From a virus: a DNA stretch of 41,172 nt. The DNA lies in the IMG/VR virus record IMGVR_UViG_3300042934_000521, positions 1 through 41,172 of that record; one strand, written 5' to 3'. Each line of letters starts with the position of its first letter. Positions within the stretch are counted from its first letter, which is position 1. Below, one piece after another: positions 1 to 41,172 of the stretch. The position numbers and the translations under genes are program-made. Below the pieces are notes generated by a model. It was not told the DNA's origin and made no database searches. It was given only the letters and a program-made list of their open reading frames with translations.

Positions 1-127
1 ATCGTCGACCGTGCCGCACTGGACGCATTGCGTCCAACGCTGAACATCGCACACCGAGGCTTCGCCTACCGGCTCGTCTCCGAGAACTCGGTGATGTACT
101 GGGATGGGGAGTCCTTCTACCCGTTCG
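1..127. repeat. Terminal direct repeat copy 1, identical to 41046-41172 (circular assembly overlap)
   Basis: Base-by-base comparison of both window ends gives 127/127 identical. Confidence 0.95.
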
Positions 128-861
128 TGAATGCCTTTGGCGCCGAGGGGCCGCAGGGTCCCGCGACGTCGATTTCGGTCGGAACGGTGACGACTCTCGC
201 GCAGGGCGCATCTGCCACGGCAGAAGTGTCGGGCGCCGCACCGAATCAGGTTCTCAATCTGGGGATTCCTCGCGGCGGACCGGGGGTGAAGGGCGACCCT
301 GGTGGCCCCGGCCCGATCCGGACGGCGCCAGACTATGACGACACGGTCGCGCCGGTTCAGGACTCTGTACCGGCTTGGGATGCGGCGACGTCGAAGTGGC
401 GGCCTATGCCGTATCCGGCGTGGCGCGGTCCATGGACGATCGGCGAATCGGCGTTTTCGGCCGCGTCCAACTCGTCGGCAGCCTCGGTCACGGTGGCGAC
501 TATTTCGATCCCCGCACAACCTTTCGCGTGGCGACCATTCATCACCGGTGGAGTGCAGGGTTATCCCAACGGCAACGACGTCACTCAGCGAATCGATGCG
601 GAGGTCCGCGTCGGATCGGCAACCGGACAGGTCGTGGCAGTCGGCCGCGGCATCGCATTGCGAATGTCCACCGAATGCAACATCCGGCCCTATTTCGGCA
701 CGGCATCGCAGACTCCCAGTTCCACCACCGGTGTCATCGCGGCCAATGCCACAACCACGTTCTACGTCGTACTAGTGCGCCAAGGCAGCACGTCGACGTG
801 GAGCTACTTCAACAACCTGGCAGGCCTGAGCGTGTGGGCCATGCCGGTCTACGCACCATAA
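1..861 (+). CDS. Minor tail protein, C-terminal portion; same ORF as 40857..41172 across the circular junction (full product ~349 aa)
   Basis: Frame 1 is open from base 1 to TAA 859-861. Collagen-like Gly tracts are present (GAEGPQGPA, GGPGVKGDPGGPGP). The C-terminal half is paralogous to 39795..40847 (PFAWRPF vs PFPWQPF; NIRP in both). Confidence 0.8.
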   Translation: MVDRAALDALRPTLNIAHRGFAYRLVSENSVMYWDGESFYPFVNAFGAEGPQGPATSISVGTVTTLAQGASATAEVSGAAPNQVLNLGIPRGGPGVKGDPGGPGPIRTAPDYDDTVAPVQDSVPAWDAATSKWRPMPYPAWRGPWTIGESAFSAASNSSAASVTVATISIPAQPFAWRPFITGGVQGYPNGNDVTQRIDAEVRVGSATGQVVAVGRGIALRMSTECNIRPYFGTASQTPSSTTGVIAANATTTFYVVLVRQGSTSTWSYFNNLAGLSVWAMPVYAP

Positions 862-871
862 GGAGATTCAC

Positions 872-1609
872 GTGGCTCAATACAAGGCAGACGTCGATAT
901 CTACACATCGAACGATTCAGGTCCGCGCAATACGAACGCGCTGAAGTGGATCATCTTCCACACCACCGAAAACAGCGGCAACACGACCGCCCAGGACGTG
1001 GCCCGATATCAGCAGAACCCATCCGCCGGCGGCTCGTACAACGTGCTGACCGACAAGTTCGGCACCTCGGTCCGATCGAACGACGACAACTACGTCCCAT
1101 GGGCGGCCGGCTCGAATGCCGCCAACATCGGCGGACTGCACATCTCGGTTGTCGGCCAGGCCGCACAATCCCGAGAGGTATGGCTTCGCGATTACGACAA
1201 AGCGCTGCGCAAGTCCGCGGAGGTCGTCGCGAAGTGGTCGAAGGACTACGACATCCCACTCGTTCGGCGCTCATCCGCCGACCTGAAGGCGGGTGTCAAG
1301 GGCATTGCGGGGCACAACGAGTGCTCACAAGCCTTCGGCGGCTCTGACCATTGGGACCCCGGAACCGGGTTCCCCTACGACGTAGTCATCGGCTACGCGC
1401 AAACAATTCTCAACCCCACCAACCCGTCAACTCCAGGAGGCACCATGTCGTACGAACAGGACACCAACGCGCAGCTCACCGGATCTCCCGAACTGGGCAA
1501 GTACCCCGGCTGGCCGCAGCTCGGCAACCGCACCGTCGTCGATGCCCTCGGTGCCATCGGCGCCAAGCTGGGAATCGCCGGGTTCGTCGACAAGAAGGCG
1601 GGCCAGTAA
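872..1609 (+). CDS. lysA: Endolysin (lysin A): N-acetylmuramoyl-L-alanine amidase (amidase_2/PGRP type) with a C-terminal wall-binding tail
   Basis: GTG start lies 6 nt after AAGGAG (860-865). Motifs IIFHTTEN and GHNECS..GGSDHWDPG are present. C-terminal QLTGSPELGKYPGWPQLG resembles actinophage LysA C-termini. Confidence 0.85.
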   Translation: MAQYKADVDIYTSNDSGPRNTNALKWIIFHTTENSGNTTAQDVARYQQNPSAGGSYNVLTDKFGTSVRSNDDNYVPWAAGSNAANIGGLHISVVGQAAQSREVWLRDYDKALRKSAEVVAKWSKDYDIPLVRRSSADLKAGVKGIAGHNECSQAFGGSDHWDPGTGFPYDVVIGYAQTILNPTNPSTPGGTMSYEQDTNAQLTGSPELGKYPGWPQLGNRTVVDALGAIGAKLGIAGFVDKKAGQ

Positions 1610-1902
1610 TGACGAACCCGAATCTCGACATCCTCGGAAACATCCTCCGTGAGAAGGTCGCCGACCAACCGCTCGTGAAGCGTTACGCGAATACCGTCAC
1701 GTCGGCCGTGGGTCTGCTCGTGGCGGTGGTGTGGACGCTGATCTCGGCTGGCGTTGACCTTCCGTCGCAAGTGACGACGGGAGTCCTTCTGCTCGTCAGC
1801 GTCTTCACTGTGGTGGGCATCAAACTCACTCCGAATGGCGTCACCGAGAAGCAGGTGGTCGAGATCGAAGAGTACGTCGGCCGACACCGCTCGGATAGCT
1901 GA
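1609..1902 (+). CDS. Holin-like membrane protein (97 aa, 2 predicted TM helices)
   Basis: ATG overlaps the lysA stop (TAATG 1607-1611). Hydrophobic helices AVGLLVAVVWTLISAGV and GVLLLVSVFTVVGI. Lies directly after the endolysin. Confidence 0.6.
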   Translation: MTNPNLDILGNILREKVADQPLVKRYANTVTSAVGLLVAVVWTLISAGVDLPSQVTTGVLLLVSVFTVVGIKLTPNGVTEKQVVEIEEYVGRHRSDS

Positions 1903-1903
1903 C

Positions 1904-2308
1904 ATGCCGCGCCCTGTCTTCGCAGCGATCGCTGAGCGGTCGTTGCGTACAGGTGCGTACGCGGTGGTTACGGTGTCCGGAATCGCTTCGATCCTCTGGA
2001 CGCCGCGGACCATTGCCGACGTGCTCGGAGCGGGCACAGCCACAGTGTGGGGAGTATTCCTGCTCTTGGGTGGCGCGCTCTGTATGTTCGCATCGGTCAC
2101 CGAGCGTTACTTGATTGAGCACCCGGCAATCCTGCTCGTAGTGGCCGGATTGTGCCTCTATCTCGTCGCGCTGTGGGAGATAACCCTCGACGGTGAGCTA
2201 TCGCGCCTGACTCAGACGGCCGTCATTACGGCGTACGCACTGCATCTTCTCGCCAGGCATGTGCAGTTGCGCAGACTAGCGGGGGCTCTGACACCGAAGG
2301 GCGGGTAA
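1904..2308 (+). CDS. Membrane protein (~134 aa, ~4 TM), second holin-like gene of the lysis cassette
   Basis: First ATG (1904) lies 1 nt after the upstream TGA, trimmed from track ORF 1835..2308. Contains multiple hydrophobic spans. Confidence 0.55.
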   Translation: MPRPVFAAIAERSLRTGAYAVVTVSGIASILWTPRTIADVLGAGTATVWGVFLLLGGALCMFASVTERYLIEHPAILLVVAGLCLYLVALWEITLDGELSRLTQTAVITAYALHLLARHVQLRRLAGALTPKGG

Positions 2309-2641
2309 ATGTTCGGCTTCACCGCCACGGAAATAGCCCTTCTTGTAACAGCTTTCGGTGGTGGAACCACTCTCCAGGCGGCACTTGCCGCGCTCAAGGC
2401 TCGGCGCCTGGGGGCGCGGTCACGCGAAGAGACTCAAAACACTGCCGTTGTCGCCGAACTTGCCCGCATACGTGAGAGCGAAAACGAGGCATGGCAGCGT
2501 GCCGACGACATGGAAGACCGCTACGACCGAATGACGTCGAGTCGCAATGCGTGGCGTGAGCGCTCGCACAAACAGGACATCTACCACGCCCGTCACTGTC
2601 GCACCGAGACGGACGAATACCCTGCCGCCCCGGCTGAATAG
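2309..2641 (+). CDS. Lysis-cassette accessory protein with an N-terminal TM anchor and a charged C-terminus (110 aa)
   Basis: TAAATG junction with the upstream gene. N-terminal FGFTATEIALLVTAFGGGTTLQAALAAL is followed by an Arg/Glu-rich region. Confidence 0.45.
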   Translation: MFGFTATEIALLVTAFGGGTTLQAALAALKARRLGARSREETQNTAVVAELARIRESENEAWQRADDMEDRYDRMTSSRNAWRERSHKQDIYHARHCRTETDEYPAAPAE

Positions 2642-2650
2642 GAGTAATCG

Positions 2651-4213
2651 ATGGCCACATTGCAGCCTGCAAAGTACGGCAAGGTGGTAGGGCGACTATT
2701 GGCAGTCGTCGCAGACGGACCCGACGAGGACGAATATCCAATCTCGGGCGGATTCCCGGATGCCGTACCAGTGCAAGGCACTGTCACGTTCACGCCACGT
2801 GCGACACAGATCCTTGTGCCCCTGGCTACACCTGCGCCGGTGACCGCCTTTCCGACTCCGATCACAGTTCAGTTGGACCAGAACGGATTTCTGACCCACA
2901 ACGGCAAGAAGGGCGTGTTCCTTCTCTGCCCCTCGGAGACGACGAATCCGCCGGCATTCACCTACTCGGTGAGCTACAACCTCACCCTCGATGGCACAGT
3001 TGTCAGTTCGACGAAGTTCGACCTGGAGATGGTCGAATACGTCCCGGGCCCGAACCCCTCTGACCCTGACGCCGGATCCACTGCGGTCGACCTGACCCTC
3101 GTCACGCCGGTCTACCCGACGCCGGGAACGCCGGTCGTACGCGGACCCAAGGGCGACAGTTGGCTGGACGTCCGCCTCTCCAGCGACGGTCTCGCGCTGG
3201 TGTTCCAGCTGCAGACCGAGACTGCCATCGTCGACGACGTCGTCACGATCCCAGCGCTCGCAGACCTCAGTGCAGCAGTCGATGCGTCGGAGGACGCGCG
3301 CGACGCAGCTGGAGGATTCGCAAGTCTTGCTTCGGGTCACGCGTCCGATGCCGAGGACTTCAAAGATGCAGCGGGCGGTTCGGCGGGTGCTGCAGCATTG
3401 TCTGCGGCAGCGGCTCACGGCTCGGAAGTAGCGGCGCTCGGTCACGAAGAACAGGCTGAATACTGGGCGGGCCAAGCCGAAGACGCAGTGGCCGGGGGAG
3501 TGCCTGACGCTACGACCGCCACCAAGGGAAAGCTCAAACTCGCGGGCGATCTCGGCGGGACCGCAGACTTGCCAACCGTTCCAGGCTTGGCAGACAAGTC
3601 GAATGTCGGTCACACACACGCGATCGCCGACGTCTCCGGACTTAGTGGGGCACTTTCGGGTAAGTCTCCTACGGGTCACACTCATGTCGCAGCGGACATC
3701 TCGGATTCGACGACAGTCGGACGAAACGTCGTCAGAGCCGCCGATGCCGCTGCAGCGCGCGCGGCCATCGGAGCGGGCACCTCGAGCCTGACACTCGGAA
3801 CGACCGGGTCCACTGCAGCTGCGGGCAATGATTCACGTCTCGCGGATACTCGGACGCCGACGGCGGGGACGTCTCCGTATGACATCACATACCTGGCGCA
3901 GTCGGGCATCCGTGCGACAGGCCTCGGCGAGGTGCCCGCAGGAATCAAATTGCGACGCGCGGTCACGTTCTCGGAAGTCCTCTTCCATTGCGAGACCGCG
4001 GATGCCTCAGGAAACCTTGTGGCCGAGATCCGAAAAAACGGTGCCACGGTTGCAGGATCATCGACCACGATTGCTGCAGCGAACCAAGTTGCTGGTGGTA
4101 CGTCGACCGGCACGTGGGCATTCGCAGCTGGAGACTTCCTGACCATCTTCGTCACCGGCGTCGGAACCACGCCAGGCAAGGGTTTGACGGCCGAGCTGAA
4201 GGGGCTTGCGTAA
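2651..4213 (+). CDS. Tail-fibre-like minor tail protein (520 aa) located downstream of the lysis cassette
   Basis: AGGAG lies 6 nt upstream of the ATG. Two GHTH (HxH) motifs are present (SNVGHTHAIADVSG, SPTGHTHVAADISD). Ala/Gly-rich central stalk and a beta-rich C-terminal domain. Confidence 0.65.
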   Translation: MATLQPAKYGKVVGRLLAVVADGPDEDEYPISGGFPDAVPVQGTVTFTPRATQILVPLATPAPVTAFPTPITVQLDQNGFLTHNGKKGVFLLCPSETTNPPAFTYSVSYNLTLDGTVVSSTKFDLEMVEYVPGPNPSDPDAGSTAVDLTLVTPVYPTPGTPVVRGPKGDSWLDVRLSSDGLALVFQLQTETAIVDDVVTIPALADLSAAVDASEDARDAAGGFASLASGHASDAEDFKDAAGGSAGAAALSAAAAHGSEVAALGHEEQAEYWAGQAEDAVAGGVPDATTATKGKLKLAGDLGGTADLPTVPGLADKSNVGHTHAIADVSGLSGALSGKSPTGHTHVAADISDSTTVGRNVVRAADAAAARAAIGAGTSSLTLGTTGSTAAAGNDSRLADTRTPTAGTSPYDITYLAQSGIRATGLGEVPAGIKLRRAVTFSEVLFHCETADASGNLVAEIRKNGATVAGSSTTIAAANQVAGGTSTGTWAFAAGDFLTIFVTGVGTTPGKGLTAELKGLA

Positions 4214-4632
4214 TGCCCCACATATTCGTTCGCGCCGGTAGCCGTTTCAGCCAAGTTGGGATGACGAAGAACGGCGACCAGCAGTTAGCGTCAGGCAGCA
4301 CATGGGTGCCGATCGCTGCGTGGACTGCGGACGGCAGCTCGACCGTCATTGGCAATGCCCTCCAAGTCAAGGGCTCTGGCACTGCCACGATCGAGGTCGG
4401 TTCCGCCTGGACAGTTCTCGGAACGGCGAACAAGGACTGGCGCGTGCTCAAGAACGGCGTCGTCGTGTGGACGAAGGGTGCGTCGACCGGTCAGACGTTC
4501 TCGCATTCGTTCTCCCTTGCCGTCGTGGACGGAGACCTTCTCACCTGCGAGGGTTGGAACAACTCTGGTGTCGCCGACAACCGAACCGTCGCTTCGGGTG
4601 CCGGAACCTACCTGCGCGTTATCCCTGCGTGA
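4213..4632 (+). CDS. Hypothetical beta-rich protein (139 aa) coupled to the tail-fibre-like gene
   Basis: TAATG overlap at 4211-4215. Internal start of track ORF 3988..4632. High GC3. Confidence 0.55.
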   Translation: MPHIFVRAGSRFSQVGMTKNGDQQLASGSTWVPIAAWTADGSSTVIGNALQVKGSGTATIEVGSAWTVLGTANKDWRVLKNGVVVWTKGASTGQTFSHSFSLAVVDGDLLTCEGWNNSGVADNRTVASGAGTYLRVIPA

Positions 4633-4643
4633 TTGGATGCAAC

Positions 4644-4680
4644 AAAGCCCCCCAGCCGCAATGGCTGGGGGGCTTTTGTC
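4644..4680. terminator. Bidirectional intrinsic terminator between convergent genes
   Basis: GCCCCCCAGCC (4647-4657) pairs with GGCTGGGGGGC (4663-4673), loop gcaat. It is flanked by AAA upstream and TTTTG downstream. Confidence 0.85.
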
Positions 4681-4681
4681 G

Positions 4682-4957
4682 TTACGGCAGTTCTCGCGGC
4701 TCGAACTGTCCGTACATCCCGGACGGTCGACCTTCGAGGTAGTCCCGGTTCTGCCCGTCCGCCCGGTCTGCGATCACCTTCGCGGCTGCCCGATTAGATG
4801 CTCGCCGCCTGGCAGCCAGTCCGTAGGCTGCGCCTGCGCCGACGGCAATCCAGACGAGAGCACCGATCCACAGGGTCGATATGAGGCATCCGAACAATCC
4901 GATAGCACTCACTCCGAGCGCTGCCCAGTACAGCCATCCAGTGATCCGATTACGCAT
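4682..4957 (-). CDS. Small membrane protein (91 aa, 2 TM plus charged tail)
   Basis: Track ORF. WLYWAALGVSAIGLFGCLISTLWIGALVWIAVGAGAAYGL. Its start overlaps the upstream sORF stop (ATGCGTAA). Confidence 0.6.
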   Translation of the reverse strand: MRNRITGWLYWAALGVSAIGLFGCLISTLWIGALVWIAVGAGAAYGLAARRRASNRAAAKVIADRADGQNRDYLEGRPSGMYGQFEPRELP

Positions 4958-5096
4958 GTCGGAACCTCAACCGGTTCTGAGCCTGGTAGGCCACGATTCC
5001 GCCCCAGACGATCCAGAGTGGCCACGGGGCGGACAGGATCGCCAGGACTGCGCCTGTACTGATTGTTCCCAGGATGTCGTAGTTTCGCTTGAGCAT
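4950..5096 (-). CDS. Unlisted small membrane protein (48 aa): MLKRNYDILGTISTGAVLAILSAPWPLWIVWGGIVAYQAQNRLRFRHA
   Basis: Hand translation of the minus strand. AAGGAG lies 7 nt upstream of the ATG (5096). 8-nt overlap with the next gene. Below the 60-aa track cutoff. Confidence 0.6.
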   Translation of the reverse strand: MLKRNYDILGTISTGAVLAILSAPWPLWIVWGGIVAYQAQNRLRFRHA

Positions 5097-5140
5097 CGCA
5101 TTCTCCTTGCCGTCTTGTCGTTAATGATGGACCCTTGAGG

Positions 5141-5171
5141 GGGACCGGGGTGACTCCTTCACCCCGGTCCC
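5141..5171 (-). terminator. 13-bp perfect hairpin between two minus-strand sORFs (U-tract-less terminator/attenuator candidate)
   Basis: GGGACCGGGGTGA (5141-5153) pairs with TCACCCCGGTCCC (5159-5171), loop ctcct. No T-tract on either strand. Confidence 0.5.
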
Positions 5172-5179
5172 GTCTCAGG

Positions 5180-5299
5180 TCAGCGTTTCCGCTTCCGGTG
5201 TTTGCCTTGCTTCCTCGGCTCCCGATTCTGGATTGTCATCCAGATGTTCGTGATCAGTGTTGCAATCGCGACGATCAGGGCGATTCGGCTTTCGGTCAT
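5180..5299 (-). CDS. Unlisted 39-aa hydrophobic peptide with a poly-basic tail: MTESRIALIVAIATLITNIWMTIQNREPRKQGKHRKRKR
   Basis: Hand translation. GAGGAGG lies 7 nt upstream of the ATG (5299). One TM helix plus a KR-rich C-terminus. A hairpin follows immediately. Confidence 0.6.
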   Translation of the reverse strand: MTESRIALIVAIATLITNIWMTIQNREPRKQGKHRKRKR

Positions 5300-5330
5300 T
5301 CACTCACCTCCTCTCTGCTGTTGTTCCATA

Positions 5331-5359
5331 ACTGTAGCACCCTTAAGGGTGGTCCACAA
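5331..5359 (-). promoter_or_regulatory. Promoter of the membrane-peptide operon, with a palindromic operator in the spacer
   Basis: Minus strand reads TTGTGG - 17 nt - TGcTACAGT (extended -10). The spacer contains the perfect 12-bp palindrome ACCCTTAAGGGT (5339-5350). Confidence 0.55.
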
Positions 5360-5395
5360 GTCGTGAAAGATGTTTGTTTCTCGATTCGGAAAGAC

Positions 5396-5424
5396 TTCTT
5401 GACCATCTTTAAGGATGCTAGAAT
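5396..5424 (+). promoter_or_regulatory. Promoter of the 54-aa HTH gene, with a related palindrome in the spacer
   Basis: TTCTTG - 17 nt - TGcTAGAAT (extended -10 at 5416-5424). The spacer holds ATCTTTAAGGAT (5405-5416, 10/12 palindromic). Confidence 0.6.
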
Positions 5425-5451
5425 GAGGGGTACCCGAACCAAGGAGAGACC

Positions 5452-5616
5452 GTGATCCGCTTCATGTCGCGCGGCGAAATCGCCGACTACCTCGGCGTCA
5501 CCCTCGCCACCGTCAAGCAGTACAAGACGTTCCCACCGCCCGACGCGATGATCGGCCGCAACCAAGGCTGGACAAAAGAAACCGTCGACGAGTGGGTCAA
5601 GTCCCGCAAGACGTGA
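5452..5616 (+). CDS. Unlisted excisionase/AlpA/MerR-family HTH DNA-binding protein (54 aa)
   Basis: GTG 5452 lies 5 nt after AAGGAG (alternative ATG 5464). SRGEIADYLGVTLATVKQYK...GWTKETVDEWV matches the Xis-type HTH pattern. Below the track cutoff. Confidence 0.65.
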   Translation: MIRFMSRGEIADYLGVTLATVKQYKTFPPPDAMIGRNQGWTKETVDEWVKSRKT

Positions 5617-5626
5617 AATCAACGAA

Positions 5627-5661
5627 AACGCCCCCACCTCACAGTGGGGGCGTTCTTTGTT
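5627..5661. terminator. Bidirectional intrinsic terminator
   Basis: AACGCCCCCAC (5627-5637) pairs with GTGGGGGCGTT (5644-5654). An A-run lies upstream and TTCTTTGTT downstream. It sits between convergent genes. Confidence 0.8.
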
Positions 5662-5665
5662 CGGC

Positions 5666-6277
5666 TCAGTTGGTCGTGATGTTCACGACGCACTGATCGA
5701 CCGCCTGCACTCGCGCGTCGCCAGCGGAGATCTTCAAGGGTGCATCGCTGGCCTTGGTCCAGATCGTCCCGTTGCGGGCGCCGCCAGAAGACGCGTACAC
5801 AAGGTTGTCCTTCACGACCCAAACGTCGGATCGATTCTTGACTTTGCCGGTGCCGTCGACTGTCGTCGCGCCGTAGAACGTCAAGTTGCCATCGTTGATC
5901 ACCGTTCCATTGGTCAACTCATAGCCGTCTGTCGAGAGGCCTGAACTCACCAGGAATGTCAGCTCGTCACTTGCGGGGGCGCATCGCGGGTCGGAAGTCT
6001 TCGCCGCGGCCGCGGCGGGTGTCGACGGCTTGGGGGTAGTCGGCGGAACTGTCGAGGTCGGCATAGGCGCCACCGTCGTAGTTGTTGTCGCGACAGCAGT
6101 GGTTGTTGAACTCGGCGCCGCGCTAGCGCTAGCCACGGCCTTGGTCGGTTCATCCTTCTTGTCTTCGCCGAAGATGGCGCCGATTGCAATCAGAGCGACG
6201 AGAACGGCAACAGTAGCGCCAAGGATTAGCTGCCACTTGGGACGTTTCTTCTCTTTGGGGTCGATCGGTTCAGTCAT
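5666..6277 (-). CDS. Membrane-anchored protein with a Pro/Thr/Ser-rich linker and a ~110-aa extracytoplasmic domain (203 aa)
   Basis: Track ORF. Has N-terminal KKRPKW, TM helix LILGATVAVLVALIAIGAIF, then a PT-rich linker. The C-domain carries two Cys. Confidence 0.7.
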   Translation of the reverse strand: MTEPIDPKEKKRPKWQLILGATVAVLVALIAIGAIFGEDKKDEPTKAVASASAAPSSTTTAVATTTTTVAPMPTSTVPPTTPKPSTPAAAAAKTSDPRCAPASDELTFLVSSGLSTDGYELTNGTVINDGNLTFYGATTVDGTGKVKNRSDVWVVKDNLVYASSGGARNGTIWTKASDAPLKISAGDARVQAVDQCVVNITTN

Positions 6278-6290
6278 GGTGGTATCAAAC

Positions 6291-6336
6291 CAGACCGGTC
6301 TGTCGCATTGATCGGAACCATGGCGAGATGTGTCAA
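6291..6336 (-). promoter_or_regulatory. Autonomous promoter for 5666..6277, with a palindrome at the predicted +1
   Basis: Minus strand reads TTGACA (6336-6331) - 18 nt - ATCAAT (6312-6307). The perfect 12-bp palindrome CAGACCGGTCTG lies at 6291-6302. Confidence 0.5.
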
Positions 6337-6376
6337 CGAGGGACAGAAGACGTGCCCGAGGTGAAGGCTTGCCTGC

Positions 6377-6832
6377 TCACGTGTTTCTCTTCGTTGAGGG
6401 CCAGATCTCATGTTTCGGATCCCACCATAGGGCGTAGAAATCAGGCCCGCCATCGGGAAGGAACCCGTAGAGCCGACGTTCACCCGAGATTCTTAGTCGA
6501 GCAATTTCTGTTGCATCGTCGAGATCTATTTCCACCAGCCGGTCCCGGGCTGACTTGTTTGGCAGTTTGGCTACCGGGTATTTTTTGCCCTCCTCACTTC
6601 CGGGGGCAAACAGATCTGAGCACTGCATTGTCTCGAGGGATGAAATGCGAGCGAGCAAATCCTGAAGGTGTGCAGCCGTAATTTCGCTCAGACACCAGGG
6701 GCCCTTTACGTCGAGCCGTCCCAGGCGGATACGAAGTAACCCTTCGCCAACGACCGGCCGGAAGTCCTTCGGGGGAGCGATGTACTTCGGAATCGCCGAA
6801 GCAGGTTTCTGCTTCGGAATTTTACGGCCCAC
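6377..6832 (-). CDS. Unknown 151-aa protein, candidate toxin partner of the upstream Panacea-domain gene
   Basis: GTG start lies 6 nt after the upstream TAG. No family was recognised. The C-terminus RLRISGERRLYGFLPDGGPDFYALWWDPKHEIWP loosely resembles RelE/ParE/Gp49-type cores. Confidence 0.6.
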   Translation of the reverse strand: MGRKIPKQKPASAIPKYIAPPKDFRPVVGEGLLRIRLGRLDVKGPWCLSEITAAHLQDLLARISSLETMQCSDLFAPGSEEGKKYPVAKLPNKSARDRLVEIDLDDATEIARLRISGERRLYGFLPDGGPDFYALWWDPKHEIWPSTKRNT

Positions 6833-6838
6833 TGCCGC

Positions 6839-7291
6839 CTACTGGGCGGTCTCGCGAGACATTTCCTCGTAGAACTCCAACATGGTTCCAATGTCGATTA
6901 CTGCATTGCAGCGCTGCCCCTCAGGAATCCCGTGGCGCGCCTCCTGCCACGGACGTTCGTTGTGGGTCAAGTTACTGAGCTGATGCGCAGTCATTCCACC
7001 GTAAGCATCGACAACCGCCAACACCGTGCTTTTCTCCGTGTCGGTCAATAGCGCCGGTGTTGCATCTGGGAAGGAGTTCGGTTCGATCTGGAATTGCCCG
7101 CGATGCGCGCGGTAAAGGGCCGGTATTACCGGTCCGTTTGCCCAGGCCTCGATCTCTGACTGAAAAAGGAGTTCGCCTTCGAAGACTAGGTGCCACGCCT
7201 GGGAGTAGTAGGTCAACTTCTGGAGCTTCATGGCGGACATGCCGCCCTTGTTGTCCACGATGAACCGTGCGACATCAATGACTCGAGCCAT
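6839..7291 (-). CDS. Panacea-domain (DUF4065 / SocA-GepA-like) protein, putative antitoxin (150 aa)
   Basis: GGGGAGG RBS is present. The motif MKLQKLTYYSQAWHLVFEGELLFQSEIEAWANGPVIPALY is the family hallmark as I know it. Confidence 0.75.
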   Translation of the reverse strand: MARVIDVARFIVDNKGGMSAMKLQKLTYYSQAWHLVFEGELLFQSEIEAWANGPVIPALYRAHRGQFQIEPNSFPDATPALLTDTEKSTVLAVVDAYGGMTAHQLSNLTHNERPWQEARHGIPEGQRCNAVIDIGTMLEFYEEMSRETAQ

Positions 7292-7306
7292 GACTACCTC
7301 CCCAAA

Positions 7307-7341
7307 TTAATCCACAAACGATCCACAGGTTTATCCACAGG
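7307..7341. repeat. Phased array of DnaA-box-like 9-11-mers (TTAATCCACAA, GATCCACAGG, TTTATCCACAGG); a further copy at 7450-7460
   Basis: Read directly from the sequence. Unit spacing is ~11-12 bp. The array lies 16-50 nt upstream of the panA-like start codon. Confidence 0.7.
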
Positions 7342-7365
7342 ACGGTTTGATTTATCTCAGCCTAG

Positions 7366-7377
7366 TGTATATACACC
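7366..7377. promoter_or_regulatory. Perfect 12-bp palindrome GTGTATATACAC (operator or -10 candidate)
   Basis: Read directly. AT-rich core in a GC-rich intergenic region upstream of the panA-like operon. Confidence 0.4.
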
Positions 7378-7594
7378 CTACGACCTAACCGGCTGGCCGG
7401 ATGCGTTTCAAGTGCATCCTCGCACGTCACTTGCCATTTCACGGCAGAGTTATCCACAGGCTGTCCGTCCAATCGGCCGAACAGGATCGAGGTGTGCATA
7501 GCGAAATTGCGAGGCCCGGCCGGTCTTCCCTTACCTTCCGGACCTCGCGGGATCGAAGCTACCACTCATCGAACAGGTGTGCGAATCTTTAGGT

Positions 7595-7798
7595 ATGCCG
7601 TCGACTGAGCGATCCCCGCAACGCTGCCCGAACGGGCACTCGCTGGCGGCGAACACGTGCCTCGTCGGGTGGGAAGTTTGCGGCTGTGCGACCGCCCACA
7701 ACGGTGGCCACCGGACGCACTACTGCCGAAGGTGTGGTGAGACGATCCGGACGCCCGAATGCTCCGGCGCAGAACCGCAGAAGTCCCGGTGGCACTAA
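7595..7798 (+). CDS. Small zinc-ribbon protein (67 aa; alternative GTG start at 7577)
   Basis: CPNGH...C.C....GGH..HYCRRCG....PEC pattern. GC3 ~80%. The RBS is weak. Confidence 0.55.
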   Translation: MPSTERSPQRCPNGHSLAANTCLVGWEVCGCATAHNGGHRTHYCRRCGETIRTPECSGAEPQKSRWH

Positions 7799-7912
7799 GG
7801 CGTGAGCCGTGAGTGTCAATTGCCGAGCGTTGATTGCCGTGAGTCAACTCGTCGACATTGACTCCGAACGTGTGTGCGAATTTCTGTCGGTGGCTCGGCG
7901 CAATATCTCGGC

Positions 7913-8302
7913 ATGAACTCACCATTCCTCCGCACGCGCTTCCTTAGCAACTACCCGTTTGCGGAACTTTGTAGCCGCGGTTGGCAGCTGTCGTCTGTGT
8001 CTGAGCCGAAGGTGCGGAGGCCGGAAATGGGTCCGATTCGCACCGCGAACTTCGCATGGGGAAATGCAAATTTCACCTTTGACATCAACGCACAGGATCA
8101 GATGAGTGAGTTTGCGACCTACGCTCGCGACGAAGACATCACACTTGTCGCGGAGACCGCCGCTGCGGTCGTGGCCCTTGCCGTCAGCCCTCCCCGGATG
8201 TCGGTCGAGCAACTTTGTGAGATCGACGGTGTGGTGGAGTTCGAATCTCGCTGGAACTCTCCAGCGCCGAAGCTGTTCGAGTGGACAGAATACGGACAGT
8301 GA
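7913..8302 (+). CDS. Hypothetical protein (129 aa from ATG 7913; track start GTG 7874)
   Basis: Track ORF with moderate GC3 and no recognisable motif. The antisense ORF 7919..8428 looks like a GC shadow. Confidence 0.45.
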   Translation: MNSPFLRTRFLSNYPFAELCSRGWQLSSVSEPKVRRPEMGPIRTANFAWGNANFTFDINAQDQMSEFATYARDEDITLVAETAAAVVALAVSPPRMSVEQLCEIDGVVEFESRWNSPAPKLFEWTEYGQ

Positions 8303-8402
8303 GGTCATCGAGAGGGTTCGAATGGCATCGAACCTGATGGAATGAATACGCTGGTGATGGGCATTTGTTGACAAGGGAACAGCGCATATGCGGTAGTCCG
8401 AA

Positions 8403-8430
8403 TAGGGTTCGAAACCCTCCGCGCCCACAA
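8403..8430 (+). other. tRNA 3'-end-like segment (T-arm plus acceptor strand): candidate attP common core
   Basis: TAGGG-TTCGAAA-CCCTC then CGCGCCC-A. No matching 5' acceptor strand lies upstream. It sits ~90 bp from the 3' end of int. Confidence 0.55.
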
Positions 8431-8432
8431 AA

Positions 8433-8468
8433 GCCCCTCATCTGCGAGTGCAGGTGAGGGGCTTTTTT
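8433..8468. terminator. Strong intrinsic terminator after the attP core (usable in both directions)
   Basis: GCCCCTCATCTGC pairs with GCAGGTGAGGGGC (one G-T pair) followed by TTTTTT. AAAA lies upstream. Confidence 0.85.
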
Positions 8469-8518
8469 GTGCCGGAAATCAACGTGGACTCAGCGGGAGC
8501 GGACAGTTTTCGGACAGC

Positions 8519-9646
8519 CTACGAATTGATGACGGCCAGTCGAGCCCGGTCCAGCGCGCTCGCGACGGTGTCCAGATCGTCGTCAAACAGTTCTGCGTAC
8601 ACGTCCAAGGTGAGCGCCGCGGACTCGTGACCGAGCATCCTTTGCACAGCCTTCACGTTTGCGCCCGCTGAGATCGCCAGTGACGCCGCGGTGTGCCGAA
8701 GGTCGTGTGGAGTGATCGTCGGGAGCTCTGCAGCCTCTACGGCTCGGATAAACCACCCGCGTGGCGTCTTCGGCCGGCGCATGAAATCGCCGTCCGGTCC
8801 CGAGAAGACCAGCGACTCGCGACCCTTTCCGACGCACTGCTTCGAGAGCTCGTCGACGAGGAATGCGGGGATGGGGATCGAGCGAGGCTTGTTCGACTTC
8901 GGCGTCCCCACGACGATCTCCGATCCGACTTCTACGGCGTTCCGGCTGACGCTCACGCGCCGGCGCAGAAGGTCGAGGTCGCCAACTTGCAGTCCGATAG
9001 CCTCACCCCATCGGAGGCCGCAGTACGCCAGGAACAGGACGAGGGTCGACCATTCCCCGGCACTATCGGCCAGTGAGGCGACTTGAGCGTGTGTCAGATA
9101 GATCTTCCGCTTCGCAACTTTCCGCGGGAGGTTGTCTACATCGCGAGCCTTGTTCGCGAGGATCTTCCGGTCTCGCACCGCCCGGTCGAGCAAACCGGAC
9201 AGAACAGCGTGCGCACGGATCACCGTCGTCGCGCTTGCAGCCTTCTTGATGATCACTTCCGGATTCGTGGGGTCCCTCTGATCGGTGACTAGGTCCGTGA
9301 TCCAGTCCTCGACCATCGTGACTTCGATGTCCGCAATTCGCACGGTGCCCCACTCGGGCTTTACGTGAACCCTCCACGCCGATTCGAGCGGCTTGTAGGC
9401 CGAGGCCTTCAGCTTCGCCTTCTTGGTGTCGAGCCACGGTTGCGCCAAAGATTCGACTGTGAGCTTCCCGTGCTTCGGGTCCACGAACTCGCCGTCGAGC
9501 TTCCTGACCTCGATGCGATTGGCGAAACTCTCGGCCGCAGGCTTGCTTGGGAATCCTGCTTTGGACCCTTGGGAGCCGTCTGGCTTCATGTAGCGAACCT
9601 TGTACCGCAGGCCCGACTTCGTGTCGTAGGACTTGATGGTTGCCAT
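8519..9646 (-). CDS. int: Tyrosine integrase (375 aa)
   Basis: AAGGAG RBS. N-terminal arm-binding-type domain. C-terminal HDLRHTAASLAISAGANVKAVQRMLGHESAALTLDVYAELF catalytic signature. Confidence 0.95.
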   Translation of the reverse strand: MATIKSYDTKSGLRYKVRYMKPDGSQGSKAGFPSKPAAESFANRIEVRKLDGEFVDPKHGKLTVESLAQPWLDTKKAKLKASAYKPLESAWRVHVKPEWGTVRIADIEVTMVEDWITDLVTDQRDPTNPEVIIKKAASATTVIRAHAVLSGLLDRAVRDRKILANKARDVDNLPRKVAKRKIYLTHAQVASLADSAGEWSTLVLFLAYCGLRWGEAIGLQVGDLDLLRRRVSVSRNAVEVGSEIVVGTPKSNKPRSIPIPAFLVDELSKQCVGKGRESLVFSGPDGDFMRRPKTPRGWFIRAVEAAELPTITPHDLRHTAASLAISAGANVKAVQRMLGHESAALTLDVYAELFDDDLDTVASALDRARLAVINS

Positions 9647-9666
9647 CGACGACTCCTTTCAAGAAT

Positions 9667-9735
9667 CGGACCAATAGCGGACCGATGTCGCCGTTGTGTG
9701 CGAACATATGTTCGAACTGTTCGAGGTTCGAATGG
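9667..9735. promoter_or_regulatory. Regulatory region upstream of int: operator-like site, 14-bp palindrome and GTTCGAR repeats
   Basis: CGGACCAATAGCGGACCG (9667-9684) is the operator arms with a 4-nt rather than 2-nt spacer. CGAACATATGTTCG at 9701-9714. GTTCGAA/GTTCGAG/GTTCGAA at 9710, 9719 and 9727. Confidence 0.45.
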
Positions 9736-9760
9736 TAGGGAAGATCCAAAGGCGGAGTAA

Positions 9761-9973
9761 ATGACAATTGAGGCGGAGCTGCACCGAGCAGTAGTTGTTG
9801 ATCGATCCATCAGTCTTGAGCGCGTAGCGGGACTGACAAAGCGATCGGCGCAACAGGTGCGGCAGCAGATCCTTGGAGAGCGTGAGTTCTCGGTGTCCGA
9901 GATCGTGGTGATCGCTCACGCTCTCCAGTTGGACTGGAAGCTACTGATCCAGTCTTGCAATAGCGCGACCTAG
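9761..9973 (+). CDS. Small XRE-like HTH protein (70 aa)
   Basis: ISLERVAGLTKRSAQQVRQQILGEREFSVSEIVVIAHALQL HTH pattern. Its 3' end overlaps the repressor gene by 33 nt (convergent). Confidence 0.5.
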   Translation: MTIEAELHRAVVVDRSISLERVAGLTKRSAQQVRQQILGEREFSVSEIVVIAHALQLDWKLLIQSCNSAT

Positions 9974-10177
9974 CAACTCAGGTATCTGCTCGCCGAAGAC
10001 TTCACAGATCGCCCCCATTTGAGCCATGTCCGCGGGACGCTCACCATTCTCAAGGCGCTGGATAGTCTTTGAACTCAGGCCCGTCTTCGTGGCCAATGCT
10101 TCCCTGCTGAGGTTCATTCGCGCGCGAGCTGCTCTAATCTCGTCGCCGATCATCCTGTTCAGCTGTTCTATATCCAT
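9941..10177 (-). CDS. Immunity repressor candidate, CI/XRE-type HTH (78 aa)
   Basis: MNLSREALATKTGLSSKTIQRLENGERPADMAQMGAICEVFG. Divergent from a Cro-like gene across an operator-rich spacer. Confidence 0.7.
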   Translation of the reverse strand: MDIEQLNRMIGDEIRAARARMNLSREALATKTGLSSKTIQRLENGERPADMAQMGAICEVFGEQIPELLGRAIARLDQ

Positions 10178-10178
10178 A

Positions 10179-10297
10179 GGTCACATTAGACCACATTTAG
10201 GACCGAAAAGAAACTTCTTTGTCCCGTATGGACCAAGGCGCGTAATCCCATGCTTGACATTTGGTCCGTATGGTCCTTAATCTAGTCCGCATGGTCC
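10179..10297. promoter_or_regulatory. Immunity switch region: divergent promoters plus 14-bp operators
   Basis: GTCCCGTATGGACC (10221-34), GGTCCGTATGGTCC (10263-76) and AGTCCGCATGGTCC (10284-97), plus related GGTCACATTAGACC and GACCACATTTAGGACC (10179-10204). Rightward promoter: TTGACA 10254-59 - 18 nt - TAATCT 10278-83. Leftward -10: TAATGT (10188-10183). Confidence 0.7.
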
Positions 10298-10527
10298 CAA
10301 TCAACGAACTCACCGCAGCGGCCGTGCGAGACGCCAAAAAGGCAGCCGGCGCGACCATTGAATCTCTGTCAGACGCCACCGGAATCCCCACATCGACGTT
10401 GAAGCGTCGACTGAACGGGCAGGTCTCGTTTGGCCTCGATCAGATCGTACTGATCGCGATCGCACTCAACGTTCCTTTCGAACAACTCATCCCGACATCA
10501 GACGCCCTCACTCGGAGCGCGGCATGA
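10291..10527 (+). CDS. Cro-like XRE HTH protein (78 aa from ATG 10291; track start TTG 10261 lies inside the promoter)
   Basis: ATIESLSDATGIPTSTLKRRLNGQVSFGLDQIVLIAIALNV. The ATG lies ~7 nt after the -10, consistent with a leaderless mRNA. Confidence 0.65.
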   Translation: MVPINELTAAAVRDAKKAAGATIESLSDATGIPTSTLKRRLNGQVSFGLDQIVLIAIALNVPFEQLIPTSDALTRSAA

Positions 10528-10754
10528 ACGCCGAGATTCCGCAGACTCCGAAGCAGATTGCACACCTGCTCGGGTGGCAGGGGCCGGGCACGTACACCAG
10601 TCCGTCGTACGACGCAGTCGTGATCGCCTGTCAACGGGGCGAACTCAAGGCCAGGCAGACCGGAAGTCGTAAAAGTCGATGGCTGATTCTGCCGTCCGAC
10701 GCGATCGCTTGGCGATCTGGCGTCAAGCCTCAAAGGCTCAGGCGAACTGCATGA
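10524..10754 (+). CDS. Excisionase-family/MerR-like HTH protein (76 aa); second Xis/RDF candidate
   Basis: ATGA overlap with the upstream gene. TPKQIAHLLGW...RGELKARQTGSRKSRWLILPSDAIAW pattern. Confidence 0.5.
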   Translation: MNAEIPQTPKQIAHLLGWQGPGTYTSPSYDAVVIACQRGELKARQTGSRKSRWLILPSDAIAWRSGVKPQRLRRTA

Positions 10755-10854
10755 GAAAGCCGCCATCTGCGCGAACAGATGACGGCCCGTCGATCACCTC
10801 TGGAAGGAATCTAATGACTGAGACTACCGCATCAATCAGGATCGGGTGGGCCGC

Positions 10855-11601
10855 ATGAGCATTGAACGCTTCACGTACGCCTCGACCGACCTTCACGCCA
10901 CTATCCGCACCATAATCATCGACGGTGAACCTTGGTTCGTCCTCGCGGATCTCTGCAAGGTTCTGGACCTCACAACTCCCGCACGAGTCGCTGAACGCAT
11001 TGACCCAAAGGGTGTGAGCCAGACTCACATCCCTACTGCGGGCGGAACCCAGAAGATCACGATCGTCAGCGAGTCCGGAATGTACGAAGTCGTCTTCCGG
11101 TCAGACAAGCCCGAGGCCGTAACCTTCCGTCGCTGGATCACAGGCACTGTCCTGCCAACGATCCGTAAGACTGGCACCTACTCCACGGTGCCGGCACTGA
11201 CCGACGACGAACTGATCCACCAGGCCCTCTCGATTTCAGCCACTCGCGTGGCTGCACTTACCGAGCGCGTGGCCGAGCTCGAGCCCAAGGCGGAACTCGC
11301 GGAGAACTACCTCACCGCATCAGCCGGCAGTCGACTCGTCGGCGAGGCCGCGAAGATCCTCGGCATGAAGGAGAAGCAGCTGCGAGCTTTCCTGCTCGCC
11401 GAGAAGCTGATCTTCGTCAAGCATGCGACCTGCGGCAATGTTCTGTACGACCACTACTCCGACTTTGCGCCGCACTTCGAGGCGCGCGAGACGGTCGTCA
11501 ATCACACCTGGGGCTCGTGCAATCACTACACGCTTCGCATCACTCCTCGCGGAATCGACTTGATTCGCAAGCGACTTCGTGACCAGGAGGAAGCGGCATG
11601 A
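10855..11601 (+). CDS. Antirepressor, Bro-N domain plus KilAC/ANT-type C-terminal domain (248 aa; alternative GTG 10846)
   Basis: IDGEPWFVLADLCKVLDL...SESGMYEVVFRSDKPEAVTFRRWITGTVLPTIRKTGTY is a classic Bro-N signature. Confidence 0.85.
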   Translation: MSIERFTYASTDLHATIRTIIIDGEPWFVLADLCKVLDLTTPARVAERIDPKGVSQTHIPTAGGTQKITIVSESGMYEVVFRSDKPEAVTFRRWITGTVLPTIRKTGTYSTVPALTDDELIHQALSISATRVAALTERVAELEPKAELAENYLTASAGSRLVGEAAKILGMKEKQLRAFLLAEKLIFVKHATCGNVLYDHYSDFAPHFEARETVVNHTWGSCNHYTLRITPRGIDLIRKRLRDQEEAA

Positions 11602-11816
11602 TCGCCACCACTGCAATGCAGCGTCAGCTCGCCGAGTCCGCGGTCCGGTCACTGTTCGACGCCGAGGATGCGCGGCTCGCGGCGCAACACAATCTCGATT
11701 GCCCTGCCGGTCCGCGTACGGACGAGGAGGAGACGGCCGCGATGCTCGCACTCATCGAAGCGGACAGTGATTTCATCTCCGCGCTCGGCGCCCTCCGAGC
11801 CGCTATCCCGATGTAG
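11598..11816 (+). CDS. Hypothetical protein (72 aa)
   Basis: ATGA overlap with the upstream stop. Track ORF. Confidence 0.55.
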   Translation: MIATTAMQRQLAESAVRSLFDAEDARLAAQHNLDCPAGPRTDEEETAAMLALIEADSDFISALGALRAAIPM

Positions 11817-11934
11817 CACACAGACTCCGGTGGCGTCACCACTGTAGGACCGTGCCGGTCCCGATGGCCGGCAACCCGACGCTACCGGCCCAAACTTCCC
11901 ACACTCCCATTCCTCCTGCGAAGGACATTTTGCG

Positions 11935-12177
11935 ATGACGCATACCCAAAACACCCCGCCAGACAACGCAACTGACTCGAAGCGCGCCGACTTCTGGGAG
12001 CTTCGGCCGCAGCGTGTAGAGCCGCAGTACGTCGGCAAGCATCGTGCCGAGCAGACCGTCGTGAAGGCCCCCGAGGTCGCGTGGTGGGTCTACCTGGTTT
12101 CCATCGTGGGCGTCGCCGCGTTCACGGTCGCGATGGTCTGGCTCTACTCGATCGCACCTATCGGCGGTGCGGCATGA
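11935..12177 (+). CDS. Hypothetical membrane protein (80 aa, one C-terminal TM)
   Basis: Track ORF. WWVYLVSIVGVAAFTVAMVWLYSIAPI. Confidence 0.55.
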   Translation: MTHTQNTPPDNATDSKRADFWELRPQRVEPQYVGKHRAEQTVVKAPEVAWWVYLVSIVGVAAFTVAMVWLYSIAPIGGAA

Positions 12178-12386
12178 GCGAGCACGCGCACGGATTCGAC
12201 AAACGACTGGGCCGCGCCTGCGACACCCCTGGAGGCCCCTGCGAGGACCGCGCAAAGCGTTGCGGTGCACAAATGCCCAACCAGGAAAACAACCTGATCA
12301 AGGTGTCTTGCGGCAAGTTTCACAAACACGGTGGTCAGCACGAGGGCTGGGGCAAAGGCATGAAGCTCGTGGGGTGGGCGTCATGA
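12174..12386 (+). CDS. Hypothetical protein (70 aa)
   Basis: ATGA overlap at 12174-12177. Internal start of track ORF 12081..12386. Confidence 0.5.
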   Translation: MSEHAHGFDKRLGRACDTPGGPCEDRAKRCGAQMPNQENNLIKVSCGKFHKHGGQHEGWGKGMKLVGWAS

Positions 12387-12697
12387 CTTATGACTCACTG
12401 CAAGATCCGGTCAACAGCCCGGACTGGTACGACCAGGAGATCGGCGAACAGGTCGATCACGCTTACGACCGTCTCGTCGCGGACTGTGTCGAACACTTCC
12501 CGGAGCGTGCGCCGGCCGAACCGGTGAAGCACTACATCACATGGAAGTGCGAGACCTGCAGCAAATTGCGGTCCGCCCCCTGCGCTCCCAGTTGCGTGTT
12601 TGGCGGCCAGGCAGACGCCGCCACTTTCAAGCTCGCTCGCATCGAATCCGAGCGTCGAGAGGCGTTCGACGGAGCAATGGACGGAGAGCCGGAATGA
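12383..12697 (+). CDS. Hypothetical protein (104 aa)
   Basis: ATGA overlap at 12383-12386. Internal start of track ORF 12167..12697. Confidence 0.55.
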   Translation: MTYDSLQDPVNSPDWYDQEIGEQVDHAYDRLVADCVEHFPERAPAEPVKHYITWKCETCSKLRSAPCAPSCVFGGQADAATFKLARIESERREAFDGAMDGEPE

Positions 12698-12885
12698 AAC
12701 TCAACGAAGCCATCGTATGCATCGGCAAGCCGGTGATCTACACGCACCCAGCAACTCTCGAAACCGAGCCCGGCATCATCCGCAGCGTCGACAGGGACGG
12801 CCGACAACTGGTCAACGTCCAATACGGCGCCAACATCTGGGCCACTCACCCCGACAACCTCATGATCGATTGGAGTCGACGATGA
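12694..12885 (+). CDS. Hypothetical protein (63 aa)
   Basis: ATGA overlap at 12694-12697. Confidence 0.5.
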   Translation: MKLNEAIVCIGKPVIYTHPATLETEPGIIRSVDRDGRQLVNVQYGANIWATHPDNLMIDWSRR

Positions 12886-13136
12886 ACGTCACCCTATTTT
12901 CGAAGCCCGATTGCAAGCAGTGCGATTTCACCAAGCGTGAGTTCGACAAGCACGGAATCGATTACGTCATCGTTGACGTCACTGCCGATGACGCCGGCCG
13001 ACAGAAGTGCATCGATCTCGGCTACTCGTCAATGCCTGTGGTCCTCGTCGAGTCGGGACAGGAAGTTGCGCACTGGTCGGGCTTCCGGATGGACGAGATC
13101 AAGGCGCTGGCTTACCTGGAAGGGGCGCCGCAGTGA
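12882..13136 (+). CDS. nrdH: NrdH-like glutaredoxin (84 aa)
   Basis: ATGA overlap. VTLFSKPDCKQCDFTK (CxxC) and SSMPVV motifs on a thioredoxin-fold pattern. Confidence 0.8.
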   Translation: MNVTLFSKPDCKQCDFTKREFDKHGIDYVIVDVTADDAGRQKCIDLGYSSMPVVLVESGQEVAHWSGFRMDEIKALAYLEGAPQ

Positions 13137-13249
13137 CCTCACATCTCGATCCGGACGTGGATCCGTTCTCCGAGGAATGCCTTCCCTCCGAACCGGACCC
13201 GTTTCACGAATATGACCCGCGCGATGACGTGAAGGAGTGGCAGAGATGA
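13133..13249 (+). CDS. Possible acidic mini-protein (38 aa)
   Basis: GTGA overlap at 13133-13136. It fills the gap between two coupled genes. Below the track cutoff. Confidence 0.35.
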   Translation: MTSHLDPDVDPFSEECLPSEPDPFHEYDPRDDVKEWQR

Positions 13250-13398
13250 GTGAGCTCGCGGACGGATTCAACCGCACCCAGATCTCTCGCGAAGGCAACA
13301 AGATTCGCATCGACTGCTTCATCGACGACCGGTTCGTCTACAGCGCTCTGCATCTGGTCGAAGACTTTTCCAACACACTCACGGAGGTGATGGCATGA
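13246..13398 (+). CDS. Unlisted hypothetical protein (50 aa)
   Basis: ATGA overlaps at both ends (13246, 13395). Hand translation MSELADGFNRTQISREGNKIRIDCF... has no internal stops. Confidence 0.5.
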   Translation: MSELADGFNRTQISREGNKIRIDCFIDDRFVYSALHLVEDFSNTLTEVMA

Positions 13399-14225
13399 CC
13401 GCACCAACCTTGATCGAACTCCCCGACATCGAGCAGGGAACGGAAGAGTGGCACGACCAGCGCCGGGGGATTGTGACGGCATCCGTCGTCGGCAACCTCA
13501 TCACCACTCGATCGCTGACGGCAATCGACTATGCGTGCCCGGCCTGTGATGCACCGGCGAACGACGCGTGCCGAAGCAAGGTGAAGGCGGGCGCGACAAT
13601 CAAGACGCTGCACTCGGAGCGTGCCGAGGTCGCGCGCCGCAGTACCTCGAGCATCGTGTTTGAGACCGCCCGGAATGACACGTCTCGCAGTGTGACAGCC
13701 CTTTTAGTGGCCGAACGCATCACCAACTGGACTGATCCGACGTACATCAGCGACGACATGCTGCGCGGTATCGAAGACGAACCGCGGGCGCGCGACAAGT
13801 ACGCCGAGTGGATGGACGTGCCAGTTCGCGAGACCGGGTTCATGATCCGCGAACACAACGGCGTCAGGCTCGGCTACTCACCAGACGGGGTAGTCGGCGA
13901 CGAGGGACTGATCGAGGTCAAGTCTCGTCGACAGAAGAAGCAGGTTGAAACCGTGATCGCCGGTCACCCGCCGACCGAGAACATGGCTCAACTGCAGTGC
14001 GGGCTTTTGGTGTCCGGCCGCAAGTGGATCGACTACATCAGCTACTCCGGCGGCATGCATCTGTGGGTTAAGCGCGTCTACCCGGATCAGCGTTGGTTCG
14101 ACGCAATCACCGCGGCAGTCGACGCCTTCGAAGCGAACGCTGCCGAAATGATCCGAATCTACGAAGAGTCGGTCGACGGATTCCCTCTCACTGAACGGGT
14201 CATCGAAATGGAAATGGTGATCTGA
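13395..14225 (+). CDS. YqaJ/lambda-Exo-type recombination exonuclease (276 aa)
   Basis: EQGTEEWHDQRRGIVTAS..., GIEDEPRARDKY, YSPDG...LIEVKSR and AQLQCGLLVSG motifs. Confidence 0.85.
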   Translation: MTAPTLIELPDIEQGTEEWHDQRRGIVTASVVGNLITTRSLTAIDYACPACDAPANDACRSKVKAGATIKTLHSERAEVARRSTSSIVFETARNDTSRSVTALLVAERITNWTDPTYISDDMLRGIEDEPRARDKYAEWMDVPVRETGFMIREHNGVRLGYSPDGVVGDEGLIEVKSRRQKKQVETVIAGHPPTENMAQLQCGLLVSGRKWIDYISYSGGMHLWVKRVYPDQRWFDAITAAVDAFEANAAEMIRIYEESVDGFPLTERVIEMEMVI

Positions 14226-14227
14226 CC

Positions 14228-14539
14228 ATGGATCTCGTAACCATTGAATGCTCCCGACCCGGCGATGACTACTCGCTGTTCGTCTCTGCAACAAATCTGG
14301 ATGTGCACCTGGCCGGTCCAGGCGAGCGGGGCGGAACGGGCGCGATTCTGTGCGGCTTCGATCGCTTTGCCCGGGATGACGACGGTCGATATCGCGTCGG
14401 GTTCTCTGTTGGTGGTGGTGTCAGCGGCCCGAGCTACAACCACCGCCCATGTGCGGAGTGTGCCGAACTGATCAACGGTCGCCCGATCAGCGGAACTCAC
14501 AAGAACCTTTTCGCAGCTCCATTGAAACAGGAGGCATGA
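14228..14539 (+). CDS. Hypothetical protein (103 aa)
   Basis: Track ORF. Begins 2 nt after the upstream stop. Confidence 0.55.
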   Translation: MDLVTIECSRPGDDYSLFVSATNLDVHLAGPGERGGTGAILCGFDRFARDDDGRYRVGFSVGGGVSGPSYNHRPCAECAELINGRPISGTHKNLFAAPLKQEA

Positions 14540-15135
14540 CCATGGATCTCACGGATTCTCTTGCTCCGAAGTCCGACCAACTCAACGCGGATGACTTGCT
14601 CGCCGGACCTCGCACCGTGACGGTCGAGAAGGTGACCCCAGGCTCAGCCGAGCAGCCGGTGAACATCAACCTCGTCGAATTCCCAGGCAGGCCTTTCCGT
14701 CCCAGCAAGTCGATGCGGCGGGTGCTCGTCAAGGCATGGGGGCCGGACGCTGCAAAGTACGTCGGGCGACGCATGACGATCTACACCGACCCGACTGTCC
14801 GCTTCGGAGGGCAAGAAGTGGGCGGGATACGAGTCAGCCACGTCTCACACATCGAGAAGCGCGTGCCAACGAATCTCACTGTGACGCGCGGCCGACGAGC
14901 TATCTGGAATGTTGACCCGCTGCCTGACGGTCCTCCGGTGATCACGAGTGAGCAGGCCGACGACATCGCAGCACTCATCGCCAACGCTGCCGACAAGTCC
15001 GAACTCGACGCGATCAGCGCACAGCTCAAGACATTCGACCTGGCCGACCACCGCGGCCGGTTGCTCGAGCTCTGGAAGAACCGCCTCGCCGAGGTTGGCA
15101 CCGAAGGTCAGATCCCGCTGACATCCGACTCCTGA
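14536..15135 (+). CDS. Hypothetical protein (199 aa; alternative ATG 14542 is better spaced from GGAGG); possible ssDNA-binding/annealing partner of the exonuclease
   Basis: ATGA overlap. Position follows the exonuclease. No motif recognised. Confidence 0.55.
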   Translation: MTMDLTDSLAPKSDQLNADDLLAGPRTVTVEKVTPGSAEQPVNINLVEFPGRPFRPSKSMRRVLVKAWGPDAAKYVGRRMTIYTDPTVRFGGQEVGGIRVSHVSHIEKRVPTNLTVTRGRRAIWNVDPLPDGPPVITSEQADDIAALIANAADKSELDAISAQLKTFDLADHRGRLLELWKNRLAEVGTEGQIPLTSDS

Positions 15136-15146
15136 AAGGACTTGGC

Positions 15147-15290
15147 ATGGAGACCGAGAAATGCCCGGTCTGCTGGCGATGGATCGCGGTCAGCAGCTCG
15201 TGGCGCATGAGGCAGCACGACGACACAGCAGGCAATCCGTGCCTGATGTCGGGACATGAAACCCCACCCGAGATGAGTAGGTCGGCGTAA
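15147..15290 (+). CDS. Unlisted small Cys-containing protein (47 aa): METEKCPVCWRW...
   Basis: Hand translation without stops. GC3 ~78%. Ends at TAA immediately before the next ATG. Confidence 0.45.
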   Translation: METEKCPVCWRWIAVSSSWRMRQHDDTAGNPCLMSGHETPPEMSRSA

Positions 15291-16085
15291 ATGGAGTGGT
15301 TCGCACTGTCGTCGAAGTACTACATCGACCTCGACGACGAAGGTGTTTCCGAGAAGGCGCAGACCCTTCTTACGCGGATCTGCGGGTACATTGCCGACAA
15401 CGAAACGTCCGGATATATCGCAAAAAGTGCGCTGAAAAAGCTCGGTTTGTCGTCCGTTTCTCGGCGAACTGATGAGCTGATTCGTGAACGAATCATCGTC
15501 GAAACCGAGGATGGTTTGGGGTACGACGTACCGGCCTGGTTTAAGTGGAATGAGGCACTGGAACGCCTGGTCAGGAAGCGAAAGGCAGATCGGGACCGGA
15601 TCGCGGACAAGCGTCGGCAGAGCCAAAATGTCGCGCGACTGTCGCAAAATGTCGCAGAACCACATAGACAGTTACATAAAGAGATAACTGAAGTTGTAGA
15701 GGTATCTCACCTAAGTAGCACGCGAGAAATCGACGCTCCCTCGATCGAATCTTCGGAGTTGGGGCCGCGGTGCGAACGGCATCTCGCCGACCCGAATCCG
15801 CCTCCGTGCCGCGGCTGCGCTGACGCCAGACGAACCGCCGAAGCCACTGCAGCGCAGGAGGCGGCCGACTGGCAGCGCATCAAGTCCGAAGCCGCGCGAC
15901 GGCGAGCGGACCTCATTCAGGAATCGATCGACGAGTGCGGAATGTGCGACGACCGCGGCTACTTCGGGACCACCGTCTGCAACCACGATCCGAACATCGT
16001 CGACACCGCCAAACGCGGCATGGCTCAAGTCCGCGCAGCCCTCGCTAAGAACGCGAAACAAGCAGCAGGCAGGCAAGCCCCCTAA
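15291..16085 (+). CDS. Putative replication initiator/replisome organiser (264 aa): winged-helix-like N-domain, AT-rich linker, Cys-rich C-domain
   Basis: Track ORF. C-terminal CERH..CRGC....ECGMCDDRGY..CNHD. An internal iteron and AT-rich patch recalls lambda O/ori. Confidence 0.5.
   Translation: MEWFALSSKYYIDLDDEGVSEKAQTLLTRICGYIADNETSGYIAKSALKKLGLSSVSRRTDELIRERIIVETEDGLGYDVPAWFKWNEALERLVRKRKADRDRIADKRRQSQNVARLSQNVAEPHRQLHKEITEVVEVSHLSSTREIDAPSIESSELGPRCERHLADPNPPPCRGCADARRTAEATAAQEAADWQRIKSEAARRRADLIQESIDECGMCDDRGYFGTTVCNHDPNIVDTAKRGMAQVRAALAKNAKQAAGRQAP
15624..15720. promoter_or_regulatory. ori-like element inside the initiator gene: phased TGTCGC repeats plus a 37% GC patch
   Basis: CAAAATGTCGC at 15624-34 and 15645-55. 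TGTCGC at 15629, 15640 and 15650 (11- and 10-nt phase). Bases 15661-15720 count 22/60 GC. Confidence 0.5.
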
Positions 16086-16141
16086 CCCCACCCTGTTCGT
16101 GCGCCACCGTTGCGCACGGCCCCAGCAATCAAGGACTGGAT

Positions 16142-16300
16142 ATGGCTAACGAACCCGAACTGTTCACCAAACTTTCGATCTGCAACGCATGCGGCGCGAT
16201 CGTCGTCAACGAAAACCACCACAAGGCATTCCACGAACAGATCCTCAGGGCATTCGAGGATCACGCCGAGGCCATCAAGAAGGTGGCGAAGAGCCGATGA
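16142..16300 (+). CDS. Unlisted hypothetical protein (52 aa)
   Basis: Hand translation MANEPELFTKLSICNACGAIVVNENHHKAFHEQ.... ATGA overlap with rusA at 16297. Confidence 0.5.
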   Translation: MANEPELFTKLSICNACGAIVVNENHHKAFHEQILRAFEDHAEAIKKVAKSR

Positions 16301-16731
16301 CGAACACAGCCACACTTCAACTCCCATACGCAAAACCGCCGCTGTCCATGAATGACGGTGGAACCACCAAAGGCGCCCGATTCGCGAAAGCGCGAGTGAT
16401 CAAGCAACTCCGCTCCGACATCGTGAAACTCGCAGTCGCAGCACAGCTCCCGAAAGACGTCGCACACCTCACCGCGACCCTGCATTACCAACCACGCGAT
16501 AACCGGGCACGCGACACCGGAAACCTCATGGCAACCGTCAAAGCCCTCGTCGACGGACTCACGCCCCACCGAGTCGTAGAAACCAAGCGCGGCACCAAAG
16601 TCCACGTCGGCTACGGCATGGTCGCCGACGACTCGAGCCGCATCGTCTCGACACCCGAACCCGTCATCCATGAGGCCGTCAAAGGCCAACCGCCCGCACT
16701 CTGGCTCGAAATCGAATGGAGCACGAAATGA
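16297..16731 (+). CDS. rusA: RusA-family Holliday junction resolvase (144 aa)
   Basis: PPLSMN..., RDNRARDTGNLMATVKALVDGL, GMVADDSSRIV motifs. Confidence 0.8.
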   Translation: MTNTATLQLPYAKPPLSMNDGGTTKGARFAKARVIKQLRSDIVKLAVAAQLPKDVAHLTATLHYQPRDNRARDTGNLMATVKALVDGLTPHRVVETKRGTKVHVGYGMVADDSSRIVSTPEPVIHEAVKGQPPALWLEIEWSTK

Positions 16732-16904
16732 CCATCGTCAAAATCACCGTCGTCTCACCGATGGGTGACGTCGAAGTCGAGCAAAGAGACCCTGTCCAAC
16801 AATTCGGCACCGACACCGACTTCAACCGAGCGAAGGTCGCGAAGACACTCGCCAAAGCAATCGCCCAAATCCACGCCGCATACGGAATCGAGGAGAGCTC
16901 ATGA
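16728..16904 (+). CDS. Hypothetical protein (58 aa)
   Basis: ATGA overlap at 16728. Track ORF 16716..16904 trimmed. Confidence 0.5.
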   Translation: MTIVKITVVSPMGDVEVEQRDPVQQFGTDTDFNRAKVAKTLAKAIAQIHAAYGIEESS

Positions 16905-17755
16905 CCGACATCAGGATCACTCCGAGTCCATACGGAACTTGGGAGTACATCCCTCCCGGCGGTATGGCACTCACCGCCGAACAGGTGGAGAACGTGCGGG
17001 CAGCGCGAGAGGGATTGAGAGGGTATCGCAACTTCACCGGGTACGCCCGGTTTCACGTGAACCAGCTCGTTGCAGCGATCGACGCCCTGTTCCCGGCAAC
17101 CGAACCCGCCGAGGACGCGAAGCCGTGCGGGTCGAACAGCGTCACTCTCGGATGGTGCAAGCTGACTGCCCGGCATGAAGGCCTACACACGAACGGAACC
17201 TACTTGTGGGGCACTCCGAGTGAGCCAGACCCGCCTACCCCTGCCGAACCCGCCGAGGAGGAGACGAAAGCGGGGGAGCATCGCAGCGTCATCCACTCGA
17301 ACCGCACCATCAAGACTGTTGGTGAAGCACTCAGTTACGCCGAAACGGCGCTACTCAGCGCGTATCCCGACTCGGGCCAGCGGGCGCGTTACGCCGAGGT
17401 GATCGCTGAACTGCTGCGTGATGTTGCTCGCCAGCGTCCGGTCGGCAGCAACGGTAAGCACGGCGAGCTGCACACTTCGACGTGTGGTTGCGAAGCCGTC
17501 ACCTTCTCCGCGCCGGTTGTCGAGGAGGAGACGAAAGCGGAGACAGGGTTAGGGGCTGATTCGTTGGCTTACCTGGAGATGTCGAAGGCATTGTGCGACT
17601 GGATCGACGCAGATCCGCGAAGGTCCATCAATGGAGGCACCCCCTCGATGCTGATCGGCGAGGCGATGTCCGCCCTAGGTCGCGCCGGGATGAAGATCGT
17701 CACCTCCTCGCCGGTTGTCCCTGCCCCCACCGAAGCCGAAGCAGGTCACGCATGA
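16901..17755 (+). CDS. Hypothetical protein (284 aa) with an internal 20-nt direct repeat encoding EEETKA
   Basis: Track ORF. CGAGGAGGAGACGAAAGCGG occurs at 17254-73 and 17521-40. Confidence 0.6.
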   Translation: MTDIRITPSPYGTWEYIPPGGMALTAEQVENVRAAREGLRGYRNFTGYARFHVNQLVAAIDALFPATEPAEDAKPCGSNSVTLGWCKLTARHEGLHTNGTYLWGTPSEPDPPTPAEPAEEETKAGEHRSVIHSNRTIKTVGEALSYAETALLSAYPDSGQRARYAEVIAELLRDVARQRPVGSNGKHGELHTSTCGCEAVTFSAPVVEEETKAETGLGADSLAYLEMSKALCDWIDADPRRSINGGTPSMLIGEAMSALGRAGMKIVTSSPVVPAPTEAEAGHA

Positions 17756-18330
17756 GCATCATCGAAGTTGGACAAGCGAGCCGAACCAATGGATGGCTCG
17801 GTGGCGAGAACCAGAACCAAGGCGGAAAGCAGCGTGAGACACGATGGCTGACACCACGTCACCTCACCGACCCGCTCGGACACTTCGACCTAGACCCGGC
17901 AGGTGCACCAGGACATTCGATCGCCATACGGACACTCCTACTCGAGAATGGTGACGATGGCCTGGTTGACGAGTGGTCGGGTCGAATCTGGCTCAACCCG
18001 CCATATGGAAAGCAGTTGGAGCCGTTCATGTCCCGACTCGCAGATCACGGCAACGGAATCGCCCTCGTCTTCGCACGCACCGAGACCAGTTGGTTCCAGG
18101 AATTCGTCTGGGGTCGAGCAACGTCGGTGATGTTCCTCAAAGGCCGGGTCACATTCTTGGATGCAAACCGGGTCAAGGCTCCGGCTAATGCGGGCGCTCC
18201 TTCGTGCCTGGTTGCATACGGCGAGAACAACTATCAGGCAATCGAGGACTCCGGACTTCCCGGATGCCATGTCCACTTGCGCTACGGACTTCCGAACCTC
18301 GCTCCGTTCGTTGCGGTCGAGGAGGGGTGA
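17752..18330 (+). CDS. DNA N6-adenine methyltransferase, phage Dam type (192 aa)
   Basis: ATGA overlap. FDLDPA..., IWLNPPYG (NPPY catalytic motif), ALVFARTETSWF. Confidence 0.8.
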   Translation: MSIIEVGQASRTNGWLGGENQNQGGKQRETRWLTPRHLTDPLGHFDLDPAGAPGHSIAIRTLLLENGDDGLVDEWSGRIWLNPPYGKQLEPFMSRLADHGNGIALVFARTETSWFQEFVWGRATSVMFLKGRVTFLDANRVKAPANAGAPSCLVAYGENNYQAIEDSGLPGCHVHLRYGLPNLAPFVAVEEG

Positions 18331-18332
18331 GC

Positions 18333-18539
18333 ATGAGCATGGAGCGCATCCGTGACTACTACGGTGTGCCAGCGAAACGTGGTTCGCGAGTGAAGTACAC
18401 GTGGCGTAACCCGGGCAGGCTTGGGACTGTCGTTGGATCGCAGTCGCAATACTTGCGCGTCCGATTTGACGACAAGCCGAAACGCATCTTCACCCTGCAC
18501 GCGACTTGGGAACTCGAATTCGTGGGGGTGGCGGCGTGA
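18333..18539 (+). CDS. Hypothetical protein (68 aa)
   Basis: ATG lies 2 nt after the upstream stop. Internal start of track ORF 18204..18539. Confidence 0.5.
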   Translation: MSMERIRDYYGVPAKRGSRVKYTWRNPGRLGTVVGSQSQYLRVRFDDKPKRIFTLHATWELEFVGVAA

Positions 18540-18751
18540 CTGGGGTGGATGTTGAGCACACGAAAACGCCCGAAAAGCCTTGCGATCACTGCGCCCTGAT
18601 ATGGCAAGGCTGGGCCCGAGCTGTCGAGCGAGTCCAAGCACTGCACACGCCTGATGGGTTCGGGATGTGCGAAGGCTGCGGAGACAACGAGCACGGATAC
18701 GCCATCGTCCCGCACCCCTGCCCCACGATCCGAGAATTGGAGACACCATGA
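18536..18751 (+). CDS. Small Cys/His-rich protein (71 aa)
   Basis: GTGA overlap. CDHC....CEGCGDNEHG..PHPC. Confidence 0.5.
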   Translation: MTGVDVEHTKTPEKPCDHCALIWQGWARAVERVQALHTPDGFGMCEGCGDNEHGYAIVPHPCPTIRELETP

Positions 18752-18942
18752 GTGAGACCAACTGGGTTGTACTGACGCCCGAACAAGAAGCTGAGATCAA
18801 CGCATTGCCGTGCATCATGACGTACACGCCGCCGTTCGACTTCGCCCAATGTGAGCGCCACGACACGACATTCGCACTCGGAGATGTATGCAAGTACCAC
18901 ACGACGCACACACCGGACTGCGGTTGCGAGGTGTCGTCGTGA
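18748..18942 (+). CDS. Small Cys-containing protein (64 aa)
   Basis: ATGA overlap. Internal start of track ORF 18667..18942. Confidence 0.5.
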   Translation: MSETNWVVLTPEQEAEINALPCIMTYTPPFDFAQCERHDTTFALGDVCKYHTTHTPDCGCEVSS

Positions 18943-19136
18943 CCGCGCCTGATCCGGTGACCAACACCTACCTGGTCGCATCCTCCGCACTGATCGAGTG
19001 CCACGAATGTTCCTGCCATATCAGTCCACCTTGCGGTGAATGCGTCAACTGCAAAGTCTGCAACCCCTGTTGGACCTGCGACGAGATCCACGACGGACCA
19101 CGAGATGACAACTGCGCAGCGGAGGAGCCGCGATGA
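18939..19136 (+). CDS. Extremely Cys-rich mini-protein (65 aa; CHECSCHISPPCGECVNCKVCNPCWTCDE)
   Basis: GTGA overlap. 12 Cys counted in the translation. Confidence 0.5.
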   Translation: MTAPDPVTNTYLVASSALIECHECSCHISPPCGECVNCKVCNPCWTCDEIHDGPRDDNCAAEEPR

Positions 19137-19609
19137 CCGCGCCTGATCCGGGGTTGACCGACCTCATCGCAGCAGAGGTCGGCACCCACGTCGTAGAGAC
19201 TGTGACTGCGATCGATCAACTTCCCTGGAGCTATCGAGAGGGTCGGGACGGATACCTTCTCGACTGCCGCTGCGGGGCCGAGGTCAATTGCCCGCAAGCC
19301 GAGTTCAACGCCGCACCGGTGGATAGCACGTCGGGTGCGTTGGCGTACATGATTCGCGAACACGTTGCCGCGCATGTGGCGTCGGTGGTGGAGCAGCACA
19401 CCAACGGGCGGATGGCAGAACTCGAAGCGGCCGTACGCAAACGCATCCAACTATTGCGCGAGCATGACGGATTTGGTGCGGCCCACGCAGACGGATACAT
19501 GGGCATGAACTGGACCGCTTACTACGAGGGTGCAAATCAGGCGCAAGTGATGGCAGCAGCAGATCTTGAGAACGACCTCCGCGCAGCTTTGGAAGGGGAA
19601 CAGCAATGA
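19133..19609 (+). CDS. Hypothetical protein (158 aa)
   Basis: ATGA overlap. Track ORF. Confidence 0.6.
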   Translation: MTAPDPGLTDLIAAEVGTHVVETVTAIDQLPWSYREGRDGYLLDCRCGAEVNCPQAEFNAAPVDSTSGALAYMIREHVAAHVASVVEQHTNGRMAELEAAVRKRIQLLREHDGFGAAHADGYMGMNWTAYYEGANQAQVMAAADLENDLRAALEGEQQ

Positions 19610-19791
19610 GCGAGCCGACCAAGACCTGTCCTGAATGTGGCGGGGCCGTCTCATGGACTGACGGTGGTGACGGCGTCCGCGAAGGGTCTTGCTACGGGGC
19701 CTGTGGGGGTTACCTCCGCGCCGGGCCGAGTGAGCAGGTGGAGTGCTTTCCGATGCCCTACTACCGCAAGCCTTCTGAGGAGTCGTTGTGA
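19606..19791 (+). CDS. Zinc-ribbon mini-protein (61 aa)
   Basis: ATGA overlap. CPECGG....CYGACGG. Confidence 0.55.
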   Translation: MSEPTKTCPECGGAVSWTDGGDGVREGSCYGACGGYLRAGPSEQVECFPMPYYRKPSEESL

Positions 19792-20168
19792 GTGAGATCC
19801 GATCACAGGCCACACCCGCGAGGGACGAACTGGCCGAGGCGATGGTTGACGACCTTTTTGAGGCCGAGAACTGCGGCGAGTTGATGACCTGGGATGACAA
19901 CGGCACCCCGTGGGTGAACCGGGAAGCGATCGCCGAAACGCTTGTCCCCAAAGGCTGGTCGAAGCCTCGCACGGTGAACAGCGCGACCGAACTCGACGCC
20001 CTGCCAGTGGGGTCAGTCGTCTGGACACCAGCCCTAGTAGGTCCAGTCGGTCACATCTTCGTCAAATGCGCAGGCATGTGGATTATTCCGTGGCACGACA
20101 CGGCCGAAGACCCGCTAGAGCAAAACGGCAGTGTCACCGTGGTCTTCACTCCGGGGGATGCGGGATGA
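19788..20168 (+). CDS. Hypothetical protein (126 aa)
   Basis: GTGA overlap. Track ORF. Confidence 0.6.
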   Translation: MSEIRSQATPARDELAEAMVDDLFEAENCGELMTWDDNGTPWVNREAIAETLVPKGWSKPRTVNSATELDALPVGSVVWTPALVGPVGHIFVKCAGMWIIPWHDTAEDPLEQNGSVTVVFTPGDAG

Positions 20169-20626
20169 GCGCCTGGACGGATATGGGCGCCGGCGTGCAC
20201 TGCGCGCCAACAGGAGTGCTGTATATCGATGGGCGTCCGTACGAGATGGTCGGCGTACCCCGATTCACCTCCACATCGGAGGGTGTCGATCAATTTGAGA
20301 TGACCGTCGTGCCGAAGGAGTTCTCGGTCTCGTTCACGATCGAGCGACCGAATGGGGCAGCGGAGTGGCCTGGCGGTAAACCGCCGGAATGGCTGCAGGC
20401 CGAGGCGTACGAGCACGCGCACGCATTCGCGAGCGAGTTGTCAGAGTCGAGCGGGATTCCACTGGAGGAGTGCGTGCGCGCGGTGCTGAATGTGATGTCG
20501 CCGAGGAAGCCGCAACTGCCGAAGGTCAACCCTGCCGCGAAACCGAATGCGACCCCGCCGATGTGGGTTCGAGATCCGGCGAAGACACGGAGGACCGCGT
20601 ACGGGCCGACAAGGAGGGTGAGGTGA
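20165..20626 (+). CDS. Hypothetical protein (153 aa)
   Basis: ATGA overlap at 20165. Internal start of track ORF 19910..20626. Confidence 0.6.
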   Translation: MSAWTDMGAGVHCAPTGVLYIDGRPYEMVGVPRFTSTSEGVDQFEMTVVPKEFSVSFTIERPNGAAEWPGGKPPEWLQAEAYEHAHAFASELSESSGIPLEECVRAVLNVMSPRKPQLPKVNPAAKPNATPPMWVRDPAKTRRTAYGPTRRVR

Positions 20627-20630
20627 AACA

Positions 20631-20672
20631 TGTTGTGACGCAATGTAACTGAGTGTGATATGTGGTAGAATC
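20631..20672 (+). promoter_or_regulatory. Extended -10 promoter (TGgTAGAAT) in an AT-rich gap
   Basis: TAGAAT at 20666-20671 preceded by TGg. Same TGnTAGAAT form as the promoter at 5416-5424. The -35 is weak. Confidence 0.5.
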
Positions 20673-20707
20673 ACTCCAGAGTTGCGGACTGTTGGGAAGG
20701 TGTGACC

Positions 20708-21388
20708 ATGAGCGTTGAGACGACCGAAGCGGATCACTTCTACTTCCTGTCGATGGACGGCCAGCGAACGCTCGTATCCCTGTTACGTGAGATCCCCGCC
20801 CTTGTCGACGATCTGGCGATCACGATCTGCCGTCAAGATCGCACCGGCAAGGGCGGGATGCGCATCAGCTCGGGTTCGGACGAGCAGCCGTTGCCGGTGA
20901 ACATTGCGGCCTCCGATGCGAGCGACGACCTGCAGAATGAACTGGCGGGCTGGGTGCGCCACGTCTGCGAGACACGAGGGATCGAGTATGCGGGCTCAGG
21001 TTCGATCATCAGGCTCGCGAGGTGGCTGGATCGGAACGTGATCGCACTCGCCATGACCGAGGGCAGCGAGGAGGCATACAGCACGATCGAACGCACGATG
21101 GCCAAGTGCCGCAGGGCGACAGACATTCCACTCGAGACCGAGCGTGTGGTCGATGACGCCGAGATGGAAGCAGCGCGCAATCTGCAGCTGAACGTCGACA
21201 CCATTGCCCGCTTGGCGAAAGCGCTCGGCGGACCGTGCAAGAAGCTGACGAAGCGTCGAATCAATTACCTGTCGAAGGAAGCCCACGCAGTCGAGCCGAT
21301 CAGGATCTCCGAGATGGGTAATCCAATCTTCTTGTTCGGTGACGTGGTCGATGCGCACGTAGACCTTTTAGCGAAGGCGAGTGCCTGA
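20708..21388 (+). CDS. Hypothetical protein (226 aa; alternative GTG 20702) with a C-terminal MerR/excisionase-like HTH; possible late-gene regulator
   Basis: GGGAAGG lies 7 nt upstream of ATG 20708. LNVDTIARLAKALGG..KKLTKRRINYL. Last gene before the structured leader. Confidence 0.6.
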   Translation: MSVETTEADHFYFLSMDGQRTLVSLLREIPALVDDLAITICRQDRTGKGGMRISSGSDEQPLPVNIAASDASDDLQNELAGWVRHVCETRGIEYAGSGSIIRLARWLDRNVIALAMTEGSEEAYSTIERTMAKCRRATDIPLETERVVDDAEMEAARNLQLNVDTIARLAKALGGPCKKLTKRRINYLSKEAHAVEPIRISEMGNPIFLFGDVVDAHVDLLAKASA

Positions 21389-21819
21389 CCTGCATCGGGA
21401 ACATCCTGTGCTAGGCTTCGCCTGCTGGGCGTGAGAGGTATCCGAAAGGGTAAGTCTCACGCCCCTTCTGCATCCAGGGGTGCGTCTGGATCTGTTGATG
21501 CACTAGCCGAAACATCACCGGTGGGTGCTCCAGGAATCAACGCCACAATCTTCCACTCAGGTTCAGTCACCGCCCGTCTGCGAATTGCGGGAACCACGGA
21601 ATCCAAGCGGCTCACTATGGCGGCCTATCGCCGAGCTTCTGCCTGGGTGGAATCAACTTGCTGCACACCGCGCCGGACCGTGAGACGACGGCGCCCCTTT
21701 TGAGGATGGTGCAGCAACCCCCGGACCGATGACGCTTGCCAGCGCACGTCCGGGGCTCAACTTCTGATTGCAGGTCCGAGTCCTGTTGCCGTATGCGAAC
21801 TCCGACAATCGATCACAGG
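21389..21819 (+). promoter_or_regulatory. ~430-nt structured non-coding region preceding the late/packaging genes
   Basis: Hairpins: 21427-36/21455-64 (10 bp), 21472-77/21486-91 (6 bp), 21658-66/21709-17 (9 bp) enclosing 21670-75/21689-94 followed by CCCTTTT, and 21719-26/21748-55 (8 bp). The only long ORF here has flat GC3. Confidence 0.6.
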
Positions 21820-22065
21820 ATGGTGGAATCCATGCGCGAGACACTCGTATTTCAAGCTGAACAGTTCTTCACGCCGGAAGAGCGCCAACAGTTCTCGGCA
21901 TGGCTGAGTTCGATGGCTTTCCGGGATCGATGCCAGCTGCTTGACGAGCTAGTGGAAATGAATCGCACGGTGCTTGTCTGGGTGGCGCCATTCGATGCGG
22001 ACGACCTCATCGACGATCTGGTATCGGGCTACGCAGCGCAACTCGATCACTTGGCGGCAGCGTGA
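21820..22065 (+). CDS. Hypothetical protein (81 aa from ATG 21820; alternative ATG 21832)
   Basis: Distal part of track ORF 21736..22065. Codon bias only becomes gene-like after ~21820. Confidence 0.5.
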   Translation: MVESMRETLVFQAEQFFTPEERQQFSAWLSSMAFRDRCQLLDELVEMNRTVLVWVAPFDADDLIDDLVSGYAAQLDHLAAA

Positions 22066-22149
22066 TCCTCGACCTGATCGAAGTGGTCCGAAGTGTGTGG
22101 GCACTCATTGAGTTCTGGGTGATCTGATGCCCAACCTCGCGTTGATCAA

Positions 22150-22812
22150 GTGGACCCTGACTCGAACGTGGATGATGTGGAGGCCTTGGTGACTGAGCGC
22201 GAAGACGGCAAAGAGGTCATCAAGGAAGTCAAGTTCAACAACGGCCGCCCGCCCGGTTACGTCGAGGACCCGCATAATCCCGGGGTGTGGACTTCACCGA
22301 AGCACGCCGACTGGCTGCGCGAACAACTCACCGGTGCAGTCGCCGATCAGACCGCGCTCGCCAAGGTGGACCCCGAAGTCAAGGCGCTCTCAGACGAACT
22401 GGCTGTCGTCCACCTTCCCGAGTACGACCTCGGTGCAGCGAAGAAGGCAGAGCCGACACGGTTCGAGATCAAGCAGCCCACACGTCTTGCGGCATACCTG
22501 CATTCACGAGGATGGCGACATCACCCCGAGTGCGAGGAAGTTCGCTGGGTTCCCACGCCCGACGGTCAAGCCCACGACCTCGGCATCCACATCACCAAGG
22601 CCGAGGACGGGACCTGGCCCACGCCGAACCCCGAAGACTTCTACGACGCCGAGAAGATCGACCTGTCGCAGACGCCCGGTGGTGAATGGGTAGCCGCGCA
22701 TCCATGCGGTGCCAATGCCAAGCATCCATCGAAGGCCAAGGCGCATGCCGATGTGGTGAGACAGCTGCTCGTCAAGATCGAGGAGGCGAACGCCGATGTG
22801 CCCGAGTCTTGA
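22150..22812 (+). CDS. Hypothetical protein (220 aa; start uncertain, GTG 22189 has a GGAGG 5 nt upstream)
   Basis: Track ORF with high GC3. Confidence 0.6.
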   Translation: MDPDSNVDDVEALVTEREDGKEVIKEVKFNNGRPPGYVEDPHNPGVWTSPKHADWLREQLTGAVADQTALAKVDPEVKALSDELAVVHLPEYDLGAAKKAEPTRFEIKQPTRLAAYLHSRGWRHHPECEEVRWVPTPDGQAHDLGIHITKAEDGTWPTPNPEDFYDAEKIDLSQTPGGEWVAAHPCGANAKHPSKAKAHADVVRQLLVKIEEANADVPES

Positions 22813-22939
22813 AGACGAACTCTTCGACGTCGACGTACTCATCGGACGAGCTACTCGCATGGGCAACTCCGATGCGGTCGATCGGTTGACCGAGCAGCGA
22901 GCCCGAGTGAAGGCGCGGATCGAAGCGGCATCGATATGA
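22796..22939 (+). CDS. Unlisted small protein (47 aa)
   Basis: GAGGAGG lies ~9 nt upstream. ATGA overlap with the HNH gene at 22936. Hand translation MCPSLEDELFDVDVLIGRATRMGNSD.... Confidence 0.45.
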   Translation: MCPSLEDELFDVDVLIGRATRMGNSDAVDRLTEQRARVKARIEAASI

Positions 22940-23229
22940 GTAGTGCAGGCCGATCAGGACATCGATGGCGAACGATCCGAGCAAACCATCGAGCAATGTG
23001 CCAGGCCAGGAATGCCCCATGTTGGCTATGTGGGCAACAGATCGACTATGACGCACCAGCGAACGCTGCTGAGTCATACGAGGCCGATCACTTCCATTCG
23101 GTGAGCACTCACCCGCAGCTCGCGAACGACCCCGAGAACCTGCGTCCATCGCACTCGGGATGCAACCGCAGTCGCGGCAACAAGGCGATAGACACCGACG
23201 CTTGGGTTCAGTCGGAAGTCTGGGACTGA
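22936..23229 (+). CDS. HNH endonuclease (97 aa), terminase-associated type
   Basis: CWLCG...EADHFHSVS...NLRPSHSGCNRSRGNK. Confidence 0.85.
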   Translation: MSSAGRSGHRWRTIRANHRAMCQARNAPCWLCGQQIDYDAPANAAESYEADHFHSVSTHPQLANDPENLRPSHSGCNRSRGNKAIDTDAWVQSEVWD

Positions 23230-23235
23230 AAAGGC

Positions 23236-23283
23236 CTCTGACCTGCACTTATGTGACAGATTCGGCATAAGTGCAGGTCAGAG
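23236..23283. repeat. 18-bp perfect inverted repeat (hairpin) just after the HNH gene
   Basis: CTCTGACCTGCACTTATG (23236-53) pairs with CATAAGTGCAGGTCAGAG (23266-83), 12-nt loop. Confidence 0.9.
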
Positions 23284-23379
23284 CCATAAAATCCGGACCC
23301 CCCACCCCAAGGACACTCCACCGGTTCCGTCCAATCTCCCCCCTGCGTTCAGGGGTGTACATGTACACGGGGGTGTTCA
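23284..23379. other. Probable cos/packaging-recognition region
   Basis: Lies between HNH and terS. C-runs (CCCCCCACCCC, CTCCCCCC) and the perfect 14-bp palindrome GTGTACATGTACAC (23355-68). Exact ends are not determinable from sequence. Confidence 0.4.
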
Positions 23380-23775
23380 GTGGCTGACGCGCACAACCGG
23401 ACCCGCTACCTCAAGGGGTGCCGCTGCGAGATCTGCAAGGCCGCACAGGCGGATTACCGTCGGGACCTGAAGGCTCGCAAGTCGGAGGGGAAACCTGTTC
23501 GACCGGTTGTCGTGCAGATGCCAACCCAAGACGTGTCCACCACAGATGACGAATCTGTCGTCGCTGCGGTTCGCCGTGAGATCGGAATGCTCGACGTTTC
23601 GAAGCGGCCCGGCTTGGTGGCGACGGCGTTGGCACTGGCGCGGGTTCTCGACAATCCACTTTCGGTGCAGCAGCACCCCGCAGCGGCCGGACGCCTCGCA
23701 GAGTTGCTGAACACCTTGTCGACGTCGGCACCGAAGAAGCGTTCGAAGCTTGCCGAACTGAGGGAGGCGCGGTGA
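23380..23775 (+). CDS. terS: Terminase small subunit (131 aa)
   Basis: GTG start. N-terminal NRTRYLKGCRCEICKAAQADYRR motif is common in actinophage small terminases. Lies immediately upstream of terL. Confidence 0.7.
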   Translation: MADAHNRTRYLKGCRCEICKAAQADYRRDLKARKSEGKPVRPVVVQMPTQDVSTTDDESVVAAVRREIGMLDVSKRPGLVATALALARVLDNPLSVQQHPAAAGRLAELLNTLSTSAPKKRSKLAELREAR

Positions 23776-25343
23776 GTGAGACCCGGTACGGCTCCGAGGT
23801 CGCGAGAATCTTCACCCCTCCGCTGCGCGAGCTCACTCCCGAAACCTCGGATGGTTTCAAATGCATCAAATTCGCGGAAGAGATTGTCGGAATCACATTG
23901 CTGCCCTGGCAGAAATGGCTACTGATTCACGCACTCGAGCTGCGCCCTGATGGCCTGTACCGGTTTCGAACCGTGCTCGTTCTCGTCGCACGGCAGAACG
24001 GCAAGACGCTCGTGATGATGATCCTGGCGTTGTGGCATATCTACGTCCGAGGATCTCGAACCGTCATCGGTACGGCACAGGATCTGACCAACGCCGAGAA
24101 GGCGTGGGGCGAAGCGGTCGAGATGGCGCAGGGCGTCGAGGATCTCAACGACGAAATCGAGCACGTCGTACAAACGAACGGCAAGAAATCGCTGTTGCTG
24201 GAGTCGGGTGAGCAGTACCGAGTAGCGGCCGCTTCCAGGCGTGGCGCTCGCGGGTTCACTGGCGACCTGATTCTGCTTGACGAACTACGCGAACATCAGA
24301 ACTGGGACGCCTGGGGCGCGTCGACCAAGACGACCTTGGCGCGCCCCGAGGCGCAGGTCTGGGGTTTCTCCAATGCCGGCGATGCCCTTTCGATTGTGTT
24401 GCGCTACTTGCGCGCTCTGGCACACCAGGCGCTCGGGTGGCCTGATGGCAATGAGGACGAAGCCGCGCTTGGCATGGCCGATGACCTGTCCGAGGAAGAC
24501 CTGGAAGACGGCGACTCGCTCGGACTGTTCGAGTGGTCAGCCCCACCGAACGCCGCCCGCAACGATCGCAAGGGTTGGGCCTGGGCGAATCCGTCGATGG
24601 GGTACACGATCACCGAGCGTGCCATCGCATCGGCGATGCGTACCGACCCGGTCTCGGTGTTCCTCGTCGAGGTGCTCTGTCGGTGGATCTCCACCGCAGA
24701 GGGCGGACCATTCCCCGAGGGTAAGTGGATCGCCACTCAGGACAACACGGCGAAGATCGCACTGAACTCCAAACGCGTTTTGGCGATCGACGTTTCGTGG
24801 GATCGAACCATGACCTACATCGCCCGAGGCGGCAAGGATCGCGAAGACTCCTCGGTCGTCGACATCGCGGCCCAGCGACCCGGGACCGACTGGGTGGTGC
24901 CGTGGCTGATCAAACATCGCCGACGCTACGACGCGTTCACGCTGCAGACCAACGGCGCCCCTGCGTCCTCACTGCGGGACGTGATCAAGAACGCCAAGCT
25001 CCCCGACGGATCGGATGCGAATCTGCCGCTCGTCGAGTTGGCTGGATCGGATCTCGTCCGCGCCACGGGCATTGCATTCGATGCTGTTGACAAAAAACTC
25101 GTCAAGCACCTGCAACACCAGGGACTCGACCTTGCGGCCGCGACAGCGCGACCGAAGACACTCGGCGACTCGTGGGTCATCGACCGAAAGAACTCACCCG
25201 TCGACGCCGCGCCACTGATCGCGTTCTTCTACGTGCTCTGGCTCCTCGAACAAGAACTCGAGGAAACACCCGACCAACTACCCACCCAGGCTCCACCGCT
25301 TCGGCGGGACGAGTTGGACGAAGTGATGACCGCTGGATTCTGA
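23772..25343 (+). CDS. terL: Terminase large subunit (523 aa)
   Basis: GTGA overlap. Walker A-like VARQNGKT, LILLDELREH (Walker B-like). Size and position fit. Confidence 0.9.
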   Translation: MSETRYGSEVARIFTPPLRELTPETSDGFKCIKFAEEIVGITLLPWQKWLLIHALELRPDGLYRFRTVLVLVARQNGKTLVMMILALWHIYVRGSRTVIGTAQDLTNAEKAWGEAVEMAQGVEDLNDEIEHVVQTNGKKSLLLESGEQYRVAAASRRGARGFTGDLILLDELREHQNWDAWGASTKTTLARPEAQVWGFSNAGDALSIVLRYLRALAHQALGWPDGNEDEAALGMADDLSEEDLEDGDSLGLFEWSAPPNAARNDRKGWAWANPSMGYTITERAIASAMRTDPVSVFLVEVLCRWISTAEGGPFPEGKWIATQDNTAKIALNSKRVLAIDVSWDRTMTYIARGGKDREDSSVVDIAAQRPGTDWVVPWLIKHRRRYDAFTLQTNGAPASSLRDVIKNAKLPDGSDANLPLVELAGSDLVRATGIAFDAVDKKLVKHLQHQGLDLAAATARPKTLGDSWVIDRKNSPVDAAPLIAFFYVLWLLEQELEETPDQLPTQAPPLRRDELDEVMTAGF

Positions 25344-25357
25344 GAAGGAGGTGGCTG

Positions 25358-26620
25358 GTGGACGCTCTAAAACTACCTGTGGGCGAAGGCGTGACGCCAT
25401 GGATCAACAAGGCCGCCACGACAAGCCCGACCGCCGAAATCGGCTACGTCTCCGACGAAGGTGGCTACTGGGCAGTCGACCTCGAGGAAACTCCCGAGCT
25501 TCGCTGGCCCCAAGCCGGTGAGGTCTACGAGCGAATGTCTCGGCAGGACAGCCAAGTCCGGTCGGTGCTACAAGCGGTGACTCTGCCGGTGCGGCGCACG
25601 AAGGCTCGTATCGACCCGAATGGTGCCAGGCCCGAGGTCGTCGCATTGGTTGCCGAAGACCTACGGCTGCCGGTGGTCGGGTCGGACGCTCCGCCTGCTG
25701 GTCGGGCGCGAGGTCGGTTCTCGTTCAAAGAGCACCTTCGACTCGCGTTGCTCCAGGCAAAGTTCGGGCACATGTTCTTCGAACAGAACTACCGCATCGA
25801 CGACGCCGGCATGACGCGGCTCCGCAAGCTCGCGCCACGCATGCCGAGGACGATCTCGGAAATCACTACCGCCCGTGACGGCGGACTGATCTCGATCGAG
25901 CAGAGCGGGACGGCCAAGCCAATCCCGGTCAGCCAGCTCGTCGCGTACGTCCTCGACGGCGACCCCGGTGATTGGCGCGGAAACTCGCTACTGCGTTCGG
26001 CCTACAAGAACTGGCTCCTCAAAGACCGGTTGCTGCGGACACAAGCGCAGGTGGTTGACCGCAACGGCCTCGGTACCCCGATCTACGAGGCGGGTCCGAA
26101 CGACAAGCAAGAGCAACTGATCGAGGGCGAGAAGATCGCGCGCTCGTATCGATCCGGTGACACGGCCGGCGCCGCGACACCGTACGGAGCGAAACTCCGA
26201 TTGGCCGCGCCCGAGGGCAACCTGCCCGACGCTCAAGGCCCGATCAACTATCACGACGACCAGATCGCGAAATCTGTTCTCGCGCACTTCCTCAACCTCG
26301 GACGGCAGACCGGATCGTGGGCATTGGGAACGACGTTCGCAGACTTCTTCGTCTTCTCACTGCAAGCGCTCGCTGACTCGGTCTGCGAGACGTTCAACCA
26401 GCACGTCGTCGAAGACCTTGTCGACCTGAACTGGGGCGAGGACGAACCAGCTCCACTGGTGGTGTTCGACGAGATCGGATCGCAATACGCCGCAGTCGCC
26501 GAGGCACTCAAACTGCTCGTCGAAGCGGGGTTGCTCGATCCCGATGACGCGGTCAAAGCCGCAGTGCGCCAGGCGTACAGCCTTCCCACGCAGACCACAT
26601 CCGAAGGAGGTTCCGAGTGA
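25358..26620 (+). CDS. Portal protein (420 aa)
   Basis: GTG lies 7 nt after GAAGGAGG, trimmed from track ORF 25172..26620. Position follows terL. YERMSRQDSQVRSVLQAVTLPV. Confidence 0.85.
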   Translation: MDALKLPVGEGVTPWINKAATTSPTAEIGYVSDEGGYWAVDLEETPELRWPQAGEVYERMSRQDSQVRSVLQAVTLPVRRTKARIDPNGARPEVVALVAEDLRLPVVGSDAPPAGRARGRFSFKEHLRLALLQAKFGHMFFEQNYRIDDAGMTRLRKLAPRMPRTISEITTARDGGLISIEQSGTAKPIPVSQLVAYVLDGDPGDWRGNSLLRSAYKNWLLKDRLLRTQAQVVDRNGLGTPIYEAGPNDKQEQLIEGEKIARSYRSGDTAGAATPYGAKLRLAAPEGNLPDAQGPINYHDDQIAKSVLAHFLNLGRQTGSWALGTTFADFFVFSLQALADSVCETFNQHVVEDLVDLNWGEDEPAPLVVFDEIGSQYAAVAEALKLLVEAGLLDPDDAVKAAVRQAYSLPTQTTSEGGSE

Positions 26621-27933
26621 ACCGAAGCGAACGTCGGATGCGCGCCAGCGCTCGTCCGGACAAACACGAGTGGTACCAGATCCGGAACGCCGCCGACGAA
26701 GACGAAGGTCCCGCCGAGATTCTGATCTACGACGAGATCGGCTACGGCTGGTACGGCGGCGTCAGCGCCCAGAACTTCGCCAAGGAACTCGGTGCGATCT
26801 CCACCGACGAGATCACCGTGCGCCTGAACTCACCCGGCGGTGACGTCTACGACGGCATCGCGATTCTCAACGCGCTCCGCTCCCACAAAGCCCGTGTCAC
26901 TGTCTATGTCGACGGGCTCGCCGCGTCCGCTGCAAGTTTCATTGCCATGGCCGGCGACGAGGTCGTCATGCGCCGCAACAGCGAAATGATGATCCACGAC
27001 GCCTCGTGCTTCGGCATCGGCAACGCGGGCGAGATGCGCAAGGTGGCAGAGGATCTCGATCGCGTCAGCAACAACATCGCATCCATCTACGCCGAGCGTG
27101 CCGGTGGGACTACTGACGAGTGGCGCGAGATCATGCTCGCCGAAACCTGGTACTCCGCACAAGAAGCCGTCGACGCCGGGCTCGCGAATCGCGTCGACGC
27201 CAAGGCCGAGACCGAGGAAGACGACAAGGCCGCAGCGAAGAACTCGTTCGACCTGTCGATCTTCAACTACGCCGGTCGCCGTGAAGCGCCGGCACCCCCA
27301 CAGATCGTCCGTCACGAAGACCGTGCCGGATCTCGCCCGAGCGCATCGCATCGGGCGCCCACAACCCCAGCCGCAAGCACGGTCGGGTCTACACGAAAAG
27401 GAGGCTCGACAGTGGCACTGACACTGACTGACGAGCAGGAAACCTCCGTCCTCGAGGCCCTCGGGCTTGAGGCAGGTGCAACCGCCGACGAGGTCGTGAC
27501 GGCGGTTGAAGAACTCGCCACCGCACCCGAGGAGGGCGGATCCGAAACGGAGAACGCCGCCACCGGTGCGACCACGGCTCGCCTGCCCGAGGGCGTCGTC
27601 GCCGTCGACGCAGATCAGTTCGCAGCACTGCAGGCACAGGCAGCGCGAGGCGCGGCCGCGGCAGAGCGCCAGGAATCCGAGGATCGCACCCGTCTCGTCG
27701 ATGACGCGATTCGCGCCGGCAAGTTCCCGACGGCCAAGCGCGAGCACTGGCTCAACTACCTCAAGGCGGATCCGAAGGGCGGCCGCGAGGTGTTGGCCTC
27801 ACTGGCCGAGGGATTGATCCCGGTCGGCGAATCCATCGGCCACGCACAAGAACACGAAACCACTGTCTCCGACGAGTCGCTCGACGACTTCGCCGCGCAG
27901 CTCGGCCTCTCGAAGGGAGCACTCCGTGCCTGA
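26617..27933 (+). CDS. Capsid maturation protease (ClpP/S14 type) fused to a scaffold-like C-terminal region (438 aa)
   Basis: LNSPGGDVYDGIAI, GLAASAASFIAMAG, MMIHD. C-terminus is Ala/Glu-rich and coiled. Confidence 0.85.
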   Translation: MNRSERRMRASARPDKHEWYQIRNAADEDEGPAEILIYDEIGYGWYGGVSAQNFAKELGAISTDEITVRLNSPGGDVYDGIAILNALRSHKARVTVYVDGLAASAASFIAMAGDEVVMRRNSEMMIHDASCFGIGNAGEMRKVAEDLDRVSNNIASIYAERAGGTTDEWREIMLAETWYSAQEAVDAGLANRVDAKAETEEDDKAAAKNSFDLSIFNYAGRREAPAPPQIVRHEDRAGSRPSASHRAPTTPAASTVGSTRKGGSTVALTLTDEQETSVLEALGLEAGATADEVVTAVEELATAPEEGGSETENAATGATTARLPEGVVAVDADQFAALQAQAARGAAAAERQESEDRTRLVDDAIRAGKFPTAKREHWLNYLKADPKGGREVLASLAEGLIPVGESIGHAQEHETTVSDESLDDFAAQLGLSKGALRA

Positions 27934-28294
27934 TTACCTGCCCAAGTTCACCGGTGGTTTGTCCCACCCCACTCGCACTGCGGGCGCGGGCGGCGTCACC
28001 GGCGGCCAGATCGTCACAGCGGCCGGTCTCCCCGCCGGTGCCGGTGCCCTCGACTGGGTCGGCATCGCCTCGCAGGATGCCGCGGCCGGTCAACTGTTCG
28101 TCGCCTACAGCGGGGCGGTTCAGTACCCCACCGCTGCGGGTCCTATCGCCCAGGGCGCACGCGTCAAGTGCGCCGCGGGTGGTCAGGTCACCACCTGGGT
28201 CTCCGGCACCGACGTGCCTGACGCCCTGGTCGGTACTGCGCTGGAAGCAGCCTCCGGCGCTGGTGTCCAGTTCCCCGTCAAGTTCACGCGCTGA
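27926..28294 (+). CDS. Head decoration-like protein (DUF2190-like, 122 aa)
   Basis: Gly/Ala-rich beta protein lying between the protease and the major capsid gene. Confidence 0.5.
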   Translation: MPDYLPKFTGGLSHPTRTAGAGGVTGGQIVTAAGLPAGAGALDWVGIASQDAAAGQLFVAYSGAVQYPTAAGPIAQGARVKCAAGGQVTTWVSGTDVPDALVGTALEAASGAGVQFPVKFTR

Positions 28295-28310
28295 GAAAGG
28301 AATTGGCCTG

Positions 28311-29225
28311 ATGCCTACCACTTACCCCGATCAGGGGCCGACTATCAACGGTCAGAAAATCACACTCGAACGACTCATGAACGACCCGGTCCTGATCTAC
28401 AGGGTGTTGCGCACGCTCGTCGACGAGCGGCTCATCTCCCCGGTGATCCTGTCCGGAAAGGTCGACCTGACCGGTTCCGGGTCCGCGATCTTCGAGACCG
28501 GCGAATCGATCTACTCCGACCGCGCCGCCGAGCGTGTCGCTCACATGGGCGAGTACCCGCTCACCGGCGATACCGCCGGACCGATCACACAGGTCTCCGC
28601 AGAGAAGTGGGCACTCGCAACCGAGTTCCCCGACACCCTCGTATCGCGAGGCCGCATGGATCTGGCGACCCGCAAGCTGATCAAGCTCGCGAACCGCCTG
28701 ACCAAGCAGTTCGACGAGGTCTGCCTCTCTGCCGTCGCCTCTGCTGTGACTCAGACTCAGGCGGCCGAGGCCGCGTGGAACACCGCCGGCGCCAACCCGT
28801 TCCTCGACGCACTGCTGTCCGGCGCGAAGATCGACGAACTCAACGAGGGATTCGAGGTCAACACGATCGTCGCCCGCCCGACGCAGTTCGCTCGCATCCT
28901 CGGCGCCGCGAAGATCCTCGACCGGTTGCCCCGTGAAGGCGCTGACGCGCCGGTGCTGACCGGCCGCATGATCTCGATCGCCGGATTCAACATCGTCAAG
29001 ACCACGAACCTCCCACCGTCCACGGACGTGATGGTCCTCGACTCGACGCAGCTCGGGTCCATCGCCTTCGAAGATCAGGGAGGCGGCTACACCGGCAAGG
29101 CCGACGGAGTCCAGACCAAGCGCTTCCGCAAGGAAGAGGCGGACGGCTGGCGCATCCAGGCCCGCAAGGTCGGCGTGCCCATGGTTCAGGAGCCGATGGC
29201 GGCTCTGAAGGTGACGGGAGTCTGA
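28311..29225 (+). CDS. Major capsid protein, HK97-fold type (304 aa)
   Basis: ATG 28311 trimmed from track ORF 27954..29225. Very high GC3. Position and size fit. Confidence 0.85.
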   Translation: MPTTYPDQGPTINGQKITLERLMNDPVLIYRVLRTLVDERLISPVILSGKVDLTGSGSAIFETGESIYSDRAAERVAHMGEYPLTGDTAGPITQVSAEKWALATEFPDTLVSRGRMDLATRKLIKLANRLTKQFDEVCLSAVASAVTQTQAAEAAWNTAGANPFLDALLSGAKIDELNEGFEVNTIVARPTQFARILGAAKILDRLPREGADAPVLTGRMISIAGFNIVKTTNLPPSTDVMVLDSTQLGSIAFEDQGGGYTGKADGVQTKRFRKEEADGWRIQARKVGVPMVQEPMAALKVTGV

Positions 29226-29226
29226 G

Positions 29227-29553
29227 ATGGCCAAGCAGTACTTCGGCAAGGCCGCACTGACAGTGGTGCGGCAGAAGAGCAACGGCTCTCGTATCTACGT
29301 GTACGCAGGTCAGCCGGTAGGCGAGGACGTCGACGCCGCCGAGATTCACCGTCTCGAAGCGGAAGGCTTCATCGAAGCCATCGAGATCCCCGAGACGATC
29401 GAGGATTTCGACCTCGGCGACGATGCCGGCGACGGACCGCCCGCCGAGTCGGCGAACAAGGATGCGTGGATCGAGTACGCAATCCGCAAGGGACACGACC
29501 GCGACGAAGCAGAGAAGGCCACCAAAGCCGATCTGATCAAGGCGCTGAGCTGA
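29227..29553 (+). CDS. Hypothetical head-associated acidic protein (108 aa)
   Basis: Track ORF. Begins 1 nt after the capsid gene stop. Confidence 0.6.
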   Translation: MAKQYFGKAALTVVRQKSNGSRIYVYAGQPVGEDVDAAEIHRLEAEGFIEAIEIPETIEDFDLGDDAGDGPPAESANKDAWIEYAIRKGHDRDEAEKATKADLIKALS

Positions 29554-29566
29554 AAGGAGGGGCGTC

Positions 29567-29941
29567 ATGAATCCGTTCGCGACCTACACGGATCTCGAAA
29601 GCGGCTGGCGCCCCTTGTCGGCGACCGAGCGGGTATGGGCTGCCCAGCTGCTCGGCGCCGCGGCGAGATGGATCTACCGCAACACCGCGGTCACTGATCC
29701 GCTCGACGAAGACGCCAAGCTCGTCTCGCTCGCGGTGGTGCGCAGCGCCCTCGGGCCCGGTGAATTCACTGGGTACAGCAACTTCTCGAAGGCTCTTGGG
29801 CCGCGCTCGCGGTCTGGCACGTTGGTCAACCCGGGCGGGGCGCTGATCTGGGAAGACTGGATGAAGGAACTGCTGGGCGTCAGTGTCGAAACCACTGCCA
29901 TTGGCCACTTCGGGAACGGAGGCTGCAGTGGGCGATGGTGA
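29567..29941 (+). CDS. Head-tail adaptor (124 aa)
   Basis: N-terminal ATYTDLESGWRPLSATE pattern typical of adaptor proteins. Gene order fits. Confidence 0.6.
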   Translation: MNPFATYTDLESGWRPLSATERVWAAQLLGAAARWIYRNTAVTDPLDEDAKLVSLAVVRSALGPGEFTGYSNFSKALGPRSRSGTLVNPGGALIWEDWMKELLGVSVETTAIGHFGNGGCSGRW

Positions 29942-30257
29942 GACCGTCACAATCCGCCCCGGGGTGAAACTCGATTCGAACCAGAATCCTGTCGCCACCA
30001 CGGGAACGACCTTCGAAATCCCCGGTTGCGTCGTCGAACCTCTTGGCTCGGACGAGTCGACGGACTTCGGCCGCAACGGAACCGCGACCCGGCTCAGGAT
30101 CTACGCACCGAATCCGGTCAGTCGAGCCATCACCGCCACCGATGTCGCAGTCGTCCGCGGCCTCGACTGGCAGATCGAAGGCGATGCCGACCTGTGGATC
30201 GACGACGACCCCGACCTGTCAGGTCCGGTGTTCACGATCTATCGAGGCAAGGGGTGA
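29928..30257 (+). CDS. Head closure / head-tail joining protein (109 aa from GTG 29928; alternative GTG 29883)
   Basis: TVTIRPG...GCVVEP...LRIYAP...VVRG..W.I.G pattern. Gene order fits. Confidence 0.6.
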   Translation: MGDGETVTIRPGVKLDSNQNPVATTGTTFEIPGCVVEPLGSDESTDFGRNGTATRLRIYAPNPVSRAITATDVAVVRGLDWQIEGDADLWIDDDPDLSGPVFTIYRGKG

Positions 30258-30260
30258 TCC

Positions 30261-30512
30261 ATGGCGAACCGGCCGTCCTTTCGCCTCAACCGCGGTGGCG
30301 TTCGGGAGATTCTCCGCAGCCCAGAGATGGCAGCGGTTATGAACGACGCCGCCCGACAGGTCGCCGACAAGATCGGTGACGACGCCGAGATCAGCGAATA
30401 CACCACCGACCGTCAGGCTGCGTCCGTATCCGTCCCGGCGCACCTGCAAGCGACAGACGGCGCACTCACACGGGCTGCGGCGTCCGTCGGCTTGGAGGTA
30501 AAGGTCAAGTGA
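30261..30512 (+). CDS. Neck protein, HK97 gp10-like (83 aa)
   Basis: FRLNRGGVREILRSPEMAAVMNDAARQVA. Gene order fits. Confidence 0.55.
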   Translation: MANRPSFRLNRGGVREILRSPEMAAVMNDAARQVADKIGDDAEISEYTTDRQAASVSVPAHLQATDGALTRAAASVGLEVKVK

Positions 30513-30919
30513 GCGAACCGATTCGCGTTCCCGCCGATCCCTTGCGAGCCATCACGGACTACCTGACGGCGGAACTGCCCGCTCTCGCGTCACCGCCATC
30601 GCTGACGGTCAGTCGAGGTACTCCGGACGACTGGACATTCGGCAGTTCCGCGCCCCATGTCGGCGTCTTCGATGACGGCGGACCGGTGCGGTGGCCGATC
30701 ATCACAGAGCCGCGAATCAGGGTGACCGTGTGGCATTCCGGGCGTGACGCTGCCCGAGAACTCGCCGCCCTGGTGTGCGGGATTCTCATGTGCCGCACAG
30801 TGCCTGGTGTCGCGACGATCACCGATCCATCCGGAATCCTCGACGCGCGAGATCCGAAGAATCGCGGCCTGATGGCCTCATTCACGGTCAAGGTTCAGGC
30901 TCGCACGATTGCCCTGTAG
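30509..30919 (+). CDS. Tail terminator (136 aa)
   Basis: GTGA overlap. Lies immediately before the major tail protein gene. Confidence 0.6.
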   Translation: MSEPIRVPADPLRAITDYLTAELPALASPPSLTVSRGTPDDWTFGSSAPHVGVFDDGGPVRWPIITEPRIRVTVWHSGRDAARELAALVCGILMCRTVPGVATITDPSGILDARDPKNRGLMASFTVKVQARTIAL

Positions 30920-31003
30920 GGCACTACATTCCACCACCCCTCCGGGTGGAGAACCCGCACGGTTCGAATCCAACTCATCACGAACCCGAGAGGGGTTATT
31001 GTC

Positions 31004-31525
31004 ATGGCAAGAGACGCCGACAATGTCAACATCTGGCGCGACGCGTGGATCTACGTATCCGCCGACGCGACCCGGCCCGCCCTACCGACCGACATCGATG
31101 CCGCTATGCCGGCTGGGTTCCTCGATGTCGGCTTGCTGAACGGCGACGACGGTATCGCCGAGGAGCGATCGAACTCCGAGACCAAGGCGTACGGCTGGGG
31201 TGCCGGCCTGATCAAGAAGTCGTTCAAGGACTTCGAGGTCGGTGGCACGTTCTCAATCCTCGAGGACAACGAAGTCACCCGCGCAATCATCTTCCCTGGC
31301 TCGACCGCGACGAAGATCGTCATGCCGAAGCCGGTGTACCGCTGGCTCGCATTCGAGACTCAGTCCGACGTCGAGGCCGCCGAGCGTCAGTTCACCACGA
31401 AGCTCGCGCAGCTGTGGGTGCCCAACAACAACCGCAACGAGGCGGACATCACGAAGTGGGAAGTTCAGTACTCCCTCTTCGCCAACGGAGCTAACGAGCT
31501 CTTCGATCGGCAGGTGGCGGCATGA
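31004..31525 (+). CDS. Major tail protein (173 aa)
   Basis: Position, size and high GC3. A terminator/attenuator hairpin lies one gene downstream. Confidence 0.75.
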   Translation: MARDADNVNIWRDAWIYVSADATRPALPTDIDAAMPAGFLDVGLLNGDDGIAEERSNSETKAYGWGAGLIKKSFKDFEVGGTFSILEDNEVTRAIIFPGSTATKIVMPKPVYRWLAFETQSDVEAAERQFTTKLAQLWVPNNNRNEADITKWEVQYSLFANGANELFDRQVAA

Positions 31526-31833
31526 GCGATCTCGTCAAGGTCAAGTTCATCAAGGATCGCGGCCGTCGACACGAAGGTGACGTCGTCAGCTACGACCCGA
31601 TTTCGGCTGAGCACCTTCTTCGTGAGGGCTTCGTCGAGGAGTACGTCGAGAAGGTTCTCGGCCTCGACACCGCCCCCGAATTCGCGGAGGTTGTCCAGCC
31701 TGTCGATTCTTCGCTACCGACTGCCGTCTTCAACGAAGGTGGCACTGCGGTCGATGGCGCCGTATCGGATGACTCCGACCCGAAGCCGGTCCGCGGCAAG
31801 ACCTCTCGTCCGGTCAAGTCGGACGAGTTCTGA
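31522..31833 (+). CDS. Hypothetical protein (103 aa)
   Basis: ATGA overlap. Track ORF. Confidence 0.55.
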   Translation: MSDLVKVKFIKDRGRRHEGDVVSYDPISAEHLLREGFVEEYVEKVLGLDTAPEFAEVVQPVDSSLPTAVFNEGGTAVDGAVSDDSDPKPVRGKTSRPVKSDEF

Positions 31834-31836
31834 TCG

Positions 31837-31877
31837 TCACCCCGGCCCTCTTCCGTGCGGGTTCAGGGCCGGGGTGA
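31837..31877 (+). terminator. 13-bp perfect hairpin (attenuator/terminator after the major tail block)
   Basis: TCACCCCGGCCCT (31837-49) pairs with AGGGCCGGGGTGA (31865-77), followed by TT. Confidence 0.6.
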
Positions 31878-31913
31878 TTCCCAGATAACCCGCACCAAAG
31901 TTGAGGAACCCGC

Positions 31914-32228
31914 ATGCAGAAGCCGAGTGAAGATGAAATCCGCTCCTTTGCGAAGAAGATCGGTGCCGTCGACGAAGGTGGCAACTACACCGAACCTCGC
32001 AGCAGGCTCGCGGCCGGCGCGCTCGAGTACCGCAAGGAACTCGCGAAGCAGGCCGACGAACAACCGGATGGAACGACAGCCGAACAACTCTTACGGCTTC
32101 ACGACGAATTGCTCGGCGAGGGATTTGTGCGAGACATCGCATATGACCTCGTCGTCTCCATTGCCCCCGCCCTAGTCAGACGACAAGGGCTTCAGCTGAA
32201 CCCGAAAGGAACCCGCACCCATGAGTAA
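31914..32228 (+). CDS. Hypothetical protein (104 aa)
   Basis: Track ORF. Lies between the major tail gene and the chaperone genes. Confidence 0.55.
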   Translation: MQKPSEDEIRSFAKKIGAVDEGGNYTEPRSRLAAGALEYRKELAKQADEQPDGTTAEQLLRLHDELLGEGFVRDIAYDLVVSIAPALVRRQGLQLNPKGTRTHE

Positions 32229-32763
32229 CCGAAACGATCGCGACTATGAGGACGACGGCATCGAAGGCGAGGTCGTCGACGGATCCTGGGGGAAGGATCT
32301 CGACCAGCGAGACCGACGCGACCGTCGCCGTGAACCCGAAGGCGACGACGACTACGAGAACGAGGATGTCGACCCGGACATCAACGAACCGCAGGTTGTT
32401 CGGCGCCGCCCGCCGAACCGTCGCGAGCGCCGCTCTGCCGGTCGCATTCCGCGCGACGCGCCCCGGCCGCAGGATCGAAAGGCTCCGCGCAAGTCGGCCG
32501 CTCGACGCGAGGTGGAGCGTGGTGAGATCTCGATCGACTTCTGGGGCATGACGTTCACGACCGATCAGACCGACCCGCTCGAATGGGATGAGGAAACGGC
32601 GATCGCATACGAGCGCAACCAGTTCGGCGTCTTCCTGGCATCGTTGTTCGGTCAGCAGACGTATTTCAAGTACACCGTCTCGGACCCGAAGCCGCGGCGC
32701 TCGGACACGCTCGAACTGTTCAAGCTTGTCGCCAAGGAGCTCGGCGGAGACGCGGGGGAATAG
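32221..32763 (+). CDS. Tail assembly chaperone (G-like, 180 aa) with a ~100-aa highly charged N-terminal extension
   Basis: C-terminal IDFWGMTFTT..PLEWDEETAIAYERNQ...LFKLVAKELGG. Lies directly before the tape measure gene. Confidence 0.7.
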   Translation: MSNRNDRDYEDDGIEGEVVDGSWGKDLDQRDRRDRRREPEGDDDYENEDVDPDINEPQVVRRRPPNRRERRSAGRIPRDAPRPQDRKAPRKSAARREVERGEISIDFWGMTFTTDQTDPLEWDEETAIAYERNQFGVFLASLFGQQTYFKYTVSDPKPRRSDTLELFKLVAKELGGDAGE

Positions 32764-33146
32764 CGGGCCTCCTCCAGCTTCTGCGTGACGACGAGTTGCG
32801 CGACAAGGTGGAGGCCGACCTTTCGCAGTATCACCATCTTCGACTGTCGGACCTGTGGCGATTCGACGAGGATGGCTGCCGACGTCTCACCCTTCGCGAG
32901 GTGTGGGTGAGACTTCGGCGGCTCCCAGGCGAATCGGCGCTGGTGACGCACTTCAACGGCGGACGACCACGCTGGGATGACGAGACATACCTGCTCGCCG
33001 ATCTCATTCACGTGATGTCCGGCAAGCCTCACCCCGCGCGTCCGAAGCCCGTCAAGGTGAAACCTTCGGACACCTCACGGCGCGAGCAGATCAAACGCCA
33101 GTACCGCCAACGCAAGCGGATCCCCGCTGGCCGAAAAACTCCATAG
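32221..33146 (+). CDS. Tail assembly chaperone G-T fusion by programmed -1 frameshift at GGGGGAA (32754-32760)
   Basis: The -1 frame is open from the slip site through 33146 (track ORF 32796..33146). The G-run lies immediately before the G stop TAG (32761-63). Confidence 0.65.
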
Positions 33147-33160
33147 AGACGAGGTGCCTT

Positions 33161-36100
33161 GTGGCGACAATCGGCTACGCAACCCTTCCGATCATCCCCA
33201 GCATGCAAGGCATCTCGGGCAACCTGTCCCAGTTGATCGGCGCGCCCATTGTCGCGGCCGGTCAGCAGGCAGGCCAGGACGCCGGGCGTGCGGTCGGCCG
33301 AGGAATGGCCGGCGGCATGTCCGCCTCGCAGTCGACAGTCGAGGCCGCGTCGGCAAAGCTGGCTGCAGCGCGCGGCAAGGAAGCAGATGCCGCCGGCAAG
33401 GTTCGTGTTGCCGAACTGAAGCTGCAGGAATTGCGGGACAAGGGGACTGCGACGGTCTCGCAGATCGCGGCAGCCGAGGAGCGCCTCGCTACAGCGGAGC
33501 GCGGCCGAGACACTGCCGTCTCCAACAGGTTGCGTGCGGTCAACGACCTGACCCAGGCGCGGGCACGTGCTGCCAATGGTGCCGATGACGAAGCGAGTTC
33601 GATCGACGATTCGACCGATGCGCAGGAACGCAACGCGGACGGAGCGGTCGATCTCGCGAAGAAGCTTGGCGGCCTGGCCATTGCTGCGGCGGGCATCGGA
33701 TCTGCAATGGATCTGGCAACGCAGAGCCTGGAGAAGTCGCAACTCGGCTCCAAGCTCGCGGCCTCGTTCGGAGAAACTCCAGAAGAGGCAAAGCGATATG
33801 GCGAGGTAGCGGGCAACCTGTACGCGGATGGAATCGGCGAATCCATGGAAGATGTCGCTGCATCTGTGGCGGCAGTTGGCGGCACCTTTGGTTCGCTCGA
33901 CACGATGGGCGGCGCACGCCTGGAGGAGCTCTCAGCGAAGGCGTCGAATTTCGCGAAGGTCTTCGATCAGGATGTGTCCGGGTCCGTGCAGACCGCGGGC
34001 ATGCTCATGCAGAACGGTCTCGCGGACAACGCCGATCAAGCGTTCGACATGATGACCCGCGGCATGCAAGAAGTGTCCGTCAGCATGCGCGACGAACTGC
34101 CGGAAATCCTGCAGGAGTACGGAACGAACTTCCGCGCACTGGGATTCGATGGCGAATCTTCCTTCAATCTCCTGATCGACGCCGCGAGCAAAGGCAAGTT
34201 CGCCCTCGACAAGACCGGCGATGCGCTCAAGGAATTCACCATTCGTGGTTCAGACATGTCAGCGTCGTCAACCGAGGCGTTCCAGTCCATGGGCCTCGAC
34301 GCACAACTCATGGCGAGCGACATCGCGGTCGGTGGCGAGAACGCCCAGTACGCACTACAGAAGACTGCCGATGCACTGCTGGGAATCGAAGATCCTTCTA
34401 CGCGGGCGAACACTGCAATTGCCCTCTTCGGTTCGCCCCTCGAAGACATGTCGGTCGATCAGATCCCGATGTTCCTCGAATCCCTATCTGGCGCACCTGA
34501 CGTCATGGGCGATGTCACGGGCGCAACCGACGAGATGTCGGCAACGCTCAACGACAATGCCGGATCTGCGGTCGAGAATCTCAAGCGGGCAATCCAGGGC
34601 GGCGTCCTCGAAGCGCTCGAGAATATGGCCGACTGGGTTGGGCGAAACTCGGAAACCCTCAAGACCATTGGGATGATCATCGCCCCACTGGCGGTCGGAT
34701 TCCTGGCCTACAAGCTCGCCGTCATCGGCATCACGGCAGCAACGACGGCATGGAACACAATCCAGATGCTCCTCAACGGGACGATGGCACTCAATCCCAT
34801 CGGCGCCGTTGTGGCGATCATTGCCTTGCTTGTTGCTGGAATTGTCATCGCTTACAACAAGTCCGAGACATTTCGCAACATCGTCCAAGCGGCGTGGCAA
34901 GGCATCCAAGACGCAATCTCCTTTGCCTGGAACAACATCATCAAGCCGATCTGGGATGCGCTATTGGTAGCCCTCGGCAAGATTGGGGAGTTCTTCACGT
35001 GGGTGTGGAACTCTGTCATCAAGCCCGCATGGGATGGTCTCGCCGCCGGCATAAGTTGGGCGTGGGAGAACGTCATCCGCCCGGCCTGGGACGGTCTACA
35101 GGCAGGTCTGAGCGCGGTCGGCGATCTGTTCCGCTCCGTCTGGGAGAACGTCATCAAGCCTGCATGGGATGGCTTGGGTGCAGGTATTTCGTGGGTCTGG
35201 GAGAACGTCATCAAGAAGGCGTGGGACGGACTCAAGGAGGGGCTCGAGACTGTCAAGAACAGCTTCTCGACTGCAGTCGATTTCATCGGCAGGGTCTGGG
35301 ACGGCATCAAGGGCATCGTCGCGAAGCCGGTCAAGTTCGTCGTGGAGACCGTCTACAACAACGGCATTCGTGGAGCATGGAACAAGGTGGCCGGCTGGCT
35401 GAATCTGCCGGAACTTCCCGAGGCTCAACTCGGTGAACTCGGCAACTACGCCAAGGGCACCGCGGTTTTGCCTGGCTATTCGCCAGGTGTCGACAACATG
35501 CGGTTCGTCTCGACTGATGGCTCGACAGCGATCAACCTTGGCGGCGGCGAAGGCATCGTCCGGCCAGAGGTTACCAAGGCGCTCGGTCCCGGGTGGATCA
35601 ATTCTGTGAACGCCTCTGCGTCGAATGGCGGCGTCCAAGGAGTGAAGAAGTTTCTCGGTGGATACGCCTCCGGTGGAACGATCGCTAACGGCGCGGAGCT
35701 GACGTCCGGCATTCAGAATTCGATGTGGGATGCAGTGCGAACGGCCTTCCCGAATGCGATCCTCACATCGGGCACGCGCTACGCGGATGTTGGATCCGGC
35801 TTCGACAATCACATGGGGCAAACAGCCATCGACCTCGCGGGTCCGATGTCCCAAATGGCTAGGTGGATCTACGAACTGAACAACACACAGCCTGTCGAGG
35901 AGCTCATTCACGCACCTTTGGATGGATGGCAAAACCTCAAGGCTGGATCGCCTCTCAACTATGGCGCTGCCACGGATGCGGATCACTACGATCACGTCCA
36001 CTGGGCAATGCGGCAGATGGTCGACTCGGACGGGAAGCTTGTTTCCTCCGATTCAGGCGGCGGCGGGTTCTTTGGGGCGATCAAGAATTGGCTCCGGAAT

Positions 36101-37288
36101 CGAGTCGCGGACGCCTTCGACAAGGTGATCGATCCTATCGGCAATGCCATCCCTACGTTCGGGGACTCGATGATCGGCCAGCTCCCGAAAACGGTGTTCG
36201 GATACATGAAGGACAAGGTTCGGGATTGGCTACTGGGAAAGGCTGACGAACAGGACACCTCATCGGGCGGCAGTGCTCTCCCCGGATCCGGCCCGACGGC
36301 CGATCAAGTCAAGGCAGCATTCGCACCATACGGCTGGGATTCCGGCGACCAGTGGGCTGCGGCCGACTGGATCATCGGCAAGGAATCTGGTTGGAATCCA
36401 GAGGCGGTCAACCCGTCTTCAGGTGCCTACGGGCTCTTCCAGTTCCTCGGTTCAACGAAGGATCAGTACCTACCGGACATGAACCCCAACCCTGGAATTC
36501 AGGGAGCGGCCGGCGCCCGATACATCAAGGATCGGTATGGAGACCCGCTTGCCGCAAAGCGGTTCTGGGAGGCGAACGGCTGGTATGACGACGGTGGTCT
36601 AGCTACCGGCGTCGGGTACATGGCAAAGAACGTCCTTGCGCCCGAGCGTGTCCTCTCGCCATCGGAAACGAAGGCGTGGGAGATGCTGGTCCCTCACCTC
36701 GTTTCCCTCGTGCCAGCGCTGGAGCACTTCGAGAGCGTAGTCACCTCGCCCGCATTCACGAGCGCTCAGAGCTTGCTCGGCGACGGGGAGTTCACACCCG
36801 AGCTTCGTGAGTCGTTCGGCGTCGAGGAATCGTCCCCGATCGTCAATGCGGTTCTCGGTGTGCGCGATCAGCTGAAGGGGATTGTGCCGGATCTGTTTGG
36901 CACCACTGGTGCCGCTGCGGGAGAAGCTACTGGCGTGGTTGATTCCCTCGGCGCTGTCGAGCCCGGCATGGAATCAGGGCCGACGGAACCCATCGGCGGG
37001 TCCGGCGTGGAGTCGTCTTACGGCGAAGGTGCGCAGGGCAATCCCGAAGTCGACAAGTGGACCGAGTGGGCGCAGAACGCAGGCAAGCAGTGGGAGGACT
37101 ACTTCAAGGACAACTGGAAGGAAATGCTCAACACTGCGGTCGGCGTCGGTCTCGGCAGCCGCGGTGGCGGGGGAGATACGTTCAACATGAACGGAAACTC
37201 CGACACCCAGGTCGCGAAGGTCATTCAGCGCAACCAGCGACGGAAGTCGTTGGCACAGCAACGGTCGGGAGGTTTCGGACGTGGCTAG
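33161..37288 (+). CDS. Tape measure protein (1375 aa) with embedded LAS/M15-like zinc-peptidase and lytic-transglycosylase motifs
   Basis: Size and position fit. NHMGQTAID (H-x6-D) plus HYDHVHW at ~35770-36010. GKESGWNPEAVNPSSGAYGLFQF at ~36368-36450. Confidence 0.9.
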   Translation: MATIGYATLPIIPSMQGISGNLSQLIGAPIVAAGQQAGQDAGRAVGRGMAGGMSASQSTVEAASAKLAAARGKEADAAGKVRVAELKLQELRDKGTATVSQIAAAEERLATAERGRDTAVSNRLRAVNDLTQARARAANGADDEASSIDDSTDAQERNADGAVDLAKKLGGLAIAAAGIGSAMDLATQSLEKSQLGSKLAASFGETPEEAKRYGEVAGNLYADGIGESMEDVAASVAAVGGTFGSLDTMGGARLEELSAKASNFAKVFDQDVSGSVQTAGMLMQNGLADNADQAFDMMTRGMQEVSVSMRDELPEILQEYGTNFRALGFDGESSFNLLIDAASKGKFALDKTGDALKEFTIRGSDMSASSTEAFQSMGLDAQLMASDIAVGGENAQYALQKTADALLGIEDPSTRANTAIALFGSPLEDMSVDQIPMFLESLSGAPDVMGDVTGATDEMSATLNDNAGSAVENLKRAIQGGVLEALENMADWVGRNSETLKTIGMIIAPLAVGFLAYKLAVIGITAATTAWNTIQMLLNGTMALNPIGAVVAIIALLVAGIVIAYNKSETFRNIVQAAWQGIQDAISFAWNNIIKPIWDALLVALGKIGEFFTWVWNSVIKPAWDGLAAGISWAWENVIRPAWDGLQAGLSAVGDLFRSVWENVIKPAWDGLGAGISWVWENVIKKAWDGLKEGLETVKNSFSTAVDFIGRVWDGIKGIVAKPVKFVVETVYNNGIRGAWNKVAGWLNLPELPEAQLGELGNYAKGTAVLPGYSPGVDNMRFVSTDGSTAINLGGGEGIVRPEVTKALGPGWINSVNASASNGGVQGVKKFLGGYASGGTIANGAELTSGIQNSMWDAVRTAFPNAILTSGTRYADVGSGFDNHMGQTAIDLAGPMSQMARWIYELNNTQPVEELIHAPLDGWQNLKAGSPLNYGAATDADHYDHVHWAMRQMVDSDGKLVSSDSGGGGFFGAIKNWLRNRVADAFDKVIDPIGNAIPTFGDSMIGQLPKTVFGYMKDKVRDWLLGKADEQDTSSGGSALPGSGPTADQVKAAFAPYGWDSGDQWAAADWIIGKESGWNPEAVNPSSGAYGLFQFLGSTKDQYLPDMNPNPGIQGAAGARYIKDRYGDPLAAKRFWEANGWYDDGGLATGVGYMAKNVLAPERVLSPSETKAWEMLVPHLVSLVPALEHFESVVTSPAFTSAQSLLGDGEFTPELRESFGVEESSPIVNAVLGVRDQLKGIVPDLFGTTGAAAGEATGVVDSLGAVEPGMESGPTEPIGGSGVESSYGEGAQGNPEVDKWTEWAQNAGKQWEDYFKDNWKEMLNTAVGVGLGSRGGGGDTFNMNGNSDTQVAKVIQRNQRRKSLAQQRSGGFGRG
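34921..35240 (+). repeat. In-frame tandem repeats within the tape measure gene (W.NVIKPAWDGL units)
   Basis: TGGGAGAACGTCATC at 35063, 35141 and 35198, with further degenerate units upstream. Confidence 0.85.
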
Positions 37289-38177
37289 CATCCTCGAATC
37301 CGAGGCAACCAAGTTGGTCTACATCGGGCCGCCAAAGGCGGATGGGTCGCCGGGTAAGTGCTGGCATCTCGCGGGCGTGAACGCGGGCGACGAAGGCGTG
37401 TCCCTGGAAACAGGAATGAAGGGGCACGTCTTCGCTTCGCTCGATTTGTTGACGTCCGAAGGTGCTAAGCAGGACGGTGCGACGTTCCTTCGATCGGTGC
37501 GCGGCAAAAGGGAGTTCGACATGCCGATCCTGATCGAGGGCCGCACTTCTCGTGAGTTCTTCGCCCGTCATGACGAGTGGTGGCGCAGTGTCGAGGCCGA
37601 CAGGCCAGGGCATCTCGGATTCTTTACGCGCTATAACGGCTGGTCATTTTCGCCTGTTCAGCTCGACTCCGCACCAGAGCCTCTGGGAGACGTTGACCCG
37701 GCGGGTGATTACTGCGAGTCGTACCTGATGGGTGTGACTGCGATGGATCCGGCATACCGCTCCTTCGACGAGCAGGTCACCTGGACCAATGAGCTCGGAT
37801 CGAACGAGGGCAAGGTCAATGTTCGCAATGCCGCGGGCATGGTTCAGTGGCCGACCTACACGATGAACGGTCCTGGGCGCTGGTGGATTCAAGATCCGAT
37901 CGACGATCCGGACGCGTTACGACTGGTGGCCACGCCCATGCTCGAAGCTGGCGAGACTTTGCGGATCGACACCGGAAAACGTCGACCGACCGCCCGAGTC
38001 TATTCCGCGGCAGGCGGTTTCAACGGTCGCAATGTGTGGGGCCAACTCAAGGGTCGTCGCTGGCTGTATTCGATTCCACCCTGGACGAGCAAGGAGATCA
38101 TCGTGCGCGTTGAAGGCGGAACGACCGCATCGAGTTTCATTGCCACCGGAACTCCGCGTGGCGCGAGGCCCTACTGA
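37281..38177 (+). CDS. Minor tail protein (distal-tail position, 298 aa)
   Basis: GTG overlaps the tape measure gene end by 8 nt. First gene after the tape measure. Confidence 0.7.
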   Translation: MASILESEATKLVYIGPPKADGSPGKCWHLAGVNAGDEGVSLETGMKGHVFASLDLLTSEGAKQDGATFLRSVRGKREFDMPILIEGRTSREFFARHDEWWRSVEADRPGHLGFFTRYNGWSFSPVQLDSAPEPLGDVDPAGDYCESYLMGVTAMDPAYRSFDEQVTWTNELGSNEGKVNVRNAAGMVQWPTYTMNGPGRWWIQDPIDDPDALRLVATPMLEAGETLRIDTGKRRPTARVYSAAGGFNGRNVWGQLKGRRWLYSIPPWTSKEIIVRVEGGTTASSFIATGTPRGARPY

Positions 38178-39775
38178 TGACGGCACCGGTATGGGATCCG
38201 CATGTCGAGTCTCGTCGGATGGATCAGGCGTACCTCGACGAGCAGAACGAATGGCGGGCGCCAGAGGCGTACGTGCGATTCTGGTCGAAGAATATGGTCG
38301 AGGAAGGCGTCGAGGGTTCGTATCTCGGCTTGCAGCACGGCAAGAAGCGGAACAAGGTCGGCGCGCTTGCAATGACCCTGCCGCACGACACCCAGTTTCG
38401 GGATCTGTTGCTGAACAACCCCGATGGCGAAGATGCCATGATTCCGATTACCTCGGACACCACCGGCGCCAGGTGGTCCGGGAAGGTCGACCGCGTGGCG
38501 TTGCTGCGCGACAAGGACGGCACCGAGACCATCGAGGTGTCGGCGCTGTGCGACTGGAACCATGTCGCAACGACATGCCTGTGGGCTTCTCCAGGCGGAT
38601 CACTGTATGCGCAGTTGCCGCGCCACGACTTCAAGATCGGGCCGACGGCGACAGTCGTTGCGTCGTACCTGTCGACGAACATCGTCTACCGACAGCAGCG
38701 CGGCGCCGTGTTCCCGATCGCCGTCGTTCCGGTCAATGCCGCGACGGATACCTCGAAGTGGTGCGGCGGTGCTGCACGCTTCGACATGGCGTCGCCGTTC
38801 ATCGACCGCTGGCTCGACGACGCGGGTCTTGTTCTGACGGCGGAGATGTTTCTTCCGGAGGAGGACGAGCAGCCGGCGCCCGAGTACTTCTGGCTCGAGG
38901 TCCCGACGATCGTTCTTCGCATCAAGGACAAGTCCGGTGTCACCGGCCCCACCGGCACAGCGCTCGACGGCCTGATTTCCTGGGTCGAGGACTTGCTCGA
39001 GGACGGCACCACTCCGGTGCGGTACCCGAACTTCGACGCTGAGTACGACTACGAGGGCGATCAGGCGTACGGCAAGGTCGGGCCACTGGGAACGAAAACG
39101 GCACTGCCGTGGGTCTGGTACTTCCAAGACGAATTCGACGGCATCGGCGAGTCCGAGATCGCGATTCACAAGCCCATGGCCTCGGACGTCTATGTCGGCG
39201 GCCGGTCTCCGTCGTACGTGAACGCTGCCATCGACATCGCCATCAAGCAGATGCTCTCGTTCCTGGGAATGCTCATCGGCTTGCCGGGATTGGATGCGCT
39301 GTACCGCGGCCAATTGGATGACGTGTTCTTCGCTTTCGACGTCGGTATCGACCGGGGCCGAGTGCAACGCTCCGGCCCGTACCGGTGGCGCGATCACTTC
39401 GTCACCGGCTCCGAGAAAGCGTTCACCATCGATGGACAGATGGCGAAGCTACAAGGCCTGCACGACACCCGCGGCTACACCAGCCACAAAGTCACGGTGC
39501 ACGACAATGCGCCGTACATCTACGGGCTTCACATGGAGAACGGCGATCAGATCGGCTTCCAGCTAGGCGATCTGATCTTCACCGACTACATCACCGAAGA
39601 CTTGTTCACCGACAACCGAACCGTCGCGTCGACATGGACGCTCACCATCGGCGATGGTGCAGCGGACGAGGACCCAACCGTCATGGGCTGGAATCGTCTC
39701 GGCCAACTCGCGCAGGTGATTTCGGTTCTCTCGAAGGATGTCGGCATGGAAGCCGACTTCTTCGGGCTGTTCTGA
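38177..39775 (+). CDS. Minor tail protein (tail-tip position, 532 aa)
   Basis: TGATG overlap. Second gene after the tape measure. Confidence 0.7.
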   Translation: MTAPVWDPHVESRRMDQAYLDEQNEWRAPEAYVRFWSKNMVEEGVEGSYLGLQHGKKRNKVGALAMTLPHDTQFRDLLLNNPDGEDAMIPITSDTTGARWSGKVDRVALLRDKDGTETIEVSALCDWNHVATTCLWASPGGSLYAQLPRHDFKIGPTATVVASYLSTNIVYRQQRGAVFPIAVVPVNAATDTSKWCGGAARFDMASPFIDRWLDDAGLVLTAEMFLPEEDEQPAPEYFWLEVPTIVLRIKDKSGVTGPTGTALDGLISWVEDLLEDGTTPVRYPNFDAEYDYEGDQAYGKVGPLGTKTALPWVWYFQDEFDGIGESEIAIHKPMASDVYVGGRSPSYVNAAIDIAIKQMLSFLGMLIGLPGLDALYRGQLDDVFFAFDVGIDRGRVQRSGPYRWRDHFVTGSEKAFTIDGQMAKLQGLHDTRGYTSHKVTVHDNAPYIYGLHMENGDQIGFQLGDLIFTDYITEDLFTDNRTVASTWTLTIGDGAADEDPTVMGWNRLGQLAQVISVLSKDVGMEADFFGLF

Positions 39776-39794
39776 CTACTACTGGGAGGACCCT

Positions 39795-40847
39795 ATGTCG
39801 GACGTGACATTCACCGCGAAGGTGAAGATTACGCGGGAGATGGACACGCTCGGCTTGCCTGTGACCACAGCCGAGGTCGAGGTCGACGAATACGCAGCAC
39901 TGCTTCCACTGCCGGCGGGACGAGAGGGAGACCAAGGGCCGCGCGGCCGACCGCGCACGACCTGGGTCAAACGCGGAACGGTGACCAACGCAGCCGCTCT
40001 CGCAATACTCGATCCAGCTGACCGTGACTTCGGTCATTGGTGGCACAACCTTGCAACCAACGGAATGGAAACGTGGACTGAGATCGGCTGGGTATCCTCA
40101 CCTGGCGCGGTAGGGCCGCCTGGGCCTCCGCCTGGGCCGTATTCCTTGTCTGCGGCAGGAACGGTGTCCGACCCCAAACTCTCGATCGCCGGGGCGCAGA
40201 TCGCAGATGTGCCCGGCGGACAGACACTGAAGGTCACCGTCCCGGCGGGCGAGAAGGGCGAGAAGGGGCCGATCGGCACCGCGGGACCAATCATCGAGTC
40301 CGCCGACTACGACAACACTCTCGGACCCTCGAACGGCTCCCTGTTCGGATGGAATCGAGGAACCAAGAAGTATCGACCGTTGCCCTTTCCGAATGGGTTT
40401 GGCCCATGGCAGACGGCGCAGGCGGATATTCATGCCGACGAGACCGGCATCTCCGACGCCAAGCGCACAATGGCGACACTCGAAATTCCACCACTGCCGT
40501 TCCCTTGGCAGCCCTTCGTCATGGGATCCTTCCGAGCCGTTGCCGGCGGCACCAGGTCGCAGAGCAACGTCGTGGGATATGTGCGCATCAATAATGTCAA
40601 CGGTCCAGCCTGCGCCATCGGAGTGAATCCCTGGTGGGAATCGATGGCCAACTCAGCGCTCGGCGGCGAGGTCAACATTCGACCGATGCTCAGCCCGAAG
40701 GTGACCTCGGGAACGTCGGACCTGATCATCCCCGCTGGCGAGCCGACGACGTTACTCCTGTCGATGGAGCGCTCGAAGATGGAAAACAACTGGTCGTGGT
40801 GGAGGTCGCATTGCTACCTCATCTGCTACGCCCTCCCAGTGATTTGA
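39795..40847 (+). CDS. Minor tail protein with collagen-like Gly tracts (350 aa)
   Basis: GGGAGGA RBS. GREGDQGPRGRP, GAVGPPGPPPGP, GEKGEKGPIGTAGP. Trimmed from track ORF 39738..40847. Confidence 0.75.
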   Translation: MSDVTFTAKVKITREMDTLGLPVTTAEVEVDEYAALLPLPAGREGDQGPRGRPRTTWVKRGTVTNAAALAILDPADRDFGHWWHNLATNGMETWTEIGWVSSPGAVGPPGPPPGPYSLSAAGTVSDPKLSIAGAQIADVPGGQTLKVTVPAGEKGEKGPIGTAGPIIESADYDNTLGPSNGSLFGWNRGTKKYRPLPFPNGFGPWQTAQADIHADETGISDAKRTMATLEIPPLPFPWQPFVMGSFRAVAGGTRSQSNVVGYVRINNVNGPACAIGVNPWWESMANSALGGEVNIRPMLSPKVTSGTSDLIIPAGEPTTLLLSMERSKMENNWSWWRSHCYLICYALPVI

Positions 40848-40856
40848 GGACTTCAA

Positions 40857-41172
40857 ATGGCAACTGTCGGTGAATATCTCGCCAATGTGACAATGCGCGG
40901 AGTGGACGACGGCGTCGGCCTGGAAAACACGGTCAACAGCTTCCAGGTCACCCCGCGCGAAGGATTGCTCGAGCTTCGCGCCGGCAATCCTGGCGGACCA
41001 GGGCCGGAAGGTCCGGCCGCCTACCCGTGGAAGTGGCGCGGCGACATCGTCGACCGTGCCGCACTGGACGCATTGCGTCCAACGCTGAACATCGCACACC
41101 GAGGCTTCGCCTACCGGCTCGTCTCCGAGAACTCGGTGATGTACTGGGATGGGGAGTCCTTCTACCCGTTCG
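40857..41172 (+). CDS. Minor tail protein, N-terminal portion (ORF runs off the window end and continues at base 128 via the 127-bp overlap)
   Basis: ATG 40857. No stop through 41172 and in frame with 1..861. Absent from the track because it has no stop. GNPGGPGPEGP tract. Confidence 0.8.
   Translation, partial: MATVGEYLANVTMRGVDDGVGLENTVNSFQVTPREGLLELRAGNPGGPGPEGPAAYPWKWRGDIVDRAALDALRPTLNIAHRGFAYRLVSENSVMYWDGESFYPF
41046..41172. repeat. Terminal direct repeat copy 2 (identical to 1-127)
   Basis: Base-by-base comparison. Confidence 0.95.

Follow-up and report, generated by a model that had tools for sequence, protein, structure and literature searches.

The window, by which we mean the whole 41,172-base stretch of DNA that was analysed, contains a short divergent gene cassette, with the gene of a 54-aa helix-turn-helix protein (HTH54) reading rightward and the genes of three small membrane peptides (mem39, mem48 and mem91) reading leftward from a common intergenic region. 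The features of the cassette are, in order of position:

4644-4676, both strands: bidirectional terminator hairpin (I1) between the convergent tail-fibre gene and mem91.
4682-4957, minus strand: mem91, a 91-aa membrane protein (phrog_6558), homologue of Whack gp32, overlapping the mem48 stop.
4950-5096, minus strand: mem48, 48 aa, hydrophobic, homologue of Butters gp33, Sbash gp33 and prophiGD51-1 gp36.
5141-5171, minus strand: conserved hairpin (I2) between mem39 and mem48, with a 13-bp stem and no U-tract.
5180-5299, minus strand: mem39, 39 aa, one TM helix and a polybasic tail (KQGKHRKRKR), homologue of prophiGD51-1 gp35 and Sbash gp34.
5331-5339, minus strand: extended -10 TGcTACAGT of the leftward promoter P_L (hexamer 5336-5331), predicted TSS at about 5323-5325.
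5338-5351: left palindrome, O_L.
5354-5359, minus strand: -35-like hexamer TTGTGG of P_L, 17-nt spacer.
5362-5377: central element GTGAAAGaTGTTTG, a conserved block between the operators that resembles an operator half-site.
5396-5401, plus strand: TTCTTG, proposed earlier as the -35 of the rightward promoter P_R, 17-nt spacer.
5404-5417: right palindrome, O_R.
5416-5424, plus strand: extended -10 TGcTAGAAT of P_R (hexamer 5419-5424), predicted TSS at about 5430-5432.
5441-5448, plus strand: SD AAGGAGAG of the HTH gene.
5452-5616, plus strand: HTH54 (phrog_597), a predicted operator-binding autoregulator.
5627-5654, both strands: bidirectional intrinsic terminator (I4) closing the HTH54 gene and a convergent 203-aa gene.

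The intergenic region is built around the two palindromes: O_L, CACCCTTAAGGGTG, is a perfect 14-mer, and O_R, CATCTTTAAGGATG, is symmetric at 12 of its 14 positions, the two centres being 66 bp apart. The first-pass annotation had described a perfect and an imperfect palindrome at this distance, each within a 17-nt promoter spacer, and the letters agree on every point, the perfect palindrome being longer, at 14 bp, than had been stated. Each palindrome is followed by one base and then by an outward-facing TAnnnT -10 hexamer with the TG of an extended -10, so that the operator consensus, CAYCYTTAAGGRTG, ends one base before the hexamer and covers approximately -27 to -14. On the minus strand P_L reads CTTGTGGACCACCCTTAAGGGTGCTACAGT, and the P_L and P_R cores are copies of each other: there are exactly two copies of the 20-mer GACCAnCnTTAAGGnTGCTA in the window, one per strand, a result seen in 0 of 100 shuffles. 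TTAAGG is found in the 41,172 bases at 5343 and 5409 only. A single perfect 14-bp palindrome is not rare in the window (6 observed, about 4.2 expected), and the weight of the observation therefore lies in the paired identical motif, the fixed register to the -10, and the conservation described below. The 66 bp between centres amount to about 6.3 helical turns, a distance that does not obviously favour cooperative looping. The central element forms an inverted-repeat pair with O_R (I7).

Elsewhere in the window, the motif with two mismatches or fewer recurs at 5729 alone; this third site (two mismatches) was rejected as an operator, since it lies within a variable gene and is consistent with chance. 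An operator-like sequence with an 11/14 match, and with no -10 in register, is also present at 5130-5143. A literature search for CCCTTAAGGG returned only unrelated primer matches, and a near-identity DNA search of INPHARED gave no match. Rfam, searched in both gathering and E-value modes, gave nothing except a terminator mimicking a Thr leader, after which the reading of the region as an RNA element was dropped.

From their sequence, P_L and P_R are predicted to be back-to-back sigma-A-type promoters, each mainly an extended -10 (TGnTAnnnT), with predicted TSSs about 107 bp apart. In actinobacteria, promoters with a TGnTAnnnT extended -10 are of a self-sufficient type; because the elements here look self-sufficient in this way and the spacer is 17 nt, no activator should be needed. 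The leftward promoter had been proposed as TTGTGG-17-TGcTACAGT, and this holds to the letter, with a conserved -10 (TACAGT, TATAGT or TATGGT in relatives, A2 and T6 invariant) and a -35 in which only TTG is semi-conserved (TTGCAA, TTGCGA, TTGTCA, CTGCAA and similar). For the rightward promoter, proposed as TTCTTG-17-TGcTAGAAT, the letters and the extended -10 stand (TATCAT, TACTGT, TAATAT, TACCAT and others in relatives, always TAnnnT), but the TTCTTG hexamer is not conserved in relatives. An E. coli-style promoter scan called neither promoter, each matching at only 7/12 because the -35 hexamers are weak; as this explains the miss, we did not take it as absence of a promoter.

The footprint was drawn from 14 distinct homologous versions of the intergenic region. 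All 14 keep both operators, A2 and T6 of the -10, and an indel-free spacing of 66 bp, while about half of the columns between the operators vary. O_L is invariant except for one R position; O_R is kept as CATCTTTAAGGRTG in 13 of the 14 and is always less symmetric than O_L. Across eight lineages the palindrome always lies 1 nt from the -10. A scan of GTDB genomes found distant relatives only, and a metagenome scan found two further near-identical loci. This near-invariance, locked one base from TAnnnT, supports the view that the palindromes behave as operators, as had been predicted for regulator sites at both promoters.

The motif also tracks the HTH gene into genomes where the neighbours are unrelated (Gordonia phage LonelyBoi and the loci L070-L074). 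LonelyBoi has exactly three motif sites in its genome, all flanking its HTH gene, gp35, and HTH homologues at 61-75% identity, lying beside Ku, ArdA or other operons, have CCnTAAGG-type palindromes 1 nt from the -10. In a motif search of IMG/VR, every high-GC match adjoins an HTH54 gene; the low-GC matches are single-copy, consistent with a rough chance estimate for a pattern of such degeneracy. The palindrome, furthermore, changes with the recognition helix: LATVKQYK goes with CACCCTTAAGGGTG, GSLSKIK (Sbash, Butters) with CACCCTTGnTTAGGG-TAAAGT, and DPT[LM]SGY (Whack, prophiGD51-1) with TCCGTTCnnnACGG-TAnnnT, and TinaLin, with a differing recognition helix, has a CCCC..GGGG-type palindrome. 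In Sbash, Butters, Whack and prophiGD51-1 the membrane peptides are kept, and recognition helix and palindrome have both changed. The protein that binds both palindromes is thus most likely the adjacent HTH54, and the comparison of relatives supports the first-pass annotation in naming it as a predicted binder. Operator and recognition helix, paired across sub-families in this manner, constitute a specificity series for a minimal MerR/Xis-fold domain, and the consensus one base upstream of the -10 supplies a testable operator for a large family of small “HTH DNA-binding proteins”.

HTH54 itself (GC3 = 0.89; match to phrog_597 at 2e-19) is predicted to be a winged-helix DNA-binding protein with a MerR/Xis/AlpA-like fold. 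The alignment-based AF2 model, which superseded a mediocre single-sequence one (pLDDT 70), has a pLDDT of 89 and a b-a-a-b-b-a topology; its best Foldseek matches are MerR N-domains, RacA, RdfS and BldC (probabilities 0.9-1.0, TM 0.6-0.75, all E-values ≥ 0.04). Nothing follows the wing and helix 3, and no dimerisation or sensor domain is evident, so that binding as a dimer is an assumption, as is any inducing signal. The 54-aa gene had been called an excisionase-family HTH gene bounded by a terminator, of which the ORF and the 5627-5654 terminator are confirmed and the family name applies at the level of the fold only. Among the 46 blocks of the assembly collection that hold the identical protein (24 contigs read) are chromosomes of about 6.3 Mb. 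Family members, annotated without a function, occur in more than 560 actinobacteriophage genomes, and about 440 Mycobacterium phage genomes have one, including PG1-type phages of about 68 kb.

On the other side of the intergenic region, P_L had been placed ahead of three small membrane peptides. The three minus-strand ORFs are there, lying shortly downstream of the tail and lysis region and each coding for a product with one or two TM segments, but mem91 is a variable third gene, the conserved core is mem39 and mem48, and a hairpin intervenes between these two. mem39 is 85-92% identical in close relatives and 59% identical to prophiGD51-1 gp35; mem48, whose homologues were seen by tblastn, has 45-48% identity to gp33 of Butters and of Sbash, with a BLASTP match at 47% identity (E 2e-12). 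The 5141-5171 hairpin, in which L013 and L014 show a compensatory C-G to T-A change and which has an analogue between the first two module genes of Butters, is possibly an attenuator or an RNA-stability element. PADLOC defence models gave no match to the three peptides, and HTH54 matched weakly to the MADS1 HTH only (E 1e-4, HTH part only). Of the features of a type II toxin-antitoxin system, a bicistronic operon autoregulated by its antitoxin, operators of the autoregulatory type are present; the genes are divergent and HTH54 is without an extra neutralisation domain. The role of the peptides is most likely a membrane function expressed from the prophage, such as exclusion or defence.

Taken together, we read the locus, with a probability of roughly 0.6, as a compact accessory cassette of a temperate actinobacteriophage or prophage, probably of a Rhodococcus-like host, in which HTH54 is a local autoregulatory repressor gating the membrane peptides. 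HTH54, made from the rightward promoter, would bind both palindromes as a head-to-head dimer and occlude RNA polymerase, repressing its own gene through the weaker, imperfect O_R and the leftward operon (mem39, hairpin, mem48 and, where present, mem91) through the perfect O_L. In a lysogen the small and potentially harmful membrane peptides would then be kept at a low level independent of dosage, and a burst of them may follow when the DNA enters a cell without the regulator. The regulatory logic itself is of conventional design.

The same geometry can be read in the opposite sense, with HTH54 as a MerR-like activator that sits at the centre of the spacer alongside RNA polymerase, stimulates its own gene and turns on the peptide operon. 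Activation is a live reading because the dyad lies mid-spacer as in MerR-type activators, its centre 9 nt from one end of the 17-nt spacer and 8 nt from the other, and because the fold is MerR-like, Foldseek pairing it with MerR-family N-domains bound to promoter DNA; the weak or unconserved -35 hexamers point the same way, as does the Sbash-type operon, which is ON in lysogens despite encoding its own HTH. We nevertheless regard it as unlikely. A MerR-type activator needs a 19-20-bp spacer, a C-terminal coiled-coil and an effector domain, whereas both spacers measure 17 nt and HTH54 stops after helix 3; the self-sufficiency of the extended -10 also argues against activation, and an O_R consistently weaker than O_L suits the logic of a repressor. 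It is more doubtful that some other protein (the immunity repressor, or another phage or host regulator, e.g., of the CsoR/RicR type) binds the palindromes, with HTH54 a mere neighbour. Some distant relatives (L072) do have TACCC..GGGTA-like arms, which presumably recall copper-repressor boxes, the TACCC-N-GGGTA-like dyad of CsoR/RicR-type proteins, but the CATCT half-sites do not fit TACCC, and the co-occurrence of the motif with the HTH gene alone, across hosts and contexts, and its change with the recognition helix speak against a separate binder. Binding by the immunity repressor was rejected, since the cI/cro intergenic region, i.e., the immunity switch, uses a different repeated operator, GTCCGTATGGTCC, in three copies.

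The fold raises the further question of whether HTH54 is the phage excisionase (RDF), perhaps with repression at the palindromes as a second role, as in P2 Cox and 186 Apl. The model has an Xis/RdfS-like winged-helix fold (TM 0.70 to the RdfS excisionase), the sequence is weakly similar to TIGR01764, Gifsy-1 Xis and phrog_66, and no other ORF in the window reaches an excisionase model; the ORF at 10524-10754, Xis-like by eye, matches no family model and was not used as evidence. We consider this improbable all the same, as the scores fall below the cut-offs (19.6 against 28.8 bits for TIGR01764, 15.1 against 27 bits for PF12728, HTH_17), the gene lies 2.9 kb and several genes from int, and there is no motif copy in 7300-8520, which holds the attP candidate (about 8396-8428), nor at int (8519-9646). 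The sites lie at promoters and are inverted repeats instead of direct repeats arrayed in an att arm, LonelyBoi has a separately annotated excise gene (gp48), and the family extends to PG1-type phages, which are non-temperate. Least probable, and very much so, is that the cassette is a lysis-timing device with the three peptides as a second holin/antiholin set. Small proteins with one or two TM segments next to the tail and lysis region would suit such a set, but the endolysin (872-1609), followed directly by a phrog_3428 holin (1609-1902), lies on the plus strand 2.8 kb away, transcription of the peptides converges on that of the late genes, and the peptide homologues are expressed lysogenically in Sbash and Butters; the holin hypothesis was rejected once the actual endolysin and holin had been located elsewhere in the phage. 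The initial description of the locus as a regulator plus effector moron, rather than a canonical excisionase, agrees with the sub-cut-off scores, the lack of a motif near attP and the lysogenic expression of Sbash 32-34.

The proposed autoregulatory repressor cassette has clear relatives. All three of its mem39, mem48 and HTH homologues are mutually adjacent in the Sbash 32-34-type module, HTH54 and Sbash gp32 both belonging to phrog_597, and by sequence homology the peptide-peptide-HTH trio is a conserved, widespread actinophage module equivalent to Sbash 34-33-32. The same trio, with the TM peptide with the polybasic tail first, is found in Sbash 34-33-32, Butters gp33-gp32, prophiGD51-1 gp35-38 and Whack gp35-32. 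Common to these modules and the cassette are the peptide of about 50 aa starting (M)LKRNYD, the location in a variable region between the tail/lysis genes and the integrase, and the palindrome abutting the -10 of the module promoter. The Sbash-type module has three co-directional genes in one operon, whereas here the HTH gene is inverted, with its own divergent promoter and a second operator; both arrangements are present together in L015. The Sbash-type HTHs are 27-34% identical to HTH54 and have a 10-11-aa wing insertion and a different operator sequence. Sbash genes 32-34 are transcribed as an operon in lysogens, and deletion of gene 34, the mem39 homologue, gave no phenotype in the tests done (PMC6426596); Butters gp32/gp33 are likewise expressed in lysogeny (PMC7542560).

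The HTH regulator has two conserved membrane peptides as fixed partners, in a module that Mycobacterium, Rhodococcus and related prophages would express in lysogeny as Sbash and Butters do, and the homology points to unexplained lysogen-expressed genes beside the known Sbash and Butters defence loci. More speculatively, and with the odds well against it, the trio may be a system widespread among actinophages whose minimal repressor of MerR fold restrains small membrane-active peptides released for superinfection exclusion or an abortive-infection-type defence; release would then follow a shortage of repressor, on entry into a naive cell, by titration or by loss of the repressor. On that reading the trio could match the second Sbash defence, directed at phage Giles, with genes 32 and 33 as its candidates.

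Another close relative is LonelyBoi, whose gp35 is 74.5% identical to HTH54 and has the same operator, CACCCTTAAGGRTG. There too the HTH gene is divergent from its neighbour (gp36) and lies between the tail genes and the integrase. The LonelyBoi neighbours, however, are unrelated soluble small proteins instead of membrane peptides, its two intergenic operators are 21 bp apart and not 66 bp, a third site precedes gp34, and the HTH mRNA is probably leaderless.

Among better-known regulators, the DNA-binding-domain fold is common to HTH54 and the MerR family (BmrR, NmlR, MtaN) with its truncated relatives BldC, RacA, Xis/RdfS and AlpA, and a dyad operator centred in the -35/-10 spacer is shared with the MerR type. 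HTH54 differs from the MerR family in having no coiled-coil dimerisation helix and no effector domain, and in its spacer of 17 and not 19-20 nt; the sites of BldC and Xis are direct repeats, and those here inverted repeats. P2 Cox and 186 Apl are likewise small Xis-fold phage proteins that are also promoter repressors, but bind direct-repeat arrays at att and the lysogenic promoter, and no sequence similarity of either to HTH54 was detected. In the C proteins of restriction-modification systems and in Cro/CI-type switches, a small HTH dimer occupies palindromic boxes overlapping its own and the effector promoters, and the sites give autoregulation and timing or dosage control. The likeness to these is in working principle only, an Xre-type HTH standing against a MerR/Xis-type winged helix, with no sequence relationship; their effectors are a nuclease or lytic genes, and the effectors here are membrane peptides.

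Every promoter and palindrome feature named in the first-pass annotation is present in the window sequence, and the left palindrome, rightly described as perfectly symmetric, extends further than noted, to a 14-mer. The cassette is laid out as follows:

4682-4957, minus strand: mem91, small membrane-peptide gene
4950-5096, minus strand: mem48, small membrane-peptide gene
5141-5171: hairpin with a 13-bp stem and no U-tract, between mem39 and mem48
5180-5299, minus strand: mem39, small membrane-peptide gene
5336-5331, minus strand: leftward −10 hexamer, TACAGT
5338-5351: O_L, left predicted operator, CACCCTTAAGGGTG, a perfect 14-mer palindrome
5404-5417: O_R, right predicted operator, CATCTTTAAGGATG, symmetric at 12/14 positions
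5419-5424, plus strand: rightward −10 hexamer, TAGAAT
5452-5616, plus strand: gene of HTH54, a 54-aa winged-helix protein

The two palindromes lie 66 bp apart, centre to centre, and each meets, one base on, an outward-pointing TAnnnT hexamer, with the TG of the extended −10 formed by the final two palindrome bases. A lone 14-bp palindrome would not be significant, since the window holds six against about four expected; the two promoter cores, however, duplicate each other, with GACCAnCnTTAAGGnTGCTA occurring twice in the window and in 0 of 100 shuffles, and TTAAGG is absent from the window outside the two palindromes. The −35 hexamers are poor, which is why neither promoter is called by an E. 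coli-type scan.

Relatives whose HTH is 90-100% identical to HTH54 (6 IMG/VR, 2 metagenome and 10 assembly loci) give, together with the window, 14 distinct versions of the intergenic region. Throughout these, O_L is unchanged save at one purine position, O_R reads CATCTTTAAGGRTG in 13 of the 14, no indel falls between the two operators, and the ribosome-binding sites are conserved, as is a central block, GTGAAAGnTGTTTG (5362-5377), which resembles an operator half-site. A2 and T6 of both −10 hexamers are invariant, and the hexamer interiors vary (TAGAAT, TATCAT, TACTGT, TAATAT, TACCAT and others). The rightward promoter proposed earlier does have TTCTTG and a 17-nt spacer, but its "−35" is not conserved, being replaced in relatives by CTATTG, TCCCTG or TTCTCG; of the leftward "−35", only TTG is kept. 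As far as the alignment goes, −10-driven actinobacterial promoters whose spacer holds a protein-binding site would be expected to look like this.

Which protein recognises the motif is indicated by a two-way dissociation: the motif follows the HTH gene where the peptides are missing, and changes with the HTH where the peptides are kept. In the Gordonia phage LonelyBoi, gp35 is 74.5% identical to HTH54 and has unrelated soluble proteins as neighbours, and the motif is present exactly three times in the complete 53.6-kb genome, twice in the gp36/gp35 divergent region and once before gp34. Homologues at 61-75% identity in the protein database stand divergent from varied leftward operons (Ku, ArdA, L5 gp82-like) and retain CATCCTTAAGGATG, CACCCTTAAGGGTA, TACCCTAAAGGGTA or CTACCTTAAGGAAG, each separated by one base from its leftward TAnnnT. 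The recognition helix and wing (GRNQGW) are unchanged among homologues that have the TTAAGG operator in common. An IMG/VR search with the motif plus −10 pattern returned 25 stretches, of which every one at ≥58% G+C adjoins an HTH54 gene; the others are single matches in low-GC contigs, about as many as expected by chance on a rough estimate from pattern degeneracy. Where the peptides are kept with an HTH of a different sub-family, the palindrome differs: Sbash and Butters (helix GSLSKIK) have CACCCTTGnTTAGGG immediately before TAAAGT and AACCCTCCGGAGGGTT upstream, and Whack and prophiGD51-1 (helix DPT[LM]SGY) have TCCGTTCnnnACGG before TAGATT or TAAAGT. The TinaLin HTH, 54% identical, is accompanied by dyads of the CCCC..GGGG type. 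We regard this as strong circumstantial evidence, rather than proof, that HTH54 is the cognate binder. The distant homologues (L017, L068, L070-L072, L074, L075 and L001) lack a Shine-Dalgarno, and their own −10 lies 6-7 nt upstream of the start codon, which suggests leaderless mRNAs, whereas in the window clade the HTH gene has an AAGGAG Shine-Dalgarno within a leader of about 21 nt.

The first-pass annotation placed three membrane peptides in the leftward operon; mem39 (one TM helix and a KRKRKR-type tail) and mem48 (a short hydrophobic peptide) are retained together with the HTH in all close relatives, but mem91 in only some. The hairpin between mem39 and mem48 is conserved, and two relatives carry a compensatory change in it; immediately 3' of the hairpin in the mRNA sense, at 5130-5143, lies GACCCTTGAGGGGG, an 11/14 operator match with no −10 in register. 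Homologues of mem48 are Butters gp33, Sbash gp33, Purky gp32 and prophiGD51-1 gp36, and mem39 matches prophiGD51-1 gp35 (59%) and, via gp35, Sbash gp34. In each of these phages the next gene after the peptide homologues is a phrog_597 HTH, and Whack has the same gene series with a mem91 homologue. Because the peptide homologues precede this HTH in Sbash, Butters, prophiGD51-1 and Whack, the cassette is, by gene order, a rearranged version of a conserved peptide-peptide-HTH module. One relative locus (L015, 3093-4165) combines both designs: O_L leads into a co-directional operon of Sbash type (41-aa peptide, 49-aa peptide, HTH64), a second operator/−10 unit into a small extra ORF that has a terminator of its own, and a third into HTH54, so that this composite has the look of an evolutionary intermediate linking the two architectures.

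Sbash genes 32-34 form an operon that is transcribed in lysogens, deletion of gene 34 gave no phenotype in the assays done, and genes 32 and 33 are still candidates for the unassigned defence against Giles (PMC6426596); Butters gp32 and gp33 are among the variable-region proteins expressed in lysogens (PMC7542560). PADLOC models found no match among the cassette membrane peptides. Butters also contains, at 2781-2912 of locus L078, an unannotated 43-aa ORF identical in amino-acid sequence to Sbash gp34, followed by a hairpin with a 10-bp stem; the annotated "gp34" overlies and hides this ORF, and the C-terminal half of that "gp34" looks like out-of-frame translation.

The window (61% G+C) looks like a complete temperate siphovirus-type genome, whose minor tail genes wrap round to the window start:

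872-1609: endolysin, among the tail genes
1609-1902: holin (phrog_3428), among the tail genes
to 4632: last tail-fibre genes, followed by a leftward-facing accessory region
8519-9646, minus strand: tyrosine integrase
9941-10177, minus strand: cI-like gene
10222-10297: three GTCCGTATGGTCC-like copies between the cI-like and cro-like genes, immunity-switch operator candidates
10261-10527, plus strand: cro-like gene
10846-11601: antirepressor gene
about 23.7 to 37.3 kb: terminase, portal, capsid and tape-measure genes

The accessory region comprises the cassette, a 203-aa membrane/secreted protein, a 151-aa ORF with a Panacea-domain protein, the integrase and the immunity genes. The GTCCGTATGGTCC-like copies, probably the immunity operators, are unrelated to the TTAAGG motif. 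The lysis cassette (872-1902) sits between minor-tail genes and is followed by a 520-aa fibre-like protein, an unusual order that is identical in LonelyBoi. No near-identical phage was found in INPHARED. A 41-kb Logan contig is 100% identical across the 6.2 kb compared, and the identical HTH54 protein is indexed in 46 assembly-collection blocks (24 contigs read), from which we infer a common prophage lineage; the ~6.3-Mb chromosomes among them, the GC content and best tail and peptide matches to Rhodococcus phage Whack point to a Rhodococcus-like host.

Several other sites in the accessory region deserve mention. Two minus-strand genes (6377-6832 and 6839-7291), one for a Panacea-domain (PanA-type antitoxin) protein and, following it, the 151-aa ORF, which has no family, are probably a PanA-toxin pair; the block containing them, 6296-7501, is an inserted moron, since a prophage in chromosome CP089606.1 that is 97% identical in other respects lacks all of it. 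Upstream of the Panacea gene, a repeat cluster at 7308-7458 (TTATCCACA in two exact copies, TAATCCACA, GATCCACAG) may represent that operon's operator array; the repeat resembles an E. coli-type DnaA box, with a genome-wide count not above chance and only its clustering of note. A 45-nt element (7508-7552) recurs at 82-91% identity in other prophages (L081, L082, L085, L089), in three of them directly after the HTH terminator, and could serve as a module-junction or recombination sequence. Of the 12 positions specified in the actinobacterial LexA/SOS box (TCGAAC-N4-GTTCGA), 11 are matched by GCGAACATATGTTCGA (9700-9715), which lies between the integrase start and a 70-aa HTH ORF (9761-9973), and a second such site with one mismatch (7569-7584) precedes a small Cys-rich ORF (7596-7799). 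The attP candidate (about 8396-8428, region to about 8470) contains GGGTTCGAAACCCTCCGCGCCCACA, which resembles a tRNA 3' end; ARAGORN finds no complete tRNA. A stretch of 25 nt (8404-8428) exactly matches a prophage/host junction in L085, and next comes a strong terminator, immediately downstream of int.

AlphaFold2, given a ten-sequence alignment, yields a confident model of HTH54 (pLDDT 89), a beta-alpha-alpha-beta-beta-alpha winged helix. In the PDB, Foldseek matches the model best with promoter-bound N-terminal domains of the MerR family (BmrR, NmlR, MtaN, CadR), together with RacA, the RdfS excisionase, BldC and RppC, at TM-scores of 0.6-0.75, yet with all E-values at least 0.04. By sequence the family is phrog_597, "DNA binding protein" (2e-19), and the best related solved structure is an AlpA-family protein (E = 0.03). 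HTH54 scores under the curated thresholds of TIGR01764 and HTH_17, so the earlier label "excisionase-family" is valid for the fold alone.

Both promoters look self-sufficient (extended −10, 17-nt spacer), and the operators cover them from roughly −27 to −14; the simplest outcome of HTH54 binding would therefore be occlusion and repression. Since O_L is perfect and O_R consistently less symmetric, the peptide operon would be shut more tightly, with looser control of the HTH54 gene itself. That HTH54 represses the peptide operon and its own gene through the predicted operators has, in our estimate, a probability of about 0.6. Its chief rival is MerR-like activation, which both the fold and the spacer-centred dyad bring to mind; the long spacer that defines such promoters is absent, however, and HTH54 has neither coiled-coil nor effector domain. 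A role as the phage excisionase is unlikely in spite of the fold: besides the sub-threshold family scores, the motif is absent near the attP candidate, the excise gene of LonelyBoi is a separate one, and family members occur in about 440 Mycobacterium phage genomes, PG1-type phages (~68 kb) included. PG1-type phages are not known to be temperate. The peptides as a holin set can be excluded, the phage having its separate endolysin and phrog_3428 holin. The earlier proposal of a regulator-plus-effector moron distinct from a canonical excisionase fits the sub-threshold family scores, the absence of the motif near the attP candidate and the expression of the homologous Sbash operon in lysogens; judged from comparative sequence data, the original observation is real and its interpretation supported.

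What can be carried forward is the operator assigned to a very large HTH family that lacks annotation, a series in which operator and recognition helix covary, and the identification of the peptide-peptide-HTH set as a conserved module expressed in lysogens. The regulatory design itself is a familiar one, that of a small repressor that controls its own gene, with palindromic operators at a pair of divergent promoters.

Follow-up and report, generated by a model that had tools for sequence, protein, structure and literature searches.

A PanAT-type gene pair with a putative RelE-fold toxin of predicted cluster T1 in the accessory cassette of a probable temperate actinophage

The panA-panT locus and its phage genome

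The genes panA and panT lie side by side on the minus strand of the window, the whole 41,172-nucleotide stretch of viral DNA that was analysed (IMG/VR record IMGVR_UViG_3300042934_000521). The first, panA (6839..7291), encodes a 150-amino acid, stand-alone Panacea-domain (DUF4065/SocA-like) protein and putative antitoxin, and the second, panT (6377..6832), a 151-amino acid putative toxin of the Kurata T1, phrog_8366 and MAG6450-like kind. Translation of panA starts at an ATG (7291), with a Shine-Dalgarno-like GGGGAGG read from the sequence 5 nt upstream (7297..7303, minus strand), and stops at a TAG (6841-6839). A spacer of 6 nt, GCGGCA (6833..6838, minus strand), likewise read from the sequence, separates this stop codon from the GTG start of panT at 6832, and a weak Shine-Dalgarno match for panT, AGGCGG, runs across the panA stop codon itself. 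Both genes share one reading frame (7291-6832 = 459, divisible by 3), and their layout suggests that translation of the two may be coupled. The GTG start of panT is supported by the N-terminus MG..RKIP..IPKY.., which is kept in close homologues, and by the source's own gene call, which also gives 151 amino acids. The positions, the spacing and the GGGGAGG ribosome-binding site given in a preliminary description of this DNA are therefore correct as read from the sequence, and both peptides quoted there recur verbatim, MKLQKLTYY...PALY as PanA residues 21-60 and RLRISGERRLYGF...HEIWP as PanT residues 112-145. A panA-panT fusion made by stop-codon read-through was considered and dropped, since gap and frame differ among homologous loci.

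PanA matches the Pfam profile SocA_Panacea (PF13274) with E 3.4e-18 and 67.1 bits, against a gathering cut-off of 25.7, through residues 23-116 and with all 113 profile positions covered. It also matches phrog_1281 in PHROG (E 6.9e-37) and, having no extra N-terminal domain, is of the 'noNTD' PanA type. The NCBIfam SocA equivalog model scores 49.1 bits on PanA, below its cut-off of 190. PanA is a Panacea-domain protein, as a PanAT pair requires, and the Panacea/DUF4065 hallmark that had been recognised by eye in 6839..7291 is thus borne out by the profile search.

The two ends of the window overlap exactly over 127 bp, which indicates a circularly assembled genome of ~41,045 bp. The carrier is probably a complete temperate siphophage of ~41 kb with a host in the Mycobacteriales; its terminase shares 62-63% identity with those of the Gordonia phages Hibiscus, Reyja and Jojo24 and 53% with M. 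abscessus prophage terminases. The minus-strand cluster runs in the order panA, panT and a 203-amino acid Sie-like gene (5666..6277), which lies 99 nt downstream of panT in the same orientation and may be co-transcribed with panAT. In its product, a transmembrane segment at the N-terminus is joined by a Pro/Thr-rich linker to a C-terminal domain. The protein matches phrog_8545, 'superinfection exclusion Sie-like', by its N-terminal part only (E 3.7e-6), with no match in Pfam; it is possibly a superinfection-exclusion protein. The cluster is closed by a strong, bidirectional, intrinsic-terminator-like hairpin (5625..5656; 14 pairs, 8 of them G-C, with a T-run).

On the far side of panA lie a ~580 bp intergenic region and two small plus-strand ORFs. 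Further on, a tRNA-3'-end-like sequence at ~8396-8425 is a plausible candidate for the attP core, and is followed by a minus-strand tyrosine integrase gene (8519..9646). After integration, the cassette would stand at the prophage end opposite int, where lysogen-expressed genes are common in temperate actinophages. The placement of the pair in an accessory island beside attP/int, as first described, agrees with this arrangement of minus-strand cluster, attP candidate, tyrosine integrase and Sie-like gene.

The leader of panA (7304..7460) is a candidate promoter/operator region, with TGTGGAT(A/T/C) direct repeats and a palindrome. The repeats, which resemble DnaA boxes, are TTATCCACA (7331-7339 and 7450-7458), TAATCCACA (7308-7316) and GATCCACA (7320-7327); the 12-bp palindrome GTGTATATACAC is followed by a -10-like hexamer, TAGGCT. 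All of these elements are kept in a metagenome contig with 84% PanT identity (L088) and are absent 5' of panA at two other loci (L090 and L001). A scan of positions 5400-8000 gave no sigma-70 consensus promoter, a scan that is uninformative for actinobacterial promoters.

A widespread protein family paired with Panacea genes

PanT by itself is matched by neither Pfam nor PADLOC, which accounts for the failure of the preliminary description to place it in any family, and Pfam likewise returns nothing for sets of 27 or 116 PanT homologues. The protein is nevertheless not the unrecognisable partner it was taken for, and its family is a large one. When 5.8 billion proteins were searched by a word index, 39 homologues emerged, every one annotated as 'hypothetical'; they come from Nocardia, Rhodococcus, Mycolicibacterium, Thermomonospora and metagenomes. 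Among 1.84 billion representatives of 50% identity clusters, searched exhaustively with a profile, 2,524 match at E<=1e-3, of which 1,362 stand at E<=1e-10. A scan of GTDB, with one genome per species, gave 562 loci; the best 80 of these 562 are mostly from Actinomycetota, and include Longimicrobium, Thiomargarita, Microcoleus and Verrucomicrobia.

Two existing but functionally unassigned families are linked to these proteins. PanT itself matches phrog_8366 weakly (E 1e-3), and the same PHROG family, of unknown function, is matched by 101 of the 116 PanT-family representatives at E<=1e-3, with a best value of 5.5e-17; judged by these profile matches, the PanT family corresponds to phrog_8366. 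The NCBIfam family NF046006 (MAG6450_fam), named after a conserved hypothetical protein of Mycoplasma agalactiae with no assigned function, gives PanT itself 12.4 bits (E 0.18) against a curated cut-off of 40 bits, and is matched by 109 of the 116 representatives at E<=0.1 (best 5.1e-8). PanT is accordingly a distant relative of the MAG6450 family, placed below the curated threshold for membership. Among 50,697 sequenced phage records, neither tblastn with PanT (E<=0.01) nor megablast with positions 5600-7600 of the window gave a match, so that close relatives of PanT appear to be absent from sequenced phage isolates, with phrog_8366 implying that distant phage members exist.

The pairing of this family with Panacea genes was followed over 87 loci, using the toxin HMM (A2) together with a jackhmmer profile seeded from the PanA of the window; a few of these loci, such as that of T. 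echinospora, are duplicates of one another. By script, 82 of the 87 have a PanA homologue as the immediate upstream neighbour in the same orientation, and the count rises to 83 once a further locus (L070) is added by inspection. The remaining four comprise one locus cut by a contig end (L081), two truncated or decayed copies (L029 and L042) and one (L012) in which a nucleotidyltransferase-like ORF occupies the position of PanA, a replacement that looks like the kind of partner swapping known from toxin-antitoxin networks.

Gene calls in six contexts place a Panacea gene directly upstream of the PanT homologue in each: beside RusA/HNH in a Nocardia prophage, beside ask/asd on the Thermomonospora (T. 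echinospora) chromosome, in the lysis cassette of a phage, with Phd/ParE on one contig and with a HEPN gene on two others. In a seventh context, again a Nocardia prophage, the neighbours of the pair are a serine integrase gene and an immunity region. The panA-panT pair is a conserved, mobile, antitoxin-first bicistron of the toxin-antitoxin type, with an adjacent partner conserved across genomes and contexts as in PanAT systems. It is this near-obligate, antitoxin-first and closely spaced pairing in unrelated neighbourhoods that leads to the reading of a mobile type II toxin-antitoxin module, and the coupled gene pair of toxin-antitoxin type proposed from the window alone holds across the family.

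The family has in fact been catalogued before. Dataset S1 of Kurata et al. (2022; PMC8832971) holds 1,268 predicted PanAT pairs, with 'pT1' entered 217 times and 'pT2' (MqsR) 218 times, which puts T1, at ~217 of 1,268 pairs, among the top two predicted PanT clusters by size. The row for assembly GCF_900108175.1 (T. echinospora) gives a single pair, of cluster T1, in the order A|T and with a gap of 52 nt (PMC8832971). In the same assembly (locus L002) a Panacea gene at 3418-3948 is followed, after a gap of 52 nt, by a PanT homologue at 4001-4387 (P0034, E 2.5e-22). The row for Actinomadura meyerae gives a T1 pair with a gap of -14 (PMC8832971), and the A. meyerae locus L038 has the same geometry. 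On the strength of these two listed genomes, which agree in assembly and gene geometry, the PanT family is the predicted PanT cluster T1 of Kurata et al. Among the rows of the dataset considered, T1 ranges over Chloroflexi, Mollicutes, Firmicutes, Bacteroidetes, Proteobacteria and Actinobacteria, and the T1 entries are all 'noNTD' and all A|T (PMC8832971). The only T1 pair tested is that of Clostridium cadaveris, whose toxin, of predicted class 'mRNase', was toxic in E. coli and whose PanA 'failed to neutralise' (SI Table S1, PMC8832971). No paper characterising cluster T1 was found in the literature consulted from after Kurata et al. (2022). The pair of the window, which had been put forward as a candidate new module, is therefore a phage-borne addition to a PanAT family, T1, that had been predicted before, and does not represent a system of a new kind.

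Predicted fold and proposed working of PanT

An AlphaFold2 model of PanT built with 27 homologues reached a pLDDT of 86.6 and a pTM of 0.75; a second, limited to residues 31-151 and built with 108 homologues, reached 94.9 and 0.87 with its structural elements unchanged. Residues 1-30 are predicted to form a disordered, basic, Pro-rich tail, and residues 31-146 a core with the element order beta-alpha-(alpha)-beta-alpha-beta-beta-beta. When the two models were compared with the PDB by Foldseek, RelE/ParE-superfamily toxins made up 49 and 48 of the top 50 matches, respectively, the remainder being Txp40 chains only. Most of these matches belong to the RNase branch, that is RelE, HigB (including that of P. 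vulgaris), YoeB and YafQ, with HP0892/0894 also listed. The best is P. horikoshii RelE (1wmi_A), with probabilities of 0.85 and 0.94 and target-normalised TM-scores of 0.62 and 0.61, the latter of each with an rmsd of 4.1; the target-normalised TM-scores of the matches span 0.61-0.67, T. thermophilus RelE standing at 0.67.

Against the PDB no Foldseek match reached E<=0.001, the best values being 0.07-0.08 and every E-value at least 0.07, and a search of the BFVD viral structures gave no credible match. Sequence profiles of 27 and 116 members found nothing meaningful in the PDB, the alignment of the family profile with four verified YoeB sequences by hhalign was not significant (probability 0.4%), and no sequence-profile link to the RelE/ParE superfamily (e.g. 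PF05016, PF15738, PF06769 or solved members) was found. A RelE/HigB/YoeB-like fold for the PanT core is considered well supported, though not proven, because the Foldseek ranking is nearly uniform. The faint RelE/ParE impression that the C-terminus had given in the preliminary description agrees with this predicted fold.

Conservation within the family points to a possible active site. R120, D138 and H141 are invariant in both the 116 and the 108 diverse homologues, and D41, E67, R98, G117, G123, W136, W137, P139 and P145 nearly so. R120 lies in the strand RRLYGF, and D138-x-x-H141 (WWDPxH) follows the last strand. The catalytic residues of RelE are R61, R81 and Y87, those of YoeB are E46, R65 and H83, and YoeB, HigB and YafQ place a catalytic His after the last strand. 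The RRLYGF strand recalls HRLVY of YoeB and YRLVY of RelE, in a register given by hhalign only and not significant, and it is conjectured that R120 and H141 may be counterparts of the RelE/YoeB catalytic residues.

Taken together, the pair is likely to be a type II toxin-antitoxin module of the PanAT kind, carried in the accessory cassette of a temperate phage; its PanT would have a RelE fold and probably cleave mRNA. PanA would be translated first and would bind and inactivate PanT directly. PanT would be an endoribonuclease, most likely ribosome-dependent, that acts on mRNA, and its release from PanA would lead to translation arrest. In a lysogen, the prophage arm adjoining attP would express panAT along with the Sie-like gene, and the cassette would serve as an abortive-infection/exclusion module or as a prophage-addiction module. 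The analysis itself shows which domain PanA carries, that the two genes are conserved as a pair, to which family PanT belongs, the class of its predicted fold and its conserved residues; direct binding, RNase chemistry, ribosome dependence, lysogen expression and the role of PanAT in defence or addiction are inferred. Neither PanA nor PanT matches any family of the catalogued defence systems in PADLOC-DB v2 at E<=1.

A bolder form of the proposal, which must be called unlikely, would make T1-type PanT, with its beta-alpha insertion and basic N-terminal tail, a separate branch of the RelE fold that is orphan in sequence, PanA a sensor of phage infection and the cassette a prophage-expressed abortive-infection system of Mycobacteriales phages. 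Such a sensor would explain why the lone tested T1 PanA failed in E. coli, and the leader repeats that resemble DnaA boxes might link expression of the cassette to the replication state of the host.

How PanA controls PanT can also be read in another way. PanA could act as a SocA-like proteolytic adaptor, following type VI logic, or as a sensor dependent on a host factor, without sequestering PanT, so that PanT would be under the control of host proteases or of a trigger. The domain of SocA is Panacea itself, and PanA has its sub-threshold match to the NCBIfam SocA model; the missing neutralisation by the sole tested T1 PanA was seen in a heterologous host, E. coli (PMC8832971), and a sensory role for Panacea has been hypothesised by the NetFlax authors (PMC10440598). 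Yet the SocA equivalog score, at 49 against 190 bits, is far from the cut-off and PanT is unrelated to SocB, while all five of the tested PanAT pairs form stable complexes (PMC8832971) and stand-alone Panacea antitoxins neutralise their toxins directly (PMC10440598). Control without sequestration is thus judged quite improbable.

The same gene pair might instead carry a PanT that poisons gyrase in the manner of ParE, or some other non-nucleolytic RelE-fold protein, as the RelE/ParE fold is compatible with both activities (PMC10440598) and the Foldseek lists include a few ParE-type structures (6n90, PfiT 9w3a and PrpT 7ycs). This is very unlikely when set against the RNase-branch toxins (RelE, HigB, YoeB, YafQ) that take the top ranks and form the great majority of the matches, against the 'mRNase' label of the tested T1 toxin (PMC8832971), and against the invariant Arg and Asp-x-x-His with a near-invariant Glu, a set that suits acid-base catalysis and is unexpected for ParE. 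Least probable of all is a conserved, non-toxic two-gene unit outside toxin-antitoxin and defence biology, such as a regulator and an RNA-binding protein of mobile elements: none of the PanT family has come through a toxicity-neutralisation assay in full, eight further predicted PanTs lacked toxicity in E. coli and PADLOC does not match the pair, but one T1 toxin is toxic in E. coli (PMC8832971), a nucleotidyltransferase-like ORF takes the place of PanA at one locus (L012) as in the partner swapping of toxin-antitoxin networks, and the tight antitoxin-first bicistron, patchy cross-phylum spread, placement in prophages and toxin-antitoxin islands and toxin-type fold make up a type II signature.

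The mRNA-cleaving type II reading leaves the current picture of toxin-antitoxin biology unchanged. Panacea is a hyperpromiscuous antitoxin domain, with T1 among its two largest predicted partner families, and the present pair is valuable chiefly as a natural and tractable representative of a PanT family that is very common and uncharacterised. With attP/int and a Sie-like gene as neighbours on the complete genome of a temperate actinophage, it offers a convenient natural case that could show whether T1 cassettes are prophage-encoded defence, and the predicted RelE-like catalytic set (R120, D138, H141) is open to testing in the phage copy.

Comparison with known systems

The predicted PanT core resembles RelE, HigB, YoeB and YafQ in its N-terminal strand, its helices packed on an antiparallel sheet and its C-terminal strand, which leads, as in these toxins, into a short stretch where basic or His residues are conserved. 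PanT differs from RelE-type toxins in being ~60 residues longer, with a beta-alpha insertion (residues ~70-108) as well as the basic, Pro-rich tail at its N-terminus, and in having no detectable sequence homology to them. The antitoxins differ as well, PanT being paired with a Panacea protein and RelE-type toxins with RelB, HigA or YefM.

SocAB is the type VI toxin-antitoxin system of Caulobacter, and SocA, which works as a ClpXP adaptor, is the founding Panacea-domain protein. The likeness lies in the antitoxin, SocA being a Panacea protein whose NCBIfam model matches PanA weakly. PanT, in contrast, is unrelated to SocB, and the ClpXP-adaptor mechanism is not implied for PanA. Membership of the pair in SocAB type VI was rejected on the SocA score (49.1 vs 190 bits) and on a partner with no SocB-related match.

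NetFlax (Ernits et al., 2023; PMC10440598) offers a further comparison through its 'Panacea : D3' pair in Actinocorallia herbida. D3, represented by AarT of Acinetobacter guerrae, has no HHpred hit, adopts an mRNA-interferase fold and inhibits translation (PMC10440598). Like PanT it is paired with Panacea, in its case in A. herbida, which belongs to the same family as T. echinospora, the Thermomonosporaceae, and it may be conjectured that D3 and PanT are of one protein family. They differ in the antitoxin, which for the validated AarT is an AAA ATPase and not PanA (PMC10440598), whereas the partner of PanT is PanA. Neither Actinocorallia nor Acinetobacter occurs among the best 120 matches of the PanT-family profile in the 5.8-billion-protein set, and the supplementary tables for Kurata T1 and for NetFlax share no accessions or rows.

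The closest relation is to cluster T1 itself. In both, a stand-alone Panacea antitoxin gene comes first and is followed within a few nucleotides by a gene for a ~150-amino acid hypothetical protein of the same family, and the cross-phylum spread of T1, which includes Mollicutes, fits the link to MAG6450. T1 is itself a predicted toxin-antitoxin system, its one tested toxin being toxic with no rescue by PanA. The copy in the window differs from the listed T1 pairs in its position next to attP/int on a complete temperate actinophage genome, and its PanT shares only ~40-46% identity with the listed actinomycete members.

Genome form and the genes around panAT

Because its two ends overlap exactly over 127 bp (1-127 being identical to 41046-41172), the contig represents a complete temperate phage genome that was assembled as a circle and measures about 41,045 bp. 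The terminase that it encodes shares 62-63% identity with the terminases of the Gordonia phages Hibiscus, Reyja and Jojo24. Downstream of panT, at a distance of 99 nt, is a gene for a 203-aa protein (5666-6277, minus strand), which contains a transmembrane segment at its N-terminal end together with a Pro/Thr-rich linker and weakly matches phrog_8545, annotated as 'superinfection exclusion Sie-like' (E 3.7e-6). This gene is followed by a strong bidirectional terminator at 5625-5656, and panAT and the 203-aa gene may be co-transcribed as a lysogen-expressed accessory cluster.

Upstream elements and a candidate attachment site

Directly upstream of panA is a cluster of DnaA-box-like direct repeats (7304-7460). 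It is composed of two exact copies of TTATCCACA (7331-7339 and 7450-7458) together with TAATCCACA (7308-7316) and GATCCACA (7320-7327), the latter being spaced by roughly 11-12 bp. Three of the four box matches in the whole window fall inside the 150-bp stretch 5' of panA, a region that also harbors a 12-bp palindrome, GTGTATATACAC, at about 7366-7377. All repeat and palindrome elements of 7304-7460 are retained in the related metagenome contig L088; none was found upstream of panA in the homologous loci L090 and L001.

Between this region and the candidate attP, two adjoining ORFs are located on the plus strand. The first (7577-7798) encodes a Cys/His-rich product of 73 aa matching phrog_12017 (E 5.5e-12) and, weakly, a LITAF-like zinc ribbon, while searches with the second, of 142 aa (7874-8302), returned no match. 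Beside the minus-strand integrase gene int (8519-9646) lies GGGTTCGAAACCCTCCGCGCCCACA (~8396-8425), which resembles the T-arm and 3' acceptor strand of a tRNA and is followed by a terminator hairpin at about 8430-8470. GGGTTCGAAACCCTCCGCGCCCACA is a candidate attP core, with a host tRNA gene as its target; ARAGORN detected no complete tRNA in the window.

The panA/panT junction and homologous loci

At their junction (6830-6841), panA and panT occupy one reading frame, separated solely by TAG GCG GCA. This common frame is probably coincidental, since both the length of the gap and the frame differ among homologous loci.

In L012, which comes from a single Pseudonocardiaceae MAG, the gene in front of a full-length PanT homologue is not panA but a 123-aa ORF (1975-2346) with the minimal-nucleotidyltransferase motif GSVARGE...SDLDLL, and the antitoxin partner may have been swapped here.

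L001, a Nocardia cyriacigeorgica prophage, contains an Acb2/Tad1 hairpin domain gene (5505-5738) approximately 1 kb downstream of its homologous panAT pair. Acb2/Tad1 proteins are a family of anti-CBASS/anti-Thoeris nucleotide sponges, so defence-type and counter-defence-type genes share one accessory region of the prophage.
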